A DNA stretch of 64,000 nt from Capsulimonadaceae bacterium. Its GTDB lineage: Bacteria; Armatimonadota; Armatimonadia; Armatimonadales; Capsulimonadaceae. The stretch is from positions 672,001-736,000 of the forward strand of contig OZ244065.1 in NCBI GenBank assembly GCA_965215505.1, given 5' to 3'. Position numbers and translations under genes: made by a program. Within the stretch, counting starts at the first letter, position 1, and every line of letters begins with the position of its first letter. Below, piece after piece: positions 1 through 64,000 of this stretch. A model generated the notes under the pieces. That model did no database searches. It was not told the DNA's origin and saw only the letters and a list, made by a program, of their open reading frames with translations.

Positions 1-2120
1 TTCGCCTTCGCCTCCTCATGCCGCCCCTGGTAGAGCAGGGCATTGGCCAGCATCTGCCGCGACTTCAGGGGGCCGATCCTGTCGTCCAGCGTGTCCCAGA
101 GCGAAAGAGCGGCCTCACTGTAAGTCTGCGTCGCCGGATAGTCGCCCTGCCAGTAGGCCAGGAAGCACGCGCCGTGAAGGGCGGCGGCGCGCAGGGCGGG
201 CGGGGCATCCTCGCCACGCGCCAGGGCTGCCCTGACGCGCCCGCACCCCTCACGCAAGTAGCCGCGCATGGCCCAGAACTGGACGAGCGCGGCGGCAAGG
301 CGCAGCTCGGTTTCTGCACCGTCCGTGTCAGCGTGGGCGGCGTCAAGGGCCGCGCGCAGGTTGTCGTTGTCGGCCTCCAGGCGCTCCAGCCAGTGCGCCT
401 GGGCGGGGCCGCGCAGGGCCGCCCGCGATGCTTCCGCTTGGGCCGTGAAGTGGTCGCCGTGCCGCGTCCGCAGCCGCGCCCGTTCTTCTTCCGGGAGGTG
501 TTCATCGGCGAACTCGCGCAAAGTTTCCAGCAGGCGGAAGCGCGGCTCCGCCCCGTCGTGTTCCACCGTCACTAGCGACCGCTCCCGGAGCTGAGTCAGG
601 AACTCCAGTGCCGCCGGTTCCGCGCAGACCGCCTGCGCCGCCTCCACTGTGCAGCCGCCCCGGAAGACCGACAGGCCCGCGAAGAAGCGCTGCAAGGCGG
701 CGGGGATCAAGTCATAACTCCACGCCACGGCGGCCCACAGGGACCGGTGGCGCCCATCCTTGTCCCCGCGCCGCCCGGTCAGCACTTCGAAACGATGCGC
801 CAGGCGCTCGTTCATCTGGGCGGGGGAAAGGACAGACGCCCTCGCCGCCACCAGCTCGATGGCGAGGGGGAGGCCTTCCAGGTTCCGGCACAAGGCGGCG
901 ACGGCGGCGGCGTTGCCGCGCGTGAGCTGGAAGTCCGGGCGGGCGGCCTGCGCGCGGTCCACGAAGAGCTGCGCGCCCGCCGACTCCGCGACCCGGTCGG
1001 GCGTCTCGGGCGCATCCGGCGGGGGCAATGGGGGGATGGAGAGGGGGCGGACCGGCTGCTCGCGCTCGCCGGGCAGGGCGAGCCGGCGGCGTGAGGTGAC
1101 CAGGCAGGCCAGGGCGGGCAGGCGGGTCAGCAGGGAAAGGACCAGGGGAGCGCCGCGCTCGACCAGATGTTCAAAGTTGTCCAGCACGAGCAGGGCTGGC
1201 GGCAGGGCGGACAGCGCGGCCACGACCTGGTCCAGCGGCTCGGCGGCATCGTCGCGGGGGAGGGCCAGCGCCTCGGCGACGGCGGCAGGGATCAGGCGGG
1301 CATCGGACAAGTCGGCGAGGGGGACGAAGCAGACCGGACCGGCAAAGCGGCTGCCGGGATGGGCGCTGATCTGCCGGGCCGTTTCCACAGCCAGCCGGGT
1401 CTTGCCCACCCCGCCCGGCCCGGAGAGCGTCACCAGCCGCGTGTCCGGCGCTTCCAACGCTTCAACGGCCCGCGCGCGGTCCTGCTCCCGCCCGAAAAAC
1501 CGTGTGAATTGGAGGGGCAGCCGGAGGAGGCGCGGGGCGGGCGTGACGCGCTCCAGGTCCACCGCAGCGTCGAACTCTGGAGGAAGGCCTGACGGCGTCC
1601 AGGCGGCCAGCTCTTTCTGCTGCGCGCGAATCTCATCATACACAGCGGCCAGACGCTCCCGCTCCTCCACCACCCAGTCGTCGTAGGAGCCTGGCAGCAG
1701 GTTCCCGCCGTAGAGTGCGGCAGCGCGGGCCAGCGCGTCGCGCCTTGCGGTCGGGGGGGCGGTACGGGCTGCCGCCGCCCAGGCCGCCTCGAAGTCGGCG
1801 ACATCACAGCGGAAGGCATCGGCGTTGAGGCCGACGAAACTGCGGTCGGCGACCAGGACGCTGCCGGGGGGCAGGGGTGGCGGCTCTAGCTGGCGGCGCA
1901 GGGAGGCGATGGCGACGCGCAGGTTCAGACGGCCCGAAGGCAGATCGGCCTCCGGCCAGAGCAGGTCACACAGCTCCTCACGCGAGTGGGCACGCCGGGG
2001 GTAAAGCGCCAGCCGTGCCAGCAGAACGGCGACGCGCGAAGTGGCGAACCGGGTGATCGTCGTCTCGCCCATCTGCGCGCGCAAAGCGCCCAACAGTTGA
2101 ATCCGCCAGGGTGCGTCCAT
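1..2120 (-). CDS. SARP/BTAD-like N-terminus + P-loop ATPase + TPR transcriptional regulator (AfsR-like); 3' end outside window
   Basis: Manual translation from ATG at 2120: MDAPWRIQLLGAL..HSREELCDLLWPE..LRVAIASLRRQLE; Walker A SGPGGVGKTRLA; LLVLDNFEHL; LEGLPLAIEL. Frame is open to the window edge, so it is absent from the ORF track. Confidence 0.9.
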   Translation of the reverse strand, partial: MDAPWRIQLLGALRAQMGETTITRFATSRVAVLLARLALYPRRAHSREELCDLLWPEADLPSGRLNLRVAIASLRRQLEPPPLPPGSVLVADRSFVGLNADAFRCDVADFEAAWAAAARTAPPTARRDALARAAALYGGNLLPGSYDDWVVEERERLAAVYDEIRAQQKELAAWTPSGLPPEFDAAVDLERVTPAPRLLRLPLQFTRFFGREQDRARAVEALEAPDTRLVTLSGPGGVGKTRLAVETARQISAHPGSRFAGPVCFVPLADLSDARLIPAAVAEALALPRDDAAEPLDQVVAALSALPPALLVLDNFEHLVERGAPLVLSLLTRLPALACLVTSRRRLALPGEREQPVRPLSIPPLPPPDAPETPDRVAESAGAQLFVDRAQAARPDFQLTRGNAAAVAALCRNLEGLPLAIELVAARASVLSPAQMNERLAHRFEVLTGRRGDKDGRHRSLWAAVAWSYDLIPAALQRFFAGLSVFRGGCTVEAAQAVCAEPAALEFLTQLRERSLVTVEHDGAEPRFRLLETLREFADEHLPEEERARLRTRHGDHFTAQAEASRAALRGPAQAHWLERLEADNDNLRAALDAAHADTDGAETELRLAAALVQFWAMRGYLREGCGRVRAALARGEDAPPALRAAALHGACFLAYWQGDYPATQTYSEAALSLWDTLDDRIGPLKSRQMLANALLYQGRHEEAKA

Positions 2121-2258
2121 GGTGCCGACTCCCTCCGCTTCCTCTTTCTCTTAGAAGCAGAAAGCGTGCCAATGTGTCGTTCCAGCAGGGGAAGACAGTG
2201 ATAACAGCTATTCTACCAGATTATAGAGGAAGACGGAAGGGAAAGCGACCCGGACGAC

Positions 2259-3875
2259 TCACAGGCCGCCATAGACGACGTTCCCGCCGGCGACCGTGGC
2301 CCGCACGGACAGTCCCTGCGGCCACTCATCCGGCGGCAGAGAGAGCGGGTCCCCGTTCAGGACCACGAAGTCGGCGCGCTGGCCCGGCGCGATCCGGCCC
2401 CGGTCGGCCTCCTGGAAGACGCTGTAGGCCGCCCCCTCCGTATACGCGGTGAGGGCGTCGCGGACGGAGACGCGGTGGCCCGCGCCCAGGGTCCGGCCGG
2501 AGGGCGACCGGCGCAGGGCGGCGGCGGCGATCCCGTCAAGGGGTCGGCCGGGGACGACGGGGAGGTCCGAGCTGAAGACGAGCGGCAGGCCTGCCGCCTG
2601 CGTCTCGGTGTAGGGCATCAGCCGCTCGGCGCGCGAGCCGCCCAGGGCGTCGGCGTAGGCGTCGCCGAAGCGCATCAGGAACTCGGGCTGGTAGACGGGC
2701 AGGACGCCGAGCCGGGCCATGCGGCCCACCTGGTCCGGCCAGAGCAGCATGGCGTGTTCGATCCGGTGCCGGGCGTCTTGACGTGGCAGCCGCATCTGCG
2801 CCTTGCCGTAGGCGTTCAGGCAGAGATCAATGGCCGCGTCGCCGATGGCGTGGGCGGCGATCTGCCAGCCGGCCTCGTGGACGCGGGCGATCATGTGATC
2901 CAGCGCGTCTCCAGCCCAGACCGCCGTCCCCATCTCCTCGCTCTGCGTGAACGGCGAGCGCAGGAAGGCCGTCCGCGTGGTCAAGGCACCGTCGGTGAAT
3001 ATCTTGGCGGGGCCGATGCGGACCCAGTCCGTCTCGGTCGTCAGGTCGCCCGCCGCGGGGACGGTGTCCAGGCTCGCCAGATAGGCTAATGTCATCATCA
3101 GCGTGCAGCGGACCGAGAGCGCGCCGGAAACGGCGGCCTCGTGGTAGGCGGGGATCTCGGCGGCGCTGTCCCAGGCGGAGACGCCCGGCGTGGCGTCCAC
3201 GGCGCTCGTGATGCCCATGGCGTTCAGCGCGCGCCCCGCATTCCCCAGCGCGCGGACCTTTTCCGAGTGCGTCGGGTCGGGCGCGACGTGGTAGGCCAGG
3301 TCCACGGCGGTTTCCAGCAGTGTCCCGGTCGGCTCACCGGTTTCGTCCCGCACGATCGTGCCGCCGGGCGGGTCCGGCGTCTCGCGCGTGATGCCGGCGA
3401 GCTGCAAAACACGGCTGCTGACCGAGACGGCGTGGCCGCTGGCGTGAGTGATGAGGACGAACGGCCTGCCGCCCGCGACGGCATCCAGGTCCTGGCGGGT
3501 CGGGTGGCGGCGCTCGGCGAGGACGTTCTGGCTGTAGCCGCGCCCGCGTACCCACGTCTCCGGTCCGGCGTTCATCGCGTCCGCCCGCGCTTGCAGCAGG
3601 CCGATGAGGTCCGGGATGGTCCGTACATCGCTCAATGCGACCGCCGCGAGTGACAGGCCGAAGCCGAGGATGTGGCAGTGGGCATCGTGAAAGCCCGGCA
3701 GCAGCGTCGCCCCGTTCAGCGAAACGACGCGAGTTTCCGGCCCGGCCAGCGGCGGGACATCCTCGGCCCGGCCCACGGCAAGGATACGCCCCTGCGTCAC
3801 GGCGACACACGAGGCAGGCGAGTCCGTTAAAGGCAGGGCGGCATGGGTATAGATGAGGTCAGGTGGGGATGACAT
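2259..3875 (-). CDS. YtcJ-like metal-dependent amidohydrolase (Amidohydro_3)
   Basis: PGFHDAHCH, KIFTDG, AHAIGD, HRIEHA, SSDLP motifs. Start trimmed to MSSPPDL (ATG 3875) because the longer ORF overlaps the divergent gene. Confidence 0.9.
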   Translation of the reverse strand: MSSPPDLIYTHAALPLTDSPASCVAVTQGRILAVGRAEDVPPLAGPETRVVSLNGATLLPGFHDAHCHILGFGLSLAAVALSDVRTIPDLIGLLQARADAMNAGPETWVRGRGYSQNVLAERRHPTRQDLDAVAGGRPFVLITHASGHAVSVSSRVLQLAGITRETPDPPGGTIVRDETGEPTGTLLETAVDLAYHVAPDPTHSEKVRALGNAGRALNAMGITSAVDATPGVSAWDSAAEIPAYHEAAVSGALSVRCTLMMTLAYLASLDTVPAAGDLTTETDWVRIGPAKIFTDGALTTRTAFLRSPFTQSEEMGTAVWAGDALDHMIARVHEAGWQIAAHAIGDAAIDLCLNAYGKAQMRLPRQDARHRIEHAMLLWPDQVGRMARLGVLPVYQPEFLMRFGDAYADALGGSRAERLMPYTETQAAGLPLVFSSDLPVVPGRPLDGIAAAALRRSPSGRTLGAGHRVSVRDALTAYTEGAAYSVFQEADRGRIAPGQRADFVVLNGDPLSLPPDEWPQGLSVRATVAGGNVVYGGL

Positions 3876-3984
3876 ATGCTGTCTCCAACAGGCGCGGCCC
3901 GAAATGGGTTCCTGCCGAGGAAGCAGGAGAAACGACCACGCCTCCCGAACCACACCGAAACCCGACCAACACAGGAGAACACCC

Positions 3985-4356
3985 ATGCCGACACGCGAGA
4001 TCGCCCGCTCCGAGTGGAAGACGTATTTTGACGAGTTCAGCCGTGCCCGCGCCGGGGAGCGCGTGACGGTGGAGCTGATCCATGACCCGCAGAGTGATCC
4101 GCAGTTCACGCTCCGGCGGCAGCCGCTCGTCGGCATCTCGTTTGAAGAGAAAGGCAGCGGCGAAGGCCAGATCGAGATCATCGCCGGGGGCGAAACCGAC
4201 GATTCGGCCACCCACGCCGTCACGCACCCGGTCCACGTCTACCACAAGAACGCGCGGGGCCTGATCAGCGACGAGGTAAACGTGGACGAGGTCCTGGAGA
4301 TCACTTCCACCGACGACCCGCGCATCACCTTCCTGCGTTTCGAGGCGGCGGAGTAG
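3985..4356 (+). CDS. DUF5335-like protein
   Basis: MPTREIARSEWKTYFDEFSR..PLVGISFEEKGS pattern; SD AGGAG upstream of ATG 3985. Confidence 0.7.
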   Translation: MPTREIARSEWKTYFDEFSRARAGERVTVELIHDPQSDPQFTLRRQPLVGISFEEKGSGEGQIEIIAGGETDDSATHAVTHPVHVYHKNARGLISDEVNVDEVLEITSTDDPRITFLRFEAAE

Positions 4357-4388
4357 CCGCCTCTGCCCTGGCACCTGGAGGAGCCGCC

Positions 4389-4781
4389 ATGTCACAGCCG
4401 CCGCCCTGGCCGCCGCAGCCCGGCGGGCAGGGGCCACAGTACCCGCCGCCGTATGGACAGTACCCGCCGCAGCGCCTGCTTCAGCCCGTCAACGGTGGGC
4501 TGATCCTGACTCTGGGCATCCTGGGGCTGCTTCTCTGCAACCTGCTCGGTCCGGTCGCGGCCGTCATGGGTGGCAATGCGGTCGCGGCGATTGCCCGTGG
4601 GGAGGCCGATCCAAACGAGCGCGGGTCAGCGAATGCTGGCCGGATTCTGGGGATCATCAGCACGGTCTGCCTGGTCTTGTGGGCGTTAGGCCTGGCCATC
4701 GCCGTTGCCAGCCCGGACTTCCGCCAGGGCTTCGCGCGGGGATTCACCCAGAGCTACCACCGCACGGCCCCGAACCCGTGA
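4389..4781 (+). CDS. DUF4190-like membrane protein with Pro/Gln-rich N-terminus
   Basis: PPPYGQYPPQ leader; ILTLGILGLLLC and AGRILGII transmembrane segments; SD GGAGG. Confidence 0.75.
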   Translation: MSQPPPWPPQPGGQGPQYPPPYGQYPPQRLLQPVNGGLILTLGILGLLLCNLLGPVAAVMGGNAVAAIARGEADPNERGSANAGRILGIISTVCLVLWALGLAIAVASPDFRQGFARGFTQSYHRTAPNP

Positions 4782-5638
4782 AGCCTCTCATCCAGTGTGT
4801 CCCCAACTTCAGCGAGGGCCGCCGGCCCGACGTCATCGCGGCCATTGTGGAGGCGGTGCGCGGGACGGCGGGTGTTCGGCTGGCGGACTGGAGCGCGGAC
4901 CCGGACCATAACCGGCTGGTAGTCACGTTCGTCGGCCCGCCCCCCGCCGTCCGCGAGGCCGCCCTGTCCGCCGCCGCCGTGGCCATCACGCGGATTGATC
5001 TGGGCAACCACGAAGGCGTTCACCCGCGCCTAGGCGCGCTGGACGTGCTGCCGTTCGTGCCGCTTTCGGGCTTGGCTCTAGCCGACTGCGCCGCCCTGGG
5101 CCGCGAGGTCGGGCAGGAGTTGGTGGCCCGGCACGGCCTGCCCGTGTTCCTCTACGAAGCCGCCGCACCCGAACCACGCTCCTTGCCACTTGTCCGCAAA
5201 GAAGCGTTCCAAACGCTGACGCCCGACTTCGGCCCGGCTATCCCCCACCCCACGGCTGGGGCCGCCGTCGTGGGGGCGCGTGGCCCGCTGATCGCCTACA
5301 ACGTCGTCCTCGCCGCGCCCGACCTGTCCATCGCCCGCGCCATCGCCCGCGAGCTGCGCGCCCTGCCAAATCTGCCCGGCGTGCGCGCGCTGGGCCTGCG
5401 CCTTCCCTCGCGCGGATTAACGCAGGTTTCGATGAACCTGACCCGCCCCGCCGACACGCCCCTGCTGTCCGTCTTCCGCCATGTCGAGGCGCGCGCCCTC
5501 GCCCTGGGCACGTCGGTCGTCGAGAGCGAGATCATCGGCGCGCTCCCCGGCCCCAGCGCCTTCGGCGTCCTGGCCGACGCGCTGCAAGCACCGGGCCTGA
5601 AGGCGGGGCAGGTATTATGGGAGGACTGGCCGGAGTAG
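4778..5638 (+). CDS. ftcD: glutamate formimidoyltransferase (FTCD N-terminal type)
   Basis: CVPNFSEGRR, DPDHNRLVVT, HEGVHPRLGALDVLPFVP, GARGPLIAYNV, QVSMNL; GTG start overlaps the upstream TGA. Confidence 0.9.
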   Translation: MKPLIQCVPNFSEGRRPDVIAAIVEAVRGTAGVRLADWSADPDHNRLVVTFVGPPPAVREAALSAAAVAITRIDLGNHEGVHPRLGALDVLPFVPLSGLALADCAALGREVGQELVARHGLPVFLYEAAAPEPRSLPLVRKEAFQTLTPDFGPAIPHPTAGAAVVGARGPLIAYNVVLAAPDLSIARAIARELRALPNLPGVRALGLRLPSRGLTQVSMNLTRPADTPLLSVFRHVEARALALGTSVVESEIIGALPGPSAFGVLADALQAPGLKAGQVLWEDWPE

Positions 5639-5691
5639 ACCGCTTTTGGCATGACGCGCATCCTTTCAGCGCGGACTGCGTTTAGGACGAT

Positions 5692-5958
5692 ATGAACACA
5701 CCTGACACACAATTCGGCTGGATGTTCGTCGCCATCGCGGCTCTCTTCACGCTGGGACTCATTCCCCGCTTCGCGCGCCGCTTTTATCCCGGCTCGCCCA
5801 GCCTCCTCAGACGTCTGGCTGCGCCCGTGATCTTCCTGCTGCTGGCGGCGGCCTGCTTTGCGGGGATGGCTTTGCCCTCGTTGAGCCTGGTCGTGCTTCT
5901 GGGTACGGCAATGATCGCCGTCACCCGAAGGAAAGGCCGCAGGCCACCCCGCGTTTAG
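5692..5958 (+). CDS. small hypothetical membrane protein
   Basis: 88 aa with three hydrophobic segments; AGGA upstream. Confidence 0.55.
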   Translation: MNTPDTQFGWMFVAIAALFTLGLIPRFARRFYPGSPSLLRRLAAPVIFLLLAAACFAGMALPSLSLVVLLGTAMIAVTRRKGRRPPRV

Positions 5959-6105
5959 CAAGGCGCGGCGCTCCCAACGCCGACAACCGCGTTAAACCGA
6001 AAAAACTTGTATAAAGGCGTGACCGAGGCGATTATCCGCGCAAATGTGCCGTATAATGGTTAATCGGCATTATTTGTCACAACGATTGAAGGGTAACACG
6101 GCTCC

Positions 6106-8907
6106 ATGTCTTCTTCCACTCCTCCCCCGGAAAACGTCACGCGGCGCGATTTCGTCCGCCGCGCCGCACTCGCCGCTGGCGGCCTCGCTTTGGGCGCATC
6201 ACCCGCCGAAGCGCAGACCCGGCGGCGCGGCCTGCGGCCCGCTGGTGCTGCGACCGGAGCGCCGGGTGCCCCGGCGGGGACGCCCGGCGCGACGCCCGGC
6301 AATGACTGGGCGGACAAAAACATCGACGACGTGGTGAAAGGATTCGAAAAGCTCCCCGGCGTCCTGACCCTGTACCGCAAGAAGAACGACCTGTACGCCG
6401 AGGTCCGGCCCGATCAGATCGGCCAGATCCTCCTGCTCCAGACCACGCGGGCGACGGGCACGGCGGGCTTCGGCGGGACGGTCGGCGACCCGCTCGACGA
6501 CACCGTGTTCGTGCTTCACAAGGAGAACGACCACATCTCACTCTCCGTCCCTAACCTGCGCTTCCGCGCCCAGAGCGGCACCCCCGAGGCGGTTTCGGTG
6601 AGCCGTTCGTTCGCCGGGGCCTACCTCGCCTCGTACAAGATCGAGGCCGTGCGCCCGGACCCGGTGCAGGCCAAGGCCATCGCCGACATGAAGGACAAGG
6701 ACCTGAAGGCGGCGGCTCTGGAGAAGGCGGCGACGGGCTACCTGATCCACATCCCGAGCCTGTTCCTGACCGACGTTTCCGGCTTCACGCAGGGCCTGCC
6801 CGGCTTCACCGTGGATGCCGACAAGACGTACCTGAAGAGCGTCCAGAACTTCCCGGACAACCTGGTCGTCACGACGCAGTTCCACTTCGCGGGCCGGACA
6901 TCCGTGCCGGGCGTGGACACCCTGACCGACGACCGCTCCATCCCGCAGCAGATCGTCTACAACCTGTTCGCCCTGAAGGAAACCGGCTACAAGCCGCGCT
7001 TCTACGATGACCGCATCGGGTTCTTCACCGAGGACTATCAGACCTTCGACGAGGACACCTCCGACGACAACGCCCGGCGCATGATCCAGCGCTGGCACCT
7101 CGCCAAGAAGGACCCGCACGCCGCCCTGTCCGAGCCGGTGACGCCGATCACCTTCTGGGTGGACAACGCCACGCCGCTGCGCTACCGGTCGGCCATCCAG
7201 CAAGGCGTCCTGAGCTGGAACGGGGTGTTCGAGAAGGTCGGGTACAAGAACGCCGTTCGGTGCGAGGTCATGCCCGCCGACGCCGCCTGGGACCCCGCCG
7301 ACATGCGCCACAACGTGGTCCGCTGGATGTCCTCCCCCGGCGCGGGCTACGCCGTCGCTCAGTTCCGGCACAGCCCACTGACCGGCGAGATCTTGAACGC
7401 TTCGATCTCGGTGGATGCGAGCTGGGCGCGCATCACCAACCTGGTCTACCCGACCACCGTCCTCAACGGCCAGCCCGCCGACGGCATGACGCCCCAGCAG
7501 TACGCCGACAACCTGGTGAACGCGAAGCCGACCGACCTCTCTCACAACCGCTGCTCCTGCCAGCTCGGGATGGAAATGCAGCGGACGGCCGCCTTCGGCT
7601 GGGACGCGCTGGAGATACTGCCGGACATGGACGCCGGACTGACGCCGGGCGAGAAGAAGCCGAGCATGGAGGAGTTCACGCACCTCCAGCTCGTTCAGGT
7701 CGTCATGCACGAGTTCGGCCACTGCCTGGGCCTGCGCCACAACTTCAAAGGCTCGACCATGCTGTCCCCGGCCCAGCTCCAGGACAAAGCCATGACCGAG
7801 AAGTACGGCATCATGGGGTCCGTCATGGACTACGGCGGCCCGAACCTTGCCCCGCTGGGCGGCAAGCAGGCCGACTACTTCATGGCCAAGCCTGGGCCCT
7901 ACGACGAGTGGGCCATCGAGTACGGCTACCGCGACTTCGGCGACTCGGCCCTGGCTGAAGCGGCCGGCCTCAAGGCCATCGCGGCCCGCTCGCGCGAGTT
8001 CGGCCACGACTACGCCAGCGATGAGAACGCCGACACGATTGACCCGACCATCACGCGCTACGACCTCAGCTCCGACCCGCTGACCTACCGGGTCGCGATG
8101 GTCGAGAAGGCGCACCGGATGCTTGGAATCCTGGAGTTCCGCCAGCCCCTCCCCGGTGAGCCGTACTACACCCTGACGCGCAAATTCACGCGCATCCTGG
8201 GCCAGTACAACTCGAACTCCGTCGCGGTCGCCCGGTTCATCGGCGGCATTGTCACCGAGCGGAACCACTACGGCGACGCCAATGCGGTCGCGCCGGTCCA
8301 GCCGGTCCCCTTCGCCGACCAGCGGCGCGCGCTCCAGGTGCTGTGCAGCATCGTCTTCTCGGACAACGCCTTGCGCTTCTCGCCGGACCTGCTGGCGCGG
8401 TTGCAGCAGAACCCTGTCCCCTACGGCCCGCTGACGGCCGGCGCGGGGGCGCAGGACCTCTCCATCCTGGACACCATCGCGAACGTCCAGGCGGCGGGGT
8501 TGTATGCCGTCCTCAACGCGGGCACCCTGGGCCGGATCGAAACCAACGAGTTCCGCGCGCAGGCCGGGTCCCAGCCCGTCACCGTTCTGGAAGCGATCAA
8601 TACGGTCACCTCGACGGTCTGGTCCGACCTGGACGGCCCGGTGCGCGGCCCGGCGGGGGCGGTCCACCCGCTGCGCCGCCGGTTGCAGCGCACGCATGTG
8701 GACGCCCTAATCGCGCTGGCCCGGCCCGCCGAGGCGGGCGGCCAGGTGACCGGGGACGCCGGGGCCTTCTCGCAGGCCACCCTGCGCGGCCTTGCGGCCA
8801 AGATCAGCGTGGCCGAGAAGAAGCCGCACGACCCGGTGACGGCCGCCCACCTGACCGAGACGCGGGTCCGCATCGCGCGCTTCCTGCACGCCCAGGCCAT
8901 TGCCTAA
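6106..8907 (+). CDS. Tat-exported zinc-dependent metalloprotease (DUF5117/DUF4953-type metzincin)
   Basis: Twin-arginine TRRDFVRR signal; HEFGHCLGLRHN zinc motif; SVMDY Met-turn; GPYDEWAIEYGY. Confidence 0.9.
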   Translation: MSSSTPPPENVTRRDFVRRAALAAGGLALGASPAEAQTRRRGLRPAGAATGAPGAPAGTPGATPGNDWADKNIDDVVKGFEKLPGVLTLYRKKNDLYAEVRPDQIGQILLLQTTRATGTAGFGGTVGDPLDDTVFVLHKENDHISLSVPNLRFRAQSGTPEAVSVSRSFAGAYLASYKIEAVRPDPVQAKAIADMKDKDLKAAALEKAATGYLIHIPSLFLTDVSGFTQGLPGFTVDADKTYLKSVQNFPDNLVVTTQFHFAGRTSVPGVDTLTDDRSIPQQIVYNLFALKETGYKPRFYDDRIGFFTEDYQTFDEDTSDDNARRMIQRWHLAKKDPHAALSEPVTPITFWVDNATPLRYRSAIQQGVLSWNGVFEKVGYKNAVRCEVMPADAAWDPADMRHNVVRWMSSPGAGYAVAQFRHSPLTGEILNASISVDASWARITNLVYPTTVLNGQPADGMTPQQYADNLVNAKPTDLSHNRCSCQLGMEMQRTAAFGWDALEILPDMDAGLTPGEKKPSMEEFTHLQLVQVVMHEFGHCLGLRHNFKGSTMLSPAQLQDKAMTEKYGIMGSVMDYGGPNLAPLGGKQADYFMAKPGPYDEWAIEYGYRDFGDSALAEAAGLKAIAARSREFGHDYASDENADTIDPTITRYDLSSDPLTYRVAMVEKAHRMLGILEFRQPLPGEPYYTLTRKFTRILGQYNSNSVAVARFIGGIVTERNHYGDANAVAPVQPVPFADQRRALQVLCSIVFSDNALRFSPDLLARLQQNPVPYGPLTAGAGAQDLSILDTIANVQAAGLYAVLNAGTLGRIETNEFRAQAGSQPVTVLEAINTVTSTVWSDLDGPVRGPAGAVHPLRRRLQRTHVDALIALARPAEAGGQVTGDAGAFSQATLRGLAAKISVAEKKPHDPVTAAHLTETRVRIARFLHAQAIA

Positions 8908-8923
8908 GCACGGCAGAACACAG

Positions 8924-8964
8924 AGGGCCGGCGGCATCCATGATGCCGCCGGCCCTTTGTTTGT
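8924..8964 (+). terminator. rho-independent terminator
   Basis: 15-bp perfect stem AGGGCCGGCGGCATC / GATGCCGCCGGCCCT followed by TTGTTTGT, just after the protease stop. Confidence 0.8.
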
Positions 8965-8978
8965 CACTCGGGGGGGGG

Positions 8979-9106
8979 CCCGCCGTGAACGGCAGGTCTG
9001 GGGGGCGAAGACGCCGACCGCCCTGCGGGCGGGGTGACGTATCATCCGATCTTCCGGTCGCAGACCGGTTGGCCGCAGGCCCCTCAGACCTGCCGTTCAC
9101 GGCGGG
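8979..9106. repeat. REPIN/MITE-like composite inverted repeat (family B)
   Basis: 28-bp arms 8979-9006 and 9079-9106 with 1 mismatch; each arm is itself a hairpin (GCCGT-GA-ACGGC). Confidence 0.8.
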
Positions 9107-9894
9107 GTCTGCGTAACAGCGGATGCTAGGAGGCTATACGGCTGCGTGTAGGTCAGCTTCACGAACCCGCGTTTCGCTAGGATCGGTTCCGAGGTCGGCA
9201 GCGCATCCACGCAGATGTTAACGACGTTGCGGCCCATGGCCTCGCGGATGCGGGCGGCGACCACTTGGGTGAACAGGCCGCGCTTCCTGAACCGCTCCCG
9301 TGTGTTGCCCCCGCACAGCCCGGCGAACTTGCTGTCCTCATGGAAGTAGATGCGCCCGCAGCCGGCAGGCTCCCCGTCAACATAGGCGACGTAGATGCTC
9401 ATGGTGTCCGGGTGGTTTTCCAGCAGGAATGCGTACTGCTGGATTTCTTTGTCACAATTCCTGCCCCGAACCTCTTCCCGTACCACCCGATAGTCACGCA
9501 GGCTTTCCAGGTCGGTCACACGCCTGATGTCGGCGTCGCCCGTGCCGAAACGGGCCAGCCCCTCTTCGCTTGCCGGAAAGACCATGAACGCTTCCCGGTC
9601 GTCCACCTCAAACCCCGCCGCCGTCAGCCGCTCTCCGAGGCAGGCGGGGCGGTCGTGCCCGTAGACCTTCCACTCCAACTCGTGGCCTTCATCGCGGGCG
9701 GTTTGTATCTGATGCTCAATCACTCGGTCAACCTCAGCCTCGGAGCAGGAGGAGTAGGTGATCTCAGCGCTTTTCCCATCTGCCGAGACATCCCTCCACA
9801 CCTTTCCGTCTGAGAGGCGCGTCACGCCTGGATAGATAACCGTCCGCCGCTCCAAGTCCAGCAAGTTCAATAGGAATGTTTTCTCCGTGCTCAT
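9097..9894 (-). CDS. GNAT family N-acetyltransferase
   Basis: AGLCGGNTRERFRKRGLF acetyl-CoA motif, ELEWKVYGHD, SEPILAKRGF; ATG at 9894 (alternative TTG at 9915). Confidence 0.85.
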   Translation of the reverse strand: MSTEKTFLLNLLDLERRTVIYPGVTRLSDGKVWRDVSADGKSAEITYSSCSEAEVDRVIEHQIQTARDEGHELEWKVYGHDRPACLGERLTAAGFEVDDREAFMVFPASEEGLARFGTGDADIRRVTDLESLRDYRVVREEVRGRNCDKEIQQYAFLLENHPDTMSIYVAYVDGEPAGCGRIYFHEDSKFAGLCGGNTRERFRKRGLFTQVVAARIREAMGRNVVNICVDALPTSEPILAKRGFVKLTYTQPYSLLASAVTQTPP

Positions 9895-10223
9895 AGTTTC
9901 AGTGGGCTGCTCCAATGGTGTGCGAGGTGCGTCGGAAGCGCCGGTCTACTTGGATGGGCTTTCACCTCTCGTATCGTCTGGACGGGAGCGGGCGCTAAAG
10001 GGCTTCCGAGTAGATCGGCCTCCAGGCCATGCAAGGCTCACACATGGATTCTCACCACTCGGCCCCGTCGTCAGCTCCCTCCTGCGTCCCCTGGACTGCA
10101 CTGGCAGACCTGGAAGGCGCTGGGCATTTCCGAGCCTCGGGTTTCAACCCGTGGCAAGGAAGGTACACACAATTTGCATCCAGTCAAAGGATAATCGCTC
10201 AGGGAAGAACAATCTTCCCCTGT

Positions 10224-11624
10224 ATGAATCTTGATGACAACCTCGCCCCACCCGGCGCGGAGGGCGGCCATCTGGAAGGTGAGCGGAAGACCTGGCGGAT
10301 CGGGACGCTCGTCTACACGCGCGGCGGACTGGCCGCCGTGCTGGGCTGGCTGCTCTGGGGCGACTTCGGCTGGCAGATGCGCGAGCGGGCGGTCGTCCCG
10401 GTCGCGCAGCTTTTGCTCAAGCATCTGCGCGCCTCCGACACGTTCGTCGGCCTGCTGGTCGGGTCGGTCCCCTCCGCCCTGGGCATGATCCTGGGGCCGA
10501 TCATCAGCACCCTCTCCGACCGGCACCGGGGGCGGCGCGGGCGGCGCGTCCCCTTCCTGCTGGCCCCCACCCCGTTCGCCGTCCTGAGCCTGCTGGGGCT
10601 GGCCTTCGTCCCGGCCCTGGGGCGCGGCCTGTACCGCGCTCTGGGCGCGCACGCGCCGAGCCTGAATTTTGTCAGCCTCGCCGTCTTTGCCGTCTTGTGG
10701 ACGGTCTTCGAGGTCGCCGCCGTCACCACGGCGGGCATTTTCTACAGCCTGGTCAACGATGTCGTACCGCACGAGCTGATCGGACGGACGTTCGGCGCGT
10801 TCCGTGCGGTCAGCCTGCTGGCGGGCATCCTCTTCAACTACTACGTCATCGGCCACGCGGAGCAGCACTTCCGGGCCATCTTCCTCAGCGTCGCGGTCCT
10901 CTACGGCGTCGGCCTGACCGTGATGTGTCTGCGGGTGAGGGAGGGCGCGTACCCGCCGCCCCCGGAGCCGCGGGCGAGGCGGAGCGAGGGCGGCGTGATC
11001 GTCCCCGTACTGGCTTATTTCCGGGACACTTTTTCCAATCCCTACTACCGCTGGGTCTACGGCGCGACGACATTGGCGTCGCTGGCGGCGGGGCCGGTCA
11101 ACTCCTTCAGCGTGTTCTACGCCAAGAGCATCCACCTGAACCTGGGCCTCTACGGGAAGTATCACGCCCTGACCTATGTGATCTCGTTCTGCCTCTCGTA
11201 CCTGCTGGGCTGGATGGCCGACCGCTTCCACCCGCTGCGGATCGCGACGGTCGCCATCGGCCTGTATGCCGTCGCCGCGCTGCTGGGCGGGGTCTTCGCG
11301 CGGACGCCCGCGACATTTGCCGTGGCGTTCGTCGCGCACGGCGTCCTCAGCGGGTGCCTGTTCACCACTATCGTCCCGACCTTCCAGAGGCTGTTCCCCA
11401 AGGCGCGGTTCGGCGAGTTCTATTCGGCGACCACACTGCTGTCTGGCCTGGCCTTCGTCGTCCTGCCGCCCACCGTCGGCGCGCTGCTGGACGCCACGGG
11501 CCACGTCTACCGGTACACGTTCCTCGTCGCCGGGTCGCTGGGTCTGCTGGCATTCGTTGGGATGTCCATCGTCCACCAGAAGTTCATGGCATTGGGCGGA
11601 CCGAAGGACTACGTCGCCCCTTGA
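10224..11624 (+). CDS. MFS transporter
   Basis: About 12 hydrophobic segments; STLSDRHRGRRGRRVPF and GWMADRFHP MFS motifs; start set at MNLDDNL. Confidence 0.85.
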   Translation: MNLDDNLAPPGAEGGHLEGERKTWRIGTLVYTRGGLAAVLGWLLWGDFGWQMRERAVVPVAQLLLKHLRASDTFVGLLVGSVPSALGMILGPIISTLSDRHRGRRGRRVPFLLAPTPFAVLSLLGLAFVPALGRGLYRALGAHAPSLNFVSLAVFAVLWTVFEVAAVTTAGIFYSLVNDVVPHELIGRTFGAFRAVSLLAGILFNYYVIGHAEQHFRAIFLSVAVLYGVGLTVMCLRVREGAYPPPPEPRARRSEGGVIVPVLAYFRDTFSNPYYRWVYGATTLASLAAGPVNSFSVFYAKSIHLNLGLYGKYHALTYVISFCLSYLLGWMADRFHPLRIATVAIGLYAVAALLGGVFARTPATFAVAFVAHGVLSGCLFTTIVPTFQRLFPKARFGEFYSATTLLSGLAFVVLPPTVGALLDATGHVYRYTFLVAGSLGLLAFVGMSIVHQKFMALGGPKDYVAP

Positions 11625-11648
11625 CGGCAAAGCGGGCGAACTCCAAAG

Positions 11649-11738
11649 AGGGCGAACGCCCCCACAGGAAGGGCGAATGCCCCCACAGGAAGGGCGAACG
11701 CCCCCACAGGAAGGGCGAACACAGGGGTTCGCCCCTAC
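11649..11738. repeat. 3 x 21-bp tandem array abutting a GTAG-REP hairpin
   Basis: AGGGCGAA(C/T)GCCCCCACAGGA x3 (11649-11711), then AGGGCGAACACAGGGGTTCGCCCCTAC (REP, GTAG on the minus strand). Confidence 0.9.
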
Positions 11739-11745
11739 AGGGAAT

Positions 11746-12183
11746 CTAGGCCGTTTCTTCTTCGACCGTTCCCTTTCCGTCAGGCTGCTCCACAACAGAC
11801 GCCGGGGCCGTCGCCCCGGAAGGGTACTGCTGCGCCCGGAACGCCTTCTCCTGTGACTTCTGCCGCGTTTCCATCTGCGTCACGCGCTTCTGGAGCGCCT
11901 TGATCTCGGCGTCTCTCTGGGCGACTTCGTTCTTCAAAGCCTTCAGGTCCGCCGCCACCGCCCGCAGTGCTTCGGCGAGGGCAGGCGCGGCGGGCGCGCG
12001 TCCCACAGGCGGCGGAACCACCTTCACGGGCGTGGCCTCGCGATAGACGCCGTAGCCCTCGCTCGGGGCGACCTTCTCGCCTGGGCGGAGGGATTTGCCC
12101 TTCGTTGTTGGCTTGCCTTCGCCCCGTGTCTCGGGCCGGGCAGACGGTCTGCCGGCGGGCTTATAGGTTGACTTGCTGTTCAT
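11746..12183 (-). CDS. hypothetical basic, coiled-coil protein
   Basis: ATGA overlap with the upstream gene; heptad-like LRAVAADLKALKNEVAQRDAEIKALQKRVTQME. Confidence 0.65.
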   Translation of the reverse strand: MNSKSTYKPAGRPSARPETRGEGKPTTKGKSLRPGEKVAPSEGYGVYREATPVKVVPPPVGRAPAAPALAEALRAVAADLKALKNEVAQRDAEIKALQKRVTQMETRQKSQEKAFRAQQYPSGATAPASVVEQPDGKGTVEEETA

Positions 12184-13154
12184 GTGTTGGGTTCCTTTGT
12201 GTCGCGCATTGCGCCCCCGACGACTTCTCGCAGGGCATGGTAGAGGTCCACTGAGGCCTCGATTTCCTCCTTGCGGATGGAGACGCTTTCCACGTTGACG
12301 CCCAGCGGCACCCCGTCCGCCCCCACCGTCTCCAGGATGCGGGTCAGGGCGGACGCGCAGGCCCGGAGCGACTGCGTCAGGGGCGCGTCGGAGGAGAGGA
12401 TCGCCCGCTCCGTTTCGGCGGGGATCGCGATGCCCAGCCACTTCATGAAGCCCAGAGTCGCCGCGCCCCCGCAGGGCGTGAATGTCAGGACGATCCGCTG
12501 GGGGGCGATGCCGCGCGCGCGGCAATCACGGGCGTAGTCGCGGAGGAGGCCGATGGTTGCCTCGGGCGCGTAGACGGCCTGCGAAATGAAGTACCGGCAG
12601 CCGTCGCCCGCCTTGGCGATCAGCCGCTCGCTCTCGCTGCGTCCCGTCCTGTGCCGCTCCGGGACGACGACGCCGCCGAGGGTGAAGCCGCCGGGGTGAA
12701 GGGAAGCCTCCCGGATGGCCTGCGGGAGCGGGATGCCGCCCGCCTGCGGCGTCGAGGCCGCCCTGCCGACGAGGGACAGGCAGCGCAGGCCGTAGGCGTC
12801 CTGAGTCTCGTCCAGCCAGGCCCGCCAGTCGCCTGCGCTCACCTGCGCCACGCTCTTGTAGCAGAGGGCGGTCCGCCCCGTCGCCTGCTGAAGCAGACGC
12901 GCGTAGGACCGCGCCTCCAGCGTCGGCAGGAACGGGAACGGGCGCGGGCTGCTCGTGCGCTCGCTCTCGTCCTGGACATCGTACACGACCAGCCCGTCCA
13001 GGTCCAGCCCCGCCGTCCGCGCGGCCAGCCGGGAGGCGGCCCCCGCGACCCGCTCCGGCGTCGCCCCCGCGCGGGGCGGGGTGGTGCCGTAGAGGAAGAC
13101 GAAGCGGCCCGCATCATCAAGGGCGGCCTGGAAACTCCGGGGGGCATCGGGCAT
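12180..13154 (-). CDS. methylenetetrahydrofolate reductase-like protein (mycobacterial/Vibrio-type)
   Basis: LYGTTPP, DGLVVYDVQDESERTSSPRPFPF, GGVVVPERH, YFISQAVY, FMKWLGI, GVNVESVSIRKEEI. Confidence 0.75.
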   Translation of the reverse strand: MPDAPRSFQAALDDAGRFVFLYGTTPPRAGATPERVAGAASRLAARTAGLDLDGLVVYDVQDESERTSSPRPFPFLPTLEARSYARLLQQATGRTALCYKSVAQVSAGDWRAWLDETQDAYGLRCLSLVGRAASTPQAGGIPLPQAIREASLHPGGFTLGGVVVPERHRTGRSESERLIAKAGDGCRYFISQAVYAPEATIGLLRDYARDCRARGIAPQRIVLTFTPCGGAATLGFMKWLGIAIPAETERAILSSDAPLTQSLRACASALTRILETVGADGVPLGVNVESVSIRKEEIEASVDLYHALREVVGGAMRDTKEPNT

Positions 13155-13207
13155 GGGATCGCTTGCGGTCAATGGTCTTCTCCCACGGGAGCGGCCTCGG
13201 ACGCCCC

Positions 13208-14080
13208 CTACCCCTTCACCGCCCCCGCCGTCAGGCCGGCGACGAACTCTTTCTGAAGAATGAGGAAAAGGACCATGACGGGCAGGACGCTGATCAGAGT
13301 GCCGGCCATCAGCATCCCGTACTCGCTGCCGTAGATGCCGATCATCTGGTTGAGCGCGATGGGCAGGGTGTACTTGTCGTCGTGGTGGAGCAGGATCTGC
13401 GGCCACAGGAAGTTGTTCCAGGCCCCCATGAAGCTGATCAGGCAGAACGCGCCGATCATGGGGCGCGAGACCGGCATGACGATGTCCCAGTAGATGCGGA
13501 ACTCCGAACAGCCGTCCAGTCGGGCCGCCTGCAATAGCTCGTCGGGCACCTGGAGGATGGACTGGCGGAACAGGAAGATGCCGAAGACGCTGACCGCGCC
13601 GGGGATGATCACGCCGATGCGGGTGTCCACCAGCCCGAGGTGATAGAGCTGCTCGTAGAGCGGAGCCATGACCACCTGGCCGGGGATCAGCAGGGTGGTC
13701 AGCATCACCGCCATGACCGCCTTCTTGCCGATGAACTCGTACTTGGCGAGCGCGAAGCCGGCCAGCGAGGAGAAGAAGAGCTGGACCACGACGGTCGCGC
13801 CGGTCACATAGATGCTGTTGATCAGGTAGCGCAGGAAGGGCACTTTGGTGAACAGGTCGTGGTAGTTCGCGGCGGAGAAGCGCGGCGAGAAGAAGGTGTA
13901 GTGGAACAGGTCGTCCGGTCCCTTCGTGGTCGCCGCCACAAGCCAGACCAGGGGCATCAGGGCGAGGGCGGCGCAGAGGAGGAGCAGGAAGACGGTCAAA
14001 GCGCGGCCCAAGCCGGTGGCGGGGCGCACGCCCACCGCCCTGCGCGCGGGTAAGATCGGCGGGCTATCCATTTCTATCAT
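13208..14080 (-). CDS. carbohydrate ABC transporter permease
   Basis: EAA-like loop ELLQAARLDGCSEFRIYWDIVMP; WNNFLWP. Confidence 0.92.
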   Translation of the reverse strand: MIEMDSPPILPARRAVGVRPATGLGRALTVFLLLLCAALALMPLVWLVAATTKGPDDLFHYTFFSPRFSAANYHDLFTKVPFLRYLINSIYVTGATVVVQLFFSSLAGFALAKYEFIGKKAVMAVMLTTLLIPGQVVMAPLYEQLYHLGLVDTRIGVIIPGAVSVFGIFLFRQSILQVPDELLQAARLDGCSEFRIYWDIVMPVSRPMIGAFCLISFMGAWNNFLWPQILLHHDDKYTLPIALNQMIGIYGSEYGMLMAGTLISVLPVMVLFLILQKEFVAGLTAGAVKG

Positions 14081-15051
14081 TCATTGGCCCCTTTCCACGC
14101 GCCAGTGACCCGCATCTGGAAGAGGCTGATGAGGAGCAGGCCTAAGGCCAGCACCCAGCCCACCGCCGAGGCGTAGCCCAGGTCGCCGATCATGAAGCCG
14201 TTCATGTAGAGGTAGGACACGATGGTCAGCCCCGAATTGTTCGGCCCTCCCCCGCTTGTCCCGCCGCCCAGCATGATGTAGGGCAGCTCGAAGAGCTGGA
14301 ACGAGCCGATGGTCGCGGTCACCAGCACGAATACGGCGACGGGCCGGATGCCCGGCAGGGTCACCGCCCAAAACTTCTGCCACTCGTTCGCCCCGTCCAC
14401 GGTCGCCGCCTCATACAAGGCGGTGTCCACGGCCTGGAGCGCGGCCAGGAAATAGATCATGTTGAAGCCGACGTACATCCACAGCGAGGTCAGCACGATG
14501 GCGGGCATGACGTAGTCCGGCTTCGTCAGCCACTCCGTGTCCAGCGCGAAGGACGGGACGATGGAGTGGATGACCCGGTTGATCAGCCCGAACTTCGGGA
14601 CGAACAGGACCGAGAACAGGACGCCGACGAAGACCTGGCCGAGCAGGTTGGGCGAAAAGAAGGCCAGCCGCAGGAAGTCGCGCCCGCGCAGCCAGGGCCG
14701 GTTCAGCAGGAGGGCCAGCCCCAGAGCCAGCGGGAGCTGAAGGAAAACCGACCAGAAGGCATAAACGGCGGTATTCAAGACGGCCGTGTGGAAGGCCTGG
14801 TCGGCGAACAGGAACCGGAAATTGTTCACGCCCACGAAGACATTACTCTTCGGCCCGTTCGTGGCGTAAAAGGCCAGGATCAGACTCTTGATGATCGGCC
14901 ACAGGCCGAAGGTCAGAAAGAGCAGCACGAAGGGCGCGACGAACAGGTACGGGGCGATGCGGTGCTGGAGGGCGAACCAGGGCGCGGTCGGCACGGGCCT
15001 TGCCTCGGCGCGGCCCGGCTTGGGTGCGGGCTTGACGGAAACGGTACTCAA
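14077..15051 (-). CDS. sugar ABC transporter permease
   Basis: YLFVAPF, LYEAATVDGANEWQKFWAVTLP, GYASAV; TTG start overlaps the binding-protein stop. Confidence 0.9.
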   Translation of the reverse strand: MSTVSVKPAPKPGRAEARPVPTAPWFALQHRIAPYLFVAPFVLLFLTFGLWPIIKSLILAFYATNGPKSNVFVGVNNFRFLFADQAFHTAVLNTAVYAFWSVFLQLPLALGLALLLNRPWLRGRDFLRLAFFSPNLLGQVFVGVLFSVLFVPKFGLINRVIHSIVPSFALDTEWLTKPDYVMPAIVLTSLWMYVGFNMIYFLAALQAVDTALYEAATVDGANEWQKFWAVTLPGIRPVAVFVLVTATIGSFQLFELPYIMLGGGTSGGGPNNSGLTIVSYLYMNGFMIGDLGYASAVGWVLALGLLLISLFQMRVTGAWKGANE

Positions 15052-16385
15052 TAGGGGTCCCTCCGGAGGAGCGCGCGCACTTCGTCGGCGCTGCGCTTGA
15101 GGCGGGCGCGGATGAACGGCTCGAAGCCGTCCTCCCCGTGCGCGTCGTAATACTGGATGCACGAAACCATCGCCTCGCTGAACTTGCCTTTGGCGGTCAC
15201 GATGGCCGGGCTGCTGTACTGGTACGGGACCTGCGGGGCCAGCGCGATGTAGCGCGCGCCGGTCCTCTGGCCGCTCCAATAGGGGTGCGGCTCGTTGAAG
15301 ACGGGCTGGCCCCAGGCGCCTTTGAACGGGGCGATGATCTCGAGTTCGCGGAATCGGTCGGCGAGCTGGGTGGGGTCGGTGTAGAAATACCGGGCCAGGT
15401 CCCAGGCGAGTTCTTGATTTTTGCAGTGCTTGGTGATGCCGACCATCGTCCCGCCCCAGGTGCTGGTCTGGCTGCCGCCGGGGGCGACGGCGGGCAGGTC
15501 CATCAGCGCCATCTTGCCCGAAAGACGCGGCATGTCGTTCTCGATGCCCTTCATGCGCCAATCCGGGCAGATCAGGCAGAGCAGATAGCCGTTCTCCACC
15601 GCCTGGGTCAAGAACTGGCCGGAGACGCCGCCGATGTCCTTGCCGATGGGGTGCGGCCCGGCGACGAGGGGGACGTACCAGTGCATCGCCTGCACGGCGG
15701 TTTCATTGTCCAGGATGCAGTTCCCGGCGGGGTCGAAGTAGCCGCCGCCGCGCTGGAACAGGCCGATCTCCAGGCCAAGCCCGGCGTCGGCGTCGGAGAA
15801 CTGGACCATGTACCTCTGGCCGGGGATGGTGACGCGGCGGCCCGCGGCGATGAAGTCGTCCCAGGTCCTCAGCTTGGAGGCGTCAATGCCCAGCTTTTCG
15901 AATAGATCCCGCCGGTAGGCGATCTGGACGGGGTGGACGTCGTGCGGCAGGCCGTAGATGCGCCCCCGGCTGGTGTAGGGCGAGAACCGCGCCTGCACCA
16001 TCTGGTCGTACAGGCCAGTCTGGTGCAGCCGGTCGGTCAGGTCTGAGAAGCCGATGTCCTTCTGCGGGCCACGGAACAGGCTGCCGGCCTGGCTGATCTC
16101 GACTTCGCACAGGTCCGGTACGTCCAGGTTCGCCAGCAGGGCAGCCTGGAGTCGGGACGCGAGGGCCGCGTTGGAGACCAATTCCAGGTCCACGGTGACA
16201 CCGGGGTGGGCCGCCTCGAAGGCGGGCAGCGCCTTCTTATAGGCGTCGTAGTGCGGCTTGGCGAAGGTCCAGTAGACCAGCGTAGCCGTCTGGTGTGGCG
16301 CGGGGTGCGCGGCCAGCCACAGGCCGGACAGGAGGGTCAGCAGCAGGATGCTCAGGGCGGCTTTGCCGAAGGGAAAAAGGTTCAT
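15048..16385 (-). CDS. sugar ABC transporter substrate-binding protein
   Basis: GRIYGLPHD, AYRRDLFEKLGI, TWDDFI, WGGTMVGITK. Confidence 0.9.
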   Translation of the reverse strand: MNLFPFGKAALSILLLTLLSGLWLAAHPAPHQTATLVYWTFAKPHYDAYKKALPAFEAAHPGVTVDLELVSNAALASRLQAALLANLDVPDLCEVEISQAGSLFRGPQKDIGFSDLTDRLHQTGLYDQMVQARFSPYTSRGRIYGLPHDVHPVQIAYRRDLFEKLGIDASKLRTWDDFIAAGRRVTIPGQRYMVQFSDADAGLGLEIGLFQRGGGYFDPAGNCILDNETAVQAMHWYVPLVAGPHPIGKDIGGVSGQFLTQAVENGYLLCLICPDWRMKGIENDMPRLSGKMALMDLPAVAPGGSQTSTWGGTMVGITKHCKNQELAWDLARYFYTDPTQLADRFRELEIIAPFKGAWGQPVFNEPHPYWSGQRTGARYIALAPQVPYQYSSPAIVTAKGKFSEAMVSCIQYYDAHGEDGFEPFIRARLKRSADEVRALLRRDPY

Positions 16386-16398
16386 GCGTATTCCAATG

Positions 16399-17484
16399 CT
16401 ACTGCTTCCGGGGCGCGGAGGCGAGGGCCTTCTGGACGAACGCGCCCCAGTACGGGGTCGGCGCGTAGTCCCAGCCGGAGATCACGGACGGACCGGCGGA
16501 CGGGTGGAAGCTCCAGGCCGTCCAGCTAAATTGGTGCTTGTTGATGTAAGCCAGCGCCTGGGGTGCCCATGTGTAGGGGTCGGACTTCTGCCAGGCCGGG
16601 GAGTTGGGCCGGTCGGGTTCACAGCCGACCTCGCCGACGAAGACCGCGTACTTCTCGGCGGCGGGCGTGACGTGCGTGTCCCAATCTTTTTTCCACGGGT
16701 AGATGTGCGTCGCATACAGGATGCCGTGCCCACTCCCGTCGGACAGCGCGTGGCCGTTGACGATGCCGGACAGGTCATACGCCCAGTCCAGGCCGCCGAC
16801 CACGACGACGTTCTTCGCGCCCGTCGCACGGACGGTGTCTAGGATACCCTGCATCCCCGGCGAGTGGTAGGACAAAGACGCGCCGCGCCGGGCGTCCTGA
16901 TTGTGTTCGCTCACGTCGCCGCCGTGCTGCCAGACGTCCCAGGTCACGTCGCGCGGCTCATTGTACAGGTCGAACAGCACGGCAGGGTTGTTGGCATAGC
17001 GGGCGGCGACGTCTTTCCAGAATTGGGCGCTGTTGTCGTCCGGCAGACTGTGCTGGCCGATGTGCTGACCCCATTGGCCCCCGTCCGACCAGTGCAGGTC
17101 CAGGAGGACGTACTTGTTCCGGCCCGAGAGCGACTCGACGACCGCATCCACGAGGGCGCGGTACTGCGCGCCGCCGTCCGTCTGCGTCCCGCCCCGTCCG
17201 AACCAGCGGTCCTGACTGAGCGGCAGGCGGATCAGGGAGGCGTGCCAGGTGTCAGCGGCGGCGCGGACCGACTTCAGCACGTTGTCGCCCGCATCCATCC
17301 ATTCGAGGCTGGGCAGGTTGACGCCTTGCAGGCGCACCATCCGGCCCCGGTCGTCCTCCAAATGGGTGCCGGCGACGTGCAAGGCGGGCGGCGCGGCCAG
17401 GGCGCTCTTGGTGCCCTGGGCAAGACAAGCGAGGAGCAGACAGCAGAGAATGGGAGACAGAGTTTTCCGAGACAGGGCTTTCAT
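16399..17484 (-). CDS. secreted glycoside hydrolase family 5 (cellulase-like)
   Basis: Signal peptide; IRLPLSQD, LLDLHW, acid/base FDLYNEP, HIYP, nucleophile VFVGEVG, WTAW. Start could be further upstream. Confidence 0.9.
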   Translation of the reverse strand: MKALSRKTLSPILCCLLLACLAQGTKSALAAPPALHVAGTHLEDDRGRMVRLQGVNLPSLEWMDAGDNVLKSVRAAADTWHASLIRLPLSQDRWFGRGGTQTDGGAQYRALVDAVVESLSGRNKYVLLDLHWSDGGQWGQHIGQHSLPDDNSAQFWKDVAARYANNPAVLFDLYNEPRDVTWDVWQHGGDVSEHNQDARRGASLSYHSPGMQGILDTVRATGAKNVVVVGGLDWAYDLSGIVNGHALSDGSGHGILYATHIYPWKKDWDTHVTPAAEKYAVFVGEVGCEPDRPNSPAWQKSDPYTWAPQALAYINKHQFSWTAWSFHPSAGPSVISGWDYAPTPYWGAFVQKALASAPRKQ

Positions 17485-17699
17485 GGGGCATCCCTTCGTT
17501 GGGGGCTTTCGGGGGCATCCGACGTTAAGTAGTTTGCTCATCTCGTTCGCCATGACCGGCCTTGATTCCTCCTTGCAGACCTCCGCGCCGAGCAAAAACG
17601 CCCCGCCCCGGCGGCTCAGACCGGAATACGGCCCTCGCCGGGTATACTATTGACAGGTGCCGCCCACTGCCCGTCAGGGCCGCGCCTTTGGAACCATTT

Positions 17700-18233
17700 A
17701 TGAATAATCCTTCCCCTCACAAGGCGCGCGCCGCCCAGGAGCCGGGCCTCGTCAGCCTCGACTCGCTGCTGCCCGCACTCGCCGCCCGCTGGACCATCGG
17801 CGCCCTGGGGCGGCAGCGGCTCTACATCCTCTCCGGCCGCTTCGGGGCGGAGCGGCGCTTTTGCAGCCGCTATGTGGTCTTCCCCGAGACGATCATCGAG
17901 TCCCCCCTCCGCCGCCCCGATCAGACACCGCCCCCGCCGCGCCCCGGCGGGGCGCGGGGCGACCGCTGGCTGGTCCACGTCCTGAGCGGCGAGCAGGACT
18001 ACACCAAGGGCCGCCTGGACCTCCTGCAAGACGTACTCAACGAGTCCCCCGACGCGGATGACCGACTGGAGCACAGCCTACGGCTGGGGATGGCGGACGA
18101 CGCCCAGCAAGCGCAGCAGGAGTGCGTGGAACACGCCGTCCTGTCGGGCCACGGCAAGCCCCCGGCGGAGTCCAGCCACGCAGACCTTGAGGGGGTCGCG
18201 GGGGAAGCCCGTGAGGAAGTCCCGGTCGGCTAG
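17700..18233 (+). CDS. hypothetical protein
   Basis: Fills the gap divergent from GH5; GC-rich third positions; TATACT at 17643-17648; no recognised motif. Confidence 0.55.
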   Translation: MNNPSPHKARAAQEPGLVSLDSLLPALAARWTIGALGRQRLYILSGRFGAERRFCSRYVVFPETIIESPLRRPDQTPPPPRPGGARGDRWLVHVLSGEQDYTKGRLDLLQDVLNESPDADDRLEHSLRLGMADDAQQAQQECVEHAVLSGHGKPPAESSHADLEGVAGEAREEVPVG

Positions 18234-18271
18234 AATGCACCCGCTGGAATGCCCTTGGTAGGACGCGCGCC

Positions 18272-18481
18272 ATGCCACCCAGGATAATCATGCCACCCAG
18301 GATAATCATGAAGGCGGCCGCACGCGCGCTCGGAATCGGCCTCCTCTTCGTCGCCTCCTACCGCGTGACGGGCCGCATGCCGGGCGTCGCCACCTGGGTC
18401 TTCCTCGGTGTCGTCGTGACCGCCTTCTGCGCCTATAACGCCTGGCGGGAGGCTGGCGGGAACAGGCCCCGCCGGCCTTAA
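18272..18481 (+). CDS. small hypothetical membrane protein
   Basis: Two hydrophobic segments; 5' end carries a perfect 18-bp duplication, so the true start may be 18308. Confidence 0.5.
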   Translation: MPPRIIMPPRIIMKAAARALGIGLLFVASYRVTGRMPGVATWVFLGVVVTAFCAYNAWREAGGNRPRRP

Positions 18482-19041
18482 CCGGTGGGGCGCTTTCCTT
18501 CCCCCTCCGCGCGTAGCGCCTCGATCCGCCGCCCGACTGTCTTGTACTCCCCGCTGCCCTGCCAGTTCAGCTCCCCGGCGAACTCGGCGCGAATCCACCC
18601 CTGCCGGTCGATCAGGACCTCCGTCGGCCAAGACTGGACCCCGTAGGCGTTCCAGACGCGGGCGTCGTTATCCACGAGAATCGGGAAGCGCAGGCCGTGT
18701 TCTCGGGCGAAGCGCGACGTGGCCGCCGGGACGCGCTCGAAGCGCGTCTCGGGCGTATGCACCGACAGCACGGCGACATCCGTGCCGCTATACTTCTTCG
18801 CCCAGTCGTTCCAGTATTCCAGGTTGTGTTTGCAGTTGATGCAGTCGCGCGTCCAGAACAGCAGCACGACCACCTTCCCCTTCTGAGCGGCCAGCGTCGT
18901 CGCCGGGCCGTTGAGCCAGGGGCCGGACGCGAGCGTTGGTGCGGGCCGGGTCGGCACCGGTACGGCGTCAGCATTAGCATTTAACGGGGTGAGTGCAGCG
19001 GCGGCGATCAGCGCGCCGGCGAGAGTCCTAGCAATCTTCAT
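18478..19041 (-). CDS. secreted redoxin/thioredoxin-like protein (DipZ/TlpA-like)
   Basis: Signal peptide; WTRDCINC CxxC; SVHTPE; SWPT cis-Pro. Confidence 0.85.
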   Translation of the reverse strand: MKIARTLAGALIAAAALTPLNANADAVPVPTRPAPTLASGPWLNGPATTLAAQKGKVVVLLFWTRDCINCKHNLEYWNDWAKKYSGTDVAVLSVHTPETRFERVPAATSRFAREHGLRFPILVDNDARVWNAYGVQSWPTEVLIDRQGWIRAEFAGELNWQGSGEYKTVGRRIEALRAEGEGKRPTG

Positions 19042-19102
19042 GGGCTTCTCCTCTTCGTCTCACCCCGCAACACAAGCGCCGACGGGCAAAAGTTCCACCG
19101 GC

Positions 19103-20038
19103 TCAGGCGTAGTAGCTGACCAGGATGAGGCAAACGCAGAGGCCGACGCTCAGAATGGCCGCGATGCCGAGGGCCGTCTTCAGTTGGTGCAGGGCCACGC
19201 CGGTCATCAGCCGGAAGTGTTCGGCGGCCTTGGCCAGAACCTCCTCAAAGTTGCCCGTCTTTTCTCCCGTCTTCAGCATGGTCACGAGGATCGGGTCCAG
19301 CAGGCCGACGCCCTCTAGAGCGTTCGCCAGCCCTTCCCCTCGGTCCAGACGCAGCGCGCACGGGCGGACGCGCCCGGCGAGGTAGGCGTTGCCGGAAGCG
19401 TCACACGACCAGCGCACCGCCTCGGGCAGCGAGATCCCGGCGTGATAAAGGAAAGCCAGATTGCGGGCGAAGTGCGTCTGCCAGATCAGGCTCGCCGTCC
19501 GACCCAGGACCGGAAGGTGGCAGATCAGGCGGTCTCCCCAGGATTGGGACCTGCCGGAGAGGCGCGGCAGGACGGACCCGATGAGCAGCAGCAGGCCGAA
19601 CAGCAGGAGCGGCAGGAGGCCGACGAGAACCATCAGGAGGGGGCTGCCCTGGAAGTGGGCCAGGACGATAGGCCAGAAGAGGAGGGCGAACGCCATGGTC
19701 AGTTTGGGCGAGAACAGGTCCCGCCGGATCTCCCGCCGGAAATCCTCTTCTTCCTCCTGATGCTCCGCAAGCCTTTGCAGCGCCAGCACGAGGTCGCCCG
19801 ACCGCTCCCCCGCCGCGACCATCGCCACGGCGAAGCCATTGAAGTGGCGCGGGCAGGCGGCCATCGCGCGGCCCAGTGATGCCCCATGCAGAACGGAGGC
19901 GCGAATCGCCGTGAGGCTCTCGCAAAGGGCGCGCGGCTGGGGCTGTCTGAGCAGGGCCGCCAGTGCCTCGCCGACCGGCACACCTGCCCCGAGCAGCGTC
20001 GCCAGTTGGCGGTAGAAAAGGGTCAACGCCCCGGTCAT
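19103..20038 (-). CDS. type II secretion system F / PilC family protein
   Basis: FYRQLATLLGAGVP, AGERSGDL, TGEKTGNF: two T2SSF repeats. Confidence 0.88.
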   Translation of the reverse strand: MTGALTLFYRQLATLLGAGVPVGEALAALLRQPQPRALCESLTAIRASVLHGASLGRAMAACPRHFNGFAVAMVAAGERSGDLVLALQRLAEHQEEEEDFRREIRRDLFSPKLTMAFALLFWPIVLAHFQGSPLLMVLVGLLPLLLFGLLLLIGSVLPRLSGRSQSWGDRLICHLPVLGRTASLIWQTHFARNLAFLYHAGISLPEAVRWSCDASGNAYLAGRVRPCALRLDRGEGLANALEGVGLLDPILVTMLKTGEKTGNFEEVLAKAAEHFRLMTGVALHQLKTALGIAAILSVGLCVCLILVSYYA

Positions 20039-20586
20039 CCTACCCCCATGCCTGTACCGGGCGGGCCGCCGGAGGCCTCCTGCGAGTCCAGGCGGGCCAG
20101 GACGGCTTGCAGAGTGGTTTCCAGTTCGGCGATCTTGCGAAAGGTCCGCACGTTCACCTCATAATCCAGCTCCGCCCGCTTGGCGTCATACTTCGCCTGC
20201 CGGTTCTGGCTGATGAGGACGAAGCCGGTGATGAAGATCGTCTCCATCGCGAGGATGATTCCGAGCAGGGCGAACGGCGGGGCGTCGAAGCGCGGAGCCA
20301 TCACCAAAACGCCAGTGTTGATCGCCGTCCAGCCCAGGAACCAGAGCAGGTGGACGCCCAAAAACTGCGGCTTCCCGATCCCCGCGACTACGCGGTCCGC
20401 CAGCGCCTCGTGCCAGCGGGCGTCCTTCTTTAGTTCCTCCCGCACATAGGCGAAGCCGCCCAGCGCCTTGTGGCAGGCCGGAACGGCACAGAAGACGGCG
20501 TCCGGCGCGTTCGCGCCGCCGCAAGCGGGGCAGACGAGGGGTGACGCCCCGTGTACGGCCGAATGTATACTCTCCACGGACGCCAT
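20035..20586 (-). CDS. zinc-ribbon + DUF1003 membrane protein
   Basis: CPACGGANAPDAVFC..C; FDAPPFALLGIILAMETIF; LISQNRQ; RAELDYEVN. Confidence 0.85.
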   Translation of the reverse strand: MASVESIHSAVHGASPLVCPACGGANAPDAVFCAVPACHKALGGFAYVREELKKDARWHEALADRVVAGIGKPQFLGVHLLWFLGWTAINTGVLVMAPRFDAPPFALLGIILAMETIFITGFVLISQNRQAKYDAKRAELDYEVNVRTFRKIAELETTLQAVLARLDSQEASGGPPGTGMGVG

Positions 20587-20625
20587 TCTCTGCCTCCCAG
20601 TCGCTGACACGAAGCGGGGCCTTGC

Positions 20626-21504
20626 TCAATGCAGGGCCGACGCTTCCGCCAGGTCCGCGAACAGCGTGGGGGCCGTCGGCTCCCAGCCCAACGTCTGCCG
20701 CGCCTTGCGGCTCGTCGCCTTCTGGTCCAGCGCGAGCGCATCGGCGAACGGCCCCAAATCCTGCCGGGCGTCTTCCAGCGGCCAGGGCTGAGTCTTGCCG
20801 GGGACGCCCGCCGCCTCGCTGACCGCCTGGGCGATCTCCCGGACCGTCGGCGTTTCGTCGCCGGCGGCGAGGAACAGGGACCCAGGCGGGGCCGTCTCCA
20901 GGGCGAGGACGTACATTGCGGCCAGGTCCTCGACGTGGATCACCGACCAGTGCTGCTCGCCCGTGCCGACATAACGCACCGATCCGGCGGCCTGCGCCTG
21001 CTTCACCATCCATGCCAACATGCCGCCGCCCGACCCGTAAACGACGCCGGGGCGGATGACGATGCCATGTCCGGCCTCGGAGAGAACGCGCCGTTCGTGC
21101 GCGGGCCGCCAGGCGACCAGAGGCGTCGGGTCGAGGGGCGTGTCCTCATCGGCGACGGCCCCATGCGTGTCGCCGATGACCCAGAGGCCGCTGGTATAGA
21201 GGAACGGCTTGTTGGTGCCGTTCAGCCCGTCCAGGATGGCGTCCAGCGCGAATCCATCCTTTTGAGCAGCTCCGGCATCGCCGGTGGAGGCCGTGTGGAT
21301 GACCGCGCCCGCCGCCCGTGCCGCCCCGATGATGGCGCTAGCATTCGAGAGGCTGCCGCGCACCGCCTCGACGCCCGCCTCTTCCAGTTTCTGCACGGCC
21401 TCTTCCGAGCGGGCCAGCCCCGAGACGCGGTTGCCGACGGCCAGAAGCGCCTGGGCCACGGCGAAGCCGATGTAGCCGGTCGCGCCGGTCACAAATACTT
21501 TCAT
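20626..21504 (-). CDS. NAD-dependent epimerase/dehydratase (atypical SDR)
   Basis: VFVTGATGYIG, YTSG, HVEDLA. Confidence 0.9.
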   Translation of the reverse strand: MKVFVTGATGYIGFAVAQALLAVGNRVSGLARSEEAVQKLEEAGVEAVRGSLSNASAIIGAARAAGAVIHTASTGDAGAAQKDGFALDAILDGLNGTNKPFLYTSGLWVIGDTHGAVADEDTPLDPTPLVAWRPAHERRVLSEAGHGIVIRPGVVYGSGGGMLAWMVKQAQAAGSVRYVGTGEQHWSVIHVEDLAAMYVLALETAPPGSLFLAAGDETPTVREIAQAVSEAAGVPGKTQPWPLEDARQDLGPFADALALDQKATSRKARQTLGWEPTAPTLFADLAEASALH

Positions 21505-21572
21505 GGTGTTTTCTCCTGCCAGCCCGAACAGGGGGGATAAAAAAGGAGTTCCCGCGTCCCAGGGCTAAAGGG

Positions 21573-22280
21573 ATGACCATGGGGGAGACTTACGACATCA
21601 TCGGCGACGTTCACGGCTGCTCGGACGCCCTCCGCCGCCTGTGCGACGTGCTGGGCTATGACGGGGCCTTCCACCACCCCGAAGATCGGCGGCTGGTCTT
21701 CCTGGGCGATCTTGCCGACCGTGGCCCGGACAGCCTGGGCGTTTTAACACTGGTCGCCCGCCTGGTCAGCCGGGGCCGCGCCCTGCTGACGCTTGGCAAC
21801 CACGACGATGCCCTGCTGCGCTGGCTCTGCGGGGAGCCGATAGACATCCACCGGGGCGGACTAGCGGAAACCATCGTCCAGATCGAGGCACGGCCTGACC
21901 GAAAGAAGTTCAAGAAAGCGCTGGCTACGCTTTATCTTCGCGCCCCCATCTACCTGCTCCTTGACGGCGGCGCACTCATCGTCGCTCACGCGGGGATCGA
22001 GGAGGGGATGATCGGGAAGGCAGACCCCGAGACGCGCCGGTTCGTCCTGAACGGGGACGCCATCGGCAAGTCCCCCGAAGGCAAGACGCTGCGGCGAGAC
22101 TGGGCGGCGGACTATCACGGGGTGGCCTTTATCGTCTATGGCCACACGCCGCAGGAGCGAGCGGAGATCCGGGGGAACACGGTCAACATCGACACGGGTG
22201 CCTACCGGGAAGGGCTGCTGACCGCCCTCCGCTGGCCGGAGCGGGCCTTGGTTTCCGTTCCGGCGCGTCTCTTGGGGTAG
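21573..22280 (+). CDS. metallophosphoesterase (PrpE/ApaH/Pnkp-phosphatase-like)
   Basis: GDVHGC, GDLADRGP, GNHD, AHAG, YGHTP, NIDTG. Confidence 0.9.
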   Translation: MTMGETYDIIGDVHGCSDALRRLCDVLGYDGAFHHPEDRRLVFLGDLADRGPDSLGVLTLVARLVSRGRALLTLGNHDDALLRWLCGEPIDIHRGGLAETIVQIEARPDRKKFKKALATLYLRAPIYLLLDGGALIVAHAGIEEGMIGKADPETRRFVLNGDAIGKSPEGKTLRRDWAADYHGVAFIVYGHTPQERAEIRGNTVNIDTGAYREGLLTALRWPERALVSVPARLLG

Positions 22281-23515
22281 GAATAGCGGCCACGTCCTAT
22301 GGTGGGCAGGGCGGGCGGGCCACAGGCCATTAACAGGCCATAGGCCGCAAGAGGGTTGGGGAACCCAACCCCTACGCGGCGGCGTGTAGGGGCGGGATTC
22401 CCCCGCCCCCTTTCCGATCCTCGCCCTTTCTGTCCTCGCCTCCTGCGACACCGGACTGCACCCGCAGGATTGCACTTCTGCGCTGCCCCCCACAATGCCA
22501 CCGCATAAGCCCCAATCGCCCACAGCCAGACGAAAGAACGCCCCCTCCCCTGTGGAAGGAAGGGCCGCGCCGCCGCTTCCACAGCAGGCCGGAACAATGC
22601 GGCCTCATGGACATCGCCCGGCGCGCTGCCTTCCAGGGCATCCAGACGCGGCTTTTCGGCGGCGTAGGTGGCCGCATAACGGCGAACGACGCTATGGATC
22701 AGGGCGGCGTACATGCCCTGGCGGCTTTGGAAATCGGTCACGTCGGCGGGGCTGCCGGATTGCGTCTCGACCAGCGCGCTCAGGACATGTTGGCGGGCGA
22801 ACCAGCGGTGCGCCAGGCGCGGGTCCGAGTCCGCGCCCCAGGCCGTCGGGTGGACCGCGTAGCCGCAGGCGGCCAGATCCCGCACGGCCCGGCTCTGCAA
22901 GGCGTGGGAGGCTTTCCCCAGCCCCGTCGCCGCCTCGCGCGGGACCTCGACGCAGTCGGCGTTGTACTCGTCGTCGCCGTCCCAGTTGTGGGCGTCAATG
23001 ACCAGGCCGGGCCGCAGCAGGCGGGCGGCGTCGGCGACGGCGCGCGTCTCGGGCTGGTGGAAAACGCCCCAGTCACGGTTCAGGTCGGCCCCGACGCCAT
23101 TGCCGCGCGTGTCAGCCTCGGACCCGTCCGGATTGACCATCGGGACGAGGTACAGGGTGACATGGGCCAGGGCGGCGCGCAGGACCGGGTCACCGCCCCC
23201 GGCAACGCGGTGAATGAGACCCAGGACCGCCTCGGTGGAGGCAGGCTCATCGCCGTGCTGACGACACAGGACCAGCACGCGGATCGTCCGGACGGGGTCG
23301 ACGCCTGGGGGGGCGAGGCGGACTAGCCACAGGTCGCGCCCGCCTTTGGCGGACTTGCCGAGGGAGGTGACGCGCACCAGGGGGGAGCGGGCGGCATCGG
23401 CCTTGAGCTGGGTCGTCATGCGCCCGTAGGGGGTGACATTCGGCTGGGCGGCGACTCTCAGGCCAAGCCACAGCCCGAGGAAGAGCAGCGCGCAGGTTGT
23501 CACGGGGAGTCGCAT
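22202..23515 (-). CDS. M14 zinc carboxypeptidase with signal peptide and C-terminal TM segment
   Basis: RQHGDE, NPDG, DLNR, IDAH, LVET. The low-complexity tail reads through a REP doublet and overlaps the convergent gene by 79 bp. Confidence 0.8.
   Translation of the reverse strand: MRLPVTTCALLFLGLWLGLRVAAQPNVTPYGRMTTQLKADAARSPLVRVTSLGKSAKGGRDLWLVRLAPPGVDPVRTIRVLVLCRQHGDEPASTEAVLGLIHRVAGGGDPVLRAALAHVTLYLVPMVNPDGSEADTRGNGVGADLNRDWGVFHQPETRAVADAARLLRPGLVIDAHNWDGDDEYNADCVEVPREAATGLGKASHALQSRAVRDLAACGYAVHPTAWGADSDPRLAHRWFARQHVLSALVETQSGSPADVTDFQSRQGMYAALIHSVVRRYAATYAAEKPRLDALEGSAPGDVHEAALFRPAVEAAARPFLPQGRGRSFVWLWAIGAYAVALWGAAQKCNPAGAVRCRRRRGQKGRGSERGRGNPAPTRRRVGVGFPNPLAAYGLLMACGPPALPTIGRGRYSYPKRRAGTETKARSGQRRAVSSPSR
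22352..22409. repeat. GTAG-REP doublet (REPIN)
   Basis: AGGGTTGGGGAACCCAACCCCTAC - 10 bp - GTAGGGGCGGGATTCCCCCGCCCC. Confidence 0.8.
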
Positions 23516-23528
23516 ACGGCAAATCGCG

Positions 23529-24656
23529 TCAGGCGAACCGGTCTTCGTAGAGGCGAGGCAGGCGCGCGCTCGCCGTGATGCGGCGGGCGGGAACCGTCAC
23601 CACGTCGCCGACCGCAGCGCCGGGAACGTCGGTCACATCCACCGTGCAGATCTGCATCGCCACGCGGCCCACGACCGGCGCGCGCTTGCCCCGGACCGTG
23701 ACCGCGACGGGGGCGGGCCGCAGCAGGTTCTTCAGCCCGCGCAGGCCTGTCCCGACGCTGGCCGGGGCGACCGTGAAGCCGTCGGCATAGCCGACCGGCA
23801 GGACGGCAAGCCTTGTCGGGCGGCGCGTGACGAACTCGCCGCCGTAGCCGATGGCGCTGCCCGCCGGGACGTCCCGGACGGCGACGACCCGCGCCAGCAT
23901 CCGCCACGTCTCGTGCAGGTCGAGACTGCGCGGCACGGCCGCTGACGGGTATTGCCCGTACAGAATCGTGCCGGGCCGGACGGCATCCAGCCGCAGATCG
24001 GGGAAGCGAACCAGGGCGGCAGAGTTGGCGCAGTGCCGCAGGCCGGGGTCAATGCCCGCGCGCTCCAGACCGCGCAGGACCCGGTCGAACTCGTCAAACT
24101 GCCGCCGCGTCGCGGTTTCATCTTTTTCCAGGGCACGGGCGAAGTGCGTGTAAAGCCCGGCGAAGATCAGGCCCGGCGTCCCGGCGATCTTCTGCGCGAG
24201 TTCCAGCGCCTCGGGCGGCAGCGCGCCGAGCCTCCCCATACCCGTATCCACTTTCAGATGCACCCGCGCAGGCTTACCTAACACGCGCGCCGCCTCCGCT
24301 GCGGCGTCCAGGTCAACCTCAGAACCGACCGTCAGGTCACAATCGGCGGCCAGCAGCGTCACGATCTGCTCCGGCAAGGCGGGCAGGAAGACGAGGATAC
24401 GGCCTACGATGCCCGCCGCGCGCAGTTCCATCGCCTCGGCGGGCGTCGTGACGGCGAAGAAGTCCGCGCCCGCGCCCTGGAAGATGCGCGCCGTCTCCCC
24501 CGCCCCATGCCCGAAGGCGTTGGACTTGACGACGGCGATGATCTGCGGCGGCTTCTCCGTCCCCTGGGCCAGCAGAGAGCGCACGGCCTGGAAATTGTGT
24601 GCCAGTGCGCCCCGGCTGACGGCGACCCAGGCATCGGGCGTGATGGTGTCGGTCAC
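23529..24656 (-). CDS. alr: alanine racemase
   Basis: AVVKSNAFGHG PLP-Lys motif, HLKVDTGMGRLG, ANSAA, VRPG, IGYG, VGYADG, GRVAM; GTG start overlaps the upstream TGA. Confidence 0.95.
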   Translation of the reverse strand: MTDTITPDAWVAVSRGALAHNFQAVRSLLAQGTEKPPQIIAVVKSNAFGHGAGETARIFQGAGADFFAVTTPAEAMELRAAGIVGRILVFLPALPEQIVTLLAADCDLTVGSEVDLDAAAEAARVLGKPARVHLKVDTGMGRLGALPPEALELAQKIAGTPGLIFAGLYTHFARALEKDETATRRQFDEFDRVLRGLERAGIDPGLRHCANSAALVRFPDLRLDAVRPGTILYGQYPSAAVPRSLDLHETWRMLARVVAVRDVPAGSAIGYGGEFVTRRPTRLAVLPVGYADGFTVAPASVGTGLRGLKNLLRPAPVAVTVRGKRAPVVGRVAMQICTVDVTDVPGAAVGDVVTVPARRITASARLPRLYEDRFA

Positions 24657-25774
24657 TCGGTTCCCTTCTCCGACGGCGGCGGAACCGGCACGGTCGGTGT
24701 GGCGGCCGAGCGCGGCACCGATTGGTGCCGTGACGCCAAAACCTGCGTTTGGCGCGGGTGCGCGGCCTGCCACCCAGCGGCCTCCGCCAGCAGCCGGCCG
24801 CGGTCGCCCGCCTCGTCGCGCAGAACGGTCAGCATGAACTGCTCGTGCGCGGCGGCGCGGGCGGCAACGGTGCGCCCGCTGCCGGTGAGGCGCGTCGTCT
24901 CGAACAAGATGGTCGGCACACCAAGCACAATCGCGCCGTAGCGGTGGGCCAGCCGCGCCGGGTGCGTGTCCGTGATCCAATGGCTGACGACGGGGAAGCC
25001 CTCCGCCAGCATCGCTCCCTGAACGACCGCCTGCGCGTCATCACAAGCGGCGACGACAGGGGCGCTTGCTCCGCTGCCCGCCTGGGCCGCCTCGGTGAAG
25101 TCCGGGCGCGGGTCGTTTGGGTACAGCTCGTGCTGGTCGGTCATCAGGTCCGGGTGCAGCCTTGAAATGGCCGCGTAGAGCGCCCGCGTCTCGGGCTGCG
25201 TTCGGTGCAGCCAGTCCCGGTTCAGGTCTACATTGTGAGCGTTATGCCGCAGGAAGGCTTCGGAGCCGTCCGGGTTCGCCATCGGCACGACCATGACCGT
25301 TGTCTGCTTCAAATAGCCCGCCAGCGGCGTGTCCTCGTCGGCCTTCACGAGCGAGTTGATGAACACCAGGGCACCCTCGGTGCTGGCCGGCTCGTGGCCG
25401 TGCTGGCGGCAGAGATAGAAGATGCGTTTTGGCCCCCCGGCCCCTAATTTTGGGTGGGGCTGAGGGGAACGGCCCGTAGGGGCACCGCTTGCCGTGCCCT
25501 CTTCTCCTAGTCCGGCTCCCCCAATATTGGGGGCAGGGGGGGCCGACAGCGTGACCATCCACAGGCTACGGCCCCTGACGGAGCGGCCCAGGCTAGTGAG
25601 CATCATCCGGTTGGCGTGAGACTTGTCGTAGTCCTGGAGCGACCGGAGCTGCCGGAGCATGGCGGCATAGCGCGTCGTGCCCGGAGGCCGGGTCAGGTCC
25701 TTCTCAGCGCGGGCCGGGGCATTGGCGAGGGCCAGAAAGAGCAGCGCCGGGAGGGCGCGAATCCAGTGAGGCAT
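24653..25774 (-). CDS. secreted M14 zinc carboxypeptidase with in-frame palindromic insertion
   Basis: RQHGHE, NPDG, DLNRD, TDQHE, ILFET; paralog of 22202-23515. Confidence 0.85.
   Translation of the reverse strand: MPHWIRALPALLFLALANAPARAEKDLTRPPGTTRYAAMLRQLRSLQDYDKSHANRMMLTSLGRSVRGRSLWMVTLSAPPAPNIGGAGLGEEGTASGAPTGRSPQPHPKLGAGGPKRIFYLCRQHGHEPASTEGALVFINSLVKADEDTPLAGYLKQTTVMVVPMANPDGSEAFLRHNAHNVDLNRDWLHRTQPETRALYAAISRLHPDLMTDQHELYPNDPRPDFTEAAQAGSGASAPVVAACDDAQAVVQGAMLAEGFPVVSHWITDTHPARLAHRYGAIVLGVPTILFETTRLTGSGRTVAARAAAHEQFMLTVLRDEAGDRGRLLAEAAGWQAAHPRQTQVLASRHQSVPRSAATPTVPVPPPSEKGTE
25431..25544. repeat. 114-bp intragenic palindromic element with nested GTAG-REP
   Basis: Imperfect terminal IRs GGCCCCCCGGCCCCTAATTTTGGG / CCCAATATTGGGGGCAGGGGGGGCC; nested GTAGGGGCACCGCTTGCCGTGCCCT at 25476-25500. 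Confidence 0.75.
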
Positions 25775-25833
25775 GACTTGCTTCCTCTTTTGGGATTATC
25801 GGCGGGGGGCTGTCAAATATACAGGGCTTCTGG

Positions 25834-25893
25834 AGGGCGGGGGGACGCCGCCCCTACAAGATTACGGCGTAGGGGAGCGATTCATCACGCCCT
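25834..25893. repeat. GTAG-REP doublet (REPIN)
   Basis: AGGGCGGGGGGACGCCGCCCCTAC - 11 bp - GTAGGGGAGCGATTCATCACGCCCT. Confidence 0.8.
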
Positions 25894-25923
25894 CTGTCCA
25901 ACTTGACGACGAGAGCGAGTCGG

Positions 25924-27075
25924 TTAGCGCCCCTTCACCTTGCGGACCATCTTTTGGTAAGTCGGCTTGCCGGTCGTGTAGACCCAGTAGGCGGCCTTGT
26001 TATAGACGAGGTCGAACTCGCCGACGTACTCGACGTAGCGCGTGCCGAAGCCCTCTTTGAAGCGGTTCAAGCCCTGCAAGTGGTCTTCCTTCTCCACTTC
26101 GGCGGCGGACTCGCCTTCCTGACGGCGGCGCGGGCTGACGCCCCGGAAGTCGTACCAGACGCAGCCCGCCTCGCGCGCCCAGCGGATCATCGCCCACTGC
26201 ATCGCATAGTTCGGCATGACGTTCCGGTGTTCGTTGGACGACTCGCCGTAGACGTACCAGGCCTTGTCGCCGATGATAAAACACAAAGCGCCGGACAAGA
26301 TCTGGCCCTGGTAGCGGGTCATGAACAGCTTCGCCATGCCGGCGGGGACCAGGTTGTCCCAGAGCGTCTGGAAGTAGGACAGCGGGCGGGGGCGGAAGCC
26401 GTTGCGCGCGCCCGTCACCTGCATCAAGTCGTTGAAGACGACCAGATCGTCCCGCGTCAGGTCCGTCAGCACCTCGACGCCGTGCTTCTCCAGCCCCAGC
26501 TTGATGTTACGGCGCACCTGCGGCTTGAACGCGGCCAGCAGGTCCGCCTCGGTGCGGCCCGCCAGGTCAAGCTGCATGACGCAGCGCGGCTGCGTCCCGC
26601 CGAAGCCCTGCACGTCGAAGTCGGGCGGCGGCGCGAAGCCATGCCGGGTCAGCAGGGCGGTCACATCGGCGCGCTCCACGGGCACGGCGGGGTCAATCTT
26701 GAGGAACGCCGCCCCGTCTTTGGCGGCGCGGTCACGGACGGCGGCCAGAAGGACGGACAATGCAGACTCGTCGGACCAGTCTTCCAGGAGTGGGCCGCGC
26801 GGGGCGTAGAAGAACGGGCCGACGAGGGGCAGTTTGCGGCGCAGCAGGGAGACGCCGCCGGTCATGGTGTCGCCCCGGAAGAGGCCGAGCCGGATCGGAG
26901 CCCAGTCGGCGCTCTTGACGCCCCCCCACTCCCAGGATTGCAGCACGTCGCCCTCGGGGACGCGGCCCACGAATGCGTTCCAGGCGGCGTGTTCCGACGG
27001 GCCGGTCAGCTCCCGGACGGCGAGCGGCTTGGCCGTGGGTTGTGTTTCGGATGCGGGGGAAGTCGTGAGGATCAA
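25924..27075 (-). CDS. FemABX/FemX-family aminoacyl-tRNA-dependent lipid II peptidyltransferase
   Basis: LQSWEWGGVK, YAPRGP, FLKIDP, QP, RRNIK, PNYAMQWAMI, YDFRG, GLNRFKEGFG. Confidence 0.92.
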   Translation of the reverse strand: MILTTSPASETQPTAKPLAVRELTGPSEHAAWNAFVGRVPEGDVLQSWEWGGVKSADWAPIRLGLFRGDTMTGGVSLLRRKLPLVGPFFYAPRGPLLEDWSDESALSVLLAAVRDRAAKDGAAFLKIDPAVPVERADVTALLTRHGFAPPPDFDVQGFGGTQPRCVMQLDLAGRTEADLLAAFKPQVRRNIKLGLEKHGVEVLTDLTRDDLVVFNDLMQVTGARNGFRPRPLSYFQTLWDNLVPAGMAKLFMTRYQGQILSGALCFIIGDKAWYVYGESSNEHRNVMPNYAMQWAMIRWAREAGCVWYDFRGVSPRRRQEGESAAEVEKEDHLQGLNRFKEGFGTRYVEYVGEFDLVYNKAAYWVYTTGKPTYQKMVRKVKGR

Positions 27076-27120
27076 AGGGCGGTTGCTCCTGGGGCAAAGT
27101 CTGGGACGGTGAGATGGTTA

Positions 27121-27149
27121 AGTATGGCACAGGCAGGCGCGCGTGTCAA
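27121..27149 (-). promoter_or_regulatory. sigma70-type promoter for the FemABX gene
   Basis: TTGACA-N17-CATACT with extended TG, minus strand. Confidence 0.65.
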
Positions 27150-28042
27150 CCGCCGTCACGCCGCCGGACCTGTTCGCGGACGATGCAGAGGAAATTTTGC
27201 AGGGCGGGCGAGGCATCCTCCTTGCGCGTGACGACTGCAAGCTCCGTGCGCGGCGCGGAGTCCGGCAGGGGGCGGTAGACGACGCCGTCGCGGTGGAGGT
27301 GCTGGACGCTGGCGGGCAGGAGGGCGATGCCCAGGCCCGCCGCCACCAGGCTGATCGCCGTCTGCATCTCGCGCACCTCCTGAACGACATGGGGCGTGAA
27401 GCCGGCCCCCTCGCAGACGGCGCGGACGACTTGGGCATAAGAGGGCAGCGGCTTTTCTGGGAACGAGACGAACGGCTCCCCGGCCAGCATCGTCAGCGAC
27501 AGTTCGGGCAGCCCCGCCAGCGGGTGGGCGGCGGGCAGGGCGACAAGGAACGGCTCGCGCAGGATGGCCTCGACGGTGGCATCAACCTCATCAGTGTGGG
27601 GCCGGGCAAACCCGACATGGATGCTGCGGTCGCGCAAGGCGGCGGACTGCTCCACGGCGTTCAGCTCCATCAGCGACAGTGCGACGTCCGGGAACCGTGC
27701 CCGGAAGTCGTGCAGGACGGCGGGCAGCAGGTCGTAGGTGGCCGACGCGGCGAACCCGATGCCGAGCCAGCCCGTCTCGCCGCGCGCCGCCCTTTGTGTA
27801 GACTGCACGGCACCGTCAAGGGTGTCGAGTGTCTGCCGTGCCCCATCCAAGAAAACCTCACCCGCTGGGGTAAGCTGCACCCGGCGGCTGGTCCTCTGGA
27901 ACAGCGTCACGCCCAGTTCACGCTCTAGCTGCTGTATCTGCTGACTGAGCGGCGGCTGGGCGATGAACAGGCGCGCGGCGGCCCGCCCGAAGTGGAGTTC
28001 TTCGGCCACGGCAACGAAATAGCGCAGGTGCCTCAGTTCCAT
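27146..28042 (-). CDS. LysR family transcriptional regulator (BenM/CatR/HcaR-like)
   Basis: MELRHLRYFVAVAEELHFGRAAARLFIAQPPLSQQIQQLE. Confidence 0.95.
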   Translation of the reverse strand: MELRHLRYFVAVAEELHFGRAAARLFIAQPPLSQQIQQLERELGVTLFQRTSRRVQLTPAGEVFLDGARQTLDTLDGAVQSTQRAARGETGWLGIGFAASATYDLLPAVLHDFRARFPDVALSLMELNAVEQSAALRDRSIHVGFARPHTDEVDATVEAILREPFLVALPAAHPLAGLPELSLTMLAGEPFVSFPEKPLPSYAQVVRAVCEGAGFTPHVVQEVREMQTAISLVAAGLGIALLPASVQHLHRDGVVYRPLPDSAPRTELAVVTRKEDASPALQNFLCIVREQVRRRDGG

Positions 28043-28134
28043 AGCCACAGCCTCTCAATCGGGCGACAAAGATATATTGGACACACGCAAGATTATAGCG
28101 CATAATGATCGTGTTTAGGCAGGAGGAGGCCGAC

Positions 28135-28929
28135 ATGAGCGAGACGACAGGAGCGCCAGTGCGCTCGGCGAAGGACCAGTTTGACAAACAGGCCGCCCAT
28201 TATGACAAGCAGTGGAACACCTGGAGTGAGGAGACTTTGGGCTGGCTTCTGGCGAACGCCGCCCCAAAGCCGACCGATTTCGTGCTGGACGTTGCGACCG
28301 GTACGGGCTTTACGGCCCTGGCCTTCGCCCCATTGGTCACGACCGTGATCGGCATGGACGTTTCGCCGGGGATGCTGGAACAGGCCCGCAAACAGGCCGG
28401 AGAGCGGAGGATCGCCAACGCCGTCTTCCAGGAAGGCGCGGCCGAGTCGCTGCCGTTCGGCGAGGGGGCTTTCGACATCGTAACCTGTCGGATCGCGCCG
28501 CACCACTTTTTGAGCGTCGAAAAGTTCCTAGAGGAAGCGGCCCGCGTCCTGAAGACGGGCGGGCGGCTGGCCCTAGTGGACACGGCCGTTCCCGACGACT
28601 CGCCCGAGGCGGCGGCCTGGCAGAACGAAGTAGAGGCCGTGCGCGACCCGTCTCATGTCCGCAACTACACGCCGCAGGAGTGGCGGACGATGGCCGAAGC
28701 GGCGGGCCTGACCGTGACCGAATGCGGCAGCGGCGGGGGCGGCATCACCATCCCCCTGTCCGACTGGATCGTCAAGGCTGGCTGCACGCCCGACCAAGCC
28801 GCCGAGGTCCGCCACCGCTTCGCCGACGCGCCCCAGAGCGCCCGGACGGCGTTCCAGATTGAAACGACGCCGGACGGCGGAACCGTTTTCACCTGGCAGC
28901 GCGTCACGCTCCTGGCCGTGAAGCCGTGA
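28135..28929 (+). CDS. class I SAM-dependent methyltransferase (YcgJ-like)
   Basis: VLDVATGTG, FDIVTCRIAPHHF, RDPSHVR; SD AGGAGG before ATG 28135. Confidence 0.9.
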   Translation: MSETTGAPVRSAKDQFDKQAAHYDKQWNTWSEETLGWLLANAAPKPTDFVLDVATGTGFTALAFAPLVTTVIGMDVSPGMLEQARKQAGERRIANAVFQEGAAESLPFGEGAFDIVTCRIAPHHFLSVEKFLEEAARVLKTGGRLALVDTAVPDDSPEAAAWQNEVEAVRDPSHVRNYTPQEWRTMAEAAGLTVTECGSGGGGITIPLSDWIVKAGCTPDQAAEVRHRFADAPQSARTAFQIETTPDGGTVFTWQRVTLLAVKP

Positions 28930-28980
28930 GAGCAGCCAGAGCGGGTACAATAACGGGAGTTTTAGAAAGGCATTACCCCA

Positions 28981-29799
28981 ATGCGCGCACGTTTTCTCGC
29001 TTTTACTCTGCTGCTGTCCCTGCTGGCAGTCTCCGCCGCCAAGGCCGCGCCGACGCAGCTCACCTGGTACGGACACTCGGCTTTTAAGATCACGACGCCT
29101 TCCGGCAAGGTCGTCCTGCTGGACCCCTGGATCACCAACCCGGCAAACAAGAACGGGGCCGCCGACCTGGCCGGCATCACGCGGGCCGACCTGATCCTGA
29201 TTACGCACGGTCACTTTGACCATGTCGGCGACTCGGTCGTCATCGCCACCAAGACCGGCGCCAAGCTGGTCGCCACCGGCGATCTGGCCGACGCGCTTGT
29301 CGCCTACGGCGGCTACCCGAAGGCGCAGGCGGGCATGGACACGCAGGGGAACTTCGGCGGCGAGCTTTCCTTGCTCGGCGGCGAGGTCAAAGTCCTGTTC
29401 GTCCCGGCGATCCACAGCTCGTCGGTCACGCCCCCGCCCGGCAGTACGGACACGAACCCGCACGCGGGCGGCAACCCCGGCGGGTTCGTCATCACCGTCG
29501 CGGGCGGCCCGACGTTTTATGACACCGGCGACACCGACGAGTACGCAGACATGGCGCTCATCCCGAAGGCGCACAAGATCGATGTCATGCTCTGCTGCAT
29601 CGGCGACCACTACACGATGGGACCCGTCCGCGCCGCCGACGCGGTGAAGATGGTCGGCCCGCGCGTCGTCATCCCGTGCCACTACGGCACGTTTCCTATC
29701 CTGGTCGGGACGCCCGCCGAGTTCAGCGACGCCCTGAAGGCGAACGGCTCCAAAGCAAAGATGACCGTGATGAGCGTTGATCAGACGCTCACTTTCTGA
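28981..29799 (+). CDS. secreted metallo-beta-lactamase-fold hydrolase (UPF0173-like)
   Basis: WYGHSAF, THGHFDHVGD, GDT, PCHYGTF; signal peptide. Confidence 0.88.
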   Translation: MRARFLAFTLLLSLLAVSAAKAAPTQLTWYGHSAFKITTPSGKVVLLDPWITNPANKNGAADLAGITRADLILITHGHFDHVGDSVVIATKTGAKLVATGDLADALVAYGGYPKAQAGMDTQGNFGGELSLLGGEVKVLFVPAIHSSSVTPPPGSTDTNPHAGGNPGGFVITVAGGPTFYDTGDTDEYADMALIPKAHKIDVMLCCIGDHYTMGPVRAADAVKMVGPRVVIPCHYGTFPILVGTPAEFSDALKANGSKAKMTVMSVDQTLTF

Positions 29800-29811
29800 G
29801 GAAAAAGACCC

Positions 29812-31218
29812 ATGCCGAAAACGATGTTCGAGAAGATCTGGGACGCCCACGTCGTCCGCGAGGAAGCGGGTCAGCCCGCCCTGCTCTATGTGGACCTGCA
29901 TCTGGTCCATGAGGTGACCTCGCCGCAGGCTTTCGAGGGCCTGCGCCTGACCGGGCGCAAGGTCCGCCGCCCGGACCTGACGGTCGCGACGATGGACCAC
30001 AACGTCCCGACGACCAGCCGCTCGCTGCCCATTCTGGACCAGATCTCCAAGAAGCAGATGGAGGCCTTGGCCGAGAACTGCCGCGAGTTCGGCGTCACGC
30101 TCTACGACATCCATTCCAAGCGGCAGGGCATCGTCCACGTCATCGGCCCCGAGCTTGGGCTGACCCAGCCCGGCATGACCATTGTCTGCGGCGACAGCCA
30201 CACCAGTACCCACGGCGCGTTCGGCGCATTGGCCTTCGGCATCGGCACGAGCGAGGTGGAACACGTCCTGGCGACCCAATGCCTGCCGCAGTCACGCCCC
30301 AAGACGATGGAGATCCGCGTCAATGGCGAGTTAGGTATGGGCGTCACGGCCAAAGACATCATCCTCGCCATCATCGGCAAGATCGGCACGGACGGCGCGA
30401 CGGGCTACGTCGTCGAGTACACGGGTGAGGCCATCCGCGCCCTCTCGATGGAGGGCCGGATGACCGTCTGCAACATGAGCATCGAGGCGGGCGCGCGGGC
30501 CGGCATGATCGCCCCGGACGACAAGACGTTCGCCTACATCCAGGGCAAGCCGTCCGCCCCCGCCGGTGAGCAGTGGGAGGAGGCGCTGACCGCCTGGCGC
30601 GCGCTGCCGACCGACGCGGGTGCCTCCTATGACACGCTCGTCGAGATGGACGCCGCCGAGATCGCCCCGCACGTTTCGTGGGGCACCAGCCCCGGCATGG
30701 TGGTCCCGATCACCGCTTCGGTCCCCTCCCCCAACGACTACGCCGACCCCGCCGACCGCCGGGCGACCGAGCGCGCCTTGGAGTACATGGGGCTAGGCGC
30801 GGGCGTCCCGATGCGCGGGATCGAACTCGACACCGTCTTCATCGGCTCCTGCACGAACGGCCGGATCGAGGACCTGCGGGCGGCCGCGTCCGTCCTGAAG
30901 GGCCACACGGTCCGGGCGGGCCTGCGCGCCCTGGTAGTCCCCGGCTCGGTCCAGGTCAAGCTCCAGGCCGAAGCCGAGGGCCTGGACCAAGTCTTCAAGG
31001 ACGCTGGGTTCGACTGGCGCGAGGCCGGCTGCTCCATGTGCCTCGGCATGAACCCGGACATCTTGCAGCCCGGCGAGCGCTGCGCGTCCACCTCCAACCG
31101 CAACTTCGAGGGCCGCCAGGGCAAGGGCGGGCGGACCCACCTCGTCAGCCCCCAGATGGCGGCGGCGGCGGCCATCGAGGGGCATCTGGTTGACATTCGA
31201 GAGTGGGAGAAGAACTGA
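29812..31218 (+). CDS. leuC: 3-isopropylmalate dehydratase large subunit
   Basis: [48 protein letters not shown]. Confidence 0.98.
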
Positions 31219-31245
31219 TACTGTGCGGAGGCGAAGGAGTGCCGG

Positions 31246-31632
31246 ATGCCCTCATTTGAATTCGTGCGGCTAGGCATTCCTTGCACAGTGCAGACCAGGA
31301 ACAAGAGCCGCTTGGACAACTACAAGCGCGACGTGCGGAGGGCCGCCACAGCACTCTGGCCGGGTGATGTTCTTCCTCTGGCCGTTCCGGTCAGCGTCAC
31401 CATCAGCTACTACTACACGAGCGACGCGCTGGACGTGGACAACATCATCAAGCCAATCCTGGACCAATTGAAGGGTCTGGTTTACCAAGATGATTTGCAG
31501 GTGATTAGAGTCGTCAGTCAGAAGAGCCTGGTACGCACTGAGGGCGTAGCGAGTACCAACGCCTCCTCGGTGCTGACGGGCGGGTTAAGGTCGAAGGACG
31601 ATTTTCTGCACGTCCTGGTAGAATGGGAGTGA
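31246..31632 (+). CDS. RusA family crossover junction endodeoxyribonuclease
   Basis: DVDNIIKPILDQLKGLVYQDDLQV catalytic motif; SD AAGGAG. Confidence 0.85.
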   Translation: MPSFEFVRLGIPCTVQTRNKSRLDNYKRDVRRAATALWPGDVLPLAVPVSVTISYYYTSDALDVDNIIKPILDQLKGLVYQDDLQVIRVVSQKSLVRTEGVASTNASSVLTGGLRSKDDFLHVLVEWE

Positions 31633-31643
31633 GGGAAACACTG

Positions 31644-32039
31644 ATGCAAACGATGATCGCGCCATCGCCGACTGTCCGCCCCCTAGAAGCCGCCGAAATC
31701 CGGCAGCACATCTCAGAGGGAGGGCAACTGATCGCTTCGGGGCAACGAGTGGCTGCCGCCGTCCGGCTCTGGACAGCGTTTGAGGCCGCCGTTCGTTTCT
31801 CACTGACCGAGCTAGGGCAAAGGACTGACGATCCCATATGGATCAGTGATACTCCCTACGGACTATCGACGCAGGCGGTCGCCTACGGCGTCATTGACCC
31901 GGAAGACCGCGACGTATTGCTGCGCTTCCTGCCCATGCGAGACGCAGCCGCACACGGCAACGCAGAAGCCATTGATGCCAGCGTACTTGAGGATGTTAGC
32001 CGGCTCGCCGAGCGGACGTTGGACGAGATGGGGCAGTGA
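31644..32039 (+). CDS. HEPN-like domain protein
   Basis: Helical pattern AAAVRLWTAFEAAVR; Rx4H motif RDAAAHG; alternative starts at 31623/31629. Confidence 0.6.
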   Translation: MQTMIAPSPTVRPLEAAEIRQHISEGGQLIASGQRVAAAVRLWTAFEAAVRFSLTELGQRTDDPIWISDTPYGLSTQAVAYGVIDPEDRDVLLRFLPMRDAAAHGNAEAIDASVLEDVSRLAERTLDEMGQ

Positions 32040-32067
32040 AAGGGGAAGGCCCGAGAGAAGCAGGCAT

Positions 32068-32640
32068 ATGATGACCGGCCCCATCATCTACCCGCCGCAC
32101 CGGATTACCTTTGAGCAGTATATGGCTGAGGAGCAGGTCAAGCGGCGGTACGACATTGTCAACGGCGTCCGCGTTTTCGCCGTGCCGCCGAGTTTGCGTC
32201 ATCAAGATATTCTGGGCAACTTCCTGTCACTATTCCGAGATTATGCGGATCAACATGGCTATGCGACGTTGTTTTCGCTGTTCGACGTGCTGATTTCCTG
32301 GGAGCCGTTCTGCACCCGGCAGTCGGACGTGATGCTTGTCAGCAAGACCCGCTTACAGTCACGTAAGGACTGCGAACCGTTGTCCATCGCCCCGGAACTA
32401 GTCGTGGAAATTCTCTCGTCAATTGACCGCAAACTGGCGTTGGAAAGCAAGCTTCAGGATTATCACACGATAGGCGTTCGAGAATGCTGGGTGGTAAGGC
32501 CTGAAAGACGAACGATTGAGGTGATGTGTGCTACCACCGAAGGGTTCAAGGCCGTACAGACATACGGTGCAGGGGAAGCCGCCCATTCACGCACTTGCCA
32601 TAACTTGGCGGTGTCGGTTGACGAAGTCTTGTCAGTATAG
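32068..32640 (+). CDS. Uma2 family endonuclease
   Basis: YDIVNG, PSLRHQ, QSDV, APELVVEILS, KLQDYHTIGVRECWVVRP. Confidence 0.9.
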   Translation: MMTGPIIYPPHRITFEQYMAEEQVKRRYDIVNGVRVFAVPPSLRHQDILGNFLSLFRDYADQHGYATLFSLFDVLISWEPFCTRQSDVMLVSKTRLQSRKDCEPLSIAPELVVEILSSIDRKLALESKLQDYHTIGVRECWVVRPERRTIEVMCATTEGFKAVQTYGAGEAAHSRTCHNLAVSVDEVLSV

Positions 32641-32643
32641 GCG

Positions 32644-32892
32644 ATGAACAAAAAAGCGACAGGCTTTGGCGGCGGTTGTCAGGAACTTGGGATCGTCGCA
32701 GCCGTTTTCGTCTGCGTACTCACATTCACGGCGGCCCTTGTCTTTGATCTTCATGCGAGTATGCCGCTGCCAAGTGCGGCCTTTCATGCGCTGTTGGCGG
32801 CAGTCGTCGCGTTTGGCCTCATCGCACTGCTTTGGACTATAGTTTACGCCGCTGTCCGCCTTTTTAGCGGCAAGATCGACGGAGGGATTTAA
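32644..32892 (+). CDS. small two-TM hypothetical membrane protein
   Basis: 82 aa with two hydrophobic helices; packed between Uma2 and leuD. Confidence 0.55.
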
Positions 32893-32897
32893 AACTC

Positions 32898-33512
32898 ATG
32901 GAACCGTTCACGAAACTCACCGGCCTTGCGGCCCCCCTGGACCGGGTCAACGCGGACACCGACCAGATCATTCCTAAGCAGTTCCTCAAACGCATCGAGC
33001 GGACGGGCTTCGGGAAGTTCCTGTTCTTCGACTGGCGGTACTTCGCCGACGGCGAGACGCCGAACCCGGAGTTCGAGCTGAACCAGCCGCAGTATCAGGG
33101 CGCGACGATCCTGATCACGGGCAAGAACTTCGGCTGCGGGTCGTCGCGCGAACACGCGCCGTGGGCGCTGGCGGACTATGGGTTCAAGGCGATTTTGGCC
33201 CCCTCGTTCGCGGACATCTTCTACAACAACTGCTTCAAGAATGGGATGCTGCCGGTCACGCTGCCGGAGGAGACCATCACGATGCTCCTGGAGCGGGGGA
33301 GGACGCCAGGCTACCAGATGACGGTGGACCTGGAGAACCTGACCATTTCAGACGAGGAGGGCTTCTCCACCCCGTTCGAGGTGGATGCCTTCCGGCGTCA
33401 CTGCCTGCTCCACGGGCTGGACGACATCGGGCTGACCTTGCAGCATGAGCCGGACATCACGGCCTATGAGGCGAAGCGGCCCGCGTGGACGCGGAGCGCG
33501 GCGGCGGCGTAA
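32898..33512 (+). CDS. leuD: 3-isopropylmalate dehydratase small subunit
   Basis: [44 protein letters not shown]. Confidence 0.98.
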
Positions 33513-33522
33513 TAGCCAGTCG

Positions 33523-33546
33523 GGGCGCGGCGAATGCCGCGCCCTT
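33523..33546. terminator. hairpin between convergent leuD and sbcD
   Basis: GGGCGCGGC-GAAT-GCCGCGCCC stem-loop. Confidence 0.6.
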
Positions 33547-33549
33547 CGT

Positions 33550-34800
33550 CTATTTTAGCGCCTCTTCGGCCTCTAGCTCGCGCAGCAACGGCTCGGCATG
33601 GGCGACGAGTTCATCTTTGCGCGGGCGCAGGGTGTCCCGCGTCTCGCAGTAAATGGCGAGGGCACCCAGGGGGTCGAGCGACTCGGTGAGCATCTTGGAG
33701 CGGACGGCGTCGGTGTCCCGGACGATCTCTTTGTGGATCGAGACGGTCAGGTGGCTGGCGTTCAGGGCGGCGCGGATGTCGGCTTCGCGCAGGGCGGCCT
33801 GCTGCTCGGACTTGATCTTGTAGGCGACCTTGACGATGGCCTCCTCGATGGTGTGCTTCTTGATGGCCGCGATGATCGTGTCGGTGGGGTCGTCGCCCGC
33901 CTCGGTCGCGTCCACCTCGATCTCCACGAAAGGGCGCGTCTTGACCCGGACGTGCTTGACCTCGGTGTCGCCTTTCAGCAGGTCTACCAGGGCGAAGCCC
34001 TTCTCCTCCGACCGCTCCCCGAAATCAATCCGCTCGATGCTGCCGCTGTAGACGACGGGCGGCTGCTGGCCTTTGTGCAAGTCCTGATAGCGGTGGATGT
34101 GGCCCAGGGCGACGTAGTCGAACGGCTTTTGTGTCAGCACGGATAGGGACACTTCCGGCTCATTCGTCAGATAGCCGACCTGGTTCGCGCTGAGTTTGGC
34201 GTTGGCGACCGAGAAGTGACCCATCAGGATCGTCGGCAGATCCGGGTCGCAGGAGGCGGCCAGGGCGTTGATCCCCGCCGTGTAGCGATCTACGATGAGC
34301 TGCGTGGTCCCCTGGACGCCCTGGTCTTTGTTCTCCTCGCGGGACAGGACGAGGCTCTTGATGAGGTACGGCATGGCGGCGATCTGGACGCTCGCCCCGC
34401 CCTTCGTCTCCACGACCGCCATGTCGGGGTGGTCGAAGACGCGCAAGCGTTCGCCGGCCAGTTCCCCAAAGATCTCGATGGCGTTGGCCCGGCCCTTCGT
34501 GTTCGGGATGTCGTGGTTCCCGGCCAGCATGACGACCGGGACGCCCGCCTTGGTCAGCTTGGCGAGACACTGGGCGAACTCGCGCTGGTGGGTCTGGTTC
34601 GGGTCGCGCGTCTTGTAGGCGTCCCCGGCGAACACGGCCAGTTCTACCCCGGCTTCCAGGGCGATGGTGATAGCTTCCGACAGGGCGTTGCGGAAGTCCA
34701 CGAGCCGCGAGGGCAGGCCGGTCTGCGGGTCGAAGCGCCCGTAGTTCTCGACGCCGAAGTGAACATCGCCGAAGTGCATGAGGCGGATGGGTTTGGGCAT
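33550..34800 (-). CDS. sbcD: SbcD/Mre11 family nuclease
   Basis: GDVHFG, FAGDAY, GNHD, GHF, DYVALGHIH, YSGSIERIDFGE. Confidence 0.92.
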   Translation of the reverse strand: MPKPIRLMHFGDVHFGVENYGRFDPQTGLPSRLVDFRNALSEAITIALEAGVELAVFAGDAYKTRDPNQTHQREFAQCLAKLTKAGVPVVMLAGNHDIPNTKGRANAIEIFGELAGERLRVFDHPDMAVVETKGGASVQIAAMPYLIKSLVLSREENKDQGVQGTTQLIVDRYTAGINALAASCDPDLPTILMGHFSVANAKLSANQVGYLTNEPEVSLSVLTQKPFDYVALGHIHRYQDLHKGQQPPVVYSGSIERIDFGERSEEKGFALVDLLKGDTEVKHVRVKTRPFVEIEVDATEAGDDPTDTIIAAIKKHTIEEAIVKVAYKIKSEQQAALREADIRAALNASHLTVSIHKEIVRDTDAVRSKMLTESLDPLGALAIYCETRDTLRPRKDELVAHAEPLLRELEAEEALK

Positions 34801-34824
34801 GGAAGTCTTCCAACTGACGAAGTT

Positions 34825-34982
34825 TAACCCGGCCTGAAGGCCTAGCCTACTCGAGTGGGCCGCCCCTTCGGGGCTTCGGATAGAAGGGATTGGCCTTCGG
34901 AGGTGTGGTCCGTGATCTGTAGCCCCGAAGGGGCGGCCCGCCGGCGCAGCCGGGAGTAGCCCGGCCCTTCAGGGCCGGGTTA
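34825..34982. repeat. REPIN/MITE-like composite inverted repeat (family B)
   Basis: TAACCCGGCCTGAAGGCC..CTAC..GGGCCGCCCCTTCGGGGCT pairs with AGCCCCGAAGGGGCGGCCC..GTAGCCCGGCCCTTCAGGGCCGGGTTA. Confidence 0.85.
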
Positions 34983-35000
34983 TCTGCGCGACATCTGGTG

Positions 35001-36083
35001 TTAAACCGGCAGCACTTCCACGACCGGCGGCAGCAGGATGGACTGCGGGTTGGTCGCGGCGGCGATGGCGGGAACGTCGTTCAGGAAGTGGTAACAGACG
35101 CCAAAGTCGGCGTGCTCATCAGGGTGGTCAGCAACTGTGTCGCCCAGGAGGAAAGCGACTGACACATCTCCCTGATGCGTGAGCCGCACCGTCAGTTCTC
35201 GGCAGTCCGGCGGCATTTGTGTGATGGCGACGGCCAAGGCCTTGTCGCTGTCAATCAGGTGGAACCACCGCTGCGGCAGGAACTCCTCCGCTGTAGCCAC
35301 TTCCCCGACATAATCCGTTCGCCCCGCCGTCGTCACGGACCAGCGGGCGTGGGTCGTGTCCCCGAACTCCGTCCGCCAGACGATCTCCGGCGCTTTCTCG
35401 TCGAGTTTGCCGAAGACGTAACCGCCTACGCCGAAGTCGCAGGTAATCGTTGGAGAAGTGATGGCGAGCGGCAGGGTGAAGACGATCTCGTCGCCCCGCT
35501 GTGCCTGCTTTATCTTGTGGGTGACGGTCGCCCAGGATTTACAAGCCGTAATCTCCGTGTCCGTGCCGCAGGCGGTGCCGTCAGGGTAACGGCGTGAGGC
35601 TCCCGTCCAAGCGGTTATGGCTGAGAAGTCAGGGGCATGGTAAAACAAGTCACCACCCTCTTGCGGCAGATCGCCGTTGCGGGAAATACATAGCGGCTCC
35701 CGCAATAACGGGATGCCGTCGTAAATGACTTCACGGATCGTCCCATCATAGTGCAGGCCGATCTGGAACCGCTTCTGCTGGTTGGAGAGGAGGCCGGGGT
35801 TATCCTTCTTCGTGAGGCGAAGTGGATCGTCTAAGGACGCGCTGGATGGTCCTTCCATGAGGGCCAGGTCGCGCGTGGCATGGGGATCAAGAGAAATGGC
35901 GAAGTCGAGCCGGAACGTGCCTCTATGCGTCACTTGCATCGGGAGGTCGTTTGTCCCGTCGGACAAGCGAAGACGCTGAAGCGGGGTGTCCGGCGGCAGG
36001 GCGACCTTAGCGTAGAGTGGATACAGAAACCGCCGAATGCCGGCCGTCTCGCGGACGCGGATGCGGGCTAAAACGTCGCTCAT
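35001..36083 (-). CDS. hypothetical beta-rich protein
   Basis: 360-aa ORF; ATGA overlap with the waaA stop. Confidence 0.7.
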   Translation of the reverse strand: MSDVLARIRVRETAGIRRFLYPLYAKVALPPDTPLQRLRLSDGTNDLPMQVTHRGTFRLDFAISLDPHATRDLALMEGPSSASLDDPLRLTKKDNPGLLSNQQKRFQIGLHYDGTIREVIYDGIPLLREPLCISRNGDLPQEGGDLFYHAPDFSAITAWTGASRRYPDGTACGTDTEITACKSWATVTHKIKQAQRGDEIVFTLPLAITSPTITCDFGVGGYVFGKLDEKAPEIVWRTEFGDTTHARWSVTTAGRTDYVGEVATAEEFLPQRWFHLIDSDKALAVAITQMPPDCRELTVRLTHQGDVSVAFLLGDTVADHPDEHADFGVCYHFLNDVPAIAAATNPQSILLPPVVEVLPV

Positions 36084-37417
36084 TTCGACAGGGTCTCCTC
36101 GAAGATCGCGGCGATGTGGTCTACGGTATACTGCGTCGCCCCCTGGCTGCCCTCAAAGACCGAGTAGGCGGCTTTGCCCATCGCCTCCCGCGCGCCCGCG
36201 TCTTGCAAGAGGCGCACAAAGGCTTCGGTGAGCTGCTGCGTCTGCGCCTCTTTGTCGGTGTCGTCAGCCGAAATCTGGGCGATGCCGCCGCGCATGAGAA
36301 AATCGTCAATGATCTGGGGGAAGTTCTTCATGGACGGGCCGACGACGATGGGCTTGCCGTAGACGGCCGGCTCCATGATGCTCTGCCCGCCGTGCGGGAT
36401 CAATGTCCCGCCGACGAACACGACGGTGGCGAACTGGTAGGCGGTGGCGAGTTCACCCAGGGTGTCCCCGATCAGCACGTCGGCGGACGGGTCGCCGGGT
36501 GCGGGGTCCGAGCGGCGCTTGACGCGCCAGCCCAACCTTTCGGCAAGGAGGGCGACGGGAGCAAACCGCTCGGGGTGGCGCGGGACGAGCAGCAGCCGCG
36601 TGTTCTCCAGGCCCTGCACCTGCCGGACGCGGCGCAGGGTGTCGAGGATGGTCTGCTCCTCACCCTCATGGACGCTGCCGGCGACGATCAGGGGGGCGTC
36701 TCCCGCCGTCAAGGCGAGCGAGTGGTCGAGGGCGGACGCCTGCGCCTCGGTGACTTCTTTCTCCACGAGGTTCCGGTCGTATTTGATGTTGCCGCTGACG
36801 CGCAGTTTGCTCGGGGGTGCCCCCATGCGCTGCAAGCGGTCGGCGTCTTCGCGCGACTTCATTATTAAGAGGCTGTAGCTGCGGAAGACCGGCCCCATCA
36901 GAGGCTGAAGCCAGCGGTAATATTGGAACGACTGGGCGGAGATGCGGCCGTTCGCCATGACGATGGGGACGCCGCGCTTCCGGGTCTCGTGCAGGACGTT
37001 GGGCCAGATCTCGGTGTCAATCGTGATAAAGAGCGCAGGCTTGATAATGTCCAGCACTTTGTTCGCGATGGAGGCAAGATCAATCGGGAAGTAGAAGGTG
37101 TTCCCCACCCCATATTTGGCGAACCGCTCCTGGGCGATGGCCTGGCCGGTCTTGGTGATGGTGCTGAAGACGAATCGCGCCTGCGGGAACCTTTGGGACA
37201 GGGCGTGGGCGAGCGGCTGGACGCTCAGGGTCTCGCCGACGGAGCAGGAGTGTATCCAGACGGTGGGCCGGCCGTCGGCTTTCAGCGTGTCCGGCAGGTG
37301 GCCGCGCCGCTGCCGCAGTGCGGGCAGGTACTTCTGGTGCTTCCAGGCACGGTACAGGAAGTAGGGGGTCATCAGGAAGACCCAGGAGCCGAACAGGAAG
37401 CTGTAGAGGGAGTACAT
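36080..37417 (-). CDS. waaA: 3-deoxy-D-manno-octulosonic acid transferase
   Basis: WIHSCSVGE, TEIWPN, NGRIS, GNIKYD, VPRHPERF, DTLGEL, FVGGTL, MEPA. Confidence 0.95.
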   Translation of the reverse strand: MYSLYSFLFGSWVFLMTPYFLYRAWKHQKYLPALRQRRGHLPDTLKADGRPTVWIHSCSVGETLSVQPLAHALSQRFPQARFVFSTITKTGQAIAQERFAKYGVGNTFYFPIDLASIANKVLDIIKPALFITIDTEIWPNVLHETRKRGVPIVMANGRISAQSFQYYRWLQPLMGPVFRSYSLLIMKSREDADRLQRMGAPPSKLRVSGNIKYDRNLVEKEVTEAQASALDHSLALTAGDAPLIVAGSVHEGEEQTILDTLRRVRQVQGLENTRLLLVPRHPERFAPVALLAERLGWRVKRRSDPAPGDPSADVLIGDTLGELATAYQFATVVFVGGTLIPHGGQSIMEPAVYGKPIVVGPSMKNFPQIIDDFLMRGGIAQISADDTDKEAQTQQLTEAFVRLLQDAGAREAMGKAAYSVFEGSQGATQYTVDHIAAIFEETLSK

Positions 37418-37431
37418 AGGCGATGGGGCCG

Positions 37432-38175
37432 CTAGGCGCTGTTCAAAATGCCGAACATCGCGATGACGCGCTGCAAGTCGGCTTCGGTGTCCACGCCGAC
37501 GGTGTCGTGCGGCGTCTCGGCCACGAAGATGGGGACGCCGTTTTGCAGGAACCGGAGCTGGTCCAGGCTCTCGGACAGCTCCAGGGACGACTGCGACAGG
37601 CTGTGGTATAGATCCAGCGCCTCGCGCGTGTAGGCGTACAGGCCAATGTGCTTGAAGTGCTGGACTCGGCCGGTCCCCGCCCGGTCAAAGGGGACGGGGT
37701 AGCGCGAGAAGTACAGCGCGCTTCTATTCTCCGCCGTGACCACTTTGACGTTGTTCGGGTCGGCGGCCTCGGCGGCCTGGACGGCGACTTTGAGGGTCGT
37801 CACCCGCGCCCCGCTGCCGTCGGTGAATGGAGCCAGCATCAGTTCCAGGTGGTCGGGCCGCAGGGTCGGCTCGTCGCCCTGGATGTTGACATAGATGTCA
37901 GCGTCGGTCCGCGTCAGGACCTCATGCACCCGGTCCGTGCCGGAGGGATGCTCGCCGGTCAGGACGACGGGGATGCCCGCCGCCTCGCAGGACGCCTGGA
38001 TCTCGGGGCTGTCCGTCGCCACGGCGAGGTCCGTCAGGAGCGGCGACCGCTTGGCGTTCAGGTAAACCCAGTGGATCATCGGCTTGCCGGCGATCTCGCG
38101 CAGGGCCTTCCCCGGCAGCCGGGACGAGTTGAACCGGGCGGGGATGACGCCCATGATTTTGAGGTTGGTGGTCAT
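37432..38175 (-). CDS. kdsB: 3-deoxy-manno-octulosonate cytidylyltransferase
   Basis: IPARFNSSRLPGK, SGTDR, NIQGDEP, ALYFSR, HIGLYAY, VDTEADL. Confidence 0.95.
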   Translation of the reverse strand: MTTNLKIMGVIPARFNSSRLPGKALREIAGKPMIHWVYLNAKRSPLLTDLAVATDSPEIQASCEAAGIPVVLTGEHPSGTDRVHEVLTRTDADIYVNIQGDEPTLRPDHLELMLAPFTDGSGARVTTLKVAVQAAEAADPNNVKVVTAENRSALYFSRYPVPFDRAGTGRVQHFKHIGLYAYTREALDLYHSLSQSSLELSESLDQLRFLQNGVPIFVAETPHDTVGVDTEADLQRVIAMFGILNSA

Positions 38176-38188
38176 AAGTTCTTGGCTG

Positions 38189-38346
38189 ACCTCTCCCCGG
38201 CGCAGCACTGGCTACCCGGAGGGCAAGCGCCGACCCTCCCCTGTTAAGGGAGGGTGAAGACAGGAAGGGCTTTCACTTCATTCCTACCCTTCCCTAACAG
38301 GGAAGGGTGGCGGCTAAGGTTTTATTGGGGGGCCGCCGGGTTAGGT
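38189..38346. repeat. palindromic element, CCCTCCC..GGGAGGG type (family C)
   Basis: Ends ACCTCTCCCCGGCG / CGCCGGGTTAGGT; inner inverted hairpins at 38233-38255 and 38286-38308; the 15-mer AGCGCCGACCCTCCC recurs at 62200. Confidence 0.75.
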
Positions 38347-39162
38347 CCCCTCTGGTATCTCCGCCGAATCCGCCGGGCGCAGGTGGATCAGCTTGATCCG
38401 CCAGTGTTCACCGAAGCGTTCCCGGACGGCGGCATCGTCTTCGATCCGTCGCCTCCTGCCGCCCTGCACCCAATACGTCTCGGCCTGGGGCCAAGAGTAG
38501 ACCAATTTGCCTTCGGCGGCCTCGGCCAATGTCAGCGGCGGGCCGTCGGGGACGATACCGATGTCTTCCGGTGACGGCAGGGGCTGGATGAGCCGCTGCC
38601 AGCCGTCGCCGAAGCGCAGGCGTCCGCAGGTGGGCGAGGCCAGGAGCCGCTTGACGCCGTTCTCGACGAACCAGACCCGGCGGTCATCTTCCACGGGGAC
38701 CCGAATCAGCCGCCCTTCGAGTTGTGCTGGAGACGGGGAGGCCGTCCGGCGAACGGGGGCGGCGGTCCCTCGCGCGTCCTCAGACGGCGCGGAGGTCGAG
38801 ATGATCTCTACCCGTCCTACTTCCGTCAGGAACGAAGGCGGGGCGTAGACAGCGACCAGTTCCGCCTCAAAGTGGCCGGCCTCGTCAATGGGGAACAGGC
38901 CGCCCCCGCCGCCCTTGACCGTGTAGGAATACGTAACGCTCTGGCCGTCGGTCGCGGGCAGTATTTCGCGGCTCTGGAGCTGCTTCTCGACGGTGACGCG
39001 CTCGATGACCCGCCAAAGCACCAAGCCCGGCGCGGGCGCGGGCAGTTCGCCCGAGGCGGTCTTGGGTTGCCCCCGGCCCCCGAGCATGCCGCCGCGCGCA
39101 CCGGTCAGGTCAATCTGGGCGGTCACGAAAACGGCCTGCGGGTGGGCGGCGACGTCTTCCAT
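38341..39162 (-). CDS. hypothetical protein with two C-terminal ~55-aa repeats
   Basis: VWFVENGVKRLL..RFGDGW..VPDG and TYWVQGGRRRRI..RFGEHW..IPEG. Confidence 0.7.
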   Translation of the reverse strand: MEDVAAHPQAVFVTAQIDLTGARGGMLGGRGQPKTASGELPAPAPGLVLWRVIERVTVEKQLQSREILPATDGQSVTYSYTVKGGGGGLFPIDEAGHFEAELVAVYAPPSFLTEVGRVEIISTSAPSEDARGTAAPVRRTASPSPAQLEGRLIRVPVEDDRRVWFVENGVKRLLASPTCGRLRFGDGWQRLIQPLPSPEDIGIVPDGPPLTLAEAAEGKLVYSWPQAETYWVQGGRRRRIEDDAAVRERFGEHWRIKLIHLRPADSAEIPEGT

Positions 39163-39171
39163 ACGGGTGGG

Positions 39172-40338
39172 TTACACCTTGTAGAGATGCGAAGACCGGT
39201 CGGCCTGGCGGAGCGACTCGCCGATGGAGCCGAGCACCTGCCCGTTGATTGGGGCGGCGATGACGATGCCCAGGGCGTCCCGGTGCAGGCGCTCCAGGCC
39301 GTTCTCGCGCAGATACCCGGCCTTGCCGGCGATGGCGATGGCGTCGGTGGTCATCTGCAAGGCGCTCTCCGAAAGGAACAGCTTGGCGGTCATCGTCGCC
39401 GACTCGACCGGGGGGCGCGAATCGGCGGGGATCGAAGCCATCTGAGCCAGCGCGTAAACGTGGGTCCGCATGACGCTCAGGAGGGAGGCGAGCTGCGAGA
39501 CGCGGACGCGGACGCTCTCGTACTTTTCAAACGAGTTGTTCGCCTTGACGATGTCCAGCAGCCGCCCGAACGTGCCCAGCGCAATGCCGGTGGCGACGAT
39601 GCCCGAGTGCAGGCCGGATTGCATGTCCAGGTTGATGATCGGGCCGATCTTGCCCGGCTCCCCCACCCGCTCCGAGTCGGGGACCAGGGCGTTGTCCAGG
39701 CCGACGACGCCGCTGTGGGTCCCTTGAAGCCCCATCGAGTCCATCGGCTCGCCGATCCGCAGGCCGGGGTTGTCGGCGGGGACCAGGAAGAAGCCCTTGC
39801 CCTCGGTCGTGTCCGTCATCACCATGTAGACGGCGGCGTGGCCCGCGCCGGTGCAGAACGCCTTCTGGCCGCTCAGGTGCCACACGCCGTCCTCGCGGTA
39901 GGCCTTGGTGTTCAGGACGCTCTTGTCCGCCCCCACGCCGCTCTCGGACCAGGCGGAAGCGCCCAGGGCCTCGCACGAGATCTGTGGCAGGTAACGGCGC
40001 TTCTGCGCCTCGGTGCCCGCCCCGGCGATGCGGTTGGCGGTGAGGGTGTGGAGCAGGAGGACGAAGGCGGTGGCGGGCGCGACGCGGGCGATCTGCTCGA
40101 CGGCATAGGTGACGTTGAGCGTGTCCAGCCCCAGCCCGCCGTACTGCGGCGGCGTCTTCATGCCGAGCAGGCCCAGGGCAGCGATGCGCCGGATGTTGGC
40201 CTCGGGGAACTCGCCCTCGTTGGGCCGGGCCTCCGAGGTGTGAACGGTCAGCTCGCCGCCGATGAGCCGCTGGACGGCGTCGCCGATTTTGATGCCGGGG
40301 TATAAATCCCGTGGGTCTTGATCCCAGGTCAGAACCAT
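39172..40338 (-). CDS. acyl-CoA dehydrogenase family flavoprotein
   Basis: PPQYGGLGL, EQIAR, GTEAQKRRYLP, LSGQKAFCT, GKAGY..LERLHRDA. Confidence 0.88.
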   Translation of the reverse strand: MVLTWDQDPRDLYPGIKIGDAVQRLIGGELTVHTSEARPNEGEFPEANIRRIAALGLLGMKTPPQYGGLGLDTLNVTYAVEQIARVAPATAFVLLLHTLTANRIAGAGTEAQKRRYLPQISCEALGASAWSESGVGADKSVLNTKAYREDGVWHLSGQKAFCTGAGHAAVYMVMTDTTEGKGFFLVPADNPGLRIGEPMDSMGLQGTHSGVVGLDNALVPDSERVGEPGKIGPIINLDMQSGLHSGIVATGIALGTFGRLLDIVKANNSFEKYESVRVRVSQLASLLSVMRTHVYALAQMASIPADSRPPVESATMTAKLFLSESALQMTTDAIAIAGKAGYLRENGLERLHRDALGIVIAAPINGQVLGSIGESLRQADRSSHLYKV

Positions 40339-40364
40339 GAGTGGGTAGTCCCTTTCTGCCCCTC

Positions 40365-40394
40365 AGTATAGCCGATTGGTGGGGCGGGTGTCAA
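40365..40394 (-). promoter_or_regulatory. sigma70-type promoter for the acyl-CoA dehydrogenase gene
   Basis: TTGACA-N18-TATACT, minus strand. Confidence 0.65.
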
Positions 40395-40443
40395 CGCAGT
40401 ACGCCGTGCCGAGGCGGCAGCATCTTGGGATACGACATTGCTG

Positions 40444-40470
40444 TAAACATCCGAAACTATTGACCGATAA
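40444..40470 (+). promoter_or_regulatory. sigma28 (FliA/SigD)-type promoter
   Basis: TAAA-N15-ACCGATAA, ending 43 bp before the HD-GYP ATG. Confidence 0.7.
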
Positions 40471-40513
40471 TTTGGGTTGACTCGGTGAATGTGGAAGTTA
40501 GACAGGACCAGCG

Positions 40514-42919
40514 ATGCAAGCCCCCCTGCCCGCGGATGAAGAGGCGCGGCTCCAAGCCCTAAAGGATTATCAGATATTAGACACCGGGCGGGAAGCCGAG
40601 TTCGACGACTTCACCGCCCTCGCCGCGCACATCTGTGGGACGCCGATCGCCCTCATCAGCCTGACAGACGCGGACCGGCAGTGGTTCAAATCGAAGACGG
40701 GGATAGACGCCGACGGGATTCTGCGCGATCAGGCCTTCTGCGCGCACACGATCCGCCAGCCGGGCGTCTTCACGGTCCCCGACGCTCAGGCAGACGCAAG
40801 GTTCGCCGACAACCCGCTCGTCACGGGGGAGATGAACGTCCGCTTCTACGCGGGTGCCCCGCTGATCAACGGGGACGGCCACGCCTTGGGGGCGCTGTGC
40901 GTCATTGACCACAGCCCGCGCGTCCTGACGGCGGACCAGGAGCGGGCGCTTCAGGCGCTCTCCCGCCAAGTCATCGCGCGCCTGGAGCTGCGCCGCCAGC
41001 TCGCCGAACGCCGGCAGGCGGAGCGGGAGCTGCGCTCGAGTGAGGCGATCAAGGCCACGATCCTCCAGTCGGCCCTGGACTGCATCATCACCGTGGATCA
41101 GGATGGGCGGGTCCTGGAATGGAACCCCACTTCGGAGGCGACGTTCGGCTACCGCCGGGAGGACGCCGTCGGGCGCGATCTGGCGGAGCTGATCGTCCCG
41201 CCCGCCCTCCGGGCGGTTCACCGCCGGGGCATGGCGCACTTCATGGACACCAGCGAAGGGCCTGTTCTCAACAAGCGCATCGAGATCAGCGCGGTGCGGT
41301 CGGACGGCACCGAGTTCCCGGTCGAGCTGGCGATCACCCCGATCTCATTGGAAGGCGGAACCCTGTTCACCGCCACCCTGCGTGACATCAGCGGACGCAG
41401 GCAGGCCGAGCAGGCGCTCCGGGAAGCACGCGACGAGATGGAGGCGCGGGTGGGGCAGCGCACGGCGGCGCTGGCCGAGGCGAACCGGGCGCTGACGGCG
41501 GAGGCCGCCGAGCGCCAGCGGGTGCAGGAGCAGCTCGCCCACGCGCTCCAGGAGCGCGAGAACATCATGGAGACCGTTCCGGACATCCTGTTCCGGCTGG
41601 ACCTCGGCGGCCGGCTCGTGTGGTGGAACCGTAAGATGGAGGTCATCACGGGCCTCGCTCCCGAAGAACTGCAAGACAAGCCGAGCGTCGAGCTGTTCCC
41701 CGTTGCCGAGCAAGAAAGCATCGCGCGGGCAATCGGCGAGGCGTTCCAGAACGGCTATGCCGAGGTCGAGGGGCATCTCTTCTCGCGTTCGGGTGCCTCA
41801 GTTCTGCACCAGTTCCAGGGCGTCCCCCTGCGGGGTACGGGCGGGCAGATCATCGGCCTGACCGGGACGGGCAGGGACATCACCGAGAGCCGCGTCCAGC
41901 AGGCGGCGCTCGCCGAGAGTGAGCAGCGCTACCGCTCCCTGGTGGAATACTCGCCGGAAGGGATCGTGGTCTACTCCGACAGCCGGCTGGTGTATCTGAA
42001 TGCAGCCGCTCTGAAGCTCTTCCGGGCCGAGACGCCGGACCAGCTCCTCAGCCAGCCCATCCTGGACCGGGTTCACCCGGACTGGCGCGATGAGGCCCGC
42101 CTGCGGGCGCAGGCCAGCCAGGCTCAGGGACAGCCAAGCCGCCTGGCCGAGTTCAAGTATCTGCGGATGGACGGGAGCGCCGTGGATGTCGAGGCGGTCA
42201 GCACCCCCATCCTGTTCGAGGGCCGGCCCGCCGGCCAGGTGCTGATCCGCGACATCACCGGGCGCAAGCGGGCCGAGCAGGAGATCTACGACCTCCACGC
42301 CGAGGTGACGCTGGCCTATGACCAGACATTGAACGCCTATGATGCCACGATCGAGGGCTGGTCGCGCGCCCTGGACTATCGCGACCACGAGACCGAGGGC
42401 CACTCCCGGCGCCTCACCGAGCTGACCCTGCGGCTGGCCCGCGCCCTCGGTGTGGGGGAAAGGGACTTGGTCCATGTGCGCCGTGGGGCATTGCTGCACG
42501 ACATCGGCAAAATGGGCGTCCCCGACCGCGTCCTGCTCAAGCCCGGACCGCTCGACGACGGGGAGTGGGAGCTGATGCGCCGCCACCCCGCCCTCGCCCA
42601 CGAGATGCTGGCCCCAGTCGCCTTCCTGCGCCCCGCCCTGGACATCCCCTACTGCCACCACGAGAAGTGGGACGGGACCGGCTACCCACGGTGCCTGCGC
42701 GGCGAGCAGATCCCGCTGGCCGCCCGCCTGTTCGCAGTTGTGGACGTGTGGGACGCCCTGCGCTCGGACCGCCCATACCGCCGGGCGTGGGAGCGCGAGC
42801 GCGTCCTCGACCACATCAGTAGCCAGTCCGGGACGCACTTCGACCCGCAGGTGGTCGCCGCCTTCCTGGCTCTGATGGCCGAGCGCGATCAACGTCCAGC
42901 CCTCGCAGTGGCCGCCTGA
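40514..42919 (+). CDS. GAF-PAS-PAS-PAS-HD-GYP cyclic di-GMP phosphodiesterase
   Basis: EEARLQAL..FCAH..RFYAGAPL GAF; three PAS/PAC; HDIGK; HHEKWDGTGYP; DVWDALRSDRPYR; HFDP. Confidence 0.93.
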   Translation: MQAPLPADEEARLQALKDYQILDTGREAEFDDFTALAAHICGTPIALISLTDADRQWFKSKTGIDADGILRDQAFCAHTIRQPGVFTVPDAQADARFADNPLVTGEMNVRFYAGAPLINGDGHALGALCVIDHSPRVLTADQERALQALSRQVIARLELRRQLAERRQAERELRSSEAIKATILQSALDCIITVDQDGRVLEWNPTSEATFGYRREDAVGRDLAELIVPPALRAVHRRGMAHFMDTSEGPVLNKRIEISAVRSDGTEFPVELAITPISLEGGTLFTATLRDISGRRQAEQALREARDEMEARVGQRTAALAEANRALTAEAAERQRVQEQLAHALQERENIMETVPDILFRLDLGGRLVWWNRKMEVITGLAPEELQDKPSVELFPVAEQESIARAIGEAFQNGYAEVEGHLFSRSGASVLHQFQGVPLRGTGGQIIGLTGTGRDITESRVQQAALAESEQRYRSLVEYSPEGIVVYSDSRLVYLNAAALKLFRAETPDQLLSQPILDRVHPDWRDEARLRAQASQAQGQPSRLAEFKYLRMDGSAVDVEAVSTPILFEGRPAGQVLIRDITGRKRAEQEIYDLHAEVTLAYDQTLNAYDATIEGWSRALDYRDHETEGHSRRLTELTLRLARALGVGERDLVHVRRGALLHDIGKMGVPDRVLLKPGPLDDGEWELMRRHPALAHEMLAPVAFLRPALDIPYCHHEKWDGTGYPRCLRGEQIPLAARLFAVVDVWDALRSDRPYRRAWERERVLDHISSQSGTHFDPQVVAAFLALMAERDQRPALAVAA

Positions 42920-42935
42920 AGTTGTGCCAGCCGAC

Positions 42936-42962
42936 TAAAGTTGTCGTGGGAACTGCCGATAC
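42936..42962 (+). promoter_or_regulatory. sigma28 (FliA/SigD)-type promoter, probably leaderless
   Basis: TAAA-N15-GCCGATAC; ATG lies 7 nt downstream and there is no SD. Confidence 0.7.
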
Positions 42963-42969
42963 TCTGACC

Positions 42970-43599
42970 ATGAATCGCATGGGGTTAGCCTCTCTCACAG
43001 TGTTCTGGCTGTGCGCCGTGGGATGGGGGATGACGCGCCTGTCCGGATTTGAGCAGGCGGCGGGAGCGGCGGGGCGGCCACCGGCCCGTTGGCCGCTCGG
43101 CAGCGCGGCGGCGCTGGATGCGACGCGGCCGACCCTGGTCATGCTGGCACATCCCCGCTGCCCCTGTACGCGGGCGAGCATCGCCGAGTTGAATCGCTTG
43201 ATGGCGCTCTGCCCCCAACGCGCTTCGGTCGTCGTCCTGTTCTTGGAGCCGCACGGTTGTTCCAGGGGGTGGGAGCGGACCGACCTGTGGGATGCGGCAG
43301 CCGCCATCCCCGGCGTCCGGGTGGCGGCGGACCGAGACGGAGAAGCGGCGCGACATCTGGGGGCGACGACATCGGGCGACACCTTGCTGTACTCGTCGGC
43401 CGGGCGTCTGCTGTATCAGGGCGGGCTGACAGGCGGCAGGGGACATGAGGGCGACAACGCGGGGCTGGATTCCCTGGCCGCCCTCCTGAGTGGGGGAAAG
43501 CCCCAGGCCGCAGGGACGCCCGTTTATGGCTGTCCCTTGACCCCGGACCGGTCTCCACAATCGTCGCCGGGGGGAGCAAGCGCCGCATGTCGCCGGTAG
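42970..43599 (+). CDS. RedB-like membrane-anchored thioredoxin-fold protein
   Basis: N-terminal TM; LVMLAHPRCPCTRASIAEL; GATTSG; GGLTGGRGHEGDNAG; PVYGCPL. Confidence 0.7.
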   Translation: MNRMGLASLTVFWLCAVGWGMTRLSGFEQAAGAAGRPPARWPLGSAAALDATRPTLVMLAHPRCPCTRASIAELNRLMALCPQRASVVVLFLEPHGCSRGWERTDLWDAAAAIPGVRVAADRDGEAARHLGATTSGDTLLYSSAGRLLYQGGLTGGRGHEGDNAGLDSLAALLSGGKPQAAGTPVYGCPLTPDRSPQSSPGGASAACRR

Positions 43600-45692
43600 C
43601 CCCGTCACTCCAGACTGAGGAAGTCCGCTGCCGGGCCGCCGCCGTCTTCACAGACCACCAGCAGAACATCTACCGCCGCACGGACCGCCTGTTCGCCGGG
43701 CTGATGGCTCTGCAATGGATCGGAGCCGTGGCGGCGGCGTGCTGGCTGTCGCCACGCACCTGGGCGGGTACGACAAGCCAGGTCCACCCGCACGTCTGGG
43801 CGGCCCTGCTGCTGGGCGGCCTCATCAGCCTCTTTCCCATCGCACTAGCCCTGGCAATGCCGGGGCGGGTCCTGACGCGCCAAGTGATCGCCGCTTCACA
43901 GCTCCTGATGTCTTCACTCCTGATCCATGTGACCGGCGGGCGCGTGGAAACGCATTTCCACGTCTTCGGGTCACTCGCGTTCCTCGCGTTCTACCGCGAC
44001 TGGCGCGTCCTCGTCACCGCAACGCTCGTCACGGCCTCGGACCACTTGGTGCGCGGGCTGTACTGGCCTCAGTCCCTCTATGGGGCCGCCACCGCCTCGC
44101 TCTGGCGCACGGCGGAACACGCCGGCTGGGTCGCCTTTGAAGACGTGTTCCTTTTGATCTCCTGCCGCCAGAGCGTCCGGGAGTTGCACGAGATCAGTCT
44201 GCGGCAGGCCCAGATGCAGATCGCCGAAGGCCTCCTGATCCGGTCGCATGACGACCTGGAACGGCGGGTCGCGGAGCGCACCGAGGCACTGGAACGGATG
44301 CGCCGGCAAAACGCGATGCTGCTGGCTTCGGCGGGCGAGGGCATTTACGGAGTGGACTGCGAGGGGCGCACCACCTTCGTCAACCCCGCCGCCGCGCGTC
44401 TGCTCGGTTGGGACGCCGCCGACCTCCTCGGCAGGCCGATGCACCCCCTGCTCCACCACACGCACCCGGACGGATCGCCATTCCTGCGCGAGACCTGCCC
44501 CATCCATTCCTCGCTCCGGAGCGGCGAGGTTCATCATGTAGACGATGAGATCTTCTGGCGTCAGGACGGCACGAGCTTTGCCGTCGAGTACATCAGCACG
44601 CCGCTGCGCGAGGACGGGCGGATCATGGGCGCGGTGGTCACGTTCCAGGATATCACCGAGCGCAAGCGGGAGCAGGCGGCCCTCGCCGAGAGCGAGCAGC
44701 GCTACCGCTCTCTCGTGGATCATTCGCCCGAGGGGATCGTGGTCTACCGCGACGACCGCCTGGCGTACCTCAACGGGGCGGCCCTGCGGCTCTTCGGGGC
44801 CGAGAGTCAGGAGCAGCTTCTGGGCCGGCCCTTCCTGGGCCTGGTCCACCCCGTCTGGCACGACGAAGTCACCCGGCGCATGCGCCTCACCCAATGCGAG
44901 GGGCGTGGCAGCAGCCTGGCCGAGTTCAAGTATCTGCGGATGGACGGGAGCGCCGTGGATGTCGAGGCGGTCAGCACCCCCATCCTGTTCGAGGGCCGGC
45001 CCGCCGGCCAGGTGCTGATCCGCGACATCACCGGGCGCAAGCGGGCCGAGCAGGAGATCTACGACCTCCACGCCGAGGTGACGCTGGCCTATGACCAGAC
45101 ATTGAACGCCTATGATGCCACGATCGAGGGGCTGTCACGGGCCTTGGATTACCGGGACCGGGAGACACGGGGCCACTCGGAGCGCGTCACGCGCATCGCC
45201 CTGGAACTGTCACAGGCGATGGGCTTGGGGGCGGACGAGCTGGTCCATGTGCGCCGTGGGGCGCTGCTGCACGACATCGGCAAGATGGCCGTCCCCGACT
45301 CCATCCTGCACAAGCCCGGACCACTGACGGAGGAGGAGCGGGAGGTCATGTGCCGGCACACGGGGTACGCCCACGAGATGCTCTCCCCGATCGCCTTCCT
45401 GCGCCCCGCCCTGGACATCCCCTACTGCCACCACGAGAAGTGGGACGGGACGGGCTATCCGCGAGGACTGCAAGGGGAAGCGATCCCGCTCTCGGCCCGC
45501 GTGTTCGCGGTCGTGGACGTGTGGGACGCCCTGCGCTCGGACCGCCCATACCGCAAGGCCTGGGAGCGCGACCGCGTCCTCGATCACGTCCGCAGTCAGT
45601 CCGGGACGCACTTCGACCCGCAGGTGGTGGCAGCATTTCTGGCCCTCATGGCCACGGAGGAGGAACACGAACCGCTCGCGCTGGCCGCCTGA
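43587..45692 (+). CDS. membrane sensor-PAS-PAS-HD-GYP phosphodiesterase
   Basis: Multi-TM domain with GGRVETHFHVFGSLAFLAFYRDW; PAS with HH..CPI; HDIGK; HHEKWDGTGYP. Confidence 0.9.
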   Translation: MSPVAPSLQTEEVRCRAAAVFTDHQQNIYRRTDRLFAGLMALQWIGAVAAACWLSPRTWAGTTSQVHPHVWAALLLGGLISLFPIALALAMPGRVLTRQVIAASQLLMSSLLIHVTGGRVETHFHVFGSLAFLAFYRDWRVLVTATLVTASDHLVRGLYWPQSLYGAATASLWRTAEHAGWVAFEDVFLLISCRQSVRELHEISLRQAQMQIAEGLLIRSHDDLERRVAERTEALERMRRQNAMLLASAGEGIYGVDCEGRTTFVNPAAARLLGWDAADLLGRPMHPLLHHTHPDGSPFLRETCPIHSSLRSGEVHHVDDEIFWRQDGTSFAVEYISTPLREDGRIMGAVVTFQDITERKREQAALAESEQRYRSLVDHSPEGIVVYRDDRLAYLNGAALRLFGAESQEQLLGRPFLGLVHPVWHDEVTRRMRLTQCEGRGSSLAEFKYLRMDGSAVDVEAVSTPILFEGRPAGQVLIRDITGRKRAEQEIYDLHAEVTLAYDQTLNAYDATIEGLSRALDYRDRETRGHSERVTRIALELSQAMGLGADELVHVRRGALLHDIGKMAVPDSILHKPGPLTEEEREVMCRHTGYAHEMLSPIAFLRPALDIPYCHHEKWDGTGYPRGLQGEAIPLSARVFAVVDVWDALRSDRPYRKAWERDRVLDHVRSQSGTHFDPQVVAAFLALMATEEEHEPLALAA

Positions 45693-45774
45693 TTCCATAG
45701 GCCGTGCGCCTCCATATGCCGTGCGCCTCGGGTATACTGAGGCCTAGAAACTTCCATCCCCCGGAGTACTTCCC

Positions 45775-47799
45775 ATGACCCTGCCGTTCCGCCCGCCCGC
45801 CGTCCCGCTCGTCACGCACGACCCCTACTTCAGCGCCTGGTCCGTCAGCGACGAGCTGACCGGAACCGAGGTCCGGCACTGGACCGGCACAAACTACGGC
45901 CTGTGCGGCCTGGTCCGCATCGACGGCCAGACTTTCCGATGCATCGGCATGATTCCCCGCGAGGTGGAGGCGATGCCACAGACGGGCCTGGAGGTGACGG
46001 CGACGCGCTCGACCTACGTCTTCGAGGCCGCCGGCGTGCGCCTCACCCTGACCTTCCTGTCGCCGCTCCTGCCGCACGACCTGGAGGTCCTGTCCCGGCC
46101 CGTGACTTACATCACCTGGGAGGCGAGTGCGACCGACGCGCGGACGCACGAGGTTTCGGTCTATTTGCACGTCCAGGGCGAGTGGGCGGTCAACAGCGCC
46201 GACCAGTCCGTCGTCTCCTCCCGCTACCGCCAGCCGGGCATGGACGTCCTGCGGATGGGATCGGCGAAGCAGCCGATCCTGGAGACGGCGGGCGACAACC
46301 TGCGGATTGACTGGGGCTACGTCTATCTCGCCGTGCCACACGAGGCACCTGGTACGGCGGCGCTCCTGGAGGCCGATCCGGGCCGCCGCGCCTTCCGCGA
46401 GACCGGGACACTTCCCGGCGCGGACCTGATCGCCGCCCCGCGCCCCGCCCACGACGGCTGGCCGGTCCTCGCCTGCGCCCTCTCGCTCGGGACGGTCGGG
46501 GACGCACCCGTCTCGCGCCATGTCCTGCTGGCCTACGACGACGTTTTCTCCATCGAGTACTTCTACCGCAAGATCCGCCCTTACTGGCGGAAGGACGGCA
46601 TGGGCATCGCCGAGCTTCTGCTCGCCGCCGAGGACGACTACGAGGCGCTGACGGGGCGGTGCGCCGACTTCGACGCCGAGATCGCCGCCGACCTCACGCA
46701 GGCGGGCGGGGAGAAGTTCGCCGCGCTCTGCGCCCTCGCCTTCCGCCAGTGCATCGCCGCCCACAAGCTGGCCGTGGACTTCGACGGCACCCCGCTGTTC
46801 CTGTCCAAAGAGAATTTTTCGAATGGCTGCATCGCGACCGTAGACGTGACCTACCCGTCCGCGCCCTTCTTCCTGCTCCTGAACCCCGACCTGCTGCGGG
46901 CGATGCTGACGCCAATCCTGGATTACGCGAACACGTCGCGCTGGCGGTTCCCCTTCGCCCCGCACGACCTGGGCACTTACCCGCTCTGCAACGGCCAGGT
47001 CTACGGGGGCGGGGAGCGGTCCGAGGACGACCAGATGCCGGTGGAGGAGTGCGGCAACATGCTGATCCTGCTGACCGCCCTGACCCAGATAGACGGCCAC
47101 ACGCGCTATGCCGAGAAGTACTGGCCCCTGCTGAACAAGTGGGCGGAGTATCTGCGCGACAAGGGCCTGGACCCGGAGAACCAGCTCTGCACCGACGACT
47201 TCGCCGGGCACCTCGCCCACAACGTCAACCTGTCGCTGAAGGCGATCATGGGATTGGGAGGCTTCGCCGCTTTGTGCGAGAAGACGGGCAGGGCCGAGGA
47301 TGCCTCGGCCTACCGCCAGGCGGCGCAGGCGATGGCCGACGAGTGGGTGGGGATGGCCGACGACGGCGACCACTCCCGGCTGGCCTTCGACAAGCCCGGC
47401 ACCTGGAGCCAGAAGTATAATCTGGTTTGGGACACCCTGCTGGGCCTGGGCCTGTTTTCGCCGGAGGTGGCCCGCCGCGAGGTGGCCTTCTACAAAACGA
47501 GGCAGAACGTCTACGGCCTGCCCCTGGACAGCCGCAGCGAGTACACCAAGCTGGACTGGATCGTCTGGACGGCGACCTTGGCCGAGAACCCCGCCGACTT
47601 CGCCGCCCTGACCGAGCCGCTCTATGCCTGGGCCGGAGAAACACCCACCCGCGTGCCTCTGACTGACTGGTATTGGACGACCGACGGAAAGCAGGTCGGC
47701 TTCCAGGCCCGCTCCGTCGTCGGCGGCCTTTACATCCCGCTGCTTAAAGACCCCGCCGTCTGGCGGAAATGGGCCGACCGCGCCAGGCCGAAGGAGTAG
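45775..47799 (+). CDS. GtaA-like glutaminase / DUF4965-DUF5127 glycoside-hydrolase-fold protein
   Basis: RPPAVPLVTHDPYFSAWS, RIDWGY, SKENFSNGCIATVDV, MPVEECGNM, QLCTDDFAG, WSQKYNLVWD, FQARSVVGG. Confidence 0.88.
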   Translation: MTLPFRPPAVPLVTHDPYFSAWSVSDELTGTEVRHWTGTNYGLCGLVRIDGQTFRCIGMIPREVEAMPQTGLEVTATRSTYVFEAAGVRLTLTFLSPLLPHDLEVLSRPVTYITWEASATDARTHEVSVYLHVQGEWAVNSADQSVVSSRYRQPGMDVLRMGSAKQPILETAGDNLRIDWGYVYLAVPHEAPGTAALLEADPGRRAFRETGTLPGADLIAAPRPAHDGWPVLACALSLGTVGDAPVSRHVLLAYDDVFSIEYFYRKIRPYWRKDGMGIAELLLAAEDDYEALTGRCADFDAEIAADLTQAGGEKFAALCALAFRQCIAAHKLAVDFDGTPLFLSKENFSNGCIATVDVTYPSAPFFLLLNPDLLRAMLTPILDYANTSRWRFPFAPHDLGTYPLCNGQVYGGGERSEDDQMPVEECGNMLILLTALTQIDGHTRYAEKYWPLLNKWAEYLRDKGLDPENQLCTDDFAGHLAHNVNLSLKAIMGLGGFAALCEKTGRAEDASAYRQAAQAMADEWVGMADDGDHSRLAFDKPGTWSQKYNLVWDTLLGLGLFSPEVARREVAFYKTRQNVYGLPLDSRSEYTKLDWIVWTATLAENPADFAALTEPLYAWAGETPTRVPLTDWYWTTDGKQVGFQARSVVGGLYIPLLKDPAVWRKWADRARPKE

Positions 47800-47824
47800 C
47801 AGGCGCGGGCGGGAAGAACTGCGG

Positions 47825-48676
47825 TCAGACTTCGCCCTCGAACACTTCCGCCGCCGCGCCGGTCATGTAGACGTGGTTGTCGGCCTCCGACCACTCGATG
47901 TCCAAGTCCCCGCCGGGCAGGTGGACCAGGACGCGGCGGCCCGTCCTGCCGTTCAGGACGCAGGCGACCGTGGCGGCGCTGGCCCCCGTCCCGCAGGCCA
48001 GGGTTTCGCCCGCGCCGCGCTCCCAAACACGGAAGTTGATCTCGCGGTCGGACAGGACTTCAATGAACTCGGTGTTGATGCGGCGCGGGAAGGCGGAGTG
48101 GCTTTCGACCAGGGGGCCGACGGCCTCGATTGGGTAGTTCTTGACGTCGGAGACGAAGGTGACGGCGTGCGGGTTGCCCATGGAGACGGCGGTAACGTAG
48201 ACGGTGCGGTCGCCGAGGTCGAGGGGGAGGTTGACGACCGGCGCGTCGCCTCCGCCCAGGGTGGTGGGGACGTGCGCGGGCACCAGGACGGGTTCGCCCA
48301 TGTCCACGCGGACGGAGGCGGCCTTGCCGTCCGGCCCGGCCAGGATTTGCAGGTGCAGCAGGCCCGCGCCGGTTTCAACGGGGATGGAGGTGTCGCCGCG
48401 CGTCAGGCCCCGGTCGTAGAGGAACTTGGCGAAGCAGCGTATGCCGTTGCCGCACATCTCGGACTCGGAGCCGTCGGGGTTAAACATCCGCATGGCGAAC
48501 GGCGCGGACCGGCCCGGCAGCAGGGCGATGACGCCGTCGCCGCCGACGCCGAACTTCCGGTCACAGAGGAAGATGGCTCGGCCCTGGGCTTCGATGAGGT
48601 TGGCGTCGCCGTTCTGGCCGAGGCAGTTGACCATGACGAAGTCGTTGCCGATGCCGTGCATTTTCGTGAAGTGCAT
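47825..48676 (-). CDS. dapF: diaminopimelate epimerase
   Basis: FTKMHGIGNDF, EMCGNGIRC, SMGNPH, ERGAGETLACGTGA. Confidence 0.97.
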   Translation of the reverse strand: MHFTKMHGIGNDFVMVNCLGQNGDANLIEAQGRAIFLCDRKFGVGGDGVIALLPGRSAPFAMRMFNPDGSESEMCGNGIRCFAKFLYDRGLTRGDTSIPVETGAGLLHLQILAGPDGKAASVRVDMGEPVLVPAHVPTTLGGGDAPVVNLPLDLGDRTVYVTAVSMGNPHAVTFVSDVKNYPIEAVGPLVESHSAFPRRINTEFIEVLSDREINFRVWERGAGETLACGTGASAATVACVLNGRTGRRVLVHLPGGDLDIEWSEADNHVYMTGAAAEVFEGEV

Positions 48677-48706
48677 GAAGAGTCCTTTGGGGAGAGTCGC
48701 GGCCGT

Positions 48707-48731
48707 GTAGGGGCACGATTTATCGCGCCCT
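48707..48731 (+). repeat. single GTAG-REP
   Basis: GTAGGGGCACGATTTATCGCGCCCT between hfq and dapF. Confidence 0.75.
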
Positions 48732-48747
48732 CTTTTTCGGCCCCGGC

Positions 48748-49146
48748 CTAGGAGATCGGCTCTACAGTGGCCGCTTCGGGCGTGTCGGAGGCGGGCGCGG
48801 GGTTCGGCGTCTGCACCGTCACGCTGGCATCCGGGTGGGTCGTCCCGGCGGGCGCGACCGGTGGGGCGGTGAGGCTGGCGGCGGGCTGGGGCGTCATGCC
48901 CGCCTCGCGCAATGCCTCGGTGTAGAGGTTCTGGAGGGGCCGCATGGGGACGATGCTGGTGACGGCGTGCTTATAGACGAGCTGGGTGGGCTTGCCGGGG
49001 CTGTCCAAAAGGATCGTGTAGGGATCAAAGCCGCGGACATTGCCCCGGAGCTGGACGCCGCCGATGAGGTAGATCATCACGCCGATATTCTCTTTTCGGA
49101 CCTGGTTGAGAAACGTATCCTGAAGGTTGACCTGCGGTTTGTTCAT
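48748..49146 (-). CDS. hfq: RNA chaperone Hfq with long Pro/Ala/Thr tail
   Basis: NLQDTFLNQVRKE, QLVYKHAVTSIVP; directly after miaA. Confidence 0.95.
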   Translation of the reverse strand: MNKPQVNLQDTFLNQVRKENIGVMIYLIGGVQLRGNVRGFDPYTILLDSPGKPTQLVYKHAVTSIVPMRPLQNLYTEALREAGMTPQPAASLTAPPVAPAGTTHPDASVTVQTPNPAPASDTPEAATVEPIS

Positions 49147-50102
49147 TGCGAAGCGATTTCCCCTTTGTGCTGCCGTAGCACCTGAATTCTTGCTGCGATC
49201 TCGTCCGCGATCTGCTCGGCACCCTTGCCGTCGGCGGGAACCCACTGGACGCGCGGGTCGCCCCGGAACCAGATGAGCTGACGCCGGGCGAACCGCCGCG
49301 TGTCCTGCTTCATGGCGGCGACGGCGAGGCCGAAGCTCATGTCGCCGGTCAGGGCCGCCGTCATGTGGCGGTAGCCGAGCGAGCGCATTGGTTTGAGGGT
49401 GGCGGGATAGCCCGATGCCAGCAGGCCGCGCACCTCATCAAGAAGCCCACCCTCCAGCATCTGGTCCACGCGGTCATCGATCCGCCCGTACAGGGCCGCG
49501 CGCTCGGCGAAGTTCAGGCCGAACACCAGCGGCTGTTCCTGCGGCTGCCGAGCGCGGTTCTCGGTGTGCAGGTCGGTCAGGCTCCGCCCGCTGGCGGCAT
49601 GGACCTCCAGGGCGCGGATCTGTCGCCCGATGTCATTGACGTGGAGCCGGGCCGCCGTCTCCGGGTCTATGGCCGCGACGCGCGCCAGCAGGGCGGCATT
49701 GCCGTTCGTTTCCGCAAATTCGCGCCACTGCGCGCGGAACGCCTCATCCGGCGGGGCGGTCGGGATGTCCAGAACGGTCGTCAGGGAGCGGACGTACAGC
49801 CCCGTCCCGCCGACGATCAGCGGCACATTGCCGCACGCCGCGATGGCGCGGCAGGCTTCGTCCCCGAGGCGCTGGTAATCGGCCAGAGTCCATTCCTGGT
49901 CGGGGTCGGCGACGTCAATGCCATGGAAGGCGGCCCGCCGCCGCTCTTCCGGGGTCGGCTTGGCCGTCCCGATGTCCATGTGCCGGTAGACCTGCATCGA
50001 GTCGGCGGAGACGATCTCCCCGCCGAGCCGCACAGACAGGCGGATGCCGACCGCCGTCTTGCCCGACGCCGTCGGCCCGACCAGCGCGATCCGGTCCGCC
50101 AT
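49143..50102 (-). CDS. miaA: tRNA dimethylallyltransferase
   Basis: GPTASGKT, SADSMQVYRHMDIGTAKP, VGGTGLY, TRRFARRQLIWFR. Confidence 0.97.
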   Translation of the reverse strand: MADRIALVGPTASGKTAVGIRLSVRLGGEIVSADSMQVYRHMDIGTAKPTPEERRRAAFHGIDVADPDQEWTLADYQRLGDEACRAIAACGNVPLIVGGTGLYVRSLTTVLDIPTAPPDEAFRAQWREFAETNGNAALLARVAAIDPETAARLHVNDIGRQIRALEVHAASGRSLTDLHTENRARQPQEQPLVFGLNFAERAALYGRIDDRVDQMLEGGLLDEVRGLLASGYPATLKPMRSLGYRHMTAALTGDMSFGLAVAAMKQDTRRFARRQLIWFRGDPRVQWVPADGKGAEQIADEIAARIQVLRQHKGEIASQ

Positions 50103-50193
50103 TCGATCCCTTGGGCCTTCCGGCGTCTGCACTCGCACGGCCATAGTATAGCATATACGGGCGGGGCGCGCAAGGCGTTTCAGGCCGCTTCCG

Positions 50194-50439
50194 TCAGCCC
50201 GTCTTCGCCAGGACGGCGTCTATCTCGACGCCGTCCGGCTCGGTCAGCATCGTGTCGCCGATCCACGGGGTCGGCGTCACCTCGCGGCCCGTCCACTCGA
50301 GGACCTGGAGGCGGGCGGCCTCGTCTTCGGTGATGTCGATTTCGTCCCAGGTCACGCCGCGCTGGCGCAGGAAGTAGGCCGCGCGGGCGACATCAGGGCA
50401 GCCCGGACGGGTGTACATCGTGATCTTCGGCTGGCTCAT
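50194..50439 (-). CDS. glutaredoxin/mycoredoxin-like protein (monothiol)
   Basis: ITMYTRPGCPDV, EIDI, VTPT. Confidence 0.8.
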   Translation of the reverse strand: MSQPKITMYTRPGCPDVARAAYFLRQRGVTWDEIDITEDEAARLQVLEWTGREVTPTPWIGDTMLTEPDGVEIDAVLAKTG

Positions 50440-51506
50440 TGACAGAACTCCTGGAGTTTTTCGGCGATGACTTCCGCGCCGTTGATGGGGAAGGCCTCAG
50501 CGTCAGGCCGGGCGGCGAGGGCCGATTGAAGCGCCCCCCCCCACTCCCCGGCGAAGAAGGCAGCTTCTGAGATTTCGACGCCGCCCCCCCACTTACTCAT
50601 ACCCAGAACAAGTGCCTCGTGTTCGCGGAAGCCGTAGCGCGGCAGATAGATCAAGGGGACCGAGTTCGCGATGCACTCGGTCAGGGTCCCATAGCCGGCC
50701 TTGGAGATCACGGCGTCCACGGACGCGGCCACGTCGGCGTAGCGCCACTGGCGGGCGTCGAAGGCGCGGACGTTGGCGACGGGCTGCGGCAGGGTGCTGT
50801 CCAGCAGGAAGACCCAATCCGTCCACTGCTCCAAAGCGGGCCAGTGGATGTCCAGGCCCCAGCCGCCCAGGTAGAGCAGGGCGAGGCGCTTGTCACGGGG
50901 GATGCCCAGGGCTTCGGCGAGCGCGGCGCGGCGCGGCTGACCCCGGCGGGCGACGAGGGGGACGCGCTCGACGTTCGGAAACACGTCACCCACGGTCGGC
51001 ACATTAAGCGCCGTGAGGCAGGCGATGGTCGCGGCTCCATACTCGGCGGCCATCTGCCGGAGCAGCGCGGCGTCGGCGTCCATCTCGGCATACTCCGAGT
51101 AGATGTCGTGCCAGGTGAAGTTGGCGATGGCGACGCCGGGGATGTTGGCCTGACGTGCGGCATACAGAGGGAACGGGGGGACATCGGAGGCGACGCAGCG
51201 GACGCCATGTTCCCGAAGAAACGCGACTTCTTCGGGAAGGCGGGCGGCGTTCGCCTGCGCGATCTCGGCATAGCGAGTCAGCGTCTCGCGCCGCAGCACG
51301 GTGACGCTGTCGCTTTGCAGGCAGCCGCAGTCGTACTCGGCGGACACATAGGAGAACGTGCGCCCCGGAAGCTCCTCGCGGAAGAGACGTTCCGGGGCCG
51401 TCGTTTTCAGGATCAGGGGCAGGCTTAGCGGCAGCGATTTAATGACCTGGATGCTGCGGACCGCGTGGCCGAAGCCGTGCCCCGTGATGTAATAGCAGAG
51501 TGCCAT
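50436..51506 (-). CDS. GT-B-fold protein resembling the N-terminal domain of plant L-arabinokinase
   Basis: YYITGHGFGHAVR, SDVPP, ANFTWHDIYSEY, DAVISKAGYGTLTEC, FREHEAL. Confidence 0.75.
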   Translation of the reverse strand: MALCYYITGHGFGHAVRSIQVIKSLPLSLPLILKTTAPERLFREELPGRTFSYVSAEYDCGCLQSDSVTVLRRETLTRYAEIAQANAARLPEEVAFLREHGVRCVASDVPPFPLYAARQANIPGVAIANFTWHDIYSEYAEMDADAALLRQMAAEYGAATIACLTALNVPTVGDVFPNVERVPLVARRGQPRRAALAEALGIPRDKRLALLYLGGWGLDIHWPALEQWTDWVFLLDSTLPQPVANVRAFDARQWRYADVAASVDAVISKAGYGTLTECIANSVPLIYLPRYGFREHEALVLGMSKWGGGVEISEAAFFAGEWGGALQSALAARPDAEAFPINGAEVIAEKLQEFCQ

Positions 51507-51509
51507 GGG

Positions 51510-53003
51510 CTAGGCCAGGTTCAGCACCAATGTCTGCACCGAGCAGGGGGGGAGGCTCAGGGTCAGCGTGTCCCCCTGCGCCTGCACGTCCGTCTGCGTG
51601 ATCCCGACGGCATCCGGCTGCTCGGCGGTGTTGTAAGCGTTGGCGGCCCCCGCCATCGTGTGCAGTCGGCCCCCATGCAGGGTGGCGTCGCGGATGGTCA
51701 CGGTGACCTCCTGGGCCTCGTCCTTCTGCCGGTTGCTGAGGCTGACGATGAGCCGGCCGTCCTTCTTGGAGGCGGACGCCGACAGGAGCGGCATGCTGCC
51801 GGACGGCAGATTGGCCCCGTGCATGTTGGTGATTGCCTTGGCGTCGCGCTCCGGGGCGTCGCCGATCTCGGCGCGGACGGCCTGCGCGCCCCGGTGCGGG
51901 GCATACAGGGCGAACAGGTGATAGGTGGGCGTCAGCCACATCTTCTCGCCCTTGGTCTGGACGAGGGCTTGCAGGACGTTGACGATCTGGGCGATGTTCG
52001 CCGTCGAAACCCGGTCGCACCACTTGTGGAAGACATCCAGGACGCCCGCGCCGATCACGGCATCACGGATCGTGCTGGGCGCCTCATAGTCGGTGCCCGT
52101 AACGGCCTCGGGGTGCCAGATGCCCCACTCATCAAAGGCGATGCCGATCTTCTTTTTGCGGCCCGACGTGAAGAAACGCAAAATCTCGTCGGTGAACCGG
52201 ATGTCGTCTTCCACCAGGGCAGAGGCGTGCATGGAGGCGTAGTAGTCGTCGTCGCTGAAACTGACGGCGGGACCGTGGACCCAGTACTGATGGACCGAGA
52301 CGTGGTCCAGCAGGCTCAGGTGGTTCCGCATGACCTCGACCAGCTTCATGTTCCAGTCGCGGTTGTTCAGGCCACAGGCCACCAGCTCGATGGAGTTGTC
52401 CGCCATCTTCAGGAAGGTCCCGAACCGCTTGAACTCCTTGGCGTAGCTCTCGGCGTCATAATTGCCGCCGCAGCCCCAGTTCTCGTTCCCCACCCCCCAG
52501 AACTTGACATCCATCGGGGCGGCGTGGCCGTTCGCGGCCCGCTCGCGGGCGAGTGTCGTGTCGGCCTTGCCGTTGCAGTAGACGACCCAATCGGCCAGCT
52601 CCTGGGCGGAGCCGGAGCCGACGTTCCCGGCGAGGTATGGGTCGGCCCCAATCATCCGGCAAAGGTCAATGAACTCGTGCGTCCCCAAGGTGTTGTCCTC
52701 GACGACGTTCAGGCCGCAGCTCTCGGCCCAGGTCCGGGGGCGGGATTCGCTCGGCCCGATGCCGTCGCGCCAGTGGTAGGAGTCGGCGAAGCAGCCGCCC
52801 GGCCAGCGCAGTTGGGGGATGCCGACGGCCTTCAGCGCCTCGATGATGTCGGTGCGGAACCCGCCCTGGTTGGGGATGGACGACGTGGGGCCGACCCAAA
52901 GCCCGTCATAGCAGCAGCGGCCCAGATGCTCGGCGAAGTGGCCGTGGATGTAGGGGGAGATGGTGCCGAGGGTTTCATCGGCGTGGATGGTGAGTTTGGA
53001 CAA
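51510..53003 (-). CDS. GH51 alpha-L-arabinofuranosidase
   Basis: GHFAEHLGRC, RWPGGCFADSYHW, GTHEF, WGVGNENWGCGG, FDEWG, ANIAQIVNVLQA. Confidence 0.95.
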   Translation of the reverse strand: MSKLTIHADETLGTISPYIHGHFAEHLGRCCYDGLWVGPTSSIPNQGGFRTDIIEALKAVGIPQLRWPGGCFADSYHWRDGIGPSESRPRTWAESCGLNVVEDNTLGTHEFIDLCRMIGADPYLAGNVGSGSAQELADWVVYCNGKADTTLARERAANGHAAPMDVKFWGVGNENWGCGGNYDAESYAKEFKRFGTFLKMADNSIELVACGLNNRDWNMKLVEVMRNHLSLLDHVSVHQYWVHGPAVSFSDDDYYASMHASALVEDDIRFTDEILRFFTSGRKKKIGIAFDEWGIWHPEAVTGTDYEAPSTIRDAVIGAGVLDVFHKWCDRVSTANIAQIVNVLQALVQTKGEKMWLTPTYHLFALYAPHRGAQAVRAEIGDAPERDAKAITNMHGANLPSGSMPLLSASASKKDGRLIVSLSNRQKDEAQEVTVTIRDATLHGGRLHTMAGAANAYNTAEQPDAVGITQTDVQAQGDTLTLSLPPCSVQTLVLNLA

Positions 53004-53028
53004 GTTAAGCCTCTTTGGAGTATGGGGA

Positions 53029-53766
53029 TTAGGATCTGCGGTGGACGAGAGTGGCGGTCGCCTGGTCGAGCGGGCGGATCGTCATCTGGTCAATGTTGAC
53101 ATGGGGCGGGCGCGTCACGGCCCAAACGATGGCATCCGCGACATCGTCCGCCGTCAGCGGCGTCATTCCCTGGTAGGGCTTCGTCGCCCGCTCGGCGTCG
53201 CCGCCGAAGCGGATCAGGCTGAACTCGGTTTCCACCAGGCCGGGCGCGATCTCGGTGACGCGGACCGGCTTGCCGAGCAGTTCCAGGCGCAGAGTCTCGG
53301 CGACGGCGCGCTCGGCGTGTTTGGCCGCCGTGTACCCCGCGCCACCGGGATAGACTTCAAACCCGGCGATGCTGCCGATGACGACTATGTGCCCCTGCCC
53401 GGACGCTTCCAGCTTGGGCAGGAGGGTCCGGGTCATCCGCATGGTCCCCAGGACGTTCGACTCGAACATCGTCCGCCACTTCTCGTCCTCGGCCTCGGCG
53501 ATGGGTTCCAGGCCCAAAGCCCCGCCCGCATTGTTGACCAGGACGTTTATGGCGGGGACCTGCTCGCAGAAGGCCGCGACGCTGGCCGCATCAGTCACGT
53601 CCAGGGCAAAAGCCCGCGCGCCGAGCGGCGCTGCTACGGCCTGCAACTTGTCCATCCGGCGCGCGCCGAGGACGAGGTCGTAGCCGGCCTGGGCCAAGTG
53701 ATGGGCGGTGGCAGCGCCGATGCCGCTGCTCGCGCCGGTGACGACGGCGATAGGTTTATTTGTCAT
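53029..53766 (-). CDS. SDR oxidoreductase (YdfG-like)
   Basis: TGASSGIG, NNAG, YTAAK, PGLVETEFS, PPHVNI. Confidence 0.92.
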   Translation of the reverse strand: MTNKPIAVVTGASSGIGAATAHHLAQAGYDLVLGARRMDKLQAVAAPLGARAFALDVTDAASVAAFCEQVPAINVLVNNAGGALGLEPIAEAEDEKWRTMFESNVLGTMRMTRTLLPKLEASGQGHIVVIGSIAGFEVYPGGAGYTAAKHAERAVAETLRLELLGKPVRVTEIAPGLVETEFSLIRFGGDAERATKPYQGMTPLTADDVADAIVWAVTRPPHVNIDQMTIRPLDQATATLVHRRS

Positions 53767-53785
53767 AGGATATCTTTCATAGAAC

Positions 53786-54979
53786 CTAAAAATGATCCTG
53801 CAAGTAGCAAACGGCGGGCGGTAGCAGCCGGGACAGCACCTGGTACTGCGCCTCGTCACCGACCGTCAGCCGCCCCGCCGCGCGGAGCAAGTCGAGGGAA
53901 GGCTGGCCCCAATACGCCTGCGACAATGCCTGGATGTCCAGCGAGACGCCGGGGGCGTCTTGGGTGGGCGCGGCGGTCACTCGCCCGGCCTCGGCAGTGA
54001 CCGCGAACGTCCGGTTGTTCCACTCGCAGGAGCTATCCGAGACTTGCAGGATGACGCGGCCCGTCAACATAGGCTCCGGCGTCAGCGCGGCGAGTGCTGG
54101 GACAACGTCCACGACGCGGCCCATGAACAGGGGGCTGATCGTCGTGTTCAGGTCGTAATGCATCACATGGAGCGGCAGCGGGTCATCGGCTGGGGCGGAG
54201 AAATCCACCCGGCGTACCTGTGTCCCGTAATAGTGCAGCGTGGACAGCAGCCCGCGATAGGCGGCGGGCGTGTTGGCGAAGAACTCGCCGACATGGCCCG
54301 TCTCGCCGCCGTGCGGATAGCGGAATGACAGATAGCCCTCAGCCTGGTCCGTTAAGGGGTCGTGGTAGACCTGAACATAAGTCGTCCGGTTGTCATGGTG
54401 CGAGAGTGATCGCTTCCAGAAGTTCGGCTGGGCATCAGCCCGCGTCGCCATGCCGCGATGGCGGCGGGCAAACGTCTCATAAATGGGCCGCACGACTTCG
54501 ACCGCCTCCAAACCCTCATAGCAGCGGACGTGTTTGCCTTCCGGGCTGGCCCGGATCTCCGCCGTGGGCAGGTCATAATGCCGCTTCTCCCCCACCCACT
54601 CCCAGCCGTGCCGCCGGTAGAAGGCGTAGGCGAACGGGTACAGGCCGCTCGTGAACCGCCCGGCGTCCCGCATCACGCGCAACGACTCGCCCATCAGGCG
54701 GCCGACGTGGCCCCGCCCGCGCTGTTCAGCCGCGCAGGCGACACCCGCAATGCCGCCCATCGGCAGAGTGGCCGCGCCCCAGATCATATGCAGGTCGTGG
54801 ATCGTCGCCGCCGCGACCAGGCGCGTGCCGTCGAACACGCCCAAAGTCGTGCTGACGCGGTCCTTGTCCTCCTCCGGCTCGGGCGCAGAGGGGCGGCTGC
54901 CGCCGGAGAAAGCCTCCGACATCAGCCGCGATAGGGCCGCGTCATCGTCCGGCGTCAGTGCGCGCAGTTCAGTCGTCAT
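53786..54979 (-). CDS. Eis-like GNAT acetyltransferase with SCP2-like C-terminal domain
   Basis: GGIAGVAC..RGRGH, LYPF..FYRRHGWE, FMGRVVDV, LDIQALSQ, final DHF. Confidence 0.88.
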   Translation of the reverse strand: MTTELRALTPDDDAALSRLMSEAFSGGSRPSAPEPEEDKDRVSTTLGVFDGTRLVAAATIHDLHMIWGAATLPMGGIAGVACAAEQRGRGHVGRLMGESLRVMRDAGRFTSGLYPFAYAFYRRHGWEWVGEKRHYDLPTAEIRASPEGKHVRCYEGLEAVEVVRPIYETFARRHRGMATRADAQPNFWKRSLSHHDNRTTYVQVYHDPLTDQAEGYLSFRYPHGGETGHVGEFFANTPAAYRGLLSTLHYYGTQVRRVDFSAPADDPLPLHVMHYDLNTTISPLFMGRVVDVVPALAALTPEPMLTGRVILQVSDSSCEWNNRTFAVTAEAGRVTAAPTQDAPGVSLDIQALSQAYWGQPSLDLLRAAGRLTVGDEAQYQVLSRLLPPAVCYLQDHF

Positions 54980-55003
54980 AAGATGAGAAGCCTTACGAGC
55001 CAG

Positions 55004-55154
55004 GACGAGTGAATGAATTCACTCGCTCCACTTGGAAGCGTCCAAGGGACGCGAGAACAGGGTGATGCCACCCCGTCTTTCCCCTCCTCTGTTCTTCCAC
55101 CTCTTCTGTCCCCTGGACAGGTCTGGCGGCAGCGAGTGATCTCAATCACTCGTC
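55004..55154. repeat. REPIN/MITE-like composite inverted repeat (family B)
   Basis: Outer GACGAGTGAATGAATTCACTCGCT / AGCGAGTGATCTCAATCACTCGTC; inner GTCCAAGGGAC (55040) / GTCCCCTGGAC (55108). Confidence 0.8.
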
Positions 55155-55176
55155 TTTTTCGTCTTGTCGCGTCTTC

Positions 55177-56325
55177 CTACACCTTCACCGCCCGCGCGCC
55201 CTGGGCGGCGCGGCAGGCGTAGACGTGGGCCTCATAGTCCGTCTTTTCCTTGTACTGGGCGGCAAGGTCACGGCAGAACTGCGGGACAGCCTCGGCATGG
55301 ACCAGGTTGACCGAGCAGCCGCCCCAGCCGCCGCCCGTCAGCTTTGCGCCGATGCAGCCGGGCAGGCGGGCGGCGAGGGCGACCAGCAGGTCTATCTCGG
55401 GCGTCGAGTTTTCAAAGAGGTCGCGGCAGGACGCATGGCCTTCCGCCAGAAGCTGACCCATTCGCGTCACGTCGCCCTTCTGGGCGGCCTCGCGCATCGC
55501 CAGGACGCGCTTGTCTTCGCTGAGGACGTGCCGCGCCCGCTTGCGCTGGTTCTCGGGCAGTTCGCCCTCGCGCGCCATGAACTCCTCCCAGGTGACTTCG
55601 CGCAGGAGCCGCTTGCCGAAGTGGGCGGCGGCGGCCATGCACTCGGCGTGGCGCGTGGCGTAGTCGCCGCTGGTCAGGGCATGCTTGACGTTGGAGTCGC
55701 AGACGACGATGGCGATGTCGTCCCGGCCCATCTTGACGGCGGTATGTTCCAGGGTCAGGCAGTCCAGGAACAGCAGACCGTCCTGAACGCCGAACACGGA
55801 CGAAAACTGGTCCAGGATGCCGCAGGGGACGCCCACGAACTCGTTCTCCGCCTTCTGGCAGAGCCGCGCGATCTGCATCGGGTCGCGGTCGTAAGGGAAC
55901 AACTGCTGCAAGAAAAACGCCGTCGCCACTTCCAGGGCCGCCGACGAGGACAGCCCCGCCCCGCCCGGCACGTCGCTGTGGATGACGGCATTGAAGCCGC
56001 CGATACTCACGCCCTCCCGCTTGAGCTGCTGGACGACGCCCAGCACATAGCTGGCCCACGAGTTGTGCGGGTCGGCCTGGATGTCCTTCGCCGAGACGGA
56101 CGAGTCTCGCCGGAAGTCGGCGGCGTGGAGGGAGATCGTATCGTTCCCCGTCGGCGACCCGGCCACGACCGTGCCTTTGTCCAGGGCGGCGGGCAGGACG
56201 AACCCGCCGTTGTAGTCGGTGTGGTTGCCCATGATCTCGACCCGCCCCGGCGCGAGCGCGGCGGCTTCGGGCGCGGACCCGAAGCGGCGCGTGTAGGCCG
56301 CGACGGCGTTGTCTACGAGTGCCAT
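55177..56325 (-). CDS. galK: galactokinase-family GHMP sugar kinase
   Basis: APGRVEIMGNHTDYNGG, PGGAGLSSSAA, CGILDQ, GAKLTGGGWGG; substrate not established. Confidence 0.88.
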   Translation of the reverse strand: MALVDNAVAAYTRRFGSAPEAAALAPGRVEIMGNHTDYNGGFVLPAALDKGTVVAGSPTGNDTISLHAADFRRDSSVSAKDIQADPHNSWASYVLGVVQQLKREGVSIGGFNAVIHSDVPGGAGLSSSAALEVATAFFLQQLFPYDRDPMQIARLCQKAENEFVGVPCGILDQFSSVFGVQDGLLFLDCLTLEHTAVKMGRDDIAIVVCDSNVKHALTSGDYATRHAECMAAAAHFGKRLLREVTWEEFMAREGELPENQRKRARHVLSEDKRVLAMREAAQKGDVTRMGQLLAEGHASCRDLFENSTPEIDLLVALAARLPGCIGAKLTGGGWGGCSVNLVHAEAVPQFCRDLAAQYKEKTDYEAHVYACRAAQGARAVKV

Positions 56326-56352
56326 TGTGTCATCCCTTTGTCATCAGAATCG

Positions 56353-56568
56353 TCACAAGTCGCGCGGCGTGAGGCCGGTTTGTTTAGCGATTCGGGCCAG
56401 CATTATCGGGCCGATCTCCACCCCGTCATGGAAGGCCCAGATGTAGTCCGGCCAATCCGCGCGTTCCAATACGATATGGGAACCACCGCTCCGGCGCTTG
56501 ATGCTCCAGCCGATACGAAGAAGCGCCGCCAGAACACGCCCCGCCTTTGTAGAAGGCCATTGACTCAT
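56353..56568 (-). CDS. hicA: HicA family toxin
   Basis: ALLRIGW..RRSGGSHIVL..H..EIGPIMLARIAKQTGL. Confidence 0.9.
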   Translation of the reverse strand: MSQWPSTKAGRVLAALLRIGWSIKRRSGGSHIVLERADWPDYIWAFHDGVEIGPIMLARIAKQTGLTPRDL

Positions 56569-56592
56569 GAATGCGCCTTCATTACGAAATTC

Positions 56593-56811
56593 TCATGCCG
56601 CAATGGAGAAAACCTGTGGCAGTACATCCACTTGTTCCGGCAAAGTTTCTCCATGCTCAACCCGGTCCGCAAGGACCCGCAGCGCGAGAACTTGGGCACG
56701 GACAACCGCCTCAGTACGGGTTTCGCCGTAGGCCAGCACGCCGGGGAGTTCGGGGATCTCACTTAACCAGCGGCCGTCCTCTTCTTGTTCGACTTCAATG
56801 GAAATTCGCAC
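56593..56811 (-). CDS. hicB: HicB family antitoxin (short)
   Basis: EQEEDGRWLSEIPELPGVLAYGETRTEAV. Confidence 0.9.
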   Translation of the reverse strand: MRISIEVEQEEDGRWLSEIPELPGVLAYGETRTEAVVRAQVLALRVLADRVEHGETLPEQVDVLPQVFSIAA

Positions 56812-56827
56812 TGTTTCACCTTCTGTC

Positions 56828-57367
56828 TCACTGCACCCGCCGATAGATGCCGTTCGCGCGCTCCATCAGCCCCGTGTCCACCATCTCGCGGCGCAGGCTC
56901 GCGTAGTCCTCGTGGTAGTTCAAGAGCAGGTAGCTGACTTCCTGCTCGGTGTAGGCGCGGCCCGTCTCGAACTTCCCGACCAGGTAGCGCAGGACGACCT
57001 CCCGCTTCTTGCGCTGGACCGGGATGGTTTTCAGCCTGCCGTTGACAAAGAAGTCCCCCAGCACCCGCGCGTCAAAGGCGGACGCATCGGGCGGCAGGTC
57101 GGACGCGCTGGCCGCCGCTTTCGTCTCGCGCAACGCCTCAAAGATCGCCGACGGCTTGTACCGCCAGCGGAAACCGTCGTGGGCGAACGTCTCCTCCAGC
57201 AGCCCCGCCGCTTTGAGCGGCGGCAGCAAGGCCATCGTCTCCGCCTCGGATAGTCCCGCCGCCCGCGCCAGCGTGTGCAGGGGGAGTGGGTCGCCGCAGA
57301 GCTGGCCCAGCAATTTGACCTTCTTCGGGTCGGCGAACACGCGCAGGATGTCGGCGGGGTTGGTCAC
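56828..57367 (-). CDS. ArsR-like HTH + DUF2087 protein
   Basis: FADPKKVKLLG; GRLKTIP..KKREVVL; YTEQEV; DYASLRREMVD. Confidence 0.85.
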   Translation of the reverse strand: MTNPADILRVFADPKKVKLLGQLCGDPLPLHTLARAAGLSEAETMALLPPLKAAGLLEETFAHDGFRWRYKPSAIFEALRETKAAASASDLPPDASAFDARVLGDFFVNGRLKTIPVQRKKREVVLRYLVGKFETGRAYTEQEVSYLLLNYHEDYASLRREMVDTGLMERANGIYRRVQ

Positions 57368-57661
57368 GCTAACCTATCGCCTCCGCCACATAGATTTTGG
57401 GATTTCGCCTAGAACGTGGGAGTTTAAGCCTGGATCGTTCTGGTCTGCTCGATATTCACGGACTTCTTTGCGATCTGTGTTCCATCGAACGACGATCTTG
57501 CAGCCATGCTGAAGATAAATTTGCTTTAGGAACGGCGCAGCTCCCAACGCTTCCTGTATTTTGGCATCGTACACGTCATCACCGGAACGCTCGTAGTCGC
57601 CAATATGAACTGACGTTTCCCCCGTTTTATGTACCACGGGCAGAGTGAGCGCTTCTGTTGT

Positions 57662-58483
57662 CTAGCCGGGCGGCTTCTTTTCCGCCTGCTCCCGTTGCCA
57701 GGCCCGCGCATACGCGGCGGGCGGCACATACTTCAGGCTGCTGTGCGGACGCTCCTCATTGTACCAGAGCCGATGCGCTCCCAGCCGCACCTGGGCGTCC
57801 TGAACCGAGGCGAAGACCTCGCGGTCAAGCAACTCGTCGCGCAGTTTGCCGTGGAAGCTCTCCTGGAACCCGTTCTGCCACGGGCAGCCAGGGTCGATGT
57901 AGTGCGGCGCGGAGCCGCTGCTCGAAAGCAGGCTCTGGACCTCGCCCGCGATGAACTCGGGACCGTTGTCGCTGCGGACGAAGCGCGGGACGCCGCGCAC
58001 AGCGAACAACGGCTTCAAGGCGGCAAGCACTGCCCCGCTGGTCAGGGACACGCCCACCGTCACGGACAGCCACTCGCGCGTGAACTCGTCCAGGATGTTC
58101 AGCAGGCGGATCTTGCGACCAGAGAGCAGCCCGTCCTCCTGGAAGTCGTAGCTCCAGACGTGGTCGGGGTGCTCCGCCTGGCAGGGCACGCGCCGCCCCG
58201 CCCTGACCTTGCGCTTCTTCGGGCACTGCGGCACTTGCAGGCCGCTCTTTCGCCAGACGCGCTCCACGCGCTTGCGGTTGACGAGGTGGCCGCCCGCCCG
58301 CAAGAGCGCGTGGGCGCGCGGGATGCCGAAGCGCGGGTGCTTCCGCTTGATCCGCTCAAGCTGCTCCCGGAGCGGCTGGTCGTCACGCGGGTGCGCCTGG
58401 TAGCGGGCGCTGGAACGCGAGATTTTCGCCAGGCGGCAGGCTTGGCGCTGTGAGAGGCCGCGCTCCACCGCCTGCGAGACCAC
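57662..58483 (-). CDS. IS3 transposase OrfB (DDE catalytic part)
   Basis: WSYDF, RSDNGPEF, PWQNGFQESFHGKLRDE, YNEERPHSSL. Confidence 0.95.
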   Translation of the reverse strand: MVSQAVERGLSQRQACRLAKISRSSARYQAHPRDDQPLREQLERIKRKHPRFGIPRAHALLRAGGHLVNRKRVERVWRKSGLQVPQCPKKRKVRAGRRVPCQAEHPDHVWSYDFQEDGLLSGRKIRLLNILDEFTREWLSVTVGVSLTSGAVLAALKPLFAVRGVPRFVRSDNGPEFIAGEVQSLLSSSGSAPHYIDPGCPWQNGFQESFHGKLRDELLDREVFASVQDAQVRLGAHRLWYNEERPHSSLKYVPPAAYARAWQREQAEKKPPG

Positions 58484-58518
58484 CGCGCGCCCCTCGGCCA
58501 GCGGGTCGGCGGCCTCGG

Positions 58519-58785
58519 CTACTTTTTTTGCAGGATCTCCTTGATGATGTCGACCTCCAGGTCGCGCTCGGCGAGCAGGCGCTTGAGGCGGGCGTTCTCT
58601 TTTTCCAGCTCGCGCAGGCGGGCGGCTTCATTGACGGTCGCACTGCCGAAGCGCGAGCGCCAGCGGTAGAAGCTGTTCTCGGAGACGTTGTGCTGGCGGC
58701 AGACTTCGGCGATAGTCTGTTCGCCCTTCTCGGCCTGCTGCAAGATGGCGACGATCTGCGCGTCGGTGAACTGGCTCTTCTGCAT
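58519..58785 (-). CDS. IS3 transposase OrfA (HTH)
   Basis: FTDAQIVAIL..VCRQHNVSENSFYRWR..LEKENARLKRLLAE; ends in an A7G slippery site. Confidence 0.95.
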   Translation of the reverse strand: MQKSQFTDAQIVAILQQAEKGEQTIAEVCRQHNVSENSFYRWRSRFGSATVNEAARLRELEKENARLKRLLAERDLEVDIIKEILQKK

Positions 58786-58962
58786 TCGAGTATTCTACCT
58801 TTCGGGTCAATACTCACCTTGCGAATGGTACAGTTTTTGGGGGAAAGGTCAGAACCTCTCCGTCGTAGATTTGTAGATGGCTCAGATGCGGGGTGGCACG
58901 AACCCTGTTGATTGTGAACATAATCTACCTCATACACCTGGTACATAATGCCGTTCCTCATG

Positions 58963-59607
58963 TCACGCAACACGGTGGAATGGCCCATACAAAAAGAAGT
59001 CTACATAAACTTGCACGCCAAAAGCAGAACCGCCACTGATAGAGCCAGTAGTAGCAACACCCTCAGAAAACCAATTTGGCAGTATGTTGGCGGCATTCTC
59101 ACGCAATGCGTCGCTGGTTGATATTGTGTATGCCTTATTTAACGCATCAATATACTTCACGACGTTGCTAAACTTCATGTCTACTACTCTACTGGGGTGT
59201 GTCACTAGCAACAGGGCGAAAACCTGCGTCTGCTCGTTTGCTACACCCCGCGCCTTCTGAATGTCGGCAACCACCGCCCTCTGATAGCCTGCCTTTGTCG
59301 CATCAAAGGTGTACATGGATTTAAGTTCAACGATAGCGGCGGGCGAATCATTCTCCAGTATAGCTATGTCTGAGTGCCGCCACTCACGGGCGACGAGAAG
59401 CCCTTTCCGAGTCAACTGACGATACAACTGGAATGCAATCGCGTCACGAATGACGAACTCAGGTTTCGACGTAAGAGCAAGGTAAGCAAGCTCGTCCGGC
59501 TCGAAATTGGTGGCTAGTCCGTTCAGGATGTTTAGCAGGAGAGGCTGGTATTCCAAAGTATTCCTTTCAGCCCGCTCGCCGCGCGAGGTCTTTATAAACT
59601 TCGTCAT
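58963..59607 (-). CDS. hypothetical protein, putative PD-(D/E)XK nuclease fold
   Basis: KPEFVIRD..VAREWRHSDIAIL..AAIVELKS pattern; AT-richer DNA; exact start uncertain. Confidence 0.55.
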   Translation of the reverse strand: MTKFIKTSRGERAERNTLEYQPLLLNILNGLATNFEPDELAYLALTSKPEFVIRDAIAFQLYRQLTRKGLLVAREWRHSDIAILENDSPAAIVELKSMYTFDATKAGYQRAVVADIQKARGVANEQTQVFALLLVTHPSRVVDMKFSNVVKYIDALNKAYTISTSDALRENAANILPNWFSEGVATTGSISGGSAFGVQVYVDFFLYGPFHRVA

Positions 59608-59836
59608 CGTTTCGCTTTCCGACGACCACGATACGGACGATGCTGTCTACTACCGTGTAGCAGACACGGAACTCCCCAGAGTCGATGCGGCGGTAGCCCG
59701 CATAGCCGGAAAGATGCTTGGCATCATTGGGGTATGGGTCACGAAGTAAGTCATGGATTTTCGACGCCACTTGCTTGAACTGTTTGGGCTGCAAACCTTG
59801 CAGGAAGCTGTGTGCATCTTTGGAAAGGTCGAGCAT
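59567..59836 (-). CDS. RelE/ParE family toxin
   Basis: LQPKQFKQV..I..L..DP.P.D.K.L.GY..YRRIDSGEFRVCY..VGKRNDDEVYK. Confidence 0.9.
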   Translation of the reverse strand: MLDLSKDAHSFLQGLQPKQFKQVASKIHDLLRDPYPNDAKHLSGYAGYRRIDSGEFRVCYTVVDSIVRIVVVGKRNDDEVYKDLARRAG

Positions 59837-60384
59837 TACAGGTCAACTCCCATCTGCGCGAAGAAAGCACGGGTTTCGTCTACACCGATGAATCCTTTTC
59901 GTTCCGCCTGTTCAATGTAGTCATCCGCAATTTCATTGCCGAAGGCGATGGACAGGTATTTGAATGTGCCTTCTTCCATCTCTTCCAGAATCGCGTAGGC
60001 TTCATGTAGCACAGCGGAGCATAGTTCGCCTTGATCTTCAAGCCCTTCGGATTTGGCTTGGTAACGCAGGGCTGCATTGGCCAGGCGACCGAAAAGCTCG
60101 ATCTTGGAGTTGCCACCATAGAGAGGGAGGAATATGTCTCGCAACTGGAAGAAGAGCCAGCTAAGTTGCGCCGCATGAGGCGTGACAACAAATCGGGGAG
60201 CGGGGTAGAAGGCGTCCGGCTCAATCTCAGGCTGCTCGGAGGTTATTACAACGTCCGCGCCCACCCACTCCTCCGGCTTGGCGTCTGGTACATCCTGCTC
60301 CACAATGACAGGGATAGGCTCGTCACGCAGACGCGCGGAGAGGGTGTTCAATGCTTCTCTAGCGGTAGTGAATTCTGTGTCCAT
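59836..60384 (-). CDS. hypothetical acidic protein, candidate antitoxin
   Basis: TAATG coupling to the RelE gene; SD AAGGAG; acidic; C-terminus EQAERKGFIGVDETRAFF. Confidence 0.6.
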   Translation of the reverse strand: MDTEFTTAREALNTLSARLRDEPIPVIVEQDVPDAKPEEWVGADVVITSEQPEIEPDAFYPAPRFVVTPHAAQLSWLFFQLRDIFLPLYGGNSKIELFGRLANAALRYQAKSEGLEDQGELCSAVLHEAYAILEEMEEGTFKYLSIAFGNEIADDYIEQAERKGFIGVDETRAFFAQMGVDL

Positions 60385-60403
60385 TGATGACTCCTTTGTT
60401 GAG

Positions 60404-61138
60404 CTACTGCGACTCGAATTCAGCGTTGATGGCGGCGTAGTCTTCGGGCGTACCCACGTCGCGCCACTTGCCTTCCAGGGCGATGCCTTTGGTGGGGTGG
60501 TCGTCGTTAATCATTGCGGTGATGGCGTCGGGCAATTCGTACTCGCCGCGCGCGGAGGGGACGATCCTGGAGGTGTAGTCGAAGATGAGCGGATCGAAGA
60601 TGAACAGGCCGGCGTTGTTCCAGTGGGTCGCCGCCGTGCCTTTGGCGGGCTTCTCCTGGATGCGCTGGATGATGTTGTTCTCGTCGAGGTAGACGGCGGC
60701 CCCGGCCCAGGGGTCCTCCACCCAGTTCAGGCCGACGTAGGCTTTGATCTCGCGGGTGCCCGTCTCGACGTAGGCGTCCCCGAAGCGGCCGTAGTTGACG
60801 GGGTCCAGCATGATGTCGCCATAGGTCATCAGGAACGGGGCGGCGGACAGGGCGGCGCGGGCGGTGTTGACGGCGTCCCCCACCCCGCGCGGGACCTCCT
60901 GGGGGACGTACTCGATCTGCCAGCCCCATTCGGAGCCGTCACCTAAATAATCCTGCAAGACCTCGGCCTTGTAGCCGGTGATCAGGACGAACTCGCGGAT
61001 GGGCGTCGTGGCGGCGATGCCCTCCATGATGCGCTCGATCATGGGGACGCCGCCGATGGGGATCATGGGCTTGGGCTGGTCGGCGGTCAAAGCGCCGAGG
61101 CGGGTGCCGCGTCCGGCGGCGAGGAGGAGGGCTTTCAT
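60404..61138 (-). CDS. sugar-phosphate nucleotidyltransferase
   Basis: MKALLLAAGRGTRL..PKPM, YGD, EKP, SARGEYELPDAI, WRDVGT; SD GGAG before ATG 61138. Confidence 0.92.
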   Translation of the reverse strand: MKALLLAAGRGTRLGALTADQPKPMIPIGGVPMIERIMEGIAATTPIREFVLITGYKAEVLQDYLGDGSEWGWQIEYVPQEVPRGVGDAVNTARAALSAAPFLMTYGDIMLDPVNYGRFGDAYVETGTREIKAYVGLNWVEDPWAGAAVYLDENNIIQRIQEKPAKGTAATHWNNAGLFIFDPLIFDYTSRIVPSARGEYELPDAITAMINDDHPTKGIALEGKWRDVGTPEDYAAINAEFESQ

Positions 61139-61153
61139 CGTGTATCTCCAGGC

Positions 61154-61331
61154 AAGGCCAACGTCTTCAAGAAGGCCAACGTCTTCAAGAAGGCCAACGT
61201 CTTCAAGAAGGCCAACGTCTTCAAGAAGGCCAACGTCTTCAAGAAGGCGAACGTCTTCAAGAAGGGCGAACACAAGGTTCGCTCCTACGGGGTAATCGGC
61301 GTCGGCGTAGGGGTGAACCTTGTGTTCACCC
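61154..61331. repeat. 6 x 18-bp tandem array abutting a GTAG-REP doublet
   Basis: AAGGC(C/G)AACGTCTTCAAG x6 (61154-61261); REP AAGGGCGAACACAAGGTTCGCTCCTAC (61262-61288); 18-bp spacer; inverted REP GTAGGGGTGAACCTTGTGTTCACCC (61307-61331). Confidence 0.92.
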
Positions 61332-61369
61332 CCCAGCGGTTTCTGTTCCAGTGATCCCTACTCCGGCGT

Positions 61370-62170
61370 TTACTCCATGCGGGCATATTTGAGCGAGTCG
61401 GCGCAGGCGCAGGCGCGGCCTTCCGGCATCCCGGCCAGCATCGTTTTGAGGACCTTTTTGACGTTGGCCGTGTTCTGCGCCAGGACCTCCAAGACGCTGT
61501 GCGCCTCGACGGCGGCGACATCGGCGACCAAGCCGGCGTCGTAGTCGGTGACGAGGGACAGGGTGACGTAGCACAGGGACAGCTCGCGGGCCAGGATGAC
61601 CTCGGGGTACTGCGTCATGGTCACAGTCTGCCAGCCCATCTGCGTAAACCAGCGGCTCTCGGCTTTAGACGAGAAGCGTGGGCCTTGGATGACGACGCTG
61701 GTCCCCGCCTCGTGGACGGTGACGCCGTTCTGCCGGGCCGACTCGATGGCGAGGGCGCGGAGCTGCGGGCAGTAGGCGTCGGCGGAGGAGACGTGGGTGA
61801 CGACAGGGCCGTCATAGAAGGTGTCCGCCCGCCCGGTCGTTCGGTCCACGAACTGGTCATTGATAACAAAGTCCCCCGGCGCGATGTGCGCCTGAAGCGA
61901 CCCGACCGCGCTTGGGGCGAGAACGCGGGTCACGCCCAGGCTCTTGAGCGCCCACAGATTGGCGCGATACGGGACCTTGTGGGGCGGCAGCGAGTGGGAC
62001 CTGCCGTGCCGGGGCAGGAAGGCGACCCGGCGGCCCGCGATGGTCATCAAGGCGACCCTGTCGCTCGGCGGGCCGTAGGGGGTTTCGACTTTGATCTCTT
62101 CAATGTCGCCCTCGGCGAACTCATAAAAGCCGCTGCCGCCGAAGATGCCGATTTCCGCCGTGTGCTGCAT
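61370..62170 (-). CDS. mtnP: S-methyl-5'-thioadenosine phosphorylase
   Basis: GIFGGSGFY, TPYGPPS, FLPRHG, AVGSL, GPRFSSKAES, MTQYPE, VTDYD. Confidence 0.93.
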   Translation of the reverse strand: MQHTAEIGIFGGSGFYEFAEGDIEEIKVETPYGPPSDRVALMTIAGRRVAFLPRHGRSHSLPPHKVPYRANLWALKSLGVTRVLAPSAVGSLQAHIAPGDFVINDQFVDRTTGRADTFYDGPVVTHVSSADAYCPQLRALAIESARQNGVTVHEAGTSVVIQGPRFSSKAESRWFTQMGWQTVTMTQYPEVILARELSLCYVTLSLVTDYDAGLVADVAAVEAHSVLEVLAQNTANVKKVLKTMLAGMPEGRACACADSLKYARME

Positions 62171-62343
62171 AGGATATTTTCAGAACCCATCCCGGCGCGA
62201 GCGCCGACCCTCCCGAAACAGGAAGGTGGACTGGGAAGGTGGTTGTTTGGTTCGCCGTGATAAACGGGAAGCCACCCTGCTAAAAAGGGCATGGTCAAAA
62301 AGCCCCATGCAAGAAGGTAAAACCCCAACGTATATCCACTCGC

Positions 62344-63066
62344 TTACCCACCCGTTCCGGGAGGGTCGGCGCTTACGCCGGGGTGGGTTCCCAAAGCCGC
62401 TTCTGCCGCTGCCTGCTGGGCCTCTTTTTTGGTCTTGCCGCTGCCGGTCCCGGCGATCGCGCCGTCGAGCAGGACGGCAATCGTGAAGATTTTATCGTGC
62501 GGTTTGCCGCGCTCCGAGGTCACCTGATACACGGGAGACGAGAGATGGTCGGCCTGGCGCAGCTCTTGCAGCACGGTCTTCGGGTCGCGCCAGTCGCGGC
62601 TGCGGCTGACCGAGGCGATCTCCGGCGCGAGTATGCCTAGCAGGAACTCGCGGGCGGCCTCGTAGCCGCTCTCCTGGTAGATGACGGCAACCAGGGCTTC
62701 GACGGCGTCGGCGATGATGCTGTCGCGGTTACGTCCGCCCATCGCCTCCTCGGTCCGGCCCAGGCGGATGAGCGGGGCCAGGTCCATGCGCCGGGCGGCG
62801 GCGGCGAGCGCGTCTTTGCAGACGATCAGGGCCTTGGCCTGGGCCAGTTCACCCTCGCCGCGCTGTGGGAACTGCGCGTACAGATACTCAACGATGACCA
62901 GGCCCAGCACCGAATCGCCCAGGAACTCCAAACGCTCGTTGCTCTCCAGCGGCCGGTCGGGGACCAGGGACTTGTGGGTCAAGGCCTGACGGAGCGCGGC
63001 CATGTCCCGGATGGGCAGGCCGCGCCTGAGGGCTTCGGTCCGCAGGTCCCCGCCGCCTTCGGTCAT
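62344..63066 (-). CDS. rnc: ribonuclease III
   Basis: NERLEFLGDSVL, ADAVEA, DPKTVLQE, G.GKTKKEAQQAAA dsRBD. Confidence 0.96.
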   Translation of the reverse strand: MTEGGGDLRTEALRRGLPIRDMAALRQALTHKSLVPDRPLESNERLEFLGDSVLGLVIVEYLYAQFPQRGEGELAQAKALIVCKDALAAAARRMDLAPLIRLGRTEEAMGGRNRDSIIADAVEALVAVIYQESGYEAAREFLLGILAPEIASVSRSRDWRDPKTVLQELRQADHLSSPVYQVTSERGKPHDKIFTIAVLLDGAIAGTGSGKTKKEAQQAAAEAALGTHPGVSADPPGTGG

Positions 63067-64000
63067 CGCAGCGCCTGGAGGGCCTGGCTGATCCGCGCGA
63101 CGCCGCGCTGGATGTTCTCCATCGAGGTGGCATAAGACAGCCGGATGTTGCCGTCCGCGCCGAAGCCGGAGCCGGGGATGACGGCTACCTCATACGCCTC
63201 CAGCAGGTACGCGGCCAGGTCGTCCGAGCTGCCGATGGTGCGCGGCGTGTCGCCTTCGGGTTTCCAGCTCTTGCCGTAGAAGGCGGAGACGTTCGGGAAG
63301 ACGTAGAACGCCCCGCCGGGGTTGAGGCACTGGACGCCGGGGATGTCCTTCAAGGCGGACACGATGTAGTCCCGCCGCTGCTGGAAAGCCTTCCGCATCG
63401 TCTCGACCGAGTCCTGTGGCCCGTTCAGGGCTTCGACGCCCGCCGCCTGCGTGATGGAGGTCGGGTTGGACGTACTCTGGTCCTGGATTTTGGACATGGC
63501 TGCCACGATGTCCAGGTCGGCGGCGGCATAGCCGAGCCGCCAGCCGGTCATGGCGTGGGCCTTGGAGAAGCCGTTGATCGTGATGGTCATGGCCTTGACC
63601 GCCTCGCCGAATGAGGCAGGAGACACGAACTCATTGCCCGTATAGAGTATCTTCTCGTAGATCTCGTCGGACATCAGATAGAGGCCGCGCCCGACGCACA
63701 GGTCGGCGATGTCCCGCAGCGCCGAGGGCGTGTAGACCGCCCCGGTCGGGTTGGAGGGCGAGTTGATGACAAGCAGCTTTGTCCTATCAGTGACGTAGCC
63801 TTCGATCTGCGCGGCGGTCGCGAGGAAGCCAATGCTCTCGTCCGTCGGCACGATGACGGGAGTGCCGTCCGCCAGCTTCACCTGTTCGGGGTAGGACACC
63901 CAGTAGGGCGCGGGGATGATGACCTCGTCGCCCGGATCGAGCAGGGCCTGCATCAGATTATAAATGGAGTGCTTGGCCCCGCACGAGACGATGATCTCGT
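63063..64000 (-). CDS. class I PLP-dependent (aspartate) aminotransferase; 5' end outside window
   Basis: CGAKHS, PYWVSY, NSPSNPTG, SDEIY, SKAHAMTGWRLG, IRLSYA. Confidence 0.93.
   Translation of the reverse strand, partial: EIIVSCGAKHSIYNLMQALLDPGDEVIIPAPYWVSYPEQVKLADGTPVIVPTDESIGFLATAAQIEGYVTDRTKLLVINSPSNPTGAVYTPSALRDIADLCVGRGLYLMSDEIYEKILYTGNEFVSPASFGEAVKAMTITINGFSKAHAMTGWRLGYAAADLDIVAAMSKIQDQSTSNPTSITQAAGVEALNGPQDSVETMRKAFQQRRDYIVSALKDIPGVQCLNPGGAFYVFPNVSAFYGKSWKPEGDTPRTIGSSDDLAAYLLEAYEVAVIPGSGFGADGNIRLSYATSMENIQRGVARISQALQALR

Follow-up and report, generated by a model that had tools for sequence, protein, structure and literature searches.

A RusA-HEPN gene pair between leuC and leuD in a Capsulimonadaceae bacterium: a degenerate member of a widespread two-gene nuclease cassette

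Gene content of the leuC-leuD spacer

In the window (the whole stretch of 64,000 nucleotides analysed here), the genes for the two subunits of isopropylmalate isomerase, leuC (large subunit, 29812..31218; Pfam Aconitase, E 5.4e-186) and leuD (small subunit, 32898..33512; Pfam Aconitase_C, E 1.9e-41), are separated by four genes. These encode a RusA-family junction endonuclease-like protein of 128 aa (31246..31632), a HEPN-fold protein of 131 aa (31644..32039), a Uma2-family PD-(D/E)xK nuclease-like protein (32068..32640) and a small predicted membrane protein of 82 aa (32644..32892). All six genes lie on the plus strand, and the gaps between them are, from leuC to leuD, 27, 11, 28, 3 and 5 nt. 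The 11-nt gap between the RusA and HEPN genes turns into a 10-nt overlap when the alternative ATG at 31623 is taken as the start of the latter. Other genomes carry homologues of all four inserted ORFs at this locus, which indicates that they are more than chance ORFs. A comparison of the four proteins with NCBIfam was uninformative.

The insert is less GC-rich than its flanks, as the original prediction had stated along with the splitting of leuC from leuD by four co-oriented genes: its GC content is 0.57, whereas leuC has 0.68 and leuD 0.64, and the insert genes have a GC3 of 0.58-0.73 as compared with 0.92 in leuC and 0.91 in leuD, a difference that is odd for long-resident genes. The predicted lack of an integrase or phage gene nearby was borne out by a clean Pfam scan of the neighbouring ORFs, in which no integrase, transposase or phage family was matched by the 38 ORFs scanned of the 46 of at least 150 aa between 18.5 and 45.7 kb of the window. 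The only repeat found to flank the insert was one direct repeat of 16 nt, a length at chance level. Directly upstream of leuC, on the same strand, lie a methyltransferase gene and an MBL-fold gene, and an SbcD-like gene is found just downstream in the window.

We found no promoter-like site in the region 29500-33800, including the inside of the insert, and the only strong terminator in that region is a hairpin after leuD (33522..33545, plus strand), with a 10-bp stem containing nine G-C pairs and a T-rich tail. This absence of an internal promoter-like site and of an internal strong terminator fits transcription of the insert by read-through, and the four genes are probably expressed from the promoter of leuC and leuD. 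An Rfam leader or riboswitch was not detected between 27000 and 34500.

The Uma2 gene matches both Pfam Uma2 (E 2.6e-22) and PADLOC PDC-S03 (E 3.3e-23) over its full length, and the genome holds 29 Uma2 places; PDC-S03 has no more than candidate status in PADLOC, and nothing ties the window Uma2 functionally to the RusA or HEPN genes. Its closest copy in a leuC-leuD spacer is 65.6% identical (genome G008) and its lineage differs from that of the common leuD-proximal Uma2, at least three Uma2 lineages being present in this spacer across the genus. The 82-aa membrane protein has two hydrophobic segments (hydropathy peaks of 2.6 at residues 16-34 and 49-67); it matched no family in Pfam, PADLOC, NCBIfam or PHROG, and has a homologue at the same position in G008 (44% identical) and a similar 82-aa ORF in G015. 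Extra genes were found in the spacer of 20 of the 24 genomes of the genus, leuC and leuD being adjacent in three and one genome being unresolved. They include SUKH-1 genes (G013 and G021), but also fragments, namely a SUKH remnant (G005) and Uma2 fragments (G022). The original prediction had taken the four genes as one cassette, and this did not hold, as the Uma2 and membrane genes vary independently across the genus. The Uma2 gene, the membrane gene and, in relatives, the SUKH genes are separate additions, and in this genus the space between leuC and leuD gathers small genes of the nuclease and immunity type.

The RusA-like protein and its partner in other genomes

The first gene of the insert was assigned to the RusA family by Pfam (PF05866, E 1.1e-10; 42.6 bits against a curated cut-off of 22.8) and by PHROG 140 (RusA-like, E 4.6e-11); PADLOC-DB 2.0 has no model that matched the protein. 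The DxDN..K..D..DD motif noted earlier is kept, with D63, D65, N66, K69, D73 and D83 invariant in 12 of 12 aligned relatives, and the seven-position pattern DDNKDDD is identical in 70 of the 80 loci of the RusA subfamily. These acidic and lysine positions may be equivalent to the catalytic residues of E. coli RusA. The window protein resembles E. coli RusA (of the DLP12 prophage) and the phage RusA-like resolvases (PF05866; PHROGs 140 and 34) in its HMM score above the cut-off and its acidic D-x-D-N...K...D...DD motif. It differs from them in that its gene is chromosomal and outside a prophage, in that its subfamily is paired with a partner of the AHJR-HEPN type, and in its divergence, which is such that neither phmmer with the window protein nor the profile of the 12-sequence alignment reached a solved RusA structure; the link to E. 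coli RusA is made by profile HMMs only.

Within the genus, RusA was found in seven of 24 genomes and not found in the other 17, so that it is dispensable. RuvC is present in 22 of the 24, including the window's own genome, and the idea of a lineage without RuvC in which RusA is the chief resolvase was rejected on this ground.

A partner gene lies directly downstream of RusA in 78 of the 80 loci, which are spread over about 17 phyla, so the recurrent pairing of RusA with a HEPN protein that had been foreseen is real. The two genes are separated by -4 or -1 nt in 52 of the 78 paired loci, and in one locus (L078) RusA, AHJR and HEPN are fused in a single ORF. In the reverse direction, RusA was directly upstream of all seven two-domain partners found in 301 Armatimonadota genomes. 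A profile of the partner retrieved 3,420 cluster representatives at E <= 1e-3. A search of 50,697 phage records with a cyanobacterial partner as the query gave no match. Cultured carriers of an intact cassette include the Leptolyngbya and Neobacillus loci (L066 and L067).

The long-form partners consist of an N-terminal AHJR-like domain (PF18743, E 6.5e-17 to 6e-25; present in 25 of 25 homologues) and, at the C-terminus, a HEPN domain in which the RNxxxHG motif is invariant. In a structure model, the long form shows an alpha-beta-beta-beta-alpha-beta core followed by the HEPN domain; matches of the model to Hjc are weak, and the partner profile reached Hjc (2eo0) among the solved structures only at E 0.29. 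The HMMs for RiboL-PSP, DUF4145, Csm6-HEPN and HepT-like all stayed below their cut-offs on the long forms, and PADLOC gave only weak CARF-HEPN or Cas4 rows (E at least 0.0028). Anantharaman et al. 2013 (PMC3710099) note a fusion of an AHJR-like REase with HEPN in their Table 1, and the word 'RusA' is absent from the main text of their paper. Long-form partners resemble that fusion in their PF18743 domain and in the C-terminal HEPN domain with Rx4H.

We found no description of the RusA + AHJR-HEPN pair in the literature and no PADLOC model for it, in line with the earlier expectation that it is unlisted. The cassette, which is unnamed, is defined here from the 80 loci. In the window, RusA immediately precedes the partner in the same orientation, but the partner does not have the N-terminal AHJR domain. 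Genes 1 and 2 of the insert are a real, degenerate member of this widespread and apparently undescribed two-gene nuclease cassette.

One pair, on a Ti plasmid, is annotated by NCBI as 'RusA family' and 'HepT-like', and it adjoins ligD, imuA and a Y-family polymerase gene. Such neighbours, together with the SbcD-like gene in the window, the almost always intact active-site pattern of RusA and the Hjc-like character of the N-terminal domain of the partner, would suit an accessory of DNA repair or recombination, in which RusA is a back-up junction resolvase and the partner targets or regulates it. We consider this role very unlikely, given that RuvC is nearly ubiquitous in the genus and RusA mostly not found there, that different phyla are interspersed in the RusA tree, a sign of horizontal transfer, and that the invariant Rx4H of the long forms points to an RNase, for which repair has no obvious need.

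The HEPN-fold protein and its predicted complex with RusA

The original prediction described the product of the second gene as HEPN-like with an Rx4H motif, and both observations stand: RDAAAH is found at residues 99-104 (R99 to H104), and the fold is upheld by modelling. The AlphaFold 2 model of the 131-aa protein has a pLDDT of 88.6 and a pTM of 0.82, and the top rows returned by Foldseek are HEPN proteins, with TM 0.52-0.69 and weak E-values (0.013 or worse). The top matches in VIA are likewise HEPN domains, among them 2hsb (Z 12.3, rmsd 2.5 over 116 residues) and HepT (Z 11.4), to be read with the caveat that helical bundles can reach a Z of about 13 by arrangement alone. As modelled, the protein has a HEPN fold that is superposable on solved HEPN domains. 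The curated HMMs of the HEPN clan stayed below cut-off (PaREP1, 14.7 bits against 24.4), PADLOC-DB 2.0 has no model that matched the protein, and a search of metagenome contigs found no relatives of it.

Among known systems the fold is closest to HepT, the SO_3166 toxins and free-standing HEPN proteins (Z 10.9-12.3). HEPN-MNT pairs such as HepT-MntA are two-gene units in which, as here, the HEPN gene comes second. Unlike in those pairs, the upstream gene in the window encodes a RusA-family nuclease instead of a nucleotidyltransferase; the neighbours of the HEPN gene are RusA and Uma2, none of the 38 ORFs scanned between 18.5 and 45.7 kb belongs to a nucleotidyltransferase family, and the Pfam HEPN-clan matches are below cut-off.

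Only the C-terminal HEPN half of the long-form partner is covered by the alignment with the window protein, and there is no room for an AHJR domain between the stop codon of RusA and the start of the HEPN ORF. By this sequence comparison the protein is a truncated derivative of the canonical partner, without its N-terminal Hjc-like nuclease domain. Twenty-nine orthologues of this short form keep open frames of similar length (116-155 aa), the copies within the genus being 46-64% identical. The arginine and the histidine of Rx4H are both kept in nine of these 29, the window copy among them, against 22 of 22 long forms, and the residue after the arginine is D in the window and N in 21 of the 22 long forms. 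This difference makes an active RNase toxin in the window lineage doubtful. The window copy retains R99 and H104, so it may still act as an RNase.

These observations bear on the original prediction that RusA and HEPN may form an undescribed toxin-antitoxin or anti-phage pair that uses the promoter of the leucine operon. In an active pair of this kind, Rx4H would cut RNA and RusA would be the partner or antidote. The parts of the prediction that found support are the HEPN fold, the pairing and the lack of a listing, to which the fit with read-through transcription can be added. In MNT-HEPN pairs the upstream partner is likewise followed by the HEPN gene, and this order, the predicted binding of the two proteins described below and the intact R99 and H104 also agree with an active pair. 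We nevertheless judge it unlikely that the window pair is active in this sense, as the window copy has lost the Hjc-like nuclease domain that the canonical partner has, the catalytic pair is eroded among the short forms, the residue after the arginine deviates, and PADLOC has no match.

A complex of the RusA-like protein with the 131-aa protein was predicted with a score of 0.83, against 0.01 for the best of three controls; of 157 solved complexes 116 attain this mark, and of 215 mismatched pairs two do. The model was built from unpaired alignments; its three runs have at least 96% of the contacts in common, and the pLDDT of the partner is at least 84. The predicted interface takes in residues of about 72-86 of the partner and residues 10-23 and 57-63 of RusA. 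Among the short forms, conservation is 0.86 for the predicted interface residues and 0.68 for the rest of the protein, suggesting that the putative RusA-binding surface of the HEPN protein is selectively conserved. It is this conservation, together with the near-invariant RusA motif and the open frames of all 29 short forms, that argues against the insert being functionless cargo, that is, remnants of selfish genes that are tolerated in a transcription unit and are being lost. The patchy spread (RusA in a minority of the genomes of the genus, a clean leuC-leuD junction in three), the truncated or fragmentary state of part of the spacer genes and the low GC3 of the insert would fit such cargo, which we hold to be quite unlikely.

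Capture and decay of the pair

For the most part, the 80 loci occupy unrelated gene contexts. In several lineages, though, the pair is found between functionally linked genes, for instance between leuC and leuD and between the genes for the E2 and E3 components of a 2-oxoacid dehydrogenase (L123; E2 also precedes the pair in L106 and L111). It also lies between the genes for an aldehyde dehydrogenase and RpiA (L102 and L110), and downstream of ArgZ (L107 and L122). Free-standing homing endonuclease genes, e.g. seg and mob of phage T4, are known to sit between conserved phage genes, and the window genes resemble them as promoterless nuclease genes between conserved, co-oriented genes that are patchy among relatives. 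Selfish nucleases of a homing type might target such spacers and be copied in by repair, a process with which the recurrence of linked flanking genes and the shared occupation of one spacer by at least three Uma2 lineages, its contents all being nucleases, would agree. Within each genomic context, however, the RusA sequences group in a single clade, in keeping with one insertion and later inheritance; with the unrelated contexts of most loci, no flanking repeats found and no evidence of site-specific cleavage or of homing, this explanation is highly improbable.

At leuC, the pair was found in 12 of the 80 loci, in Capsulimonadaceae, Armatimonadaceae, Chthonomonadaceae and unclassified Armatimonadota (and also in G202), and a single supported clade (98/84), which has 17 rows, contains all 12 of these RusA sequences. 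Five rows inside this clade are from outside the Armatimonadota, and several of its branches are long. A recent arrival of the insert is not supported, since the RusA pair occurs at leuC-leuD in several families of the phylum. The partner profile matches only 14 of the 301 sampled Armatimonadota genomes, so that an ancient and vertical history would require numerous losses, the alternative being that the pair spread laterally into one and the same site.

The reading that we favour, and consider somewhat more probable than not, is that of a captured cassette that has degenerated, with a decayed HEPN partner and a RusA protein of which the active site, along with the docking surface for it, is kept. 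The ancestral cassette would have consisted of a RusA-family junction endonuclease followed by a fusion of an Hjc-like PD-(D/E)xK (AHJR-like) domain with HEPN, usually with overlapping stop and start codons. It may have entered the leuC-leuD spacer no later than the divergence of the two Armatimonadales families and have travelled with the operon since. In the window lineage, a deletion would have removed the nuclease domain of the partner and the catalytic pair of HEPN would have come under relaxed constraint, while selection would still keep the active site of RusA and the HEPN surface predicted to dock beside that site. The present state is most likely an intact RusA in complex with a mostly non-catalytic HEPN subunit that may regulate or restrain it; the Uma2 gene and the small membrane gene would have joined the insert later and separately. 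As for function, which is inferred, the ancestral form would most likely have been a nuclease-based conflict module of a toxin-antitoxin-like or abortive defence kind.

A broader proposal, which we put forward tentatively and regard as possible but not as the likeliest outcome, is that RusA and AHJR-HEPN form an undescribed two-gene nuclease complex, widespread over about 17 phyla and with thousands of partner members, in which HEPN docks beside the RusA active site and which represents a new kind of toxin-antitoxin or abortive defence system. It would have been captured several times in housekeeping operons (leuC-leuD, E2-E3 and aldehyde dehydrogenase-RpiA), the partner then decaying to a non-catalytic RusA-binding subunit. 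Separately, the leuC-leuD spacer of this genus may be a genuine hotspot into which genes of nucleases and immunity are recruited (Uma2 of at least three lineages, SUKH-1 and small membrane proteins).

If the cassette is a working conflict module, a junction-specific DNA nuclease joins the known partners of HEPN RNases, and a cassette with thousands of members joins the systems that await testing. Together with its relatives, the window copy makes up a natural series, from a full partner via an altered nuclease triad and a deleted domain to the loss of the arginine and histidine, which shows the parts that selection retains after a cassette of this kind has become trapped in an essential operon; it predicts a regulatory RusA-HEPN complex of two small proteins. 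The leuC-leuD spacer demonstrates that an operon for the two subunits of one enzyme tolerates repeated gene capture, which bears on the question of how selfish genes find landing sites that are both safe and expressed.

Genes between leuC and leuD

Four co-oriented genes separate leuC (29812-31218, forward strand) from leuD (32898-33512, forward strand), as confirmed by the ORF coordinates and by the Pfam matches of the flanks, which encode the aconitase-type large and small subunits of isopropylmalate isomerase. On the same strand these are a 128-aa ORF (31246-31632; Pfam RusA, E 1.1e-10, above cut-off), a 131-aa ORF of no curated family (31644-32039, alternative ATG at 31623), a 190-aa ORF (32068-32640; Pfam Uma2, E 2.6e-22) and an 82-aa two-TM ORF without a family match (32644-32892), the gaps from leuC to leuD being 27, 11, 28, 3 and 5 nt. 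The original prediction that the insert is less GC-rich than its flanks held (GC 0.57 vs 0.68 for leuC and 0.64 for leuD; GC3 0.58-0.73 for the insert genes vs 0.92 and 0.91), and so did its statement that no phage or integrase gene lies nearby: of the 46 ORFs in 18.5-45.7 kb of the window that reach 150 aa, 38 were compared with Pfam, and none of them matched an integrase, transposase or phage family. The insert is flanked by no repeats of note.

No sigma-70-like site was found in 29500-33800, where the sole strong terminator-like hairpin (33522-33545) lies directly 3' of leuD, and Rfam detected no leader. Immediately 5' of leuC and co-oriented with it are a class I methyltransferase gene (28105-28929) and an MBL-fold gene, followed further out by a divergent LysR-type regulator gene. 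We infer that the insert genes are expressed by read-through. The terminator region is common to leuD and a convergent gene for an SbcD/Mre11-like phosphoesterase (Pfam Metallophos; 33550-34800, reverse strand). A methyltransferase gene of the same Pfam families as that of the window (Methyltransf_11/25) also occurs within the leuC-leuD spacer of an Armatimonadaceae locus (L099:4540-5403, forward strand), flanked by the RusA pair on one side and two Uma2 genes on the other.

The Uma2 protein of the window matches the PADLOC candidate PDC-S03 (E 3.3e-23), and the genome has 29 Uma2 places in all, this gene included. A quick tree put the leuD-proximal Uma2 of most of the genus and of two Armatimonadaceae-type loci in one lineage; the window copy grouped apart from it with that of G008 (65.6% identity), and a third lineage was found in G015 and G004. 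The small two-TM ORF between Uma2 and leuD is present in the window, in G008 and in G015 (L041:1265-1495; L030:2119-2367, reverse strand), and its product may be a partner of Uma2. From this lineage pattern and the distribution of the two-TM ORF, Uma2 and the membrane gene are concluded to be separate additions, outside the RusA pair.

Fold and predicted partner of the 131-aa protein

The 131-aa protein matched no curated Pfam family (top row PaREP1, E 0.03, under the cut-off; PaREP1 was assigned to the HEPN-T clade in PMC3710099), and the 32 relatives found by a protein search are 84-155 aa long and have no Pfam domain. The proposal that it is HEPN-like was borne out by its AlphaFold2 model (pLDDT 88.6, pTM 0.82, five helices), for which HEPN structures came first both in Foldseek (1wwp, HepT, 2hsb and SO_3166; E 0.013-0.07, TM 0.52-0.69) and in VIA-align (2hsb, Z 12.3 and rmsd 2.5 over 116 residues; Csm6 HEPN domain, Z 12.2; HepT, Z 11.4), where helical bundles may attain such Z through arrangement alone. 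Despite this caveat HEPN is the best reading of the model, since the HEPN matches are uniform and the motif is present.

In other genomes of the taxonomic order to which the window belongs, the region homologous to the 131-aa protein is the C-terminal half of 212-250 aa proteins (long forms), the N-terminal half of which matches PF18743 (Pfam REase_AHJR-like; E 6.5e-17 to 6e-25); this domain was found in 25/25 homologues of one long form. The residues D46, R183 and H188 are invariant in long forms, and E59, N184 and G189 nearly so, together making up a PD...E.K-type nuclease motif and RNxxxHG. In the long-form model the HEPN bundle comes after an alpha-beta-beta-beta-alpha-beta core, and its matches to Hjc/Hje resolvases are weak (E 0.018-0.05).

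The RusA-like and 131-aa proteins of the window are predicted to form a complex. The model, built from unpaired alignments made in this analysis, one for each protein, scored 0.83 (best of three controls, 0.01), a mark attained by 116/157 solved complexes and 2/215 mismatched pairs; three runs shared at least 96% of contacts, with a partner pLDDT of at least 84. To our knowledge no RusA-HEPN complex has been solved, which makes it unlikely that the model merely reproduces a known structure. The predicted interface comprises RusA residues 10-23, 57-63, 67 and 119, adjoining the conserved D63/D65, and partner residues 53-89, 128 and 131. In short forms (the HEPN half only) the mean majority fraction is 0.86 at interface positions (n=25) vs 0.68 at the rest (n=95; one-sided Mann-Whitney p 1.5e-5, descriptive only as the sequences are related), and positions 99-104 are poorly conserved. 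One 341-aa ORF of an alphaproteobacterial MAG (L078:4079-5104, forward strand) encodes RusA, AHJR-like and HEPN together. It may reflect genuine fusion of the cassette genes or else misassembly, and it points the same way as the predicted association.

A widespread RusA-partner pair

A RusA alignment scan of one genome per species (pattern D[VN]DN[IVL][ILT]KP[IV]) yielded 123 confirmed relatives, the best 80 of which were analysed. The pairing suspected from the window recurs in other genomes: the ORF directly downstream of RusA matches the AHJR and/or HEPN profiles in 78 of these 80 loci, the two exceptions being truncated RusA matches. The gap between the two genes is -4 or -1 nt in 52/78 loci and -20 to +40 nt in 66/78. 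In the reverse direction, RusA lies directly upstream of 7/7 two-domain partners in 301 Armatimonadota genomes. The RusA pattern is unchanged at all seven positions in 70/80 loci; R and H are intact in 66/78 partners and the D-E-K triad in 40/78. The partner profile matched 3,420 cluster representatives (50% identity) at E <= 1e-3 and 885 at E <= 1e-30. Judging by record titles the carriers come from about 17 phyla (e.g. Cyanobacteriota, Bacteroidota, Pseudomonadota, Bacillota, Chloroflexota, Acidobacteriota, Myxococcota and Planctomycetota) and include one Nitrososphaera MAG. Short branches of the RusA tree bring different phyla together, an indication of horizontal transfer. GC3 of the pair is below that of the flanking ORFs in 65/80 loci.

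A cyanobacterial partner used as query matched none of 50,697 phage records; large plasmids gave five matches over the full length. The pair of a Ti plasmid carries the annotations 'RusA family crossover junction endodeoxyribonuclease' and 'HepT-like ribonuclease domain-containing protein' and adjoins ligD and imuA. Away from leuC, the pair is also found within strings of housekeeping genes: between 2-oxoacid dehydrogenase E2 and E3 in L123 (E2 is likewise upstream in L106 and L111), between aldehyde dehydrogenase and RpiA in L102 and L110 (RpiA is likewise downstream in L078) and downstream of ArgZ in L107 and L122; neighbours at further loci include an integrase, YoeB toxin, HerA, a STAND NTPase or another HEPN protein.

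Partner architecture varies. In Neobacillus (L067) it is split into an AHJR-only ORF (4405-4695, 96 aa) and a HEPN-only ORF (4695-5045, 116 aa) on the forward strand, stop and start abutting; the AHJR part alone was detected in Paenibacillus (L065). Bacteroidota partners (L063, L070, L076, L093 and L096; about 4405-5350) are about 314 aa long, some 90 aa above the usual 220-230 aa. Some Armatimonadaceae genomes have a second pair type away from leuC (L016, L017, L023, L082 and L083), in which RusA is paired with an AHJR-only protein of 108-117 aa that lacks HEPN and has a changed nuclease triad (D-L-R in L082 and L083).

The pair was expected to be unlisted, and the PADLOC part of the check agreed: neither the RusA-like protein nor either partner form has a model in PADLOC-DB 2.0, the sole rows being weak CARF-HEPN or Cas4 matches (E >= 0.0028). 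Among the papers listed by full-text literature searches, none on a RusA and AHJR-HEPN pair was found. An AHJR-like REase fused to HEPN is noted in Table 1 of Anantharaman et al. 2013 (PMC3710099), but 'RusA' is absent from the main text of that paper.

Capture and turnover at leuC-leuD

The pair is located 3' of leuC in 12 of the best 80 of 123 loci, all in Armatimonadota (Capsulimonadaceae/Armatimonadales, Armatimonadaceae, Chthonomonadaceae and unclassified MAGs), with leuD following the pair directly or after further genes at 12 leuC loci; the same leuC-pair-leuD arrangement is found in genome G202. The 12 leuC-linked RusA sequences fall within one supported clade of 17 rows (98/84), which has five outsiders inside and several long branches, and Armatimonadota copies not at leuC form another clade. 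The partner profile matches 14 of 301 sampled Armatimonadota genomes. The clade pattern and these 14 matches point to an old capture at leuC-leuD, no younger than the divergence of the two Armatimonadales families, of a pair that was either frequently lost or laterally spread at the same site.

Within the genus of the window the spacer is a hotspot. leuC and leuD are adjacent (19-90 nt apart) in 3/24 genomes and spacer content is present in 20/24, the remaining one being not assigned; in G017 (L035) the 1.5 kb upstream of leuD gave no match to leuC, RusA or Uma2. Uma2 is present in 18/24 genomes and RusA in 7/24, with a long partner in three (G001, G020 and G012) and a short one in four (the window's genome, G003, G019 and G023), and G013 has a SUKH-1 gene where RusA would be, beside a truncated short form. 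In the window's lineage the partner has been truncated, with loss of the motif: R and H are both kept in 9/29 short forms (that of the window included) vs 22/22 long forms in the joint alignment. The long forms of the genus have Q in place of K as the last residue of the nuclease triad. SUKH-1 (SMI1/KNR4) immunity-type genes occur in the spacer of G013 and G021 (L004:897-1487; L033:2750-3337, reverse strand; Pfam E 9.8e-11 and 4.6e-8), with degenerate remnants in G005 and G010. The short HEPN protein of G023 (L015:755-1486, reverse strand; 243 aa in total) has about 110 extra C-terminal residues without a Pfam match.

A role of the pair in repair is less likely, since RuvC is present in 22/24 genomes of the genus and RusA is dispensable there. 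The ancestral cassette was probably a conflict module, toxin-antitoxin-like or of abortive defence, and in the window's lineage the HEPN remnant would be a regulatory or restraining subunit of the intact RusA.
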